A stretch of 64,000 nt of DNA from Calcarisporiella thermophila CBS 279.70 (taxonomy: Eukaryota > Fungi > Calcarisporiellomycota). The translations under genes and the position numbers were made by a program. The notes under the pieces were generated by a model. It was not told where the DNA came from and searched no databases. It was given only the letters and a program-made list of their open reading frames with translations. The DNA lies in NCBI RefSeq assembly GCF_041956535.1, contig NW_027192211.1:211079-275078 (forward strand), read 5' to 3'. Shown piece after piece: positions 1 to 64,000 of the stretch (position 1 is its first letter; the number at the start of each line of letters is the position of its first letter).

Positions 1-2927
1 TCTTGAATCCAGGTATTGACCACGCTGGTATTTCGTGTCAATCCGTTGTGGAAAAGAGACTCTGGGTGGAGAAGAAGCAGACAAGGCACGATATCGGCCG
101 AGAGGCGTTCATTCAAGAAGTCTGGAAGTGGAAAGAGCGGTAAGTTCGGGCCTCGGATACTTTCCCCTACCTCTTTTTCTGCCCCTTCTCTTCCTTTGGT
201 TTCCAACCTATCTTGCCTACGATAGCTACGGAAATCACATCTATATGCAGTTACGGCGTATGGGCGTGTCCTGCGATTGGTCTCGCGCTGCCTTCACCAT
301 GGATCCCGTAAGTGGATGCATCTGAGTGCCTCTCACACGGGCTTTCTCTCATCTTGGAATATAGAATCTTTGCGAGGCGGTCATCGAGGCTTTCTGCAGA
401 CTACACGAGGAGGGCATCATCTATCGCGCCAACCGATTGGTCAACTGGTGTGTTCGCCTGAACACTGCGCTCTCAAACTTGGAGGTCGAGAATAAGGAGA
501 TCCCAGGAAAAACCCTTCTCTCCGTCCCCGGCTACGATCCCAAAGAGAAGTTCGAGTTTGGTGTGTTGGTTCAGTTCGCCTATCCGATCGAGGGATCTGG
601 TAAATAGTTCTCTTTCACCCCCTGCCATTCGGTGGGCAACTCACATCCCCCCCTCCCCTTTCATTCGCATCGTATAGACGAAAAAATCGTGGTCGCCACC
701 ACGCGTGTTGAGACCATGCTCGGAGATACGGCGGTTGCGATCCACCCCAACGATCCTCGCTACAAACATCTGCACGGCAAATTCATTGTGCACCCGTTCA
801 ACGGTCGCCGTATCCCCATCATTACCGATGATATCGCGGTCGATATGGAGTTCGGTACTGGTGCGGTGAAAATCACCCCCGCTCACGACTTCAACGATTA
901 CGAGGTCGGCCGCCGACACAACCTGCCCTTCATCAACATCTACAACGATGACGGCACCCTGAATGCTAACGGTGCTCCCTTCGAGGGGATGAAGCGGTTC
1001 CACGTGCGTGTCAAGGTGATTGAGATGCTCAAAGAGAAGGGGCTGTTCGTGGGGATCAAGGAGAACCCCATGACGATCCCGGTCTGCTCCAAGAGCGGGG
1101 ACGTCATTGAGCCACTGATGAAGCCCCAGTGGTGGCTCGACTGCAAGAAAATGGCCGAGGACGGGATTACGGCGGTGCGAAATGGGGATTTGGAGATCAA
1201 GCCGAGGACCTCGGAGCAGGACTGGTTCCGTTGGCTCGGCAACATCCAAGACTGGTGCATTTCACGGCAACTGTGGTGGGGTCACCGCGTGCCCGCCTAT
1301 TTTGTTCGCCTCGACGATTTCGAAGGTGAACAGGATGTATGTTGTGGATGGTATTGTTGTCGGTGGGGGCTCTCTTTAACCTCTCTCGCTCTTTTCTATG
1401 CCAGGCTTCCGATGGTCAATTTTGGGTCTCGGGACACAACGAGGAGGAGGCCCACAAGAAGGCGAGTGAAAAATTCCCCGGCAAGAAGTTCACTCTGGAG
1501 CAAGGTAAGCACGGGTTGAATTTTTTCTTCCTCCTCCCCCTCCCTTCCCCCTTCAACCCAATGCCTCCTAGAGCATGTATGCTAACCTTTGGCTGCTCCT
1601 TTGTGCAGACCCCGATGTCCTTGATACTTGGTTCTCCTCGGGGCTCTGGCCATTCTCGATTCTCGGCTGGCCCAAGCAAACGGCCGACTTGGAGAGCTTC
1701 TTCCCCACCACGCTGCTTGAAACCGGATGGGACATCCTGTTCTTCTGGGTGGCACGTATGGTCATGTTTAGTCTGAAGCTCACCGGCAAGGTGCCCTTCC
1801 GGGAGATTTTCACCCACGCCATGATTCGCGATGCGCACGGGCGGAAAATGTCGAAGTCGCTGGGCAACGTCATCGACCCCATCGATGTGATCGAGGGTAT
1901 CTCGCTGGAGCAGCTCCACGAGAAGCTGCTGCAGGGCAACCTGGATCCCCGCGAGATCCAAAAGGCCAAGGCTGGGCAGAAGGCCGACTTCCCGAAGGGT
2001 ATCCCGGAGTGCGGCACCGACGCCCTCCGCTTTGCGCTGTGCGCCTACACGGCCACCTCGCTGAACATCAACCTCGACATCCTGCGTGTCGAGGGCTACC
2101 GCAAGTTCTGCAACAAGCTGTGGAACGCGACCCGGTTCGCGCTGATGCGCCTGGGCGAGAAGTTCGAGCCGCTGCCGGCGGCCGGCCTGACTGGGCGGGA
2201 GTCGTTGGTGGAGCGATGGGTGCTTGCCAAGCTGAACCGCGCGGTCAAGGAGACCAACCGCGCGCTGTCGGAAAAGAACTTCATGGCCGCCACCTCCGCC
2301 ATCCACGGGTTCTGGATGTACAACCTCTGCGACGTCTTCGTCGAGGCAATCAAGCCGCTCACGCTGCCGGACACGCCCGACGCCGACCCGGCGAAGCGCT
2401 CGGCCCAGGACACGCTCTACACCTGTCTCGAGGCCGGCTTGAAGCTGCTCCATCCATTCATGCCCTACCTGACCGAGGAGCTCTACCAGCGCCTGCACCG
2501 GCGTCCACAGGACACCATCCCGACCATCATGCGCGCTGCCTATCCCCAGGTCGTGAGCGAATACGACAACGCGGAGGCCGAGCAGGACTTCGACCTGGTG
2601 TTTGAGGGGGTGAAGAGCGCACGTTCCCTGATGACCCAGCACAATAAACTGAAGGCAACGGGTAAGTTGAGCGGATGCATGGAGAATTTGTCTGGATTCC
2701 TTTTTTAACCTTGGGCCTTTCTCTTTCCCCCCTCCCTCCCCCCTTTCCCGCTAGTCTTTGTGAGTACCAAGAACGAGCGATTTGCGGAGCTCTTCCGTTC
2801 GCAGGCAACGATCATCCAATCGCTGGTCAAAGGATGCGAGAAATACGAGGTGGTGAGCGAGGAGAAGGCAGGGTGCGTCTCCGCCCCGCTCAACGAAGAG
2901 GTGGCGGTGTTATTGCAAATCGAGTAG
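1..2927 (+). CDS. VAS1: Valyl-tRNA synthetase, 5'-partial, multi-exon
   Basis: Class I aaRS motifs [55 protein letters not shown]; GT-AG introns; last exon ends [11 protein letters not shown] at 2925-2927. Confidence 0.96.
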
Positions 2928-3217
2928 ATTGCTTGGATGTGGTTATGCTTGCTATATTTTATTTAGACAATATTCATTTTATTTTGATTAGCTTTCTTTT
3001 TGTCTACTATTTTTGTTTCATCTAAAAGAGAATTAAAAATGTCTTTTTTAGACACGAGGAGTGTAGCGGTAAAATATCTAAATATATTTGGCGTTGAAGG
3101 GCCTAAAAATACAGTATGTTACATATTTAGCAACCAAGTGGATCGAGGAGGGGAGGATGAAACGGTGTGATAAAAAAGGCGGGGGGGGGGGGAGGGTGAG
3201 CTAGGCTGGATGGTTTA

Positions 3218-4590
3218 TTATTCGCACAGGCGACGGCGTTTTCTCGTCATGTCCAGGAGATTTTCATCAAGCGAAATGCCCGCAAGGGGAGGTAATCGGG
3301 GAGGCGGCCGCGAGGAGCGATCAAGACTATGGGGAGGGGGTAAGCTTAAATAAGTTTTCAGGGGGGCCGGGGGATCGGCGGAGGCGGACGCCAGAGAGGA
3401 TGGCGGGGGGGTGAGGGGAGGAGGGGGGAGAAAGCTTGGCTTTCCGGTATATCTATTGTCCTCGCCAAGAGAAAGACGCGGTAGGTGGGGGCGATCGTCT
3501 ATGGGGAGCAAAGCATATTAGAATCGGGGTCATGACGGATTGGGCAAGGGCCGGGAGAAGAAGGGGTCACCTTTGGGGAGGGGGAGGGCCGAGCTACGGT
3601 TGCTTGAGGCGGTTTTCCACCATTCGGCGTGGCTAGAGAACTCGTCCGGCGCAGCGCCCGCACTGAACGGGGAAGAATAGTCTTTAGAGGGGTGGCGCTT
3701 GGCACGCACGGGAGAGGTGGGGGTCGCCGCCAATTTCTCGCGCTCTTTCTCGGCTTCTCTATATGGGTGGTACTCCTTTCGATTCGCCGCGGTGAATCCC
3801 TCCGGCGAGTCCTCTCCTATCGGGGTCTTCATCCACAAGGGGGTCCCCGTTGGCGAATAGGTGACGGTTTGATGGCGGAGCGCAAAGTAGCCCAGATCCT
3901 CGTCGGTCTCCTCCGTTTTACTCGAAGGGCTGGTCTGATGCACGGCGGGGTTAGGCGTGTGGATGCTTGTGTCCCGTGCATGGCCCGAGAAAAGGGGCAT
4001 GCTGGAGTGTGCGGCGCTTGGATGGGGAGTGGGGGGGAGGGGGGACTCAGCGGGGGCGGAATCGTGCTGGATCAAGCTCACTATCAAGGGGGAGAGGCAA
4101 AGGGTGAGATGGGGGACCGTGGGCACGGAGTAGGCGGTGCAAGCCCTACCTAGTCTCGAGAATTCTTTGCGATGCACCGGTTGGCATTCATCCTCCTTGC
4201 AGATCCTCGCCAAGAGTTGGATCGAGTTGACCATGGCCTAAAGAAGAGTGGGTTATTCTCGGTTGCAGCGCTGCGTCTGGGCCAGCCTCTAGGCATACTT
4301 ACCCGTTGCTGTCTCAGGGCCTGGTCATGATACATGTCCAGGTTTGTCAGCAGCTGTGTCAAGCGTGCCCGTAGCTGCTCGTACCCTTGGTTCAGCCTAT
4401 CCATATACTGATTCGCAAAATCCATGATCTCGGCGGAGGATATTGCCGTGGTGGATGGGGTGAGCATCGAGCCAGCATGCTCGCCCCTGTCTGTCGCTGA
4501 GCCTGATGTATTCTGCTCTTCGGCACCGTGATGGTCTGATTTGTCATGCTGCGGATGTTGAGGTTGTAGGGACCGTTGCTGTTGTTGTTG

Positions 4591-4621
<31 letters not shown>

Positions 4622-5203
4622 TGGTGTTGCTGTTGCTTGAGTGATATTTGGAATGCTCGCGAAGTTTTACGTTTGATGTTGCCAAGAAGATTCGTCTTGC
4701 CGCGTTGGAAATCGGGATGGCGGAATTCCCAACTCTGATGTTCGGAATTGCCGTTAGCATGGAAGACGTCGTTGACCTTGTGAAAGCCGTACACTTGGGG
4801 GAGGGGAGGGGAGGGGAGGAGAGGGCGAGAGAGAGTGAAGAGGGCGGATTAATGGAAAGATCTCAGAGATGGAATTCATTTGCTTACTGTTCAGCTGCCG
4901 CACGAAGCTCTGCCAATTGCTGTGCTTGAAGTAGCGGGGCAGGATTTTGCGGGAGAATTCGATTGGATTGCTAACGGAGAAGAAGTGGCCGTCGGGCTCA
5001 GACCAGCGGATGAGATCGCTATTAAGCCTGTCCTCGAGCATGCTAGGAGGGGGAGGCAGGGGGATTAGTCAGAGGGCGCGGCGCATCGGGGGGGGGGAGG
5101 GGCGTTACCTGTGCAGCTTGTGGACGAAGGCCGCGGGGTTGCAGGGGATCATGTGGTTGTTAGCCAGCGGCGGAACATGCAGGTGGGCCTCCTTCCCGGT
5201 CAT
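3218..5203 (-). CDS. HSF-type DNA-binding transcription factor with polyQ tract
   Basis: Spliced HSF domain AFVHKLH/MLED...IRWS...FSRKILPRYFKHSNWQSFVRQLN/MYGFHKV...WEFRHPDF; ATG at 5203; final exon ends RKRRRLCE. Confidence 0.9.
4576..4635 (-). repeat. CAG/CAA trinucleotide tract encoding polyglutamine
   Basis: (ttg)n(ctg)n on + strand, in frame with the HSF exon. Confidence 0.95.
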
Positions 5204-5556
5204 TTTGGCAGGAGGAAGCTAGGCAATGACCGCGAGAGGAAGGAGCTACGGCTCTGAGACCGGTGAAGAAAAGTCCACGAACACAGGCTACGCTGCTTTC
5301 CTGGGTATCGAGCGATAACTTCCTAGGTTTAAGCCATAGCACGCGCTGAGTAAGGAGATTCGGGAGACGGTCACATTTTTGGTGGGGTGTGTGCCTGCAT
5401 TATTTTTTTTCGAAACCCGGCTAGTCACCGAGGATCAAAGCGGGGTGAAACCAGGTTTGGCAGCCGATCGGTGTAAGCGGAACGGCAAGCCTACCAAGCC
5501 ATATGGGGTCTAGAAGGCCTCTCTGTCCCGCGTGCCGGAAAAAATAGGGCGGCCAA

Positions 5557-6981
5557 ATGGACAATCAATCGCTTGCCGTCATCATCGTGGTTGTGGTTGT
5601 GGTCGCATGCGTCCTCATCCACTCCATCACCTTCTTCATCGCCGCCTTCCTCGCCAAGCGCACCGCATCGCCCTACCATGCCCTCGTCGTCCGGCTTCTG
5701 TAAGCCCTTTGCTTCAACGCGTCCTGCCTCCGGCTAACCCTCTCTGCCTCCCCCTCCCCCCCCCCTCTGTAGGCGCTGGCCAACCGCGCTGCTGGTCCCT
5801 GTCCTCGGGGCCCTGTTTTCGCTTCCCCTCATCGCCATGCCCCCCGATGTGTTCAACATCATCCGTCACGCGCTGGTCATCGTCCTAATCATCTCCATCG
5901 CCTGGCTTCTGTTGAACTTGATCAAGCTCGTGACCCAATCTTTCGAGCTGAACTGGAAGGAGAAAGAGCCCACGCATCGCAGGCAAGCGGTAAATGCTAA
6001 CGGCGCTGGCATCCACTCAATGAGAAGCACTAATGGCCTATTGTAGACTCGCACGCAGACCGTGGTGATTACGCGAACTCTGTCCGGGATCCTCATCGTG
6101 GCAGCGATAGGAGCGGTAGGATATATGCTTATTATCCATGCGCTAAGCAGGGTCACCCATCTGCTTTTCCGCACACAGATTATCTTCTCATTTCCTCAGG
6201 CATATCAGATCGGGGCATCGCTCCTGGCTTCCGCGGGGATCATGTCGTTGATCGTCGGACTCTCCGCCCGGCCTTTCTTCGAAAACATGGTGGCCTCGCT
6301 GCAGATCGCCATCACGCAGCCCATCACGCTCGATGACGAGGTCACCGTGGAGGGCGAGCTGGGGGTCGTCGAGGAGATCGGCGCGCAGTATGTGGTCGTG
6401 CGCACCCTTGAGGACCGGCGACTGATCGTCCCGCTCACGCGTTTCATCACCCATCCGTTTGTGAACTGGACGCGCAAGAACACCGGGAAGCTGGGCTATG
6501 TGTTTCTGTGGCTGGACTATGGCGCCCGAGTCGACGTGCTCCGAAAACGCCTGCTGGAGATATGCGAGGAGAGCGTGTGCTGGGATCGGCGGGTCGCGGT
6601 AGTCCATGTAAGGATCCTGCGCCTCGGATATCCGCCCTGCCGGCGCTGACGCCCCCCCCCCCCTCCTGTTTTGCTCTCTAGATTGTCGAATGCACCGACA
6701 GGTGCATGCAGGTGCGCTTCACGGTGAGCGCCCGTAACGCGCCCTTCCTACGGGACCTGAGGAACTACGTGCGCGAGAAATTGATCGAGTATGTGCAGCA
6801 GCAGCGGCCCAGCTACCTCCCTAGGTCGCGAAACATGGAGGTGGAGCGCGCAGATAAACCCGACTCCCGCGACGCGCAAGTGCAAGTGCCTTGTGACGGC
6901 GGGAGCCCTGGGCCTTCAAACTCCGCAGCCCGAGGAAAAATGCCAAGCGACGACGCGGAACTTATTTCGAAGACACTTTGA
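5557..6981 (+). CDS. MscS-family small-conductance mechanosensitive channel, bacterial-type, 4 introns
   Basis: Spliced ORF MDNQSLAVIIVV...; GASLLASAG, LQIAITQPITLDDEVTVEGELGVVEEI, RRLIVPL, PFVNWTR, DLRNYVREKL. Confidence 0.9.
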
Positions 6982-7607
6982 GAATCCTAGTCCCAAAAAC
7001 CTTAATCCCGTGTGCTAGTATGTTTTGAGAAACATGGCGATTCCATCCTCATTCTTCCGGGAAGTCGGTGGGGGGCCGGCAATACCTTTGGAGCCGCCGG
7101 TCCGTGATGTAATCGCCTTCCCCCGGACAAGTGCACCTAGATCTATCCTTTTCAGTGACTCTATTTTCTTATACCTGTTCATGACCACTTGACATGTTTG
7201 AGATCGAGTTGAATTCAATTATAAGCTTATCACGGCTAATCTTGTGCGCAATTTTTCTCCCCGAAGCTCTGGATCCTAGCACGGGGACCTGGATTAATAA
7301 GATCTCCAAATCTTTTGTGAAACCCGAGCGCACCTAACTCTCCCTGTCTATCAGGGGTGAGTGTGAGGAGCGGTGATTTTAATGATGCATTCGGAGGCAT
7401 TATTATTCAATGGCAATGCAATGGCATTTCTCCGGTGCTCATTGGAGCTACACATCATTGAAAAACCGTGGAGCCTGAGATGGGAATGAGATGCTTCACT
7501 ATTTTACAATACAAATACAAAGTGCACATCCAAAAACAATAGGGTTATAACATCGACCACATCGCTGGAGGAATAATGTTCTCGATGGCGCATGGCCTCT
7601 CTTTCCG

Positions 7608-7921
7608 CTATTCATGCATGAATCTCAACTTCTCCTTCTCCTCCTCTTTGGCTAATTTCAGTACCTCCACCTCGCGCCGGGCCTTTTCCTTCCCCATCCA
7701 ATCGCCCGTCTCGCGGTCCTGTCGCTCCAGCTCTTCCATTGCGTGCACAATTTCTGCCGGGATGTGGACTGACTCGGGGACCTGGGCAGGCGATGGGCCC
7801 GGGGATGACTTTGAATCGTAGAGATTCTTCTTCATTGCGCTTGCCTATTAGATACAGCGAATGTTCGTGAGCGGGAAGGAGAAAAGAATCAACAAAGAGT
7901 AGAAAATAGCGAGTTTACCAT
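7608..7921 (-). CDS. Small hypothetical charged protein (~79 aa), first exon is ATG only
   Basis: ATG|gtaaac donor at ~7919 and ctaatag acceptor at ~7845 give MASAMKKNLYDS... joining the 75-aa ORF. Confidence 0.5.
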
Positions 7922-8370
7922 GATTTCCGCCTTGTTTTGATGCAATTCGATTTGATTCGATTCGGGGCGTCCACTTCTTTGAATGCAAAATGGGAGAATA
8001 CTTTATATACTCTTGACTAAACGCTTCGTAGGCGTTTGAGCACACGTCCCAATTTAAGCGGCCAAAAATTCGCCACTTGAAGGCTTAGATCTGCTCCGCA
8101 TACCCGATCTCTTCCAATTTGGGTTACAGCATCAGAAAATCGTCAGGTTCCTCAACAACACTAAAGGAGTCAAAGCTGTTTCCTCTTGTTGTGTTCGTTT
8201 CACAAGCTTCTCCGGGTTTCTAGGATAAACACGTGCGAAAAAAAAGAAATGCAGATATAAATTAAATAATGAAAAGGGCGGAAATGTGTAGTGAATGGGT
8301 AAAGGGTGAGAAATGCGGGAGTGAGGGGTAGGGCAAGGCCACATCTTCCAGGACCTCGCTTTGTATGAGG

Positions 8371-9419
8371 CTATCTGGTTATGATTCTATCCATGCTTAT
8401 TCTCTCCCGTGGCTCCTCCGGGGTGCGATTCTCTTCCTCGCGAGGGGATCTAGCCTCCGAACTGAAGTCCGGGGGAGATTCGACCACTACGACGGGCGAC
8501 GGCAGGGCTATCTCGTGGGCACGGGGTCCTCCGTGCTCCACATCACTAGGCCGCCTTATCACTTGGAGTTCGGTCTCTTCGCGTCGCCCCTCCATGTACG
8601 CAGGTGGCGGAGGCATCAATGGATCCACAGGGCAATAGCTAAAAGGAAGAGATCATGAGTGCCTCGTGTGGGGAGGGTGCCAAGTCCAAATCTAAAATTA
8701 CGCCGGCAAATTCTCCATGTAGTCGTCCGGCTCCACCTCTGCGATCTCCACCGCCCAGCGAGGAATCGATGTATACATAATCGACATCACCGAGCCCGGA
8801 ATCCGCCGCGTGAACCATGCTACTGCATGCGGGACGGCATCCTGAAGAGTGAACTGCTGTAGCAGTATGGAGAGCTCCGTCTCAAACTACTCCGTCAAAT
8901 GGGTTATTCCCGTCGCTTAGAGGGTGGAGCACTAGGGCTTTACCTGTTGCAGCCGTTCGAATAAAACATGCCGCCTGTAGTAGTAATATAAAAACAGGAG
9001 ACAAGGTGGAGCAAACACTAGGAAATGGACCTGCATGGGGAAGATAGAGAACAGGATAAGGAGGGCCACCCCAATTATGACGAAGAGACCGCCGGATATG
9101 ATGTAGTAGTCTCGTCGAACAGAGGGGAAATTGAGCTCCGTAAACTGATGGATTTCCTTGACCCGCTGCTCGAAAAGGTCTCGAGGAACCTTAATTATCA
9201 TAGTGAGTTCAAGCCGATGTTGGGAGCCATGGAGACAGGGAATGGGGCAAGGCAAAAACAGCCTTGGCAGCTATCATATTCATTCCCGTCGGCCTAATTC
9301 TCAATAATGAAACTTACCCTCCCATCCAATGAGTATGCCTCGTATCCTCTAATGTCGAAGCGGGGCTTTTTCCTAAAGTTCCCCGCTATTAGCGGAATGG
9401 TGCATAATGTTCTGGTCAT
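8371..9419 (-). CDS. Hypothetical two-TM membrane protein with PY motifs
   Basis: Four exons joined at canonical sites; two hydrophobic helices (IISGGLFVIIGVALLILF, VHFLVFAPPCLLFLYYY); LPAY and PPPPAY motifs in the tail. Confidence 0.65.
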
Positions 9420-9737
9420 GGCAGAAAAAAGCGAAATGCTCACTTTTTGGGAAATGGTTTGTGTTATGGGAAAGCAGAGAATGGCCTTGGATGCATTTAA
9501 ATAATTATATATTAATTCGAGCCAAGTAAGAGGCAAACATAAATAAAAAAGCAGCTTGGTGGTTATCAAAAAGGCCTGAATTCGGTCATAAAAGGAACGG
9601 CGACCTAATAAAAAAGGGGTGAAAGGGTGGGTTCACGATCTTCACTTCCGACAAGCCACACTTTCATTATTGTCCATTTTTTCATATCTCGTTCCTAGAT
9701 CTTCGACCCTTCTTCCCCATCCCAAAAAAGTAGCGCA

Positions 9738-12700
9738 ATGCTTCGGCCACGCGGAGTGGTTTCAAGACTCCTTATCACACAGAACACGGCCCTACAATTT
9801 CGCTCAAGATACCCCCATAGATTAATTGTCCATTGCCAGCATCGGTTATCCCACACCCCTTCATCCACTCCACCGCAGGAGACAGAGGGTAAATCTGCTG
9901 ATCCGGCCCCGCATCAACAGTTAGAGCAGAAGCCGCCGCAGCAGGAGGAGGAGGATACAAAGCCACCCCCTAAAAAACGTGCCTCCTCGCCCGCGGCAAC
10001 CACCAAACCAAGCGATGCCAAATCAGCCGCCCCTTCTTCCGCCGATGCGCCAAGTAAATCCAATGGCCGAAGACGGAGTGTACCACTCAGTGTTCCACGG
10101 CGCCACGTGCAGCTCCGAGAACTCATAGATCCCATGCCCCCCATTCTTGCGCGCTCCAACCTGGAGGCTCGCATTATGCGCCGAGAAAGCAATAGAAGCC
10201 ACTTTGAAGAAGTTCCTGTCCATACTGCTACCAAGAAAGAGCTGGTTGAAACGCTTCGAGTTTTGTTGGACGCGCGCGCAAAGGCGCTTGCTGAGCGTTT
10301 GCCAAGTGTTGCGGCAACGAAAATTTTGGCCATGGTATCTCCCTTCAAGAATTCGGATATCTATGTTGAGCATCTCTGCCGTGCGGCGAGCGCTGAACTA
10401 GACGCCGACTTCGTGGTGCTTCAAACCCGGGATCTCTTCGAGCGGGTGCCATCTATAACCGCTTTAAATGCACGAGTGGTGGGGACGGGTGGAGGACAGC
10501 AGGTGATGTTAATGGGAGGAGGGCACAGGCGACGTGGTGATATGGATTTTATGATGCGGCTGGGTGGAAACATGGCAGCTTTCGTGTCGCCTTCGGTTGC
10601 CCGGGTGGGAGGCGGCGCGGGAGAGGGAAAAAGAACGGGAAACGATGAGATGATCAGTAGTGTTCCATTCCCATGGAATCGGCCGTATCGAGCTTCAGGC
10701 GGGAGCGACCTATTCAGATTCATTGCTTCGGAAACCTCTGCCTCGGGTGGTGCCACGGCGTCTGCTGCAGAGAAGAAGCCCGAGGCTGTCCTTTTAATTG
10801 AGGAGACCCTTAAGGATGTAGTGGGCGCAATAATGGAGCTGAAAAAGAAGAAGCGGAATATAGTGGTGTACTATAGGGACTGGATGGAGCTCTTAGCCAT
10901 GAGTGGGCGCTACGCAGACGATATTCTCAAGAGCATCACGGGACTCTTGCGAAAAGAATCAGGCGTGGTGTTCGTGACCCCTGCGACGCCGACACTAGGG
11001 AAATGGACGGGCATTCCGGGCGCAGGTCGACAGTCCAGGGGGTTTCCATCGGTGCTCCTGATGCGTGCAGACAACGAGGAGGACGAGGACGAGGAGGAAG
11101 ATGAGGCCGAGGAATACAACGACCTCGAGCTTGATGATGATAAACTGATGGACAAGGTCATAGAGGGGCGACTGGACTATTCAAGCCTGCTCAGCCATTA
11201 CCTTGGTGCCGCTACAGTCCCTATTCTACCTCCCCCTCGGCAGGATCTGCCCTCTTTTGAAGCCAGGTTACAGCTGGACGGCCGCCGATGGTTCAAATGG
11301 ATCAATGTTCAGGAGATGTTGGCCATTGCTTCTGCCAACGGAATCACCATCGAGCTTCCGACCCTGGAAGGCCAGGATGTGGGGATGACCTACGAAGTGA
11401 CGGATGGACTCTTCTCTGATACTATTCTAGAGAGGCAGTTGCTTTCTCCGGCACAGATTGAGCGAGTGTTGTTGCTTGCGCTCGGAAGCACCTCAGCCAA
11501 AGCCAATGATCGTGCTAATACGGGAGAATCCCTTACAGTGGGGGTCGATGCGCTTGGCCAAGGTCTGGAGATTGTCACGGGTAGCATCGAGGGGATGCAA
11601 GGGGCCACCCCACAGCGCATGTCTCTATCCTCCCGGGAAAAGCGCCTGCTCCGTCAGTGCCTGATTCACCCGGCCAAGCATGTTGGGTTTTCTCATATTG
11701 GGGGCCTCTCAAAGGCAAAACGAACCGTGCAGGAGTTGATCCAGCTTCCCCTACAGCGACCAGAGCTCTTCAAGTCGGGGATATTACGCCAGAGCACAAC
11801 GGTAGGATGGCGCATGTGCTTCTGCAGATTTCCAACCCAACCCTTACCCTATCGTTTGCATTTTATTAGGGCGTCTTACTTTTCGGGCCGCCTGGCACCG
11901 GTAAAACGTTGCTTGCGAAGGCCATTGCCTCGGAATCGGGTGCCAATTTTTTGGCGGTTGAAATGGGCCACTTGCAAGACAAGTACGTGGGGGAAAACGA
12001 AAAGAATGTCCGGGTAAGTGTAGCGGACTAGCCAAGTATCCGTGGAATCGGCCTTCAGCTAAACAATTCTTCATAGGCTTTGTTCAGCCTGGCCAGGAAA
12101 CTTCGCCCGTGCATCATCTTTGTGGATGAGGTGGATGCATTGCTGCGTAAACGGGGGCATGGCTCGCCCCACTGGGCCGTGTCTACTCAGAACGATTTTA
12201 TGAGCGAATGGGATGGCATCAATTCAGAGAACTCTGGCGTTATTGGTAAGGGATAGCGGAAAAGAAACAAGATGCTTTTGTCCCTGTGAATAACCGCTTT
12301 TTTGCCTCTTTAAAGTCATCGGAGCAACCAACAGGCCGTTTGATTTGGACGAAGCCGTGTTGCGCCGCATGCCTCGCCGCATTCTCGTTGACTTGCCTGA
12401 TGAGCCCACGCGGCGCGACATCCTCCGCATTTTGCTGCGAGATGAGGCGTGCGACGAGGTCGATCTTGGAGAAATAGCACGGCTTACTTCTCACTATTCA
12501 GGCTCCGATCTTAAAAATCTGTGCATTGCGGCGGCATACCATGCGATTCGGGAGGAGAGTGCGGATGGGAGAGGGGACATGGGCGGGCTCGGTGGCAATC
12601 TTGCACAGAGACGTGCCATGAAGATGCAGCATTTCCTTTCGGCGCTAGAAGACGTACCGGCGAGTCTTGCAAATGAAATGGACAGCATTCGGCAGCTGAG

Positions 12701-12755
12701 GGAGTGGGATGCCTTGTTTGGGGCGAAAGGAAAGGGCAAGACAATAGGATTTTGA
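9738..12755 (+). CDS. Msp1/ATAD1-like AAA ATPase with long N-terminus, probable mitochondrial presequence
   Basis: [20 protein letters not shown], Walker A GPPGTGKT, Walker [39 protein letters not shown]; Arg-rich N-terminus. Confidence 0.9.
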
Positions 12756-12956
12756 ATCTTTTTAGATAAATAGATAGACGCTTTCTTTATTTAATTCTTC
12801 GTGGATCAATGCAAATGGTGAGATCGAGATCACGCGTTCACCTGAACCTTAAATTTACTCATCTACAAATTACCTCACGTCAACGCCCTTGCAAAAATTT
12901 TTAGGGCAACCGCATTTCCCCCATCCCTTTTTCATCTCTACCGCTTTTGCCCAAAG

Positions 12957-13577
12957 ATGTGGAAATTACTTATCTTCGCTACTCTGCTGACGAACGCATG
13001 CGCTCTCCCCTTTGTCCAGAACATCTTCTCCAACCAGGTGCAAGCTACCATCACAAATTGTGGGGATTCCTCTGACATCCTCAGGTGAGATTCCCTCCCC
13101 CCTGATTATTCTCCTAGCCTCCTCCATCTCCGCAGACCTTGCTAAATCCCCCCCCCCCCAACTCCTTAGACTTGACTATCTGAATTTTATTCCGAATCCA
13201 CCCCTTAAGGGGCAACCGCTTACTTTTGATGGCAAGGGGTTCCTCAAGGAAACGGTCAACCGCGGGGCATACATTGATCTCACCGTGAAGTACGGGCTTA
13301 TTAAGCTTCTGCAGCAGAAGCTGGATCTATGCGATGAAGTGGAGAAGATCGGGATGCAGTGCCCGCTTTCAGAGGGCGAGCATGACGTGGAGCATACAGA
13401 AACTCTGCCGAGAGAAATCCCACCGGTGAGGTTTCCGATCCACATCTTTTCAATTCCCATGGATCTAAGCTAATCTGTTTGTCAATACAGGGCAAATACA
13501 CCGTCAATGCCGTCGTGTACACAGAAGATCATCGGCGTATTGCCTGTATCAACGCAGTTGCGATATTTAAGCCCTAG
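12957..13577 (+). CDS. NPC2: ML-domain sterol/lipid transfer protein (NPC2/PG-PI-TP)
   Basis: Signal peptide MWKLLIFATLL; ITNCGDSSDIL, PNPPLKGQPL, VKYGLIKL, DLCD, CPL, EIPPGKYTV, IACI. Confidence 0.92.
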
Positions 13578-13833
13578 ACTAATCCGTTGAGTTGTTAATT
13601 CATGTGATATCTTTCTCAGACATTTCTACACCTATTTGGATATATTTTCTTTGGCCTCTTCTTTTTTTTTCCTCCTCTTCCTTTACTCTCGTGTATACAG
13701 TTTCAATACAAAGCTTTTGTATGTATAGGCGTAATGAAATCTCTAAAGCGTAGTGGTTTCACCATACCGCTGCCCAGCTTCGGTGCACGCTTGTGTGTAT
13801 GATCGGACTGGCATGCCTCAGCTCTCTCAGCTC

Positions 13834-14799
13834 TTAATTGATGTCCCTAAACTCTCCCTCAATCACCCGTCCGTCGCCCTCCTTTGATCCTCCTCGCCAA
13901 TTCTCGCTCCCACGGGTAGGTTTTAGTGGCACGCTCGCAGTCCTATTACCGTCCCTCACTTTGACCTCCAGCAGTTGTACGTCTTCCCCCTGCACACGAC
14001 CACGGGCAGCTACTATCACCGGGCCCAGTATATATTCCACCCGAATTTCGTGCGTCGAATACGCACCCATCGTGCCCATCATGGTCGCCGTACTTGATGC
14101 TACCGCCACCTCGCTTCCGTCCTCCTTCTCCAAAGTATCGGGTGAGACATCATACCCAACTACGCCACAAACTCCACGTTCGCCCGCTCTGAGAGCGTCC
14201 CGCACGAGCGCAGCAGATTTTGCACATATCTCCTCCACTTTCCCGCTGTCTACGTCTCTACCGAAGAGCGAATCAAAGACACTTGTGGTCGTTGGGTAAG
14301 GACCCTGCCCGCGGGTGGCCATGGTAGAAAATGGCGAGGGTAGGGAACGAAAGAAACGGTAGAAACCGTAGGTAAAGCTGCCACCCAAAAAAAGAAAGAA
14401 CACAGGGTGGTGTAGAAATAAAATCAAAGCACCACTAACAATGGCCAGGGTCACAGGAAGATTACGCTTGATAGCCGCTATGTAGGGTCAAGAATGGTAG
14501 GATAAATTAGGGTGTATAATCATACGCATCACAAATCCGATTATACATTTTACTATTTGTTTGACATCACTATTGTAAAAACGAACTGTAACAAGATTGC
14601 TGGGCAGAGGCCGGCGCACTAGCTCGATCTTGTTTCTTGATTGTAAATCTAATCTTGCTGGGACTAATTGCCGAGAAACTTGAAAATGTCGTATAGAAGG
14701 CTGAAGAAGAGATCGGGAGTGCGGGCCAAGAGCATTGTTTGCTAAAATGACCCGATGTGATCTCAGAAGTATACGATTTGACAATAGGGTGCGGAGCAT
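13834..14799 (-). CDS. Hypothetical protein with mitochondrial-type presequence and TM segments
   Basis: Arg/Leu/Ser-rich N-terminus MLRTLLSNRILLRS; hydrophobic hairpin; ends VIEGEFRDIN; one probable intron ~14490-14550. Confidence 0.6.
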
Positions 14800-15338
14800 G
14801 ATGGTTTAGGAGCTTCGTCCTAATATCTTACAGTCGAGAGTAATTTCCGTGTACACGTTGAGGCGTTGGTAAAACGACTCAGACTAGAGCAAATTGATAT
14901 CGAAATTGGAGAGCGGCTTAATATGGAATAAGAGAATATTAATTCTCGGTAAATCCAAGGCGAAGCAGAAAGGAGAGGAGTTGTCATACCAAGCAAATAT
15001 GATGGCCATCACCCATCTTAGCTATTGACTTGTGTATGGAAGATGACTAACGAGTCGCTTCTATAATAATCTTCTTTGTATTCACCGGGATTTATCAGTT
15101 GAAAGCTTATGGTGCAGATAGATTAGTAAATCTCTCCAGATCTCTTAGCGGTGAAGGGAGAAAACAACGGCAAGGCATTGTGAATATAGATTAGCTTTTT
15201 TACAGGGCAAAGCAGAGAAATAGAGGTATAATAATGAAGGCAATATAATATGAAAATAAAGAAAAATACTATTTTACATAATAATTAAGCAAATTAATTT
15301 ATGAAAGTGTAAGGAAAAAAAAACAGCCTATATTCATT

Positions 15339-18300
15339 TCATTCCCTCTTTATGTCCTCCCCGCTCATTCCCTCACCTTCTCCAGGCCGAAGGATGTCCT
15401 CTTTATGATCATTTTCACTCGTCACCTTATCTTCGCTAAACGTGGGATTGGGCTCTTCAATTACTACGTTAAAAGCTCGATGTACGAGCTCCCGTACCCG
15501 ATCTATAAACAAACGCGTTTCGTCCTCGGGCGCATACAGGTGATGACCAAGCGAATGAAGCATCTTGTCGAGGCGAGTTTCCGATTCGCCACGCCGGTAA
15601 GGAATATTAAAATCAACGCGACTATACATCACAAGTAAATTCCCCTGAAAATATAGTGGTGATGATGCAATTGACTTACTGCTCATAACTACGATATTCT
15701 TTCACCAAGTCCAAAATTTGTTTGAATAGGTCAGCTTCAATTCGATCCATGCGTTCAATCTTCTTCTCGCATGCATATGGTAACCCTATTAAACGATAAG
15801 GTAATGGATGTTAAAAGAGATGGGTGCTTAGCGCGCTTGCTTCCTTCATCATATTTACGAATATGGCCCTCTTCATCCAGCTCGTGGCTGATACTCAAAT
15901 ACTGCACTCGTGATACGCTGGATGGATGATTAACATCGTACGGGCTTATAATGACGCCAATAAAGGGCTCAATGGCATCCTCAGGACGACGGAAGAGTTC
16001 CTGTTGGCCACAAGTAAAGAAATCTTTAGCACTAACCAATCCACAAAGAGAGAGAAAGAGAAAATAAACCTGATAGGTAGATTGGGTCTCTATATCTCGC
16101 ACGCTCGGATCTGGCACAAAAGTTGGATGAGAATGATACCAACCAACCACTCTGATGCCTCTAGCGGCGAACACCTCGCGTGCGTGCATTTCGGAGGCCG
16201 GATCCATCTCGCACTGGATACCGGTGCTCATGCTTCGACAAGGAAATGCTGCGGTGACAGTAAGCTGTCTAACATCTGGATCGTATATCCCTCCTAGAAG
16301 CCCGATTATCTCGGTAGTGGCGAGATGAGCATGGAAATCCATCAGAGCAAGTGACTCGCTATGGATGGTGACGTGGAAAGGGGCAGGGTTTTGGGTGGGG
16401 GAATAGGTGCGAAGTGGTACGAGACGGAAAGGATCATAACCCTCGGGGTGATAGTGATTGGATTCGGCTTTGCGTTTCAAATAGTATTGTGCACGCTTGT
16501 GCCGAGGAATCTTGGTATTAACTGGAATCCAACATGATTAGCGTCGTGTTGATCAAGGCGGGAAAAAAAAAAAAGATGAATAGAATTTTACCTTTGATCT
16601 CTCCATTTGCAAAATACTTTGCATTCTGGGCTGCCAACCGTTCTTGCTCATACATCTCTTCCAGCTCCTCATCCGCTAGATCGCGTTCTTCCGCGTTATG
16701 CGTTATCACACGCCCCTCAAGCTCCTTCGGGTCGACCCATTCGCCGTATTCGTTGCGAACTCGCCTCTTTCTCGGACCTTCCATGACAGTTGACCATCTC
16801 GCCTCTGGGTCATCCTCACCTTCGCCACTATCAATCTCCTCATAGAATGCCTTGGAAACAGCAGAAGCAGGACGTCGCCGCGGTGGTCGAGGAGCGGGTA
16901 CCGTGCATCCAACATTGATAGCGCCAATACGCTCGAGATACGTGTGGACGCGTCCAATGGCATTCACATCGCCGCAATCGCGAAGTCCGGGCCGAATCTT
17001 GGTTTTGGTCAAGTATCTTGGGCGGGATTTCGCCCACATTTGCAGGATGTAATTACGAATCTTTACATAGCGCTCCGGCGTCTTTGGGGGCCGATTGCAG
17101 AACCATTCCGGGTTTGCTCTGCGTTCTTCAGGACTAACGGTGGACAAGTCGATTTTCTGAAAATACATCAATCTTAATGAGAAAACACAGTCATATACTC
17201 ACACCAACTTTGAAGTATACGAACCATATCCATAAATTCGCTCATCTCCTCTTTAAATGTTGTAGTGAAGATATCATCACCGCCATCATCTGGGTACAAT
17301 TCCTTTATGCTCTTCTCCCTAGTCACCAGATGGGATTTTGTTTCTGCCATTATATCTGGAGACTTTGCTGGCTGAACCGCGTCCTTTTTTGGACTATCAG
17401 CAACTGGAGATTCCTCGCGTTTAATGTTAGGCACTGTTATTGTGTTTGATATAGCCGTGGGAGGCTCCTCACCTCCATCGACGTTATCATCATAAGCATT
17501 TTCAATCTTAGTCGACTCTTGCTTAATCTCCATCTGGGGCGAATTGCTCTCTCTAGTATTGCCTACCACAACTTCTTGATTAGCTCTGGATCCCTCCGAG
17601 AGGCCTTGAGTCGTGGTATTCTCTTCATGCTTTCCGGTCAAAAATGCCACAGTTTCCTCGGCAGGTATAGGAATTTGTGCGGGAGTTCCATCATCACTCT
17701 CCATCTCGATGTCAACTTCCTCCTCTTCGTCTTCCTCCTCTTTCACCTCGTCCTGTTTCAAAATAGGCAAAATCACACTCGAATCTTCCTGGGTCCCTTT
17801 CGGATCTCCCTGTTCAGAAACTGTATTTTCAGATAGCGATTGCTTCGGTGGTTGATCTCTTTCTGGGGATGATCCATTCTGCACTTTCGCCTGAACGTGT
17901 TGGGCACTAGATGGTAGGTTTTCCGAAGAGGCCCTGCTGAGGCGCCTGCGCTTAGTACCGCGGGGTTCTTGTGTTGAAATATTGAGAGGCGATTTTGATG
18001 CTACGGCAGGATCAACTGTCTAATGTAATAAAAGGCTATAGCATATTGTATAAAAAAGACAGAGTTCAAATAGTTGCCTTCAAATGTCTCGCATGGTTCT
18101 TGCACTGTAGTGGGTTTCGCGTTCCAACCATTTGCGCAATCGGCTTCCAATTTCCGTAGCCAAATTTCTCCTGTTAGTACAGTGAAAAAAAAAATAAATA
18201 AATCCAAATTTAAACATGATATCTCTAAGAACATTTCTCATTACCAAGGCTTCAAACAATCGAGTGTCCTCTTCTGTGGTCCATCGCATGTTATGACTAG

Positions 18301-18762
18301 GCAAATCCACAGACGATAACTTTTTTCCATCCTCGCCAGTAACGATCTTTTTCCCAGACTTCTTCTCGAGCTTGTCTTTCTTCCTCTGTTTGTCCTGTAC
18401 GATTTTGGCCGATTCACCAGTAACTAAGTAAGCCACGAGTGCATCAACATCAATACACAGTGTGGGAAATCCGAGAAGAAAATAATCCACTCACCGATAG
18501 TGGGCCTCTCTCCAAAATAGTATTCTTCCTCCGCTAACATTTGCTCAATGAGGGCACGCGATTGTGCATCCATGTCAGCATCCATATTGAGCTTTTGCTG
18601 TTGATCTGATACCCAGTCCGGGATAACAAAATGCTCGGCCTCTGTTTTCGAGGAAGATTTATCATTGTCATTACTAGGCGAATAAATTACAGGTAATGGG
18701 ATGGTAGCAGATTCATCTCCGGATTCTTCTATCTCAATTTCTGCTTCTCCTTCTTCTGACAT
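15339..18762 (-). CDS. MYSM1-like deubiquitinase (SANT/Myb + SWIRM + MPN+/JAMM)
   Basis: RWTTEEDTRLFEAL (Myb); KTPERYVKIRNYI...CGDVNAIGRVHTYLERIGAIN (SWIRM); EIIGLLGG...VGWYHSHPTF...PSVRDIETQ (JAMM). Confidence 0.9.
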
Positions 18763-19131
18763 TTTTAACTCGGCTTACGTTAATGGCGAAGCAAGAAGGA
18801 ATGATCCGGTATATATATACAAATTTTAGATGAACATTAGAAAGGCTTTTTGCTCTGATTATCTTGATTTTTCTAATATTTGCTATGTTACTATAGTGGG
18901 CAAAGAGGCGCAGCAATTGAATATTCCATTACAGATTACTACGAGCATTGAATTTAATTAGTGAAATAGGAACAAAGGCATTTAAAACAAAATGAGGATA
19001 TTATGAACAAAAAAAAAAAAAAATAACATATACATATATATATATATAGCTACAAAGATATACTGGATTTATCGTGCTGAATTTTAGTACTTAAGCAAAC
19101 CTCCTAGACAAAACATATATGATTAAATCAG

Positions 19132-20404
19132 CTAATGCTCTGCCATTTGTTCTGTCACCGTCGCATTATAAGAGGCCGTATCCACGCCCGATCTTCCATT
19201 TGCTACAGGCATAAAGATTACTTTAGTTCCCGCATTCCGAGCCATTGCTGACACTGTTTCAAGCGATCTTATTTGCATCGCCGCCGGGGTACTTAGAATA
19301 TCGCTTGCTTTGCGCATCCTATTAAATAAGCGAGTCTAAATTATTCGAAAGTTTAGAACAAGATGAAATAGGTATCCTTTACAGTTTTGCTGCCTCCACT
19401 TCTGCCTGTGCTGCAATCACTTTACTCTCACCAATCCTACATCACAGCATAGGTTGTAAAATTGAGTTATAAGATAGGACATATATTGAGAGCAAAAAAT
19501 GGATTCTGAGTCTATTTATGCTATACCTCTTCTGCTTTGCTGCCGAAGACAGGCTTTCTTGGAGATCAGGACTGAACTGGATATCCTTAACAAGGATAGA
19601 TTCAACCCGCGCACCCCTACAGATAGCAATCGAGATTATTACTAAGAGTCACTAAAGAATAACGGCAATATGCCATTCTCTCCTACCATTGTTTTGCTGC
19701 GTTGTCAATGACCTCGCCAATTTCAAAGGCAATTTGCTCGCGATTCTCCACGAGATCTTGCAGTACGCGTGACCCAACAATGTGTCGGAGAGTAGTCTGA
19801 GTGCGCTCGACAAGTGCTTTGTGGATATTAGAAACACAAAATGTGGCGACAAATGGATCAACAACGTGCCAGTAGAGGACACTGTCGATCTGGATGCTGA
19901 CGTTATCTTTAGTCATGACAGATTGACTGGGAATGTCTCCTAGCTGGATCTATTTTATTTCGAACGTTAGAGAAGGCTATTGAATAATAATAATAATAAA
20001 TACTACCTTAATATCCACTATGCTAAGCTCCTCCGTCAATGGATTGACCTTGCATAAACCAGGATCGACTATTTTATAATAGCGCCCAAAACGCGTTATA
20101 AGTCCCACGTAGCCTTGAGGGATCTCGCGATAGTAGTTCGGAAAACAGGCGCACAACGGAATTGCTCCAAGCGTCCCCAATATAGCCCCAAGTCTATCGA
20201 AGGAATGAAATCAACTATCAGGTGTGTACTAAAATCGAATTGGTGTTTAATATTAGGGAATCACCCATTCATAAATCTCCCGTAAATCCCATGAGGTATT
20301 CTATTCACATCTTCTTCTGTTGCATAAGTGGGTGCAAGAGCATGTGCTGTTGGCTGGCACGTAACAGGAGTAGTATGATCTCGTGGTGTAAAATTAGTAG
20401 TCAT
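19132..20404 (-). CDS. Stomatin/band-7 (SPFH) family protein
   Basis: VGLITRFGRY, MTKDNVSIQIDSVLYW, QTTLRHIVG, AAMQIRSLET; multi-exon. Confidence 0.92.
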
Positions 20405-20719
20405 GGTGGGATAGTTTTCCCGGGCGAATTTTGGGCAATTAAATACTTTTATCCAAAATGAAATCCAAATTCTATATATCGATCCTTGTGAAACCGTCGA
20501 GAAATAGGATGGAAAGAATAATAATATTATTCTTTCGAAGGTAAAATTTTTGAGCATAAAATGCTCAAAATGCAAGTTTCATGAAACACAGAGGAACGAT
20601 ATAAGCATTCCTCCGAGCATTTTAATTCACTAGCATACGCAAATAAGGATGATATCGCCCCTTAACGGAAGCCCATATCTCAAATAGCATCACAAAGTAA
20701 ACGCCAACGTAATTATGAA

Positions 20720-22331
20720 TCATATCAATATGGGTAAAAACTAAAACCATAGAAATGTTCGTTAGCATAATAAATAGCATTTCCGGAAGATGATGATTTA
20801 CATTTCCAACAATAGTGAGGGGAATATTAAATATATCCCTCTTGATGGTGAAGCAAAACCCACAGGGCACGCGTCTTCCGGCTGGGGATAGCAGTACACA
20901 TGTGGTCATGATTGAGCTCTCCGCATCGAATGCATGAAGGGCAAATTTTTCCCAATATTCGACAGCCGATTGATGATCCATTAGCTGGAAAAGAGGAGGG
21001 GGGCAATCAACGTCTTGGAGAGCTCTGATTGTGCATTTTTTTCATCTTTTTCTTTACCTCGTAAATGTACTTTTTCCCAAGCAGCTGCTCTTTTGTCCAC
21101 TGAGTCAACAGACAAAACTCCTTTCCAACAAGCGTAATTTGACCTGTGCGGCGCCAGACGACAGTAGGAGTACCAGAGAAACTCAATAGCTTCTCAAATT
21201 CAAGTAGCATGCGCTGGAACATTTTTTCCATGAATATCAGATCCTCCCCTGTCAGATTCATAATCAGCGTGATGAACGAGGGTCTAAACGCTGAAATGGC
21301 GCGAGTGATTCGCATCAAACTCTCCTTATCCATCCTGCAGAGCCGAAAAATAGAGATTAAACGCGATTGAATGAATACTCATGAACTTATTTCTTTGCGT
21401 CGTATATATATCTATAAACTATTACGTACTTCTCTTCGACGTATTTGATGAGATAATGATATCCCTCCACATAGTTGTGAGGAGTTTTCACCCCATTATA
21501 AACACTCTCGGGGTCCTGCAGTTTGCGCTTCGAGTCACGCCTCTGTGAAAATGCAACGGGGGCGACGGAAGCAGCAACAGAACCCTCTGCAGTAGATGTG
21601 GCGCCTGAGACAGATGTATTAGACGCAGGAGCCCACGACTGTCTCCCGCTAAGCACACTAGCAATTGCACCGGCAATGGTACGTGCATCGGGAGATGTGA
21701 GCATGGAGCTGAGAATCGAATACTCTAAATTAACAGCTTGTGAACCAAATCCTTCAGCGGTTGCGGGAATCCCGAGAAGACTTGTAGGGTCGAGATTCAA
21801 ATCTATGCATTAAATTAGCTATGTACATGTCATGTATGGGACATGTCTGAGTCTTACTAGTTATCAGAGGATGTGTGTGCGTTGGCTTCTCATTAAGGAT
21901 TTGCAAAGGCAGAGCGAATTCAGGGGGTATACTGAGTGAGTTGACGGGTAATGTACTGGAGGTATTTGAGTCTAATGAAGACACTGAAGTAATGAGGGAG
22001 ATGCTGGAAAGTTGGATGCAAACAATATAGCAAACCTTGCACTTCGTCAGTGCCCTGTAAATATTTAGCCTTTTTTCTAAGCCCATCTGTACATGTACTT
22101 GCTAGCTCGCGCCTGACACAACGTTGACAGGGTCTCGCTAAGTATGATAAATAAGTTTGTATATGTCTTACAGTCTTACAAAGCGAAAGGAAATGTATAT
22201 ATCCTATTACAATCATCACAGGTCAGATGCGCTTTTTGGCAGTTTATGCACGCTCTCACACATTTTCTTCTTCTAGACTTTTGCTCCTGCTGGTGGGAAA
22301 TCAACTGTGGGGGAGAGGATGTGGCCGACAT
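20720..22331 (-). CDS. ERT1: Zn2Cys6 gluconeogenesis activator ERT1/AcuK family with PAS-like C-terminus
   Basis: RACINCQKAHLTCDD/RPCQRC...CTDGLRKKAKYL; GSQAVNLEYSILSSML; FRPSFI, GTPTVVWRRTGQI, KRDIFNIP...IVGN/FLPIL. Confidence 0.88.
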
Positions 22332-23058
22332 GGTCAACCACTATGAGATAGAATTTCTCATTCAAATGACGAGAGAAGGGTAGGAAGGGGAGGATGCAAG
22401 AATAAACTAAGAGGCAGAACGCAAGGGGGTCAATAAATGGCTGTGAGGAAGGGAGATTGTCAATTGATTAGAGCGGCAGAGCTTCCGAAGACGCGAGCAA
22501 AATATCTCAATATAATTTGGCTTCACAGCGGTAATTTTTGCAAATTCAACCAAACATCTGGTTTTTAAGAAATTGTGTCAGAGATATCGCAGCCTCCCCT
22601 GGTTGCTTATCTTATAGTAGGCATATAGAGATATTATTATCTCTTAAGGGATTTTGAATCTTAATAATTTTATCTCTGTGACCCCCTCTTTCCCTGGTAC
22701 AGGAACTGATAGCTTCTTCAATTTGCCTATAAAATCTTTCCTCTTTTACACAAGCAAGTATAATATTTCATTTCTCTTCTCATTGTACACTTAACATGGT
22801 CTTGGCAATTCTTTGATATTTCATTCTTCTGAAATCGATTATATAATGCATACATTTATTTGCGCAGCAACCTTCAATCATCCATTTTCCTGCTAATTTC
22901 TGCGGTGGCAATTTGTGACTGCTCGGCGTCAAAGTCGTTCCCTTTTTTCACTTTTTGCCTGCCACTTCATACTCCTCGATTTTTAAATAAAGTCCCCCAC
23001 TTATTTCTTCCTCCTCCTTCTTCTTCTTTCTATCAAATTCATAAAGACAAAAAAAAAA

Positions 23059-24183
23059 ATGCAGCACCAAAATATTGGCAATAAACACCCCGATATCAAG
23101 GAGACTGAAAGCCTCGCGAAAAGGACACCACTCCCTCCAAGTGACGAGGCTGAAGTGATGAACCTCTATTACGGGTCTTCTGATAATGGTTATGCCCTCG
23201 CTCGAAGGAGAGGTATATTGTGAATACACTTGCTTCTCGCAATCAGTTTATCTAACGCAACTTTTTGGTTTGCGTTGAATAGTTCGCAAACTGGTTATGT
23301 GGGAAAACAAGGTTGAGTCGGCAAGTGCTCTCGTGGGATCACTAGGGCTTCTATTTCTTGCGCAGCGGTATTCGCCGCTTGCTCTCATATGCCTTTTAGG
23401 GTTTTGCTTCACTGCTCTTAATCTTATATATGTGAATATATATCGAAGAATTTGGGAAAAAAGCCCATAGTAAGTTGGCATTTTTTATATGAGAAATGAG
23501 GCGAATATTCATTGATTTGGACGTTATAGCGATGAGACAAAGCGTGATGTTGCACTTGATCACTCCCGGGTTGGTAGGTTTGTTTCTCTCTGTGTGGATG
23601 TTGTCAACGTCCTTCTACAGGAGAGCTTGTCTATCATGCTGGTCGAAAACAATAAACGGAGTATCAAGGTAAATCCAGTTACATAAAAGCTTCATCATTG
23701 GTCAATATGCTCAAGAATACGTTGACAACATAGTGGGCTATAACTCTCTATGTATTGTGGCGACTTTCTCTCATTATGCCCACGTATTATCTCCTTGTTG
23801 CTTTTATCACGATTGGGCTCACACTGCCGCGACTCTATTTTGATAATAAGGAACTCGTTGATCAGAATCTGGCACGTGGGCAATCCATTATGCAAGAGCA
23901 ATATAGACGGGCATCGGCAGTAACCCAGGAGAAGACCAGCCAATTGTCCCATCTAGCCGTTGAAAAAGCTAGCCATCTAACTGAAATTGGTCGCGAGCGC
24001 GTCGGCCAACTCTCAACGATAACGGCTCAGAAAGCAGAGCAGTTGGCAGGAGCGGCCCAGGAGAGTGCGGGAAAAATATCGACGACTGCTACTGAGAAAA
24101 CAAACGCAATATCCGAAAAGGTGAAAGGACTGATGCATCGTAACGAGCAGCACGAAGAATTGGACAAGACCAAAGAGGAGTAA
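23059..24183 (+). CDS. Reticulon-domain protein with LEA-like amphipathic C-terminal tail
   Basis: Spliced VRKLVMWENKVESASAL...long hydrophobic hairpins...TLPRLYFDNKELVDQ (reticulon pattern), followed by ~11-residue A/T/E/K/Q periodic tail. Confidence 0.8.
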
Positions 24184-24504
24184 CTTTGAAGTTTAGTACT
24201 AGTGTCTGATTCACAAATCAAAAATGAATTATATTTTTTTGTGTCCTAACTTCGAAATGAAAAACATTACATCTTATCCATGATACTTCTTTTCTAGAAA
24301 CTTATTGTGCTCGTGTAATACATATCTCTATAAGAAGTTTTATGCAAGAGCGTAAAATTAATAAAAACATTAATAACAAAAAATATGTACAATCTAAACA
24401 AGACAAAACATCGGGAAAAAAGTCCAAGTTCGAATAAAAGAAAGCAAACAATATGTGTTAATTAAAAAACTTAAAAAAGAAAGCTTAAGCAGATTAGAGT
24501 ATTA

Positions 24505-26778
24505 TTAATAAGAATGGAGAATTTTGCTACAGTTGGCACTGCCGCACATACATTTAATTGGTGCCGTAATCTGATGGCGCCGCACGGCTGGCTTCATTGG
24601 ATGTTTGTTACCTCGGTAATCGAACGTTAGCTCTTCATATTCACGGACTGGACGTCTAGTGAAAAAAGCAATGCGATGGAGCCCAAAATGGCGTGAATCA
24701 ATTAACACAGTGTAAATAGCTAGATTGGGATCGCAGGAGTGATTAAAAAAGTGGGACACATTCCCACACCGATATGCATCGATTGTGAATTCTGGCAACA
24801 CTTCCTGACCATTTACATATCTTTCACCTTGGAAAAAGTCGAGATCAAAAAGATAAGTTTGCCCCGTTGCATCATAGAGTCGCCCACGTTTTTCGCCCTC
24901 TTCATCCGTGACCACTTCGCCAATATACTCGGCTATAAACTCGCCCATTTTCAATGCTCTAGTGGTGCGAACACCCCATCCAATGTTGGGTGTCTTAAAA
25001 ATCTCCATCGGGTGTCGAATTCCATGCTGGACTACTCTATACGGACATTTCGGCCCACAACTACAATTCACATTACATTCGTAAATAGCGTATCCTGGAT
25101 TTATTATCACACGGCCATTTTCGTCGTATGGTATCCGGTCATGATTCATTCTGCGACATGAACATGGTCTTCCTATTATGCAGTGTGGTTTACAATCGCA
25201 GCCTTCTAGAAATCCAGGATCCGGGCGTGGTACTCCTTTGCCGTAGCGTAGAGTGCGTGTATATTCGAACTCGGGCAGGTCTTCATTGTCAACCTCGTTA
25301 ACTACTTTAATCGGTGGCTCGCCGCTCATTATGATCTGTCGCTCAAGTTTCTCCATGTTTGGTAACAAATTACGCGATATCCCATAAATCAATGGCTTTG
25401 CTAACGCTTGTGGACTAGCATCTGTTGAAAAAGCTTTCTATAAGAAATTATCCAAGTATACATCTTTGTTAGAACTTGGTGTTTTTGTAGGCCAATATGC
25501 TGCTTGAATTCACATACCCTATTGCCCTCGCTCTTATATCTCCCGTTTCTAAACGTGGATGCTGATTGTTTCTACGTTAAACAAATTACAATAAAGTTAT
25601 TTATAAAATATTAAATATTTGAAGCGCGCTAATAAGAGGAGTTAAGCATTACAAGCTCTCGAAGAAAGCTAAGGTTAAAAAATAAATGGGCAAATAATTG
25701 GTAAAAACATTGGTCCCTACCTTAGTTTGTGGTATCTTATAACTCTCTTTAATAATCGACATTTTGTCTACTTTATCACTCCTCATCCCTTTTTCCTCTA
25801 CTATCTCTTCTATTACCACTACCTCTTCTTCATCTTCATCAACATCTCTTACTTTCCTTTTTCTCATCCCTTGCTCCTCCACTATCTCCTCCACTATTTC
25901 CTCCATATTTTCTTCGTCTTCCTTTACTTCCTCCGCTCTCATTTTTCTCCTCCCACTTTCCTCCACTATCTCCTCCACTATCTCTTCCTCATCTTCTTTA
26001 TCTTCTTCCAATTCTTCCATCTCACTTCTCCCTCTTTCCGCTACTATCTCCTCCAGTACCCCCTCCGTATTCTGTTCTTCTTTATTTCCCACCTCTCCGT
26101 CCTCCGCTTTTTCTCCTAGTTTTACTTCTTCCTCTTCTTGCTCATCGCCTGTCTAATGCCGGAAAAAAAAATTTTATAAGTAAATAAAGTTTACGAAAGT
26201 ACTATGGACATACGCACCTCATCCTCAGTTTCTTCCGCTATCTTTTTTCTCGATGCTCTCCGGTACACGTCAACATACCTCTTTAATAGAATTTCCTTCG
26301 TCAATTTCATACAATCTGGTCCATTTTCTCGTCTGAATTCCACTAAAAATTCATCAAGTAACTCCTGGCAAAAGAGGTTCTCGATCGGTTCCCAAGTGTC
26401 CCATACATGTGTGTAATTTTTCCACTTGATTAAATATTGAATTTTCCCCTAATGTCATAAGATGAAAGAAAGAAATGAGAAATTTCAATACTCAATATCA
26501 TTTATGCTTTGAAGGAAAATTCAAATAAAGATTATGATTAAAAATACGGTTCTTTAAAAGATCTTAATAGTCCAATATAAATGTTTTCAAAACTGCTTAC
26601 ATTCCGTTTTCTACGTCCAATGATTCTCTCAACCTAATCGCCACGAATAGTTAGTATAAGAATGTATTGATTCAAATGTGAGCTTTAATTGAGCCCTTTG
26701 TGTAATCACCTCATAAACATCTTCTTCTTCTTCTGTAGAAATTGTATCATTCAATGATCCCTTTTTACTATTTTTCAT
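24505..26778 (-). CDS. clr4: Clr4/SUV39H-type histone H3K9 methyltransferase (chromo + pre-SET + SET + post-SET)
   Basis: Chromodomain YE/VERIIG...YLIKWKNY...TWEP; Cys-rich pre-SET; GWGVRT, YLFDLD, FFNHSCDPN, ELTFDY, CMCGSANC. Confidence 0.93.
25770..26150 (-). repeat. Degenerate tandem repeats encoding EEIVEE-type acidic units inside the Clr4 linker exon
   Basis: Recurring ctccactat(c/t)tc units on + strand; protein EEIVAE/EEIVEEIVEE repeated with short basic spacers. Confidence 0.8.
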
Positions 26779-26881
26779 GAAAATTTATGGCTCTCTTCCC
26801 TGGATCAATAATATGAATAGACCGCCGAGTCGTTTCAACTGAATTTCATTAAGCATTTTTAGAAGAATCGATTAGGTTAAA

Positions 26882-26889
26882 TCACGTGA
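26882..26889. promoter_or_regulatory. TCACGTGA E-box ~100 bp upstream of the clr4 ATG
   Basis: Perfect palindrome; a TCACGTG also lies ~80 bp upstream of MAF1 (42660-42666); function unproven. Confidence 0.35.
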
Positions 26890-27258
26890 CAACCTACTAA
26901 ACGCATTAACAACTTTAAATAGGGTAACTGTAACTACAAGGTAGTTAAGCCAGGCGCAAACGATACAACCTAACTGCACTTACAATACTTAATATATACA
27001 ATAGGATATTATTAGCGCTTGTATAATCAAGGAGTTTGTACTAATTGGGGAGTTGCCAAAGATTTCTTGATATATTTGATGCAATAATATCGAATCGAAA
27101 CAAATGCTGGTTTGGTCTAGCAGAATTCTGTCATAGTTTTCATAAATAATTTAAAGTATAATGTGAAATGGTGGAATAACAAAAAAGAAAAGAATATCCA
27201 AATAAAACAAAAAAGAAAGCCAAGCGGAAAGAAAATAAAATGAAAAATGCCGGATATT

Positions 27259-28892
27259 TCAAAAATGCTCTTTATACAGGTTAAACTTGATCCCAGGTTG
27301 ACTGGCATTTGAGCATTCCCTTTTAAGCTGCTTCGCAAGTGCTGTTGGACCGCAATAGAAAACGCCCACTTCAACATTTCCATTCTGATTTATTCCAGGT
27401 AGATAGTTTCCTGAGGCGATAGCCAGCTTCATTTGAGAGAAGATATGGCCAAAGTTTGGACGCCCATAGAATGTCTTTGAAGAAAGCTCAGTCAGTGGAT
27501 CAATTGCAGCACCTGCGTCATTTATCATAAGATTGTACACGGCATCTTCATTGAGCTTGCCGGTGAGATAAATGTGAATCCTCAGGAACTTGAGATAAAA
27601 TGTGGCCTCTTCCACGGTGCGAAGAAGATTTTGGAACCATTCAAAATCCTGAAGAAATTTAAAATAATAGATTTTAATATAGAGAGAGTGTTAAATGATG
27701 TATTGCATTAGCTTACTGAGGTATCACGGCAAATCCAGAAAAACTCTACGCGGCGAAGTTTAAACGAGCGACCTTTTTGATGCTGAATCCAAATATGCTT
27801 TAAGACGGACGCAAAAGGTGTAACTCCGATACCAGTGCCGATTAGAACCGCAATCTCATTCTTGAACACATCTTCGGATGGGGCACCGAATGGGCCATCA
27901 ATGCGTATCTCGGGGAATGCAGTCTCTCGATAAGCCATATATGAGTCTTCTCCTTTGAATACTGTGCTGTATCCGAGACGAGTGGCGAGTTTACGGGTCC
28001 AGTCTCCAACCTGCCTGATGTGCACAGAGACATAGTCCTCATCAGGAGAAGAAGTGATAGTGAATGGGTGCCATTGCAGGGCTGACACTTCCGGGACATT
28101 GAGAAAAAGATATTGACCAACTTTGTACTTCATGCTTGGCTTCTTTATCTGGATTTCGATCACATTACCGGGATGGGCGATGATTTTCGAAATATACGTT
28201 TCCCTCCTGCCTCTAATCTCGCGCCACACACGTTCCAACGTATACAGCACATACGAAACAAGAATCCATGGCCAAGAAAAGTATGGACGACATTCTCCGG
28301 TACCGGTTTTCACGAAACAACCTTTTGCGTGCAACATGCCAAGCAAAATAAAGAAGAATGCCAGGTGGTGAGTATACCAAAAGGCTTCGAAGCAAGTAGT
28401 GCGAATTTCTCGAGCTGCAGTGGTGTACATCAACAGCATGATGAGTAACATCAAATGCCCTGTGGTGCCGGCCCAGGTTTTATAATGAATATCCAACGCA
28501 GAACCAAGGAGTGCCTTCAATCTTAGCTCAACAATATAAAAGTTAATATAGTGAGCCGTTACATGTACTATAGTAAATAAAAGCATGCTCCAAGCTGTCA
28601 CTTTATGGAACCAAATGTTCTCATCCATATCAACAAGGCGATTAAGACGTGTTGAGCGAAGTAGCCGAATGAGATTACGACATACGGGAAGTAGAATCAC
28701 CGCGAGATCAAAGGCAAGAACTAGGCCAGCGCCTCGAGAAGTCCATACAGAAGGGCCAATGGAATTCAATAAGGCTAAATCCTTATCTAGCTTTTGCTTG
28801 AAGAAGCCAAAAATGAACAGGCCTCCATGTATTAAAATCCAGATAGCATAAAAGACGTAGGTCCGAGATGTCCATTGACTAGGATTGATCAT
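27259..28892 (-). CDS. noxA: NADPH oxidase catalytic subunit (NoxA/gp91phox type)
   Basis: Heme His pairs (FHKVTA...HVTAHY; YTHHL...MLH); FAD site QWHPFTITS; IDGPFG, GIGVTPF, FYCGP; terminal KEHF; one intron. Confidence 0.93.
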
Positions 28893-30390
28893 TGTCTCTC
28901 TATTCTGTCAAAGAAGGGAAGCAACAGTAGCGGAACTCCGCGGGAAGGAGGTGTAGCTTGAGAGAATTAAGAGTGGAAAAGAGTTAAGTATACTCTGGAA
29001 GGGAGAGGTGTTTGAAGTGAAAGGAATGAAAGAACGGAATGCTAGTGAAAGAATGCTTCAATGAATGAGAAATGCAAAAGTGAGAGAAAAGAATTCTTTG
29101 AACTAGAGGGGAAAAAAAAACAAGCTGGGTAAAAAATTGTCCCTACCCGTCATGTAATGGGCCACTTCCCTCTCAATAATAGCACGAAAACTCCTCACCC
29201 GCCCTGTATAACTTGCAATACCCAGCGCTCTATCTATTTTTAATGCAAATTATAAAATACCAGTCACATTTCTGCCGACGAAGCTCAGCGAGTGGACAGA
29301 ATTAATTAGCGAAAAAGGAATTTTAGAGGGTTAACTTGCGGGTTAAAATACACAAGTAAAACATAAGAAATAGCCACAAGTATTGACATCGGCATTAAGT
29401 TGGACGGATGTTATTAAGAATGGGTCTATATTATACAAGAGCATACTTAAATATCCGGATGGGAGTATCCAACTAGGACAACGGCATCTTAAAAGAATAG
29501 TTCTAAAATAGTTCTTTTTATACTTTTGATGGGTGACATTTTTAGGGAGAAGACCCCAATGCATCACCAAGCTTCTCAATGCGACAAACAAACTTGAAAT
29601 AGTGGTATCATAATCATGCTTAATTGAGAAAACGTTACTCGCTAATCTCTTTCAATGAAGCTCTCTACGAAAATGGCTAACTGCACTAAATTCATGCACT
29701 AATGTGATAAGTCTACCTACACGGTCAAAAGGTTTTGTGGATGATTCGAACCTATTCAAAGAAACACACTCCCTTATTTACCATTAGCCGGTCAATGCAT
29801 ATATAGCAATCGTTGTATATAACATAAATCCTTGCTATTGAGAAAAACTGCGGTTCTTATATGAAATATCTCCTCATTTTCTTGAATTATATAGTTAACG
29901 CCCACGCAATATCGTCCTTTAATATTTCCGTATTTACAGCGTAGTTTGACATGTAAAGTGACGATATGGCGACAGTTTGTAACAAAATGAGCGTTTTGAC
30001 CACATTATTAACGGCAAACTCTTCATTACTTTTTTACTTGGTAGGAAATTGCCACAAGTACTACATCTGTTTACACTCAGCGGAAGGCCCCAAAATCTAT
30101 CTTCTGAAATAGATTCTTATTATATACTTCACAGTGTTATAGTATTCTTGCAGAAAATGTTTATATTGTTCGATGGCTACTGAGTTCTCTAAAAATTCCA
30201 CTTCCTTTGTTATTTGAAGAAAACACCATTACGAAATTACGAAATTACAAAATTTAACAATTATTTGACCCGCAAGCGGAAAGATGGAAATAACTGCGCC
30301 ACAAAATTAAAACGTATTGTCTTGAAAAATGTATCCAGAGTAAGTGAGTTTTGATTGCTTATCGCGATCCTTTTTGAACTTTCATAATTC

Positions 30391-33300
30391 ATGAACGGAA
30401 CGGTCGTGCATCCGGCGGTCATTGAAGTACCGCTTAAAGAGCAGGACCAGACTATCGAGATTCCGCTTACGCAACTTGATAATGCCACTTTCATTTTGCA
30501 GATCTTAAACGATGAAGCTGTCGAGTACAAGTATTGGATCCGATTTGCGGTAAATAACTTCACTCTTTTTCGCAAGCTCCAAAAGCAACGAAGTGATCAG
30601 TTGCTTAATAATTTATATATTCTCAGTCGGAATATAATAGACAGAACCGACCAGACGAATCAATTCAATTATTGGAAGCCGCGCTCAAAGCTCGTATGTT
30701 TAATGCAGAATTTGCAGTTTTATTCCTTGCCGACCTATCTTTAATATCTTGTTTAATTTTAGCCCATCTTCAGGAGCAGACACGCCATCGCGCAAGTTTT
30801 CATAACATACTTGCTACTCTCTCTATTCAAAAATACCGCACCACTCTGGCAGAGCGCAAATTTTGGCTCGACAAAGCAAAAGAGCATGCGAACGAGGCAT
30901 CGCGTCTCTATCAGGAAGATTCCCGGATATTCACTGTCAAAGGTTCTTAACGATTATATTGCCTAATTGTAGGTTTCTACTCACTTCATTAACATTTCAT
31001 GATAGGGCTTGTTTTTCTTGCAGAGAATAAAATCAACGATGCATTGATTAATTTTCAAAATGCTCTTAAGCTGAATCCAGATGATTACACAGCCCTCGTC
31101 GGAAAGGTTGAAATTTTTATCCTATGAAATCGTTTTCTATACTATAACCTTCATTTCGTATTAGGCAAGGATCCAATACTATAAGAAGGATTATGAAGCA
31201 GCATTGGAAACGTTGCAAAGGGCTCTTCAAATACAACCCTATGGAAAGCCAGACGTTAGGCTGGGGATTGGGCTCTGTTATCATCGACTGGAAATGCCGG
31301 AATTGGCGCGCCAGGCATTTGAACGATGCGTTAAACTAGTGAGTATATCAATATACTTTATAATACAATGTTCATTTAATTTTATATTAATCACTCTAAT
31401 GATTTATTATTATTAGGATTCTGGAAATAGCACTGCACTAATTCTTTTGGCAATATATGAGTGGAATGATTCAAAGCAAAACACCGATAACGAGAACGAC
31501 ATCCGAGAGTCCGTTGCTAAGGCAACTACCTATATGGAGGAGGCTTTTCGTGCCCGAAAATACCACCCCGTTGTACTAGATCACATGGCAAACTACTATA
31601 TCTTTCAAAGAAAATTCCAAGAGGTATGCAAATTTTACTTCTCATTTTTCTGCACTATTACAATATTCACGTAATAATCACATAGGCGTTAGGTTTGGCT
31701 ATCAAAGCACACGAATTGTCATCACTCTCAAATAATGACCGCTTGACAGCGGATACGCTATATCAGATTGCCAGAACATACCATCTGATGGTACGTTAAA
31801 TTAACCTAGTAGTATTATTTGAAAGTTTTTAACAGACTGTTTTATTAGGAACAATACAATGAAGCTTATAAACACTATGAACAAGCAGTGAAGAGGTTTC
31901 CAGAGCACATGCAGGCACAATATGCCATGGGTCAGATGCATATTTGGAAAAGTAATTTGTTGGGATCTTATAATTTTTTTGCAGCTATTTTTATTGATTT
32001 ATATATATATATATCGCATAGATGAACACCAGAAGGCTATAAAGTGCTTTGAGAGAGTACTAGTAAAGCATCCAAAAAACTTGGAGACACTCAAGGTGAT
32101 ATCCCTGATTTCTTCTGAAATGCATATTTTCCTTACTTATCTTTTAACTTTATGTATATAGGTACTGGGATCCCTTCATTTTGTACAAGGTGATAAGCAA
32201 AAGGCATATGACTATTTCAACAAAGTCGTGAGCATTGTGCATGAGAACCAATTGCAGCTCGATGATCCTGCTATGCTTGTTGAACTTGGGCTTACTCAGG
32301 AGGAAACGGATACAAAAAAGTCTGTCAAAGGTATATCCATTTTGGATAAAGAATTAAAGTAGTAAATAGAACTGAGTTTGCCTTTAATAGCTCTGCAAGC
32401 AGCTGCTAATATATATGAAGAAAATCAAGGTTGGGTTGCACCTGAATTGCTTAATAACATTGGTGCTCTGAGTCATATGGAGGGTAGATTGGATTCTGCT
32501 GAGGTATATTACAAGCGAGCACTCGAATCCTATGAACAACTTCGACGCGAGCAGGAAGAAAATTTTCCGCTTTCAGAAACTGAAGGAATGTGGGTTACAA
32601 TCACTTACAATCTCGCACGACTTGCCGAAGAGCGTCAGGACACAACCCGGGCAATGTCCCTCTACCAGCGAATTTTGGATCAATATGGCACGTATATTGA
32701 CGCTCATTTACGACTGGGGGCGATAGAGCAATCAATGGGACGTGTGGAGGCGGCAGAGGAGCGGTTCAAGGATGCTTTAGGTGTGGACAAGAACGCTGAG
32801 GAGGCGTGGCTTATGCTTGGGTGGTTAGAAGCTGAATCTGGGAGGGTTCGACCCAGCAAAAAAACGTTCGAGAAAGTCCTCAAAGAATGCAATAGACATG
32901 ATATTTATGCGCTGTGTGCTCTCGGGAATCATCACTTGATGGGGGCACGTGAGTTGAAAGGAGAAGATAAACGCGAAATGAGAGCAACTGCTTACAGATA
33001 CGCTGTCGACCACTTCATTAAAGTACTTGCGCATGATCCAAATAATATTTATGCCGCCAACGGCATCGCTATTGCAATGGCGGAAAACGATGAGCTAGTA
33101 GAGGCAAAAGACATTTTTTTGCAAGTACGCGAATGTGCTCAGTGCTCAGCTCCTTGGATAAATCTTGGACACGTGTACATGCAACTGGGGCAATATCGGA
33201 GCGCTATTATTACAGTATTTACACCACCCTTTAAAATTTTTGTACACAGTGACAAACGTATTCTTTTCTTTATTTAGTATGAAGGGGCGCTAAAGCGGTT

Positions 33301-34315
33301 TAAGGAGCTTAATTCATCTGTCCTAATTTTCCTCGCACGCGCACAGTACATGCTTGCCAAGCAAGAGAAAAGCCGTTCTGTGATGGTGCAGGCGATTGCT
33401 ACGACGCAGAAAGCACTTAAGCTCCAACCCTCAAATCGGTCATACCTATTTGACGTAGCTCTTCTTCAGCAGGAATACGTTCAACTTATTGCAGAGCAAC
33501 CAATTGATCAACGCGATTTGGAGACATTGAAAGGTGCTTTGGAGAGGATAGAATCAGCGCAGAGGTGAGCCTTGAGCTGAGCGTGCGACTTCGTTTATTA
33601 CAAAATACTTATTTTTTTTATCTCATTCAGATTGTTCCGTGCGCTTAGCGAGGTTCCAGCAGAAGAGCATGTGTATTATGACCGTAAAACAGTCACCTAC
33701 CGCGAGAAATTCAGCGATTCTCTCCGTACTCAAGTGCAGCGACGCATTCAAGAACAAGAAGAATATGAAAAGAAGAAACAACGGGATCTAGAAGAAAAGA
33801 CCCGAAAGCTTGAAGAGGAGCGAAAGCGTAAAGAAGAAGAAGAGGTGAAAGCTTTGTGGTTTATTTTTTGCTGTTAATCTTGTTTGTTCTAACCCTTTGA
33901 ATAGGCTGCTATTCGCCAAAGAGAGGAAGAAGAGCGACAGGCGACAGAACGTGCTCGACAAGAAATTATGGAAAAATTGCGCGAAGAATACGAGAAGCAA
34001 CGAGAAGAGGCGAAGATGGAGTTGGATGATGAGGAAGATGGTGAAGGTGAAGAAAAGGAGGAGGGACGTAAGCGGCGGCGGGAAAAGGGAGGTGAACGAA
34101 AACAGCGAAAGAAAAGAAAGAGTATGACCCCTGAAAGCGAGATACAATCTGCTGAAAGAGTGGATGCAAATGAATCTGGAGAGGATATGCCAGTGGAACG
34201 TCGTAAGCGCAAATTGTTAGCATACCCTTCTATATCATGCGCGATTATTACATGATCTAACTTTATTTATTTCAGTAAATCAAAGGAGATCATTGAATCC
34301 GAGGACGAGGAATAG
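30391..34315 (+). CDS. CTR9: Paf1 complex TPR subunit CTR9
   Basis: IEVPL N-terminus, many TPRs, DVRLGIGLC, PELLNNIGAL, YNLARL, NIYAANGIAI, WINLGHVY; charged tail ending KSKEIIESEDEE. Confidence 0.92.
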
Positions 34316-34560
34316 GGTGGGATCTGGTATAGGATGGGCACTAAAAAATGGCAAGTCTATACTTCTTTTCTTGGTTTTTTCTGTCATTTCACACGATTTT
34401 TATATACAAAGAAAATTTATTTTCTTTAAAAGTTGTAATAATAAAAAAATAAAATATAATATTATAGATAACGCAATTTGTACTATATAACTGCAGGAAT
34501 TTATATTGGAAAATGAAATAAAATAGACATTTTATAGCTGGGGCATGTCGTATTAATACC

Positions 34561-35807
34561 TTAAATATGCTGCGACAGCAGCAAGATGAATAGTACGACC
34601 ATTTTACCAATGGTGACCTGTGGTACTGTTCCTGTGGAAGCTACAGAAGAGAAAGTTCCCTTCAATGGCGTCGTCAGTGACGGTCGTGCCTGATTTGTTG
34701 CATATGCATTATTCGTCAGTACGGCCGAGCTGGCGTACTGATTAAGAGAAGGTTGTGTGGGCAGATTATTGTTGTTATTAGGATTCCAAGCCGCAGATAC
34801 TGGAGTAGGAAACTGGGACGGGCTCACTAATTTCTGCGGAGTATTGTTCGCCTCCGCAGCAATAGGAGCCATGGGATTAGCTATGGGAACTGGTGCGGAG
34901 ATCTGAGCGGGAGGTGGGGCGACGGTTGCCTCTGCTGGATATTCAGAACCAGGAATATACTGTTGGATCTCTGGAGGGTACCCTAATGTTTTATCGTTTT
35001 GGGACGATATTCCTGGAGCTGGAAGCGATTGAGTAAGAGGCGAAAAGACTATCACTACTTCTGACGGCTGTTGCGCTAACACGGGCGAAGGGATGATTTC
35101 TGGATTGTCCGACATAGGCCGTGGAGGATCCAAAAATGCAGCATTGCTGACACTACCTGTATTACCTGCATTCCGAGTCGCATCCACATCTACATTTGAT
35201 TCTTTGTTGGCTAAATGTCGATTTTGCGACGCAGATTGAGGTGTTTGAACCTGCGACTGAACTGGGTTATATTGTTGTGGAGGCAAAAAAGTGTTCTGAG
35301 CTTGGAGTAGGGGCGCTTGAGGAGGCACTTGGATAGGATAAAATGCTGAATCAGGGGCCTGGAGAGGGGGTTTTATCTCAAACGGCATTCCACTTGAGAG
35401 CGAGATACTCACTGGTGGTTCTCCTGAGGGATAATTGCCTGCAAGAACTACTGCTGCCCTATCTTCTGAGCCAGAGGATTCTGGAATAGGGGCTACAGAA
35501 TCAGGAGTTGAAGAAGTGGGATTAGGATTTATTCCTGTAGCATCCGAGGAGTCGACCTGATTAGCCGTCAACACAGCCGCTTGCGGAGGACCGCCAGGGG
35601 CTAAGGGCTGAAATCCAGTCTTCTCTAGAGCAATCGCATGGCCCCGCGACTGAATCAGTGATCTTCGGTATTGAACGCGCTTGCCATTAACTACAGAGGA
35701 GAGAAGCAATTTAGGAAACAATGAACCTTGAATTTGCACCCTTTTTCTATACCTGGATATATAATAAGAAGTAGGCTTAAAAGAATGACCCAAACAAAAT
35801 GCTTCAT
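34561..35807 (-). CDS. Secreted Pro/Gln/Ser-rich, probably GPI-anchored cell-surface protein
   Basis: Signal peptide MKHFVWVILLSLLLIIYP, intron, low-complexity body, hydrophobic C-terminus MVVLFILLLSQHI. Confidence 0.7.
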
Positions 35808-36283
35808 AATGGATATATATTGTATATCTCTAACTCTGAATCGTATATAAAGGATGAGTAGCGCATATGTTTTCAAATTGAGTGTTCGTCTATTTTTTCG
35901 ATATATATAACTCTCTATAGTGGGAGCTATCTTAATCTTATCTCGATGATTTTCAGTCTTTATTCTGACCACGATCGGTAGACAGCTCGTTGAGGAACGA
36001 ATGAAAGCGTAGATCATACCATAAAGAAGGGATGATCGGCGCCATTTTTTCCCTTTCAGGGACGTTGGTCCGTTTAGTGTAATGCTGGATTTTGGTATAA
36101 ATCTAGATATTAACCATTATATTGCGTAAAAAGGTATACATTATCAAGCAGTCGTGTTATAAATGGTCTTCGACTACACGCACCGCTGCCAACACCAAAA
36201 AAAGACAATCACGAGCGTGCTTGGCCCCGCAACCAAAATCAGCATTGGTTAATTTTATTTTAAGCATTATATTGCACATATCT

Positions 36284-37996
36284 TCAACCAGATGCACTGA
36301 CAACAGTGCTCTCTAACAGTACAAATTGTGCCTCCATTTCCTGGTAGAGTTCAGCCAAAGCAGTGTTTGGTTCAGCGGCCAAAATCAGTTCCTCGTCTGT
36401 CTCTTCGATAGGTTTGATTTTGGTAGAAATATATCCATCGCGTGCAAGCCGTGCTGCTCCAGCAGAAGCAGAATTCTGTCCCCGGTGACGGTATACTTTT
36501 AGCTGAAGCACGTCAGCCAGGACTTGTAAAATAACAGTATTAGCTGATGCTCCTCCTACCACAATAACTCGCTCCGCCGAGTTCTGAAAGAGTCGACGTA
36601 TTCTAACCCGCATCGAAAGAAATTGTGCCTCGAGCACTGCTCGCGGATTACAATCTCTATCTGTAAACTCGATCACTCTTAGCCCGTCTTCGAATCGGTG
36701 AACTCCACGCGCAAAAGGTACGATTTCGGGCATGAAATAATAGAATCCATTTCTTGTCTTTTTTTCATGCGAATCACCGCAGCCAGGGGGAGTAGACATC
36801 ACAAGATCATTAAATCGATCCCAATTTTTTTGTGCATATTTGTCTCGCACATACTCGCGTGCTAGTGATCCATTTTTGAAACAAACCATCGCTACGATCA
36901 AATTATGATCTAGAGGATGTGATAGAAGGTGCGCTTCAGGATGCGCATTTGTTCTGTTCCGCTCGACGACCGCAAGCAAAGTATCAGAAGTACCTAACGA
37001 CACGACAAGATCCCGACTCTTTAAACCCATCGCTAGAACCGTGGCAGGATTGTCTCCAGTAAAAGGAAACACCAAGCACTCTTCAACGAAACCGTATCTC
37101 TTTTGCATGTACTTGCTGACAATGCCAATTGGTTTGGTTGCATCTTTTGCGATCATACCCAACTTTAGCTCTAGCTCCTTAGCATTTCCACAGATACTTA
37201 AAAGATTTGGATCCCATTCCCTTGTCTCCAATCGCATCAGGTTCATTCCCGAAGCGTCTCCGCTTTCAATTGGAGCATAAGAGCCCAGAAACAATGATGC
37301 CAAGAATGAAGATACGAGTGAGATGCGCTCTGTATCTTTGAGAGCTCCCCGTTGACTCAGCTTCATAATTTGAGAAGCAGTAAAACGTTCGAAAGCACGA
37401 CTTCCTGTAATATCAGCAAGACGCTCAGGGCCTCCTACTGCAGCCTCCAGGTCACGACATTGTTGTGTCGTGCTTGTATCCTGCCAAATAGGAGAGTCGG
37501 CGATAGAAAAAGCATTTGCAAGTTGAGTTGAGAGTAAAGACGATGAATCCAAAGAAGAGAGCGTAGTAGAAGCACCCTCTTTCCAGTAAACGCTCCCGTG
37601 TTGCTAGAAGATAAAGAAATGAATTATTCGAATGTACAATGAAACAAACTGTCACAGTTGAGTACTTGGGCAGCTCCGCTAATGCTCTTCACGTTCTCGA
37701 ATTTGAAATCATCTTTCTGCAGCCGCTCCAGTAGCATATCTAGAGCTTTAACCCACATAAGTGTAGGGGACGTGGTTCTGTCATTTCGATGATGAGCACC
37801 ATGTTTGGTACTAAAATAATGGTATTTAGTACATATAACGCATAATGCAACAAGATGAAACTAACTTGAATTCAGGCAAATCTTTGTCAAAATTAACACT
37901 TTCTTCGAGAATAATTTGGAGGTTGGAATTTACTACAGTACATTTGAGGGATTGAGTTGAGAGATCAAATGCAACAAAGAGATCTTCGCTAGTCAT
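36284..37996 (-). CDS. XKS1: Xylulokinase (FGGY family)
   Basis: FDLSTQSLKC, ISGAAQ/QHGSVYW, SPIWQDTST, TGSRAFERFT, FTGDNP, VSLGTSDT, FKNGSLARE, VGGASAN. Confidence 0.93.
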
Positions 37997-38745
37997 TTTT
38001 ATTGATTTATAGGTCAAAACGTAATTGTAAAATTTCCAGGAGTAGTGATTTTTAGATTTCTTCTGAAATCATCTGTGAACAAGCCTTATTAGTCGCATTA
38101 CAAATTAAAATTGATCCAATATATTTATGATGTATGTTGAATGTTTGAAGATGTTGAGGCCAAGTGCAAGAGTAGATATTGATGCTCTCTTTTAGAGAAC
38201 CACTTGAGTAAATGATATTGCTTACAGCTTTTGAAAAAACAAATAAACAGTTAATTGGCTTAAGATAAACTCCTATGGATTATCCTACACTTCTTATGAT
38301 GCCTTGTATACGATCGCACTTGGAACATTGTATCATTAAGCAAGGAGAATTATTTTCCAACGAAATGTCTCTACATAATGAGATATAGCAATCAAGATAA
38401 CCATTGAAAATGATTTTATGTTACAAAAATGAGAACAAGGCAGATTGGAAACCAGGATAACAATATTGTAAATTGTGCTTGAAGAATTATGAATTATGGG
38501 AAGAAAATGTAATGAGAGAAAGAAAGATAGATTGAAGAATCAAGTCATAGCAATATGTACAATAGAAAAGGAGAGAGAGACTCTACTCTGAGGCATAATA
38601 TACTTTTTGAAATATTACAGCCTTATTTAGCGTTTGAAAAATTAGGTCCAATAAAATTTTAAAATTCTAGGTAAGGATCTGTCCGGCCCTTGAGTAAAGT
38701 TCTTTTAAAGAATCTGTTTCTGATGAGCCGTTTGCAGTAAAATAA

Positions 38746-40508
38746 ATGCATATAGCACAATATTTAACGCTACTATCGCTGATTGCATCCGTTTGTGCGC
38801 AGGCTACTGCACCTGGCGCTATTGATTCATTCGGCTATTCATTGATCGGCTCTAAGTAAGTGATTGACAATACAGTGATGAATATCTTTTTTAACCAATT
38901 CATTGCTTTCTCTACAGCCTCTATGTCTATGGCGGTTATATAGTTGAGGCAAATACGGCACCGAAGAAGTCTTCTAATCTCTTTCAACTCGATCTCACTA
39001 CCTCGTTTGATGTTACAACCCCTCCTTGGAAGTTCATCAGCAATGGCCCAGCTCTAGCCTCTACCTCACTTTTTGCAGATCCCCAAAACAATATCCTCGC
39101 TGTATACGGTGGTCAACATGACAATGCTGAAAAGGGAACATTTTCTTCGCCCAGCTCCATCCATTTCTTTGATATTAACAATCAACAATGGGTAAGTATT
39201 CAAGCTGCTGTTCTCTATTAGCAAGACTTATACCTTTTGAATAGAGCACAGAGGAAGCATCCTCACCGCCCGATCGAATGCTAGCAACGATTGTGAATGA
39301 CAAAAAGGGCGACGCATGGATGTTCGGTGGTTCCTCCTTGAACCGTGAGTTTATCTACTTAGATATGTTCCGATTCAATTTCTCGGATCACAAATGGATA
39401 TACTACAAAAAGACGGAGGTATTTCCTCGGCGACGGTGGGGTCATACTGGTACATATACTTCAAAACCGCATCTTAAAAAGCCTAGGATTAACATATGTA
39501 TGCCAATCTTAGCAAACCTATTAAATTCGGGTGATATGGTTATAATCGGGGGGCACTCTGGCGACGAGCTAGAAGAGCTTAGTCAAATATACGTATTTAA
39601 CACACAAGACGAAACATGGACATTAAAAGAGATCGTGGATAATCCTCCTCCCGCTCGATGGACACATGCAGCAACTGTGTGTAAGTTACAATCATTTGAC
39701 TTTTTTATCTGATAATATAGTAAAATATTGTATTTCCTTTATAGTACCAGATAATAATATTCTTCTATATGGTGGCAGTGATAGCGCAATGAATCTCCTA
39801 AGTGATTTTTGGATCCTTAACACAAACAACTGGACATGGTCACAGATTGAAGTTACAAACCCTCCCCCTCCACGTAGTCGACATGGGATGATTACTTATG
39901 GGGATAATGTGTTGGTTCTTTTTGGTGAGACGACAGTTAAAGATTTCAATATGAAATAGTAAATTTAATGCACGAAGTATTTTTTTTCCGTTTCCATAGG
40001 GATGCTTGATTACCAAGGCAAGTCGGATGACCCTAACATCTATGTGCTTAACACCAAAACTTGGTCATTTGTCCCCTCTTATGCCCCATCTGCAATGGCC
40101 AATGGCCCTGCACAAAACAATAGCCAGTCACCAGTAGCCACCAATATCCCAGCAAGTGATAAGGACGGATTTTTCAATGGGAATCATAGTCTTGCGAGTA
40201 TATTCGGCATCATTATTGGTATTGCTGTATTGATCTCCCTATTTGTTGGTGGATACATGATCCGCTCGCACCGCAAACACTCCGCCGCATATCATCCCAT
40301 GACCTCGAGAGATGAGGAAGAGGGCGGAGAAGAAGGAGTATTGAGAGGAGAAATATTAAGCCCTGCTTCCCTGAATACTGGAAATGGTCGATTATCGCCC
40401 ACCTCATTATCACAAGAAACTGACAGTATACCTTTGGGTTCAACCTCCTTGTCAAGTACGGCAGTGAGTACACCAAATTTACCTGATAAGTTGGATGCTT
40501 CCAGATGA
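38746..40508 (+). CDS. Type I membrane protein with extracellular kelch repeats
   Basis: Signal peptide MHIAQYLTLLSLIASVCAQ; kelch GG motifs (YVYGG, WMFGG, IIGG, LYGG); TM IFGIIIGIAVLISLFVGGYMI. Confidence 0.85.
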
Positions 40509-40888
40509 TGATTGGCGAATTAGCTCTTATGTAAAAATGGAATCTTTACTTATTTTTCCTTTGACAATACCTTTTCGTTCTTCAATTATCGACTTTTTTT
40601 TTTTATCTTTCCATTGTGATAATATTTTATATAGATTATATATTTTCTTGACAATTTTCAAGGTCAAACAAAGGATTTCAACGCGCTTCCTTTTTCAATC
40701 TATTAAAATGGAGGTATTTGAATGATTTGTGTATTTCCCCGAAGATTAGAAATAGCTTGAAGGTGTAATAAAAGCAGAGAAATTCATTAAGCAAAATACA
40801 TTGTGGATACGAGAAAAAAGGAAAAGAGTACAGATTTCTAGAGTCTTCAAAAATATCATTTCAAACGTTCTCAGATATTTAAGCTAAA

Positions 40889-41557
40889 TCAAAATAGTCG
40901 CACTCGGTGCATCGCAGGTAGTTTGGCAATGAGAACCACACAAAGAACTACGACATTGAAAGCAAAGGTAAATGGATGATTGCGGCTATAATAGGTGCTC
41001 AAAAAAAAGAGTGCGATATGGATGGCAAAAAGGAATTTGCGCGAAGGGGTATTGTAGGTCTCATTATCAATTTGCTCCCAAAGTGTCTAAAGAAAAGTAG
41101 TGTCAGTAAATAAGAATGCGAAAAAAGGAGGTGATTGTTTATTATCTTACCAGCTCATCGTAGGCGCCTTGATATCCTTGATGATTATCAAATGGAATAC
41201 CTTCAACGCCGTGAAACAAAATATAACTACACTATAATCAAGAAGTAAGGACGTCAATCGTTTGTCATTTTGCAAGACATTGCGAACACATGTAAAGAGA
41301 CGTACCAGATTATAGAGCACATTTGTGATGGTCCAACTTGCATCCCCAATTCCTGGAATTGCCCCAAGATAGCTTCGTATACATAAAATAAACACTATAG
41401 TTGCAACCCATGCACCTGCAGAAAATTATAAGATGATGTGCTTAGCTATACAAAGCCGAATCCTCTCCCCTTCCAAATAAACTACCTTTATTATTTATCC
41501 ATGTTGCGCTCAAATTGACCATCGCAGATCGATCCTCTTTAATATTTTGTTTGTCAT
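40889..41557 (-). CDS. ORM1: ORM1/ORMDL sphingolipid synthesis regulator
   Basis: Spliced ATWINNK/GAW...SWTITNVLYN...FHGVEGIPF...YDE/LTLWEQID...TPSRKFL...IAKLPAMHRVRLF. Confidence 0.92.
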
Positions 41558-41818
41558 TATTTTTATCGTGTTCAATGAAAGACATAGCAATACAAAGGAA
41601 GGCAGGTAGATTCTGGGCTTAAAGGATCTAAAGAAGATACTATATGGGTATACAATATCTGTAGGTTTAAATTAAAAGTGAGGGGAGCAGAGATGAAAAA
41701 TAATAGCAATAACTATTCCACCAAGAAAATTGCTCTTAAGATTTCGACTGAAATTTTGCATCAATATCTTTGGGCAATAATTTCCCTTGGGATATCCGTT
41801 CCAACAATCAGACTCAAG

Positions 41819-42533
41819 ATGTACTCGACCCGCAACATTCGATATTTGCGAATTGGAGAGAAACAAGTAGGAATATCCTTGTGCATAGACTATTTTTGTA
41901 TGATATTTGTTCGAACACCCCATTTTTGTGTAGGTACTTCAAATGGTACTCTATTTGAAAGAAGAGAATGTAGCTTGGTTCAATGATCACATAATGCAAC
42001 AGGTGCTCTCAGCAATCCAGCCAGTTATTAGCAAGAAATTCTCAGAGGAGGATAAGAAAAAAGGCAAAGACACAGTTGCTGATGTGTTTCGTGGAGGTAA
42101 GTTGAGCTCCCTTTTTTAATGGTACATCCAATATTAAACATTTATTTTTTAGCGGATTTCCAGTTTGCCTATTACTTTAAGCCAACGGATACTCGCCATT
42201 GTATTTTAATGAAGGTATGTTAGAAATAAATTGAAGTAACTCAAGCGTCCCATATCCCGCTTATTTCTGCTGAACTAGGATATTTCATTCACTGCACCTG
42301 AGAGAAACGCTGCTTCTGACAACGAAGAAGATATAGAAGAAGATGTCAAGTTAAAACTTAAAGCCACCTACGATAATCTCGCTTTGCACCGAAAAACGCT
42401 AGTGGTCGTGGTAGAGCCCTATTCTCCACAACGGCCGCCTCCAGACTTCATGGGCTTTGAATATAGACGTGAATTAAGTATCCAGAACTATTTCACAGCA
42501 AAATCGAGCTCTAACGCCGGTGATGCTGACTAA
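41819..42533 (+). CDS. Uncharacterised protein (4 exons) not captured by the ORF track
   Basis: Spliced MYSTRNIRYLRIGEKQ/VLQMVLYLKEENVAWFNDH...DVFRG/ADFQFAYYFKPTDTRHCILMK/DISF...RKTLVVVVEP...SIQNYF...; canonical splice sites maintain the frame. Confidence 0.7.
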
Positions 42534-42741
42534 ATGAATATTGAAAACAAAAAAGAGGGGAGCAGAGGGGGGGATGGGAAGAGAAGACGTAGCTAGACTT
42601 CTAATTGTACATTTATACTGTTACTCTTACTTCAAATTAAAATCCAGTTCGTAATTTGATCACGTGCTGTAAGATCGTTCTTTTACTTCCATCTCCACAT
42701 CTTTACGATCTTGATCACTCTTTTTTACTGCCTAATCAACG

Positions 42742-43672
42742 ATGAAATACCTAGAAGTACCAGCACTAGATGCAATCAATAAAGCACTCTCATTTGACAC
42801 AACAGAATGTAAAGTCGTTGGCAGAGTAGAGGCCTACTCTTGTACGAAAAACATATATTACTTTAATCGATCATTTTACTGAGATTTTACTAACGTTCTA
42901 TTCCTTTAGGCAAGAGTGCAGGCGCTGACAAAAAAGTGTATAAGTATCTCGAAAACAAATATTTAGATGAGATGGCACATAGCACATCGCCCGAGGATCA
43001 TTTTAAGAACATCGTTTCTCCTTTTGGTCCAATGAATGAGGCAAATTCACGCAAGACACTCTTTTACTTAATTGCAACTCTGAACGCAGCATATCCTGAC
43101 CATGACTTCACGTACATATTTCTTCATTAAATTTTTACCGATCCTAGCTAATGCATATATATAGTGATGTTAAACCAGATCATTTTAGTAAGCAGCCTTC
43201 GGTAGCTCTAGTTACAAATTCAGTGACCAACACGCTTTTCAATCTGGGACACGAGCAAATCGTGAGGGATATGCGCATCTGGGAAGTAGTCGATGAGACC
43301 ATAAACTTGGAAGAGAGTGATGTCTATAGCTACAACAACAATGATTTGGATCCAAATAGTGATGGAGCAATGTAAGTTTGATGCATATTGAGCTATTGCG
43401 AGTATAGTTTTTGGAATTGAAGTGTATATATCCCTAAATAGATGGTCTCAAAATTTTATTTTTTTTAACAAAAAACTGAAGAGAATAGTATTCTTTACTC
43501 TACGAGGAATGAGGCATGGGGTTATAGCGCAGGATGACATCCCGGCAATGGAGTAGGATTTATTTTTTGGAAGGATTAAACGCTGAAATGAACATATTAC
43601 TGACAGTTGGACATTTTCAACTAATATAGATCCGAAAACGAAGATTATGTAGTTGGCGATATAGAAGTTTAA
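42742..43672 (+). CDS. MAF1: RNA polymerase III repressor Maf1
   Basis: [19 protein letters not shown]...[38 protein letters not shown]. Confidence 0.95.
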
Positions 43673-44005
43673 TTATATATCAAAATTGTACATATACATT
43701 CTCTTTTCGGTTTTATCGTCGCCTCAGTTTCCCACTTAGTTTGCAGGTCTAGGGTTGTCTATCATTAACCACTCTTTTATGTGCTTTTTCCTTTTTTATT
43801 CTTAAAGGAGTATTTTTATGTTGATAGGAATTGTTAATTTTGTTTAATACACTTTATTTTCAATTGCAAGCCTTGAGCAGATATGTGAAAAATGCCAAAT
43901 AATATACTCAACCTCCCCTCCATTCCCTTCGTTGGTATATGCCGTTTTAGAGATTATAAAAAGAGTGAATTCAATAAGTGCAAAGATGGGATGGATCCTT
44001 GCCGA

Positions 44006-44383
44006 TTATAATTCGTCTTTTGCTCCAATATCCAACCACTTCAGAAATCTTAGCATCCTATAGCCGTAAAATAAAATTGCAGCAATCAAAATCATGCGAT
44101 ACATGGGGCTTTTCCAAAATGTAGAGCGGGTGATGTTTGTGTTAGTGTCTTCAGGAAAGCGCAATCGTGCAACACCATCTTGAGCAGCTACACTTGGAAG
44201 CCATCTCCGCCTTCTACTTTTACGAGCGGAAAAACTATGGGTATCTTGAGCATCCAGTTCCGAATCTAAAGACATGAGCAAGCATTATAGGAAACCAGGA
44301 GGGATAAGAAAGTTTGCTAGAAATATGAGATAATCCACTTTTAGTTACTCACTTTTGATAGAATCAAGCTTTGTATCTTTCAT
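44006..44383 (-). CDS. Small single-TM protein ending in KDEL
   Basis: Short exon MKDTKLDSIK spliced to the 91-aa ORF; TM MILIAAILFYGY; C-terminal KDEL. Confidence 0.55.
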
Positions 44384-44803
44384 TTCGATTCTATGTTTAG
44401 AGCAAGTTTGGTTACATTCCTTGAGCTTTGTATTATTTGCCTTGACAAGGAGTGAAATTTTCCTTCATGTTAGTCTTAATTTAGATGCATTGAGGCATTG
44501 CAATTGCCCAAAGGCTTAGACTCAAGAAAAGCATTTTTGGCGATGCTGAGATGTGGCTTGGCAGAAAATTATTTCATCCGAGAAGGGCTTTCTTATGGCC
44601 GCATTAATGCTGTTCTGTGGCAAATAGGCATTATTATTGGCTAAGATAACTAACTCAAGAATAAGATTAAGTTTTAAGTCTATTTAGAAAATGGTAAACC
44701 ACGCGAAAAGCGCAATTCAAGCGGCCGAAAGGCGCAGAGTCATTTATAAGATGCGCGCGCGAAACGTACGCCCTCCTCTTTGTCCAGCTCATTGTCTAAT
44801 TCC

Positions 44804-46139
44804 ATGCGAATTTCAGTGCCTTTTTTCTCATTAGCAACCATTGCATTGTCAGCACCTACCCTTAATGATCCTTTGTGTGTTGACCACCATGACCCTCTGA
44901 ATCCTCATAAGTTTAGTTTGGCTTCATGCCCACTTATCTATCGAAGTCCACGACTGCGCTATAACCGTCGTCAACAGCCATCTAACCAAGCTTCTGATAA
45001 ATCCATGTTTCAAATATCCTTCACTTGCACAATGACGGATGCTACGCTATGTGAAAAAGCACGCAGAAGTTTTGAACGAACCGGAGAGGCATACACAAGC
45101 GTATTAAACTTGAAAGCACCAGTGATAATTAACGCGACATTTACCAGATTTTGTAAGGCAATTCCTGATATTGATCCCGGCTGTTCCACCGAAAGCAGCT
45201 CTTATTTGGCGGGTGCCGCAACTAGTACCCGAAGTGTACTATTAGAGGATGACGATAGAATACAGCGACTCTACCCACAAGCGCTGGTCAAACAATTCCA
45301 ACTTAACCCACAGCCTCATCTGAGCACATTCGATATCCTAGCCATATTTAATAGCGAGATCGATTGGCATTTTCTGGTAACCCAACCCATTAAATTCATT
45401 GAAATGCACGACTAGATTTTTTTTTTTTGAATTCTCTTCTTAGGATGATGGTGAATTACAGCCGAATGAGACAAAAACAATCTTCGACTTAGTCGTTGTG
45501 CATGAGATCATGCATGGCCTTGGTTTTACTGGAAACTGGGAAGAACCTGAAAATATGGAAGTACTAATTCCAATCGGAATGTATGCTCCCGATGAAATAG
45601 CCTCTTATCGTCAGTCTTTCGATTTTTTCATTGAATCAGCTTTTGATCGCTATATGTTTTTGCCGTTAAAGAATCATGCCACCACACAATACACGCAACA
45701 ACTCAATACTGCAGTGAGGAAGTATCTTCCCGAAATTGGCCGCTCTCCAGAAAGATTCATCAAGGATTTGAAAGAGTTGCCTGAGTTTGAGCCTGCTCGG
45801 GAGATGATGAATTTTACAACCACACCCGACGCAATTGCATTTTTACCATATAATGGAAATGCGTCTAGTGATTTGATATATCTCGAAACTGAGCTTAACC
45901 CCTATTCACCTGGATCTTCTATATACCATACAAGTTATAATAGATATGTTAATACGACTGAAGGCCTAATGGCATGGCGTGCAGATTGGCGGCGCAATAA
46001 CCCATTAATCCGGAACACTATGCTAAACGAAGGGAGAGCATTTATTAGTCCTAGTTTGCAGCGAATAATGGCTTCAATAGGATGGGATACTGCGGGTAAT
46101 TTTTCTCGACCACCTCCGCCAAAACTTCCAAGCAATTGA
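44804..46139 (+). CDS. Secreted zincin-like metalloprotease (HEIMHGLGF)
   Basis: Signal peptide MRISVPFFSLATIALSA; RR site; YPQALVKQ, DILAIFNS, VVHEIMHGLGF, GSSIYH; one intron. Confidence 0.8.
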
Positions 46140-47418
46140 CGATAATCCAGTGAAGAGATACTGGCTAGAGTAGACTAACGCTTATCACCATAACGTGTAT
46201 ATTACCTAAGAATCCTCCTCTCTCCCCCACTTGTATTATTTAATTTCCTTCTACCAGCACATGTGGACTATTTCCATCTATTTAATTCTAAAACACAAAT
46301 AACCATTGTACCATTAAATAGAAATACGTTAATGGTTTGTTGATTTTAGTGGTTTAATCCGGACGACCGTGTGATCCGCTCTAATAGGTAAAGCTAGGCT
46401 ACATGTTTGTGGAGAGTGGAAGGATAGTCATTTTCAAGTTGAACAAGTTATATAAGAAACCGCACACTCTCTAGTGAAAAATTCTGTATGACCAGAATAA
46501 TTAGTGCTTAAGGGTTTTTACCCCTTAGTGAAACAATTGGTTTTGTTTAAATAAACAAGGAAGTATCTTCCAAGCATACATAATTTCTAATATCGAGAGT
46601 TGCACTGTAATGATGAGTTGGGGTTGTATTCACGTTGCTAGTTTTGGAATAGATAATCTCCTAGTGCATGATCTGTAGAGCCTGCAGACACAACGCGTGC
46701 ATAAATGATGGCTTGATAGTGTGGCTATTCCCAATAATTTATAGTTATTATATTACACTTATTTAATAATAGCAAAACAAAATCTGTGTTAATCTCTCGG
46801 TCCAATGGAAATTTATCCAGGGGTAATGATGTAATACGTTTGGTATTGGTACATTTTCCACGGAGGGGGAAATGCGCCATATATGTAAGATTGGAACACA
46901 GTCATTGTAATGCTTATTCTTCATCGAATATATAGAAAGAGTCAATTTCCGTATTATTAATCAGTCATTCCAATCATTTTTCCTGGTTATTTCATTCAAT
47001 GGATTAATTTTTACCTCTCATGCATGCACTACAGGAATGGGGAGCTTAAATGACATGTATGAATATAATTGGATTTATGTTTTGTAATAAAGATTATGTG
47101 CACCGTGAAACTCCTTCCATTTTTCGTGGGCATGGTTACTAAGCTGCACGGCACCAAACGATTTATCGGATAATTATAAACGGTTAAAAATTGTGTTTCG
47201 GAATTTATCTGGGAGGTGTTGAAATTCCATACATTTTGAGGAACTGTTTACAAGTAAAAGGGGAAAAAAGACAGGAAAAAGATGAAGGAAACGAATATAC
47301 AATTTACAGTTGAAATAACGCAACAATGAACAAAAATCCAGCACAAGCTAAGGATCCACATAAAAATGAAAAAAATTGTGGAGAGAAAGGGGCGTTTGGA
47401 CAACCAAAACAATGCCCA

Positions 47419-48355
47419 TCAATCAAACCAGCCCGCCCTGTCAAACACTTCCCAGATCTTAGATGTTTTATTAACGTCCACTCGACATAGCTTTTGTGCA
47501 TCGGTCTTGCGAAATGCCTTTCCTTGCTTTTGATGTTCTTTTGATCCACGTAATAAAGCCGATTTACATGAAAGATACTGTGAAGGCGTAAGCCTTAATG
47601 TGGAGCATATGCGCTTTTCAAGAGGATGTAGAAGCGATTGGTCAGGAAGATGACTGATATCAAGTTGGCTACCTATTTTCAGGGCGATGTAAGGAAAGGG
47701 AACATATGTGAAATTGTTCTTTCTAGCAAAATATTTGTCCTAGAATAATACCTTTCCATTGAAGTCTCTGAACAGCACGAGAAAGCTTGTCTTCATTAAT
47801 GATAGGCTCAATCTCTTTGATGGATACCATATTCTCTTGGGGAATTTCGCTCGTGGTTCTTGTAGGTGAGGAGGATAGGCGTTGTGATGGCTTGGATGGT
47901 AAACTTGTTAGAGAGGCGTGGCCTAAGGTTAGCCCCTGTTTTGATATCAAAGAGCTTAGTTTTGGCGAACGATGACTAAGCGTGGGGGACACTGCTTCCA
48001 GCTTGAAAAAACCAGAAGCATAAATAAGAGAAGGTGGAGTAGGTAGTCGTACTGGCGGACTCTTGCGTTGTCGTCTCTTGGCAATACTGGAGGGGCTATG
48101 TGTAGTTTGCACTTGACGTTCGAGCATATGGAGGGCTTCAACAAGTTCAGAAGCCCTGCCCTGCCAATGACCTCTCCTGTATGTATATGCTTTGGAGGTT
48201 GATGCACGGGGCATTGTGAAAGTAGCAGACAAAATATTGGGTGTTTCGCCATGAGATTTTGAATCATACTCCATTCTCATTGGTGTGAGGGGAGGAGTGG
48301 GAGGAGAAAAGAGCGAGCATGGTGAATAATCTTTGAAGAAGGTATGTTCCGACAT
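47419..48355 (-). CDS. FUN19/YOR338W-like SWIRM-domain protein
   Basis: Low-complexity N-terminus, then WKG/...LHPLEKRICSTLRLTPSQYL...FRKTDAQKLCRVDVNKTSKIWEVFDRAGWF. Confidence 0.85.
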
Positions 48356-49007
48356 ATTTACTCTTTTGGGTCGCAAGAGTAAGAGAAGGAAATAGAGTCT
48401 GAAATACACAAGGGGGCTAAAATAAAAAAAGCAGAGACAAGAAAAGTAGGAGAGTTGATGACAGCATCCAAGCTTCGCCGGTTTAAATAAAACAGGGGAA
48501 ATTAAATGGTTTCAGCAGTCATACGCATCGGCCATGCGGAAGAATTTTCGATTCAAATAGGCGAAAACGCATCTATTTGCTAATTTTACCCGCCAGAGTC
48601 ATCGAGGCGATTATTCAGTCTATTACTAATATTGCCTACTTCTTTTTATTTCTTTTGAAGGAAATAAACACGGTACTATGAATACAAACACACAGACACA
48701 AGCGCAAACTCATCCTCCCCCAATTAGGCATATATGCTGTTATTATGAAGGATTAATCTTTTTATTTATCTTGGCTTGTAATGTAGAAAGATTGACGTAT
48801 CCTTCTTGGTGGGTTTTGCATACCCGTGACTGTAAGATTAATGCGAATCAATAGTACGAAATACGAGTTGGGGTAAATTGATAACAAACACGTCGGCTCC
48901 ATAATAACCCCAATTTTCACCATATCTGTCCATTTTTCCTCGCACTGCGAGTTTCTTCTTCTTCCCCCTCCTCTTCTGATTGCCTCACCTTTTGCTTGCT
49001 CCTCTTT

Positions 49008-50153
49008 ATGGCACCAACTCTACTCAAAAAGCCTCCTCGTGCATTCACCATAGTCCCAACTCGCTATGGTGGCACCGGCCGCCTGGGCAATTTGACTCCG
49101 CAGCAGGAAGTGACTCTCCAGCGCTTCAAGGACGAGCTCGGGAAAAAGGGCATCTACGACCCCGCGGCTCACGACGACTATCTTCTATTGCGCTTCTTAC
49201 GTGCGCGCAAATTCGACCTTGCCCTCTCGCTACTCATGTTCACCAAGTATGTCCAATGGAGAAACGAATTTCAAGTCGACGAACTTGTATCCACGTTCGT
49301 GTTTAATGAAATTGACAAAGTCGCGCAACATTACCCTCGCTACTACCATATGACCGATCGATTTGACCGCCCCATCTATATTGAGCATGTAGGGAGCATT
49401 AATTTACAGCAGTTGTTTAAGGTCACCACAGAAGAGCGTATGATTAAGCATTTCGTGGTTGGTTACGAGAGTTTATTGAACTGGCGACTCCCTGCTTGCT
49501 CAAAACTTGCTGGGCAACGCATTGAACAGTGCTATACCATTCTCGACCTGAAAGGAATCCCCTTACGACAAGCTCCTTCACTTCTTGGCTTTATCAAGCG
49601 TATTTCCTCCATTGCTCAAGATTACTATCCGGAGGTAAAGTGTGAAATAGTTTATTTAAACGTGGAGTTGGTAGAAAGTGTGTTCAATGGGTCTGTTTTT
49701 CCTTTTCTTTCAAAGATGTTGGGCAAACTGGTTATCATTAATGCCCCGCTCCTTTTCTCATCGGTGTGGTCCATGATCAAGGTAAAATTATAAAAACATC
49801 TCATCTTCATTGTCAATTGTAAATAATACTCTTTATTTTTAGCCCTTCCTCGATGAAGTTACCGTCAATAAGATTGTGATTCTTGGCGGGAAATATCAGC
49901 AAGAGCTTCTGAAGGACATTGACCCGGAGAATTTGCCCAAATTTCTTGGCGGAAATTGCGAATGCGATGGCGGGTGCAACAAAAGCGATTCTGGCCCATG
50001 GAAGGTGAGCAGGACCAATACAAAATAGTATACATATTCTAAATTCAAAAAAATTTTTTTTCGTAGGATGCTCGATTCAACAAGCAATTACCTCGGGAAA
50101 TAGGAAATGAGGATGAAGGCTCGGATGCGGAGTCGGAGCGACTCTCTCGCTAA
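49008..50153 (+). CDS. SEC14: Sec14 phosphatidylinositol transfer protein (CRAL-TRIO)
   Basis: [79 protein letters not shown]. Confidence 0.93.
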
Positions 50154-50976
50154 ACATTGGGCGATAACCAATCTGCAAAAGTGAGCAGAAAACATTATAA
50201 AAGACATTTTTACGATATCCTATAAAAAACGTTCTGGATCCATTGGGTGAAATGGAGGACGGATTTATGTGATTGAACTTTTGCCTTAAACATTCGGCTC
50301 TAGTATATGTATGCATATCAAAGACTTTGCTCTATACCAATTCTTAGACTTTTTTTTATTACGAACCTTTTTTTCTCCATATTTTGCCTGTGTACGTCTT
50401 TCTTATTTGTAATGGACTATATTCCATAGTAATACATAAAGATAGCAGTGACATTGACAAATACCTACCCAATATGAACGGGGACTATGACATTCCAAGC
50501 GTTTATTGCATTCCGGTATGCGAAGTATCAGACGGTCAATCACACAAAAATGCCAAAACATTCCAGCAAGGAGAGAAAAAAACGCGCATGTAAGGCCTGC
50601 TTTTGGGCGGGCAAGAATTTCGAGTGCGCACGGCCCCCGAAATTACACTCAACCCTGATTTTTGGGCCATTCAACTTTGATCGACAGCGAAGGCCGATCT
50701 GAAAATATGAAATAAAAAAACCCATAAAAAGATTGAGCACTTCCCGCTTTCAACCTAGCCGACTTTATCTTCTCATCAAACCCTCTCTAGACCGAATATA
50801 TATAGTATCACTGCTCCTCTCTATTTGTCTTGAATCCTTTATTTCTCTCTTTTCTTTTACAGACAGGCGCTGACCTATCCCCTCTTTAGTGTATATACCC
50901 TCTTGCTTATTAGATCTTTCTGTAACTTAAGTCGCGCTCCCTTTAGAGTTATCAGCAGGGCTGGTTTGCTTTCCCA

Positions 50977-52844
50977 ATGAAGACGACAAGTTTCCTTGCC
51001 GCGTCCACTCTCCTCGGGCTTGTTAGCCTCGATTTGAGCCAAGCGGTGCCGCTCCCGGAGTCAACGTACGTCGCTTCGCGACTTCAAGATTATCCGCATC
51101 TCGATAGGCGTATTGAGTTGGCCACTATTCCAGTGTTGGGGCCTTTCCTTGCCGCAATGTGAGTAATCGTATTAAGTGGCTGGATTTTTGCAACCCACAT
51201 TTTATATATCTAATTTTGAATCACTAATATACTAAAATTTTAATTACCAAAGGAATGGCCATACTGCAAATGAAACCGCTCCTACCGAACCAGCGCCCGC
51301 CGCCACTATTCCTGCACGCACCGCTGTACCCGGGGCTGAGAACGAGGGCAGTGAAGTGCAAGAAAAAGGAGTGAAGGCCAAGAAGCATAAAGAGCAGAGC
51401 GATGAGGATGAAGGAACCGAAGGTGATGAAGAGTACGAGAGCGCTGCAAAACATAAAAAACACAAACCTGTGGAAGAGAAAGACGAGGAAGAAGAGAGCG
51501 ATGAAGACGAGGACGAGCCTATGGTCAAACACAGACATCATAACCATGGCAAGAAAGTCAATGGTGACGATGATGAAGACATAATTGCCAAGCATAGGAA
51601 GCATAAGAAAAAGAAAGCCGGGAAATACTACGAGGACGAGGACGAGGAGAATGATGACGACCAGGTCGTAGAGAAGGCTGTTAAGCACAAGAAGCTTGAT
51701 AATGACGAAGACGATGAAGTTGAGCACTTCCACGACCATAAACATGACCATGACAAGTTACACAAGTATGGCAAAAATCATGAACACCACCACCATCATC
51801 ATCACGCGAACGACGTAGACGAGATGAACAACGAGGATGAGGATGTGGACGATGATGAACGGATGGTAACGGAAAGGAAGTCAAAAGAAGATAGGTACGA
51901 GGAGAAGCACCACAAGAAACATAGACACCACAAGGAAGACTCAGATGAGGAAGATTCAGAAGAACCTGATCCTCCAACACGGCAAGAAGCTACTCCTGAA
52001 GTGACTCAACAGCCAACACCAGTTCAACAACAAAGTGCTCCAGCGCCCAAGGGAAAGAGTCTTCTTGGCGATCTATTACCACTTCGAAAGCGATTGTTCA
52101 AGACAGCCTCCCACCATAAGCGTCAACTTCCAATCCAAGGCTTATTAAAACCACTACTTGCCAGTTCGGAAACTCCGGCTCCCGTCACTCCAACTGTTCA
52201 AGCTCCACCGGTTCAACCTCAAGAGGTCAATATCCCCGAACGGAAAGACTATGATGACGACGAGGGAGAAATGGAGGAAGAAGAGCCGGTTAGGAGGAAG
52301 AAAAAGAAGTCAGGAAAAAAGAAGCATGTGAAGCATGTTGACGATGACTTCACACCTTCGAGGTCTGCGGCCAGAAAGAGCAAAGGGAAAGCAGCAGAGA
52401 AGAGCCACGACGCAACTATGAGGGAAGCAGAGGAAGAGGAAGAGAGAAGAGACCGAGAGAGATACGAAAGGGAGAGATATGAGAGGGAAATGGAGATGGA
52501 AGAACAGGAGGAGCGAGAAAGAGAGGAAGAGATGCGATTTTCCCAACCAGTAAATATCTAGGCCCTTCAACATTTCTATTGCTTCTTTCGCGAATCATTA
52601 ATTATTCTCTATTCTATCATGATAGCCGCAATATCCCAGCGATATGGATCCAGAGGAACGCGAACGGGCGCAGGACGCCTATGAGCTTGAACGTGAGCGT
52701 TATGAAGAACGTAAAGAGCGCATGAGGGATATGGAGTCACCTAACGACACCAATGAGCCTCCAGAAAAAGGGGACGGTGAAGGTGATGGCGGGAAGAAGC
52801 CAAGTGGACCATTGGGGGCATTAAAGGGCATTCTTCCTCTCTAG
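50977..52844 (+). CDS. Secreted His/Lys/Asp/Glu-rich low-complexity protein with dibasic sites (3 exons)
   Basis: Signal peptide MKTTSFLAASTLLGLVSLDLSQA; introns ~51159-51252 and ~52549-52625 keep the frame; poly-His and acidic/basic blocks; RR/RKR/KR sites. Confidence 0.8.
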
Positions 52845-53056
52845 TGAAATTGTTTATTTTTGAATATTCGTTTAGATCTCTCTTTTAGTGCGATTTTTTT
52901 TATTGTGATTTTTATATCAGATTATATTTTATTATTGAAAAAAAAAATCAGAAACAATCATTGATCAAAAAACTTGGATAAAATTTTATATACTTTTGTT
53001 TATTTCGCAATTATAATGAGATAATAAACATGTTATCCCACGCACAACTCAAGATA

Positions 53057-53296
53057 CTACAAAAAGTTCACCAGTTAAAATCAAATAGATAACGTATAAG
53101 GGGATGTAGAAGGTTTGGAGAAGGTTCGCGCTCTTCTATAATTTTTTTGCAATATTTTTATAATTTGTAATCCCTTCCCCATATAAAAAATTTATGAGAA
53201 ATAGGTAAAAAGTTAGTAAAATTCTAGAGAATCGCGAACGCTCTCTATCCTTCTTACATGCTATCTATTTGTTTTCACCTTTCAAACTTTTTGTAG
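53057..53296. mobile_element. Degenerate MITE-like inverted repeat (~240 bp)
   Basis: Left arm ctacaaaaagtt...caaatagata...gttcgcg...ctataatttt matches reverse complement of right arm aaaattctag...cgcgaac...tatctatttg...aactttttgtag; no ORF inside. Confidence 0.6.
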
Positions 53297-53712
53297 GGCC
53301 AACTGCATATATAATATGATTCAAAAGGTTCAAGGAAAATGGAAGGAAAGGGAAGTGATAGTTATTGATTAATTGAGCAATGCAATGAGCAATAAATGAA
53401 AATGAGTCCTCCTTGTCATTTGTTTTTCTTCCATTTTGTCGAGTTATTATTCAAAATTTAATACTTGTTTTTATCTTGCAGTAGATGAAACCATGGAATT
53501 TTATTGTATACTTACGGAAAAAATTTCATTTCTCCCATATATGTTAAGTTATTATGCTAAATGGCTTTAATAGAAATTGATTTTTTTTTACATTTGGAGG
53601 TGCATTAAGGTTTATTTAACGAGGTAAAATAGTACGGTCAAGGTGGCAGTTACATGTGAGTGAAGAGCGGAAAGATCTGCCTCTTATACCCCCTTTAAAA
53701 AATGAATGTAGT

Positions 53713-54636
53713 CTATTGAGTCCAGCTCTCAGCCCTCATCTGCGAAAGAAGCAAATCGTCGTAGTCTTTCTCATTGCTTATACCGGCTGCTGCTCTGATC
53801 TTAGCGCGGTCACCCGAGTCCTCCTCCTCTCCCTCCTCTTCCTCTTGCTCCTTTTTGGGGGACTTCGCCTTCTTCTTCTCACTCTTTTTCTTCCCTTGCT
53901 TCTTCATGCCTTCCTCCGCTTCCTTCTTCTTCTTCAGCATGGTCATTTCTTTCATCTTCCTCATCTCTTCATCATCTTCCTCATCCTCTTCATCTTCGTC
54001 TTTCTTGGTCACCGTTCCATCTTCGTCTTCGTCGTCTTCTTCGTCATCCAATTTGCTCAAGTTCTTCTTGTGCTTGTCCTCCTTACCCTTTTGTTTCTTC
54101 ATCTTTTTATCTTCCTTCTTAGTGACTTCCTCCTCCTCTTCCTCCGCGAAGTCTTCATCGTCCTCGTCGTCCTCGTCATCGTCCTCGTCACGCTTTTGAT
54201 GGTGCTTGGTGGATGCCTTTAGATCAGCGGCTGGTACAGGCTTGAGCTTAACGACCTTTTTGCATCCCTTCTTTGTCGCGGCCTCATCCTTAGCGTCCTG
54301 AGTCAAATAACAAATTCCATTATTGTCCATGTAGTATTTAACTGGCTCCACGGTGGAGGGAGTTGCACCAGCAGCCGAGACTGTGTTCGCCGGGACTACT
54401 TGAGGCGCATTAGGAGCAGTAGGGGGCGCGCGCCTCCAAAATTCGCTGTTCTCTCCGTGGTTAGAGTTTAGATTTTTCGCAACTCCGTTTGACACGGCGA
54501 CGGGTTGGTTTTTTGCAACATGATGTCCATGATCGAAATGGTGATAATGATGGTGGCCATCACGTTTGCTATATGGGATGGCCTGAACCATGGTGATGCC
54601 AAGTGTAGCGAGGGCAATAGCAATAACAAGCTTCAT
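53713..54636 (-). CDS. Secreted His-rich, Asp/Glu/Lys-rich protein with dibasic sites, intronless
   Basis: Signal MKLVIAIALATLGITMVQA; KR|DGHHHYHHFDHGHH; RR|; KR|DEDDDED... polyampholyte tail. Confidence 0.82.
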   Translation of the reverse strand: MKLVIAIALATLGITMVQAIPYSKRDGHHHYHHFDHGHHVAKNQPVAVSNGVAKNLNSNHGENSEFWRRAPPTAPNAPQVVPANTVSAAGATPSTVEPVKYYMDNNGICYLTQDAKDEAATKKGCKKVVKLKPVPAADLKASTKHHQKRDEDDDEDDEDDEDFAEEEEEEVTKKEDKKMKKQKGKEDKHKKNLSKLDDEEDDEDEDGTVTKKDEDEEDEEDDEEMRKMKEMTMLKKKKEAEEGMKKQGKKKSEKKKAKSPKKEQEEEEGEEEDSGDRAKIRAAAGISNEKDYDDLLLSQMRAESWTQ

Positions 54637-56552
54637 GGTGATATATAGGTTGAAGTGTCGGTGAATACGAGTGGTATTATTGGATGTCAAAATTGAAAGT
54701 GAATATGCTCTATAAGTGAGAGGGAGGGGGGTGTCGATCAAGACAAGATGAAGTGATGTTCTGTTTCTACAATTGCCTCCGGTTTTATATATTTAACTGA
54801 TTCCGAACTTTACTTTTTTCTACAACGGCGGGAATGTTGGCTATCTAACTGGTTAGGAGAAATTGAAAGGAATGATGTGCCGTATCAATTGGAAAAATAG
54901 GCAATATTTAGGCGGTTGAAGCATTATTGTGGTTAGAATACACTGACGATCACTAGTGAGAATGTGAGCATCGTTTTATTTTACTTTCCGAACAGGCCGT
55001 TTCGAAAAAATTGCTCGTGCGTGAACCTAATGATGGCACATTCATTCGCCAGACCTTTTCTATAGGGGTAATATGGAACGAAAAAATGAGCGATTAGCCC
55101 TCTACCCAACTCGCCTCTGTGGACGCTAATTTTGCTTTTCTCCTATACCCGTTCCATCTTTTACAAGATTTTCTCAAATATGAAGCTGGGGACCTATTTA
55201 AAATATGTAATTTTTATACTCCCTTTCATTGTATATCGTGAAAAAGATTAATAGAGTAGATAAAAACATTCGATGTCTGACGCATTCCAATGGAGGCTAA
55301 CTCTTAAGAAAAGTGGGGGATTTGTCTCAGCCTATAGTCCATGACCATATATTAGAGATGGCCCAGGGATCTCCCAAGTACATACTGCACGTGTGCATCC
55401 TTAAGTGTTCCCTTAAATTCTTTGAAGTGGTGTCATAATATTGCGTGATGAGAGAAAAAAAAAGGGAAAGGATTAGTCAAAAAGCGTGCTAACCGGTTGC
55501 TTTTCGCAAGGTTCAATTTTTCCGAGTTCATTTCAATCATTCTTCCAACCTGCTAAAATATCATATTATATAGCAATGGCTCTCTTTATCTCTTATTATT
55601 ATTCAATCAGATTTCTCAAGTAGTTATCAAAATCTAACATAGTCAGTTTCGCTAAAAGAAAAAGCCTCATGCTACTATAGCTTAAATAGCTTGCTTTGAG
55701 TTGGAATTAAACTAATGATTCGACTTGCAAGTTCTTATAACTCGTAAGCGAAATGTAAGTTTCAATTTTTTGGTTCTCCAAAATACTTTTTTAATCTTGA
55801 ATTCTGCTTAATATACCAATAGGCATTAAACGGATTTTATTAAATAACTTTAAAGCAATCGAAGAAGCTAGTTTCCCATTTCTCTGGTCACTCTAAAATC
55901 TTTTTGAACATGGAGGGGTGACAACGTCAATAAAATTTTGAAAATTTTATCTGAAAATAGCTAGGAATGGATTCTAATGCAATTCTCCAAAACTTGCATT
56001 ATAACTATTTAAGGAAAAAATTGAAGGTTTTAGAAATCAATAAAAAAAAGTCCGATCTTGAACATCTTTCTCTCATATAAAGCTGATTTTTAATGAACTT
56101 TCTGAAAGGATAAGGCTTTTTGCAAATTTTATCGAATTGACAATAAGTGATATTCAATGGCCTTTTTCGAGTAAATTTTACCGACTTTTTTTAATTAATA
56201 TCTCTTTTCAGACTTTTGAAAGCTGATCATACTGCATATATCTACATCGGTATAGGATAGGAAGCAATTGAGCGACCATGGTCTCAGTGTTTTATGAACA
56301 GTCATCAATACAGACATTGTGCTTAGGATGCTTTGAACGATCCCGTTGTTTTATTAGGCTGTGACTATGTTGTAGTTATTTTCACCATATTATTCTTCCT
56401 AAATAAATATTTTTGAAACATTAAAGAGAAACATATATAAACCGTAGTTGTTCTCTATATCATAGTAGTGCATTTTGTAAAAAAAGTATACCTTGGAATC
56501 TTTAGTTTTTAAAAAGTAATCGTTCTTTATAACCACATCCTACGAGCAAGTA

Positions 56553-57092
56553 ATGAAAGGGATTAATCTTGTTGCACTCATTTTTGCTGCCGTAACCTTT
56601 TCTGGCGCTGCTCCACTTAGTAAACGTCACGGAGGAGATAATATCTATAATGATGCACACGTGCTCGGAGACAATGACATAGGCAATACCAATATCAACT
56701 CTGACACTGTTTATGTGTCCAATAACAATATAAACACTCGGGCAGATGGAAAGGGGAACAATTCGGCATGGAAGCGGGCTCCATGGGGTGGCGACAATTT
56801 TTATGATGACGTGCATGTAGCAGGCTCAGGCTATATCGCGAATACCAAAATCAATTCGGATACGATATATGTCGTGAATGGCAACGTAGATACATCTGCT
56901 AAGGGCTGTAATAATAATTCAGCTCATGGGAAACGCCATAACTGTAGGCGTGACGATATTATCAGCGACGCAGGCATTCTGGATACGAATGCACTATTCC
57001 ATACGAATATTAACTCGGACACAGTGGTGGTTGACCAAGATAACACGAACACCAGTGCCAATGGTAACGACAACAATTCAGCTTCAGCCTGA
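56553..57092 (+). CDS. Secreted Kex2-processed repeat precursor A (3 Asn-rich modules)
   Basis: Signal peptide + SKR; three ~46-51 aa repeats sharing INSDT and NNSA, separated by KR and KR-HNC-RR. Confidence 0.88.
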   Translation: MKGINLVALIFAAVTFSGAAPLSKRHGGDNIYNDAHVLGDNDIGNTNINSDTVYVSNNNINTRADGKGNNSAWKRAPWGGDNFYDDVHVAGSGYIANTKINSDTIYVVNGNVDTSAKGCNNNSAHGKRHNCRRDDIISDAGILDTNALFHTNINSDTVVVDQDNTNTSANGNDNNSASA

Positions 57093-57848
57093 TGTTAGGG
57101 CGACTATTTCAAATTCCCCTCGCACTATATATACTCAACCCAAGCATTCGCATAGCGGGGCAACCCACCCTTGATAGCCATACAGTTCACCTGACATCCT
57201 CTAGTATTTAGTTGCATTTTCACCTTTATATCCCCCGTAATAAATACTGGTTTTAAACTGTTATCTCTCGTTCGCTTTCAGAACCCCACAAAATAAGCGA
57301 GTTGAGCCTTTAAGAAAAGTTTCCTAAAAAGAAGCGTGGCACTAGTCCAAACAGAAAATGGCTGCCAATGCAAAAAAATTTATTGCCAATTTGGGCACTG
57401 ATCACATATCTCTGCCTAACCGAGCTTCCCCAAAGATGGCTGTCATTTTCTTTCGGCGCGCAGAGGCGTGCCTGGATATTCAGAGAGGCATTGGGGGTGG
57501 TTGGTACTATGCAAAAGTGCAAGTGGTTCGCAACGATCCAAGAAAAGACTGATTTCTAACGCTAGGAATGGACTGGTGAAAACTTTGGTAACCGAAATCG
57601 GCCCAACCCCTCCCACCCAAGCAGAGGTTGGAGGAAATTATCCGAAAATAGTCTCGAAGAATGTTCACTGGAAATATTTAAATAAACATTCTTCCTTTTT
57701 CATACGACAATTCTCAGGTCGTCTTTTGATTTAGACACGGCCGGCATCCCCCTTCTTCATCCCCTTTCCTTCCGTCTCTCTTTCCTTTTAACCAGGCAAG
57801 AAGAAACGTTTCCCTCTGTTTCTGCTTCCCGTCGCAAACAAAAATTCT

Positions 57849-58784
57849 ATGAAGTCACCCATCCTTACCACACTTACTATTGTCGGAATAGCGGTGTTGT
57901 CGCAGGGTGCACCTCACAACAGGCGTGGTATCCTGGATAACACTCTGAACAACCCCGATATCATTGACCACCTTTCTCTCATTGATTCCACCGTTAACTC
58001 AAACCCGCAGACATCGGAAAATCGAAACTCCAACACAAAAGCAAATGGTCCTGGCGACAATTCGGACCTGTCAAAGCAAGGAGGAGAGGGCATTTACCAC
58101 AAAGGCCACTACAAGATGCGCCGTGGCCTCATAGACAACTCGCTCAATAATGTACATATCCTCGACCACCTAGACATGTTCAACACTATAATGAATTCTG
58201 ACGTGGAGAAGGACGAAAATACAAATGCAAACACAAAAGCATCCGGCCCTGGTGACAATTCAGCATATTCACGAAAAGGTCCCGAAGGCTACTACTATCG
58301 GGGAGGAGGAGCGGACGTTTATAACCCACCGATACGATATGTCGCCCCCGCTCAATACCAGCAAATGAATGCGGTTCCCGTGCAAATGATCCCCATTGGA
58401 ATGGCCCCTGTCCAAATGGTTCCAGCAAGGATGACCCCTATCCAAATGGTCCCAGCCCGAATGTCGCCTACAGCCATGGATACAGTTGAAATGGATAGTG
58501 ATAGAGGCAGATATGATCCAGACGCCATCAACAACTCAATGGAACCGCCCAACCAAGATTTGACCGATGTATTAGGGAAGAAAAAGCGTGGCCTCCTCGA
58601 CAACACTCTCAACAATGCTGATATCATTGATCATCTTTCACTCATTGATTCGATGGTAAACTCGAACCCACAGGATTCGGAGAATCGAAATGCAAACACT
58701 AAGGCATCAGGACCAGGCGATAACTCCAGTCTCTCAAAGCAAGGACCGGAGGGCGCCTATATTAAAAAGGGAACGGGGCACTGA
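57849..58784 (+). CDS. Secreted Kex2-processed repeat precursor B (3 Asn-rich modules + Met/Pro spacer)
   Basis: Signal peptide + NRR; three repeats G(I/L)(L/I)DN(T/S)LNN...DHL...NS...NTKA(N/S)GPGDNS, each preceded by RR or KR. Confidence 0.88.
   Translation: MKSPILTTLTIVGIAVLSQGAPHNRRGILDNTLNNPDIIDHLSLIDSTVNSNPQTSENRNSNTKANGPGDNSDLSKQGGEGIYHKGHYKMRRGLIDNSLNNVHILDHLDMFNTIMNSDVEKDENTNANTKASGPGDNSAYSRKGPEGYYYRGGGADVYNPPIRYVAPAQYQQMNAVPVQMIPIGMAPVQMVPARMTPIQMVPARMSPTAMDTVEMDSDRGRYDPDAINNSMEPPNQDLTDVLGKKKRGLLDNTLNNADIIDHLSLIDSMVNSNPQDSENRNANTKASGPGDNSSLSKQGPEGAYIKKGTGH
58378..58468 (+). repeat. ~30-bp tandem repeat encoding PVQMV-PARMT type pentapeptides
   Basis: gtccaaatggttccagcaaggatgacccct / atccaaatggtcccagcccgaatgtcgcct. 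Confidence 0.75.
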
Positions 58785-59440
58785 GAAGGCTACTAATAAC
58801 TCTTATTCTTTGCTGGATTTTCTTTTATTATTTGATATCACATTTGATAGAAAGTCTCTTCTGCCGATATTTCTTTTTTTTAATTGTGTAAGCATTCTTG
58901 TATTTTCTTTCTTCTTTCGTAGTTCTTAATCTCCAGCTGAATCTTTTTACTCGATACCCCATTGAAAGGAAAAACTATAAATAAAATAAAAATTGTAAAA
59001 GCGTTATATCCAATTTTTATTTTTGGATTTACTTTAACTCCTCTTTTGTAACATGGTGAGATAAGCAACCTTGTGTACTATTAGGTCGACTTTTAAGTAG
59101 GAGATTTTTTTTACAGTTAGTCTTACAGAATATCACTATATTCTTCCGAAAGATTATAATAGGCAAAATTTTTTCTATATTTTTAATGCATATTGAAGTC
59201 ATCGTAAATTGCGCATGTAAATCTTTTCGTCTTGCAGCTCGACGTGAACTTCTCTATTTGAGCTATTAGAAATAAGTAAACAACGGCTATATTTGAATCC
59301 ATATCAACAAATAATGGTTACAGGTTGTTATATAAGAACAAAATAGCGTCAAGAGAGGCAAAATATAACCGAATATATAATAAAAAGCAGTTTGCTATTT
59401 ATAATTGAAGAGGAATATTCTATATCTATAAGCCTTCTAT

Positions 59441-60703
59441 TCATGACCCAAGGGCTGACCAATTTCGCATCAAGAATTCCTGGTGAAAAATAAAAATAAA
59501 GTGCATGAATTTAAGTAGAAACGTTGTTAACTCAGAAAAAGAATTATAACTTACATAAGTTAAAAAGATGACTGCGCTTGCAGGGGCACTTTTAAAGAGC
59601 GTAATCCCACATCCTCGGTAAAATCCACGTAGCCCCTCGTTCCGCCAAAGCTCTCTGCTTACCTCCATGAAACTACGTCTTCGGACCGCCACTCCTCGTA
59701 AGGCCATAAGCTCCTCTTCCGTCTGCATCTGGCTCTTGACAACGTCAGCAGGGAAAAGAGAAAAGTTATAGGCGACGCCTGCAATTGCACCAGCAGTCAT
59801 TAGGTATCCCTCCGATAGCTCGCTCTTCTTCTTCCCGGTACTCTGCTGGAACCACCGGCAAAGAAACTCATAGGTACCAAACCATGCGGCTCCACCCCCA
59901 GATTCACGTAAGAAAGTTCCAAGATGACCCCGGTAGAAACCCTTGATGCCATGCTGTTTAAAAGTGTCCGAGATAACCGTTAGAGGGCCACGATAGCTAC
60001 CGACAGCGTTTTTATCATAGAGAGCTGCATCTTGGACCTGCATCTTGCATTTTACAAGCTCGACAGGAGTAAGGATCAACGATACAAACGCTCCAGCAAT
60101 ACCACCCGCAACGCATAGTTGCTGTATCGATAGAGGAGGGAGAAGCTCAGGATTGGTATTCCGAATGGCCATGCGCTCTTTAGGAGTAGCAGAGTACTCG
60201 CGGATTAAGCGTTGGGTCTCGTTGTATGCAAAAAAAAGGAAGGCGTTTTCTATCATGGAGCCAATCACCGGCGATGTAAGCCCCTGATATAAACCACGCA
60301 TGCCCTCATTTTTAAACGTCTGTGCCAAGCACTGCCATGGACCCTGGAACGAGCGTTCATTAACGGGCTGAGATTGGAGCCGAACTTTCACGGTATCAAA
60401 AGGATATTCGACAACCTTGCCGACCATGCCTGCAATCTTGTATTTTCGGCAGAAAAGTGGGTACCAGTGGAAAAAATCATTGAAAAAATGCACATCGTTA
60501 GCATCCAAGAAATCGAAATCAACTGCTAATTAAGCTTTTCGTGGGAAAATCGCTAAGCAGTAAGACCGAAGAAATTGACTTACAGAACCAAAGAGGAGCT
60601 CATACATCTGCTGTTTTGCTCCCGCCTCGACCTTTATTTTAGCCCCTATCTGTGCGCTTTGTTTGTCATCAATGTGGGTTTCAAGCACTTGTTTCAAGTC
60701 CAT
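59441..60703 (-). CDS. Mitochondrial carrier, probable ornithine transporter (Ort1-like)
   Basis: Three carrier signatures PFDTVKVRLQ, PVELVKCKMQ, PADVVKSQMQ; RESGGGAAWFG; first exon MDLKQVLE...LLFGS. Confidence 0.88.
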
Positions 60704-60859
60704 GGCAATAAAACTATTGAAATAGGGGAAAAAATGGGGAAAGAAATCAATAAGCGCTCAATTTTCGCTGACAGCTAAGCTGCATTAAGAGGGGCTGCGC
60801 CGCATACCTTCATCATTAAATTTGGATGGCAATTTTTTCCTTAGACTTTAGGTTACAGG

Positions 60860-61969
60860 ATGGAGAACATCCAGACCATTTTTATTCGTGAAACCGAATC
60901 CCGCCCAGATCCCAAACCCCACACTGTCTACAGGATAGAGGTCCATGCACCAGTGAGAACATGGAGCGTCTGGCGTCGCTATTCCGAATTTGATGCCCTT
61001 CACAACAAGCTTCTTCGCATTGCTCCATCTCCCACTGTCCCTCTCCCTGCCAAAACCCTCTGGTCTCCCTTCCAGAATCAAGCTTCTCTGGTCGAAGATC
61101 GCCGCCGTGGTCTTGAGGAGTACTTGCGTGGAATACTTGCCTCGCGTGATGACAGGTGGCGAAAATCAGAAGAATGGAAAGAGTTTCTTGCGATACCGAC
61201 TGGACGGTCACTAGATCCCGCTCAACAGTATACCCTTCAGAGTTGGCTGGACGAATATGGCGAGATGCAGAACACGGTACGTGAAATAAGGAACCTGATT
61301 AACCGACGAGAGACCCACATGGCTCGAAATGAGATCTCAGCTGGCCATAACTGCACTCTGCAAGCAAAACGGCTGCTAACGACACTTGGCAACAGAATAG
61401 GCAGTTTGGATGCAGGGCTGGTTGCATTAGCTAATGGTGGTGGAGATAAAACGGGCACAATGTTATCAGAAGGAGAACTCCGGCGGCGACAGGATAAGAT
61501 GAACGAGCTTCGAGATGAGCGTGAAACACTTACCAAGCTGGTTATAGCGGGGAGACAAGAAAACGGTACGTTTTTGCAAACTAGCTCCTCCATGCCAAAT
61601 ACCGGCGAGAGAAACGCACTCCTCTACAATCATCAACACAGCACACCCCTCACCAAGCCCCCGAGCAAGCCAGTTTCAAGGAGAGTGTTTGGCAATGCTG
61701 CCATATCTACTGAGGCACCCAAAGAGACGGAGGAAACTCGTGGGCTTGACAATGAAGGGCTAGTACGTTTACAGCAGGAAATGATGCTTGACCAAGACAA
61801 GCAGATGGAGCAGTTTTCAGCTATATTGCAACGCCAGAGGCATCTTGGACTTGCCATCGGCAATGAACTGGACACCCATAACCGGCTCCTTGACGAGCTG
61901 GACTCCAGTGTAGAGCGCACTGATGCTAAACTGAAACTGTCGAGAAAAACTCTGAATAAAATTAAATAA
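60860..61969 (+). CDS. VAM7: Vam7-like PX-domain Qc-SNARE
   Basis: PX domain (VWRRYSEFDALH...LPAK...RRRGLEEYL) plus C-terminal SNARE motif (DQDKQMEQFSAILQRQRHLGLAIGNEL) with no TM. Confidence 0.9.
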   Translation: MENIQTIFIRETESRPDPKPHTVYRIEVHAPVRTWSVWRRYSEFDALHNKLLRIAPSPTVPLPAKTLWSPFQNQASLVEDRRRGLEEYLRGILASRDDRWRKSEEWKEFLAIPTGRSLDPAQQYTLQSWLDEYGEMQNTVREIRNLINRRETHMARNEISAGHNCTLQAKRLLTTLGNRIGSLDAGLVALANGGGDKTGTMLSEGELRRRQDKMNELRDERETLTKLVIAGRQENGTFLQTSSSMPNTGERNALLYNHQHSTPLTKPPSKPVSRRVFGNAAISTEAPKETEETRGLDNEGLVRLQQEMMLDQDKQMEQFSAILQRQRHLGLAIGNELDTHNRLLDELDSSVERTDAKLKLSRKTLNKIK

Positions 61970-62390
61970 GCACCCTTTCCATGCGATTGTTTTTGCTCTG
62001 ATATTATCCACCCTTGTTAATAATTTTTTTTATCATATAATTGTTATTTTTATTGAGCTGTCCTTTTTTACCCTTTTTCCCTCTGTTTACTACTCTCATT
62101 ACTGAACACAAACAATTCACAGTATTTATGACAGTTTTTATTTCATATTTTCAAGGAAAATAAAAAAAAAATAGATAAAAATGCAAAAATTGTTTAACAA
62201 TAGGGGGAAAGGGTGAAAAATACAAGAGGTTATAATATACCGTAATGGTATAGAGGTTGATTATATAGAAACGTCAGGAAAAAGTGTTCTAAAGCCAGCA
62301 ATAGATAGTCTAATGTTCGACATCATTCGTTCAGCCCTACAAAAGGTTGGACCCCTTTTCACGTTGACCATAAATCCAAGCCCACTTGAA

Positions 62391-63068
62391 TCATTCATCT
62401 CGTCGCAATCTGCCTTTTTTGGGGGGTGGCTCAAAGTACTCGCCATTTAGCTGAAGCCCAAAATTTAACCCAGAAGCAGAGTGCTGCGCAGCTTCATGTG
62501 GATGCATGTGTAGCCTCCTTTTTAACGAATCTGGACTCATCACTACCCCAATACCACCCTCTGCCCCTTGTGGAATTAAGGCATCGAGTGTTGCGGGATT
62601 TTGATGTTGGTAAGGAGAAGGGGGAACAAAGGTAAATGCTGTTTCGAATCCGAGACCGGCTGTTTCAGCGGAGGGACGCACATCGTTATTCCGGCCAGTT
62701 GATCCCGCATGCTGCTGCTGAGATGGAGGTGCTGGTGAGGTCGAAGCGGGCTGGGAATGATCACGCAATTGGCTAAGCTTCGAACGAGCAAACGCAAGTA
62801 CGTCACCAGCGGGAATGGATTGATGCCATACGTCTCCCTCACTCCCACCTTGATGTTGGCGGTAGGCCTCTATATGGGGATGTGACACGAGATATGCATA
62901 GAGATCCTGAAGACATTGCTCATAGCCGGCCTGATAAGCCCTACGCTGGAGACTGGTTGCCGATTTATAGAGTTGAGTGACAGAGGTTGCAGCGGCACGG
63001 AATGATGAGACAAGAGCTTGCTCTAAATCAGCGTTACTAAAATGATCCTGTGATTGATTAGATTCCAT
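62391..63068 (-). CDS. HAPSTR1/C16orf72-like protein
   Basis: FRAAATSVTQLYK...AYQAGYEQCLQDL motif; C-terminal PPPKKGRLRR NLS-like; family assignment from recall. Confidence 0.65.
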   Translation of the reverse strand: MESNQSQDHFSNADLEQALVSSFRAAATSVTQLYKSATSLQRRAYQAGYEQCLQDLYAYLVSHPHIEAYRQHQGGSEGDVWHQSIPAGDVLAFARSKLSQLRDHSQPASTSPAPPSQQQHAGSTGRNNDVRPSAETAGLGFETAFTFVPPSPYQHQNPATLDALIPQGAEGGIGVVMSPDSLKRRLHMHPHEAAQHSASGLNFGLQLNGEYFEPPPKKGRLRRDE

Positions 63069-63599
63069 TTATCAGAGAAGACAGAGCTCTACTTGGCTCT
63101 AAGTGATCAAGAAGGTTCACGAAAAACTAGTGTTGGATCCCACCATTTACAAACAATAAGACATTAAGCCACAGATATCTAATCTTATTGCTTTGATCTG
63201 CAACTCTGTATAGAGTCCACATTAGAAAATTGAAAATCAGCCCCTAAATATATGCACCCAATGCTAAGAGGGGCTAAGCTACAAAGCAAGCACGACGACT
63301 CTGTTTGCGATAATAATACAGGGTCGATGTGCGTCACCAAAACAGGATCATGGCACAGGTAGGGGAGTAGTGGGAATAGAAGCCAAGATAGCAGCGCCTG
63401 ATGTGTTTGCTATCAGCTGCGATATATCAGTACACAGAAGAAAAACGGGAGAGACGATCATCAATCTCTGCTGTTCCAGAATTCTTGATGGTATTATCGC
63501 TGATATCGTTGATATTTTCTACCTCAATTAAGCTATAAAATGGGACCGAGTGCCCTCCGCATCAAGAGCATTCAACAGCAACAGCGACTAAAAAACAAA

Positions 63600-64000
63600 A
63601 TGTTCAAAAAATCCTTCATTACACTTGCGCTTGCCGCTCTCCTCGCCAATGCCTTCAACCCTGCTCTGGGCGCACCTCTCGCCGAGGAGAATGTAGAAGG
63701 CGTTGAGAGCCCTTTGGCGGAACGCAGTATTGGTATCCTTGGCGGATTGGGAGGTTGGGGAGCATGCAATCCTTGTATCGGATACGGCGGATGGGGATAC
63801 CCCTCCTGTCATAGGCCTTACTACGCTAACAATGCCTACCAAATAAATGCCGCTAATACAGACAACTGCTTCGATCACCGTGCCAACCTTGCCGCCAATG
63901 TGAGGGCAAATGAGCACACAAATGCGGCCAACATGCAAACACCTACAACACCGCTGCTACTAACGCCGTTGTGGCGAAGCGACCAAATTCGTTCGGCGTA
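63600..64000 (+). CDS. Secreted Gly/Cys- then Asn/Ala-rich protein, 3'-partial (absent from ORF track)
   Basis: MFKKSFITLALAALLANAFNPALGAP...PLAER|SIGILGGLGGWGACNPCIGYGGWGYPSCHRPYYANNAYQINAANTDN...; no stop before window end. Confidence 0.8.
   Translation, partial: MFKKSFITLALAALLANAFNPALGAPLAEENVEGVESPLAERSIGILGGLGGWGACNPCIGYGGWGYPSCHRPYYANNAYQINAANTDNCFDHRANLAANVRANEHTNAANMQTPTTPLLLTPLWRSDQIRSA

Follow-up and report, generated by a model that had tools for sequence, protein, structure and literature searches.

Two open reading frames, A and B, follow one another on the forward strand of a stretch of 64,000 nucleotides from Calcarisporiella thermophila CBS 279.70 (contig NW_027192211.1; referred to here as the window), and both resemble secreted precursors built from repeats. 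The locus raises the question of which molecules, if any, would be released from these precursors and what such molecules are for. As the preliminary description of this DNA had stated, both frames are uninterrupted from ATG to stop codon and consist of a signal-type N-terminus followed by three homologous modules, each lying behind a KR or RR pair. Their features are located as follows (positions in the window).

56553..57092, + strand: ORF A, a 179-residue precursor with a signal peptide, three divergent A-type modules and a stop codon
56553..56609, + strand: A signal peptide, residues 1–19 by a hydrophobicity heuristic, with a cut predicted after SGA
56622..56627, + strand: A dibasic site 1, K24 R25
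56634..56765, + strand: A module 1 core, G28–S71 (34.5 bits with the family HMM)
56772..56777, + strand: A dibasic site 2, K74 R75
56790..56921, + strand: A module 2 core, G80–S123, containing Cys119 (HMM 19.6 bits)
56931..56951, + strand: A double dibasic spacer KR-HNC-RR, residues 127–133, holding the second cysteine, Cys131
56952..57089, + strand: A module 3, D134–A179, the most divergent, net charge −8 (HMM 21.2 bits)
57849..58784, + strand: ORF B, a 311-residue precursor with a signal peptide, modules B1 and B2, a long Met/Pro-rich spacer and module B3
57849..57908, + strand: B signal peptide, residues 1–20, heuristic
57921..57926, + strand: B dibasic site 1, R25 R26
57927..58118, + strand: B1, a 46-residue core (57927–58064) plus conserved tail, predicted 64-residue peptide (HMM 82.7 bits)
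58119..58124, + strand: B dibasic site 2, R91 R92
58125..58262, + strand: B2 core, a distinct module variant (HMM 76.7 bits)
58263..58577, + strand: B2 tail and Met/Pro-rich spacer or pro-region, residues 139–243, read from the sequence
58578..58589, + strand: B dibasic site 3, KKKR, residues 244–247
58590..58781, + strand: B3, a 46-residue core (58590–58727) plus conserved tail, predicted 64-residue C-terminal peptide (HMM 87.4 bits)

The best 12-residue Kyte–Doolittle window of the A signal is LVALIFAAVTFS (2.5) and that of B reaches 2.4; in both ORFs the signal-type stretch is followed by AP..KR or AP..RR. All canonical dibasic sites of A (residues 24–25, 74–75, 127–128 and 132–133) and of B (residues 25–26, 91–92 and 244–247) are situated at module borders, and neither protein has a GPI-type C-terminus.

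The repeat is genuine, but the start at 'DN' assigned to it previously was misplaced, as the core in B begins three residues upstream, at the glycine after KR/RR. The conserved unit is a 46-residue core that opens with this glycine directly behind the dibasic site in B and is extended in B-type modules by roughly 17 additional residues that form a conserved tail. The A-type modules represent a divergent subtype with 0–5 additional residues between dibasic site and core; two of the three A cores start 2–5 residues downstream of KR. The acidic core has Asp and Asn positions that do not vary, and in its C-terminal half invariant Asn residues alternate with small residues. The alternation of β-type that had been attributed to the whole module applies to this half, where the best periodicity is 180°, but not to the N-terminal half, whose period of ∼3.3 residues is helix-like. 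ORF A contains two cysteines and ORF B none, and the eight-cysteine hydrophobin pattern is indeed absent; the combination of a cysteine with a second dibasic site recurs in paralogues whose module cysteine is at core position 42/43.

A and B are diverged paralogues, as proposed, with a BLASTP E value of 8e-10 and recognition of both by the family HMM. The identity of 21/44 counted earlier between the first module of A and the second of B is exact and was reached by none of 200,000 shuffles (shuffle maximum 16). As the sole query, ORF A retrieved only itself (the identical entry P0001 of the public protein collection); its membership of the family is visible only through the family HMM and through the mixed C9 precursor L021, to whose A-type modules A module 1 is 80% identical.

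With B as the query, eight paralogues were found, all within the C. thermophila (Mucoromycota) genome. A search of this genome yielded 64 module matches at at least 15 loci and an HMM census 83 full modules on 21 ORF pieces, so that the genome holds in total at least 18–21 such ORFs and about 90 modules. A and B are thus merely two of about 20 family genes, which speaks against their suggested pairing as nucleator and major subunit, as does the occurrence elsewhere of A-type and other module types within one precursor. By heuristic reading, all paralogues have a secretion-type N-terminus. B3 and a module on C8 share 91% identity, and the B2 variant is common to the second modules of the C2 and C12 paralogues (a three-row clade with 96% SH-aLRT support); the long spacers at the same place in the B paralogues are non-homologous. 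The modules are under purifying selection, with a median dN/dS of 0.126 over 199 module pairs and every pair below 0.5. The peptides are hydrophilic and anionic (about 17–20% charged and 22% hydrophobic residues), with a median net charge of −2.5 for the fungal modules and −4 for family members elsewhere. Runs of at least three histidines are present in 19 of 85 spacers or tails, distributed over 11 of the 21 ORFs, and some module subtypes contain cysteine pairs.

The statement that the module belongs to no named family holds for Pfam, NCBIfam, the PDB and the literature. Neither A nor B has a Pfam family match, a profile search of the PDB with the module gave no match at E ≤ 10, a literature search by module motifs returned nothing relevant and the C. 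thermophila literature does not mention the family. Pfam matches of the paralogue P0003 (TetR_C_21 and others) were rejected as repeat-inflated noise, as they are below the cut-off and lack a qualifying stretch. A profile of 64 modules searched against 1.84 billion proteins gave 57 matches, about 40 of which are short single-module proteins. The holders include the bacteria Streptomyces, Phytomonospora, Kribbella, Actinokineospora and Streptodolium, the fungi Orbilia, Dactylella and Crucibulum, and plant assemblies of Papaver and Stipagrostis. Judged by these sequences, this is a new, unnamed cross-kingdom peptide family that in C. thermophila has been amplified as putative Kex2-processed repeat proteins.

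The bacterial peptide is encoded as a single copy and occurs in three forms, with a Sec signal peptide, with a double-glycine leader or leaderless. The Sec form is found in Streptomyces and other mycelial actinomycetes and has its mature N-terminus after AHA|G, whereas that of the double-glycine forms follows GG| and that of Orbilia follows KKR|. The mature peptide of Streptomyces P0071 aligns end to end with the final module of a fungal precursor that has 12 modules (45 of 51 residues identical), and P0019 is 79% identical to another fungal module. The P0019 gene is flanked by an NHLP-type HlyD gene, NHLM_micro_HlyD (224 bits, above the cut-off), and by an NHLM_micro_ABC1 C39 peptidase/ABC exporter; P0019 is the only one of the three double-glycine loci examined with an adjacent exporter, none being found beside P0020 and P0022. 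Ten actinomycete loci were compared, and no neighbouring gene, for immunity or modification for instance, was conserved among them. The search for related loci rested on a single eight-residue pattern, and its ten genomes represent a lower bound. Carriers are rare among Streptomyces (7 of 401 species genomes), consistent with an accessory gene.

The arrangement of dibasic sites bears directly on release of the modules. KR/RR immediately precedes 76 of the 83 full modules and is within eight residues of 80, while the 83 cores contain none (3.5 expected). The genome has six kexin P_proprotein domain matches above the cut-off and many S10 carboxypeptidase genes. The same N-terminal glycine is exposed by the fungal KR/RR, the bacterial Sec signal peptidase site and the double-glycine leader, and the bacterial stop codon falls at the fungal KR; three unrelated leader systems that expose one glycine, together with this stop, point strongly to release of the module as a free peptide of about 50–65 residues. 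The earlier assignment of A and B to the architecture of Kex2-processed repeat precursors is retained, and we infer from the sequences that the precursors are probably cleaved and the peptides secreted. That they instead act uncut, as repetitive hydrophilic proteins that are secreted or part of the wall and in which the dibasic pairs are mere repeat residues, is highly improbable: many wall or hydrophilin-type proteins share the disorder-like character of both AlphaFold models, but each bacterial homologue is a free single peptide with ends that exactly match the fungal KR-to-KR unit, and the exclusion of KR/RR from the cores and the lack of a GPI-type C-terminus in A and B also argue against it.

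In the proposed pathway the signal peptide would direct the precursor into the secretory pathway, a kexin-type convertase would cleave behind each KR/RR and a Kex1-type carboxypeptidase would remove the basic residues, such that the secreted products would be free acidic Asn/Asp-rich peptides based on the 46-residue core. The predicted products of A are peptides of about 48 (H26–W73, from module 1), 51 and 46 residues and a tripeptide, which may remain disulfide-linked, and those of B are two 64-residue peptides and one long product bearing the Met/Pro spacer. Release of B2 would carry along the spacer of about 100 residues unless it is cut further. As the core is the same molecule that bacterial single-copy genes make, the functional unit is probably an extracellular peptide of about 50 residues, the dose and diversity of which polyprotein amplification would have raised in the fungus. 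Fungal kexin-processed repeat precursors that yield a bacterial-type extracellular peptide are the best overall explanation of the data and a reasonably likely one.

Several known systems share parts of this organization. KEPs are a documented class that has also been reported from Mucoromycota, where the peptides tend to be longer (PMC6339444; PMC7329392), and they resemble the present genes in having a signal peptide, near-identical repeats between KR/RR and multigene sets (Le Marquer 2019, PMC6339444; Umemura 2020, PMC7329392); Calcarisporiella is absent from both surveys. The C. thermophila family differs in its long unit (46–65 residues), its unusual size (about 90 modules) and the clear bacterial homologues of its core, which are made without a Kex2 system. 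The yeast α-factor precursor likewise contains tandem peptide copies released by Kex2 and Kex1, but α-factor has 13 residues, Ste13 spacer dipeptides and one or two genes, compared with units of about 50 residues and about 20 genes here. The KEPs of dikaritin-type (ustiloxin-like) RiPPs have short cores, far shorter than the 46 residues of C. thermophila, and their marker UstYa/DUF3328 (PF11807) gave no match in the genome in a search whose controls were equally silent. On the bacterial side, P0019, P0020 and P0022 carry a typical double-glycine leader and thereby resemble bacteriocin-type precursors of cyanobacteria and other bacteria that are exported by HlyD/C39 ABC systems (Haft 2010, PMC2887384; Wang 2011, PMC3140520), whereas A and B use eukaryotic signal peptides and dibasic sites; moreover, the core lies outside known bacteriocin families, modification enzymes were not observed and the peptide has a negative charge.

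The preliminary description regarded the module as a candidate amyloid or surface-coat subunit. In this view, Asn ladders would drive assembly of the released peptides into fibrils that cover spores or aerial hyphae, comparable to Rep1 repellents or chaplins. In Ustilago maydis, the single pre-pro-protein Rep1 is cleaved along the secretory pathway to give numerous similarly sized peptides; 11 peptides result, and these assemble into amyloid fibrils on aerial hyphae (PMC3133707). The architecture and peptide size of Rep1 are similar to those considered here, the alternation in the C-terminal half of the core would suit such assembly, the named holders are all mycelial (filamentous actinomycetes and filamentous fungi), and a low-confidence AlphaFold model of the mature A precursor (pLDDT 33) suggests a strand pair at the equivalent place in each module. 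We nevertheless consider this reading unlikely. The Rep1 repellents are amphipathic and chaplins are hydrophobic with a Cys pair, whereas the C. thermophila peptides are acidic and hydrophilic and lack that pair, and the likeness to chaplins (PF03777; small secreted peptides of mycelial actinomycetes), rodlins and curli CsgA is confined to superficial Gly/Asn motifs. No curlin (PF07012), HET-s prion-forming domain, rodlin or hydrophobin match was obtained for A or B (E ≤ 10) or for 98 modules (E ≤ 1), and an hhalign comparison of the module profile with a chaplin profile built from 14 sequences gave a probability of 0.1%. A single-module model (pLDDT 55) predicts a helix over residues 2–23 followed by coil; neither this model nor that of A is good enough for a fold search. 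In the Protein Atlas nothing was found for A, and for a Streptomyces member the nearest clusters, rodlin (0.81) and chaplin (0.79), score no better than chance according to the calibration of the tool. Leaderless forms and forms with a bacteriocin exporter also fit poorly with a coat protein. A model of a four-copy B3 peptide complex (score 0.01) counts neither for nor against self-assembly. The module profile returned no smut-fungus protein among the 1.84 billion searched. Chaplin kinship, for which the UniRef name 'DUF320' of a Kribbella member had provided a lead, was rejected on the same hhalign comparison and on 0 of 98 modules matching PF03777.

A function as diffusible signals, quorum or developmental in bacteria and autocrine or inter-hyphal in the fungus, with the polyprotein raising the dose as in α-factor, is as improbable as a fibrillar coat. 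C39 ABC exporters with double-glycine leaders export signalling peptides as well as bacteriocins, the 88% cross-kingdom conservation would suit a ligand read by a receptor and one leaderless form is translationally coupled to the gene for an ArsR-type regulator. The α-factor pheromone is itself counted among KEPs (PMC6339444). Set against this, the variety of some 90 diversified modules on about 20 genes far exceeds what a signal requires, the ten actinomycete loci have no receptor or two-component gene conserved next to the peptide gene and the rarity in Streptomyces is unlike that of a core developmental signal. Slighter still is the chance that these acidic peptides, instead of targeting other cells, serve as chelators of the metals Zn, Cu or Ni or as binders of Ca or crystals. 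The acidic core with its invariant Asp and Asn, the histidine runs and the cysteine pairs of some subtypes would suit such binding, yet the histidine runs are located in variable tails outside the conserved core and are missing from A, B and most bacterial homologues, and the searches gave no match to a known metal-binding motif or family. The role that we tentatively prefer, itself possible rather than probable, is that of an extracellular bioactive peptide in microbial interaction or competition; the acidic core and the frequent His-rich tails suggest that its activity may depend on metal or pH. Most membrane-active bacteriocins are not anionic. The anionic charge and the lack of a conserved immunity or modification neighbour at the Streptomyces loci count against the best explanation.

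The distribution of the family suggests gene transfer between bacteria and fungi, and passage from bacteria to the fungus has about an even chance of being correct. The tree of 46–50 alignment columns does not resolve the relationships and the AU test does not reject a single fungal clade (p = 0.16), so that the data fit more than one number and direction of transfers. One plausible history, to which we give slightly less than even weight, is that the gene for a small peptide exported by bacteria moved between soil bacteria and fungi, was rebuilt into Kex2 polyproteins and amplified about ninety-fold in C. thermophila, so that one mature peptide would be delivered by at least four routes overall: by a Sec signal, by a double-glycine leader and C39 exporter, without a leader, and by a fungal signal peptide with dibasic sites.

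KEPs are widespread in fungi but, to our knowledge, hardly any has been assigned a function or an origin; we know of no earlier description of bacterial homologues of a KEP core peptide. The family described here provides a clear example for the question of where such core peptides originate. Both termini of the peptide are indicated by its single-copy counterparts in bacteria, so that the mature product can be defined without experiment, and identity of the peptide reaches 88% between a Streptomyces and an early-diverging fungus. The molecule is short, synthesizable and testable, and genetically tractable Streptomyces hosts are available for finding its function. With the family defined, about a hundred bacterial, fungal and plant proteins now labelled 'hypothetical' would gain an annotation. 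If the transfer reading is true, a bacterial counterpart would for the first time be traceable for a KEP family, and the family would represent a natural experiment on the domestication of a bioactive or self-assembling peptide.

ORFs A and B of the window encode tandem repeat precursors, and a cysteine-containing element with two dibasic sites lies within A.

56553–57092, forward strand: ORF A, 179 aa, uninterrupted
56907–56951, within ORF A (aa 119–133): Cys/double-dibasic element, Cys119 and KR-HNC-RR
57849–58784, forward strand: ORF B, 311 aa, uninterrupted

The N-termini of both consist of a short hydrophobic stretch of the signal-peptide type (signal peptides being assigned heuristically), after which come Ala-Pro and a dibasic pair. 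Canonical KR/RR sites are located at residues 24–25, 74–75, 127–128 and 132–133 of A and at residues 25–26, 91–92 and 244–247 of B, and every one of them sits just upstream of a repeat. The ORF reading thus bears out the preliminary description of two ORFs with a signal-type start and repeats behind dibasic sites. Homology of A with B is seen by BLASTP (composition-adjusted E = 8e-10), and the ungapped alignment of the first module of A with the second module of B contains exactly the 21 identities in 44 positions counted previously, compared with a maximum of 16 in 200,000 shuffles. A Met/Pro-rich repetitive spacer separates the second and third modules of B (window 58290–58590, residues ∼148–247); the paralogues L035 (contig C2) and L037 (C12), which have the same layout, carry long spacers at this position that differ and are nonhomologous. 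The products of two neighbouring ORFs (53713–54741, reverse strand, and 51356–52561, forward strand) are rich in charged residues and contain His runs and dibasic sites, that of the former also having a signal-type hydrophobic stretch; neither was matched by the own-genome search or the module HMM, and both were therefore rejected as family members.

A search with B returned eight proteins, all annotated as uncharacterized and all from Calcarisporiella thermophila (Mucoromycota), one of which is letter-identical to an ORF cut from the window's own assembly. Since they derive from the same genome as the window, these matches are paralogues and not orthologues. Searched in all six frames, the 28-Mb genome showed 64 matches to modules, distributed over ten contigs and at least 15 loci. 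A family HMM was built from regex-seeded modules of the fetched loci, and scanning of the ORFs yielded 21 ORF pieces (masked stretches interrupt a few genes) with 100 module matches, 83 of them full-length, at 1–12 modules per ORF. The A-type subtype is not an orphan: it also occurs between ordinary modules of a seven-module precursor on contig 9, and the modules of this subtype in the precursor form a five-row clade with those of A, with 99% SH-aLRT support. The three modules of B fall into a subgroup that contains only fungal modules and has an additional conserved tail, and the second is a distinct variant common to the second modules of two paralogues of the same layout. The proposed paralogy of A and B is upheld by their BLASTP homology and shared family, but they do not constitute a self-contained two-component system, as both are members of a large family, of which they are one tandem pair of the two most derived subtypes. 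In four paralogues (L033 on C8, L035 on C2, L036 on C20 and L037 on C12) a module is preceded by a conserved, helical-looking segment of ∼25 residues with the core A-R-M-R-M-V and the ending T-I-G-K-R, which is absent from A and B and may serve as a pro-region or sorting element.

The module alignment defines a conserved core of 46 residues. The 44-residue module of the preliminary description captures this unit but starts three residues late. The core begins with Gly, two aliphatic residues and Asp; its first half is hydrophobically patterned and its second half is Asn-rich, with alternating invariant asparagines around N-A-N-T-[KR]-A, an invariant Gly and the ending [DN]-N-[SA]. Residues G1, D4, N24, S25, N32, N34, N36 and G41 are conserved in more than 90% of modules. 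The β-type patterning proposed for the module holds for positions 24–46, where the periodicity is 180° and Asn alternates with small residues, but not for positions 1–24, where the hydrophobic periodicity is about 110° per residue and helix-like. The peptides contain about 20% Asn+Gln, 17–20% charged and 22% hydrophobic residues, with median net charges of −2.5 in the fungus and −4 elsewhere (97% of the nonfungal peptides are negative). Runs of three or more His residues occur in 19 of 85 inter-module spacers or tails and in 11 of 21 ORFs (including L024, L025, L031 and L034–L036), and neither A nor B has any; in L024, with 11 modules, they stand in place of the core end throughout the gene. 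Modules with Cys at core position 42 or 43 are followed by a short extra spacer that contains a further Cys and another dibasic site (KR-x2–3-C-RR), as in A, L030, L021, L022 and L031, and modules without this Cys have a single KR. This covariation suggests a disulfide that would bridge the first cleavage site and thereby keep a tri- or tetrapeptide tethered.

KR or RR immediately precedes 76 of the 83 full cores and lies within eight residues in 80; none occurs inside the cores, compared with about 3.5 predicted by composition. In complete ORFs, 65 of 115 such sites lie directly before a module. The spacers vary freely in length (1–185 aa, median 15). Among the 199 module pairs with at least 60% identity, dN/dS has a median of 0.126 and never reaches 0.5, and saturation of synonymous sites is frequent; together these values indicate that the copies are old and that purifying selection acts on the sequence of the peptide. 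At least six kexin-type P domains are encoded in the genome, with two divergently oriented pairs among the six matches (C5, 1110032–1112179; C7, 757755–759762), as are many S10 carboxypeptidases. Six convertase genes exceed the number expected for a fungus, and the extra convertases may go with the many dibasic-site precursors.

A 64-module profile was searched against 1.84 billion representative proteins. Besides the paralogues, the 57 matches include about 40 short single-module proteins (46–170 aa), and all homologues outside C. thermophila are annotated as hypothetical. Look-ups and a second search traced the bacterial ones to many Streptomyces species, Phytomonospora, Kribbella, Actinokineospora and Streptodolium; others derive from metagenomic contigs (matches without taxonomy), from the fungi Orbilia oligospora, Dactylella cylindrospora and Crucibulum laeve, and from two plant assemblies (single-module P0051 of Papaver nudicaule, on a 9.5-kb contig, and P0035 of Stipagrostis hirtigluma, on an 8.1-Mb chromosome-scale contig). 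In actinomycete forms the first Gly of the core directly follows a Sec signal peptide whose end is A-H-A or similar; the leader of three metagenomic forms is of the classical double-glycine type (G-G, then core); in the Orbilia form the core is preceded by a signal peptide, a pro-region and K-K-R; and seven of the approximately 40 nonfungal matches are leaderless, with Met directly on the core. The bacterial protein ends 2–5 residues past the core, at the position of the next KR in compact fungal precursors. Protein P0071 of Streptomyces sp. NBC_00775 is identical to the last module of a 12-module fungal precursor at 45 of 51 positions, end to end, and a module from a different fungal gene shows 79% identity to the double-glycine form P0019. 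The precursors are predicted to differ in export and not in mature peptide. The convergence of three unrelated processing systems on the same peptide ends argues strongly, if indirectly, for release of the fungal KR-to-KR unit as a free ∼50-residue peptide. With sites at module starts and ends shared with bacterial homologues, the sequence-based case for the Kex2-type processing originally put forward is now much stronger.

P0019 is flanked by a TIGR03794 gene (NHLP bacteriocin system secretion protein, HlyD type; 224 bits, cut-off 156) and, on the other side, by a C39-peptidase/ABC exporter (TIGR03796) split into two ORFs (670 and 439 bits). This is the same HlyD and C39/ABC export cassette as has been reported for bacteriocin-type peptides of cyanobacteria and other bacteria (PMC2887384, PMC3140520). 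The remaining two double-glycine genes have a conserved neighbourhood of another kind in common, without an exporter. Only four bases separate the start of leaderless P0016 (metagenome loci L058/L059, 6001–6165) from a preceding ArsR/HTH_20 regulator gene, too few for a leader. Ten actinomycete loci have nothing in common except the peptide gene. The bacterial gene is single-copy, rare (7 of 401 Streptomyces species genomes searched) and sometimes plasmid-borne, and behaves as a mobile accessory gene. In P0058 (metagenome locus L053, 8001–8468) the module is fused to an extra C-terminal domain of ∼85 residues; its gene follows just downstream of genes for PatG_D/PatG_C and Peptidase_S8 and is itself upstream of an HsbA (hydrophobic surface binding) domain gene, on a contig that also contains integrase and IS21 genes.

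A maximum-likelihood tree of 98 modules is, on this short alignment of 46 columns, largely unresolved, with fungal and bacterial sequences interleaved. Its starred branches are compatible with a single origin, and monophyly of the C. thermophila modules is not rejected by the AU test (p = 0.16). Inter-kingdom transfer would be the simplest reading, given the spread over several genera of mycelial actinomycetes, other bacteria, four fungi of three phyla and two plant assemblies. A bacterial origin is tentatively favoured, since export systems and taxa are more varied on the bacterial side.

As stated in the preliminary description, the module belongs to no named family: Pfam searches with A and B gave no match, no relative was found by sequence in the PDB and the module motifs were not found in the literature. 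The precursor architecture is that of the Kex2-processed repeat proteins (KEPs), of which neither survey includes Calcarisporiella (PMC6339444, PMC7329392). Ustilago Rep1 (PMC3133707) is the closest analogue by architecture, but not by composition. A genome search for a UstYa gene gave no match, as did its controls.

An amyloid or coat role, the function first proposed, is unsupported, and is a live rival together with signalling and metal binding. The chaplin, rodlin, curlin, HET-s and hydrophobin Pfam families match no module, and kinship with chaplins was rejected by comparison of the module profile with a profile of 14 chaplin domains from two carrier Streptomyces genomes (hhalign probability 0.1%). 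AlphaFold2 places a helix at residues 2–23 of a B-type peptide and coil beyond (98-row alignment, pLDDT 55); for the mature part of A (27 three-module rows) the pLDDT is 33 with no residue above 50, and ESM Atlas models are equally poor. Such models can neither support nor exclude a β-solenoid or amyloid. A role in extracellular interaction or competition is the most likely, if still tentative, assignment. The family would represent new, unnamed, exported, acidic Asn-rich peptides of ∼50 residues that cross kingdoms, and in C. thermophila the peptide would have been massively amplified as KEP polyproteins.
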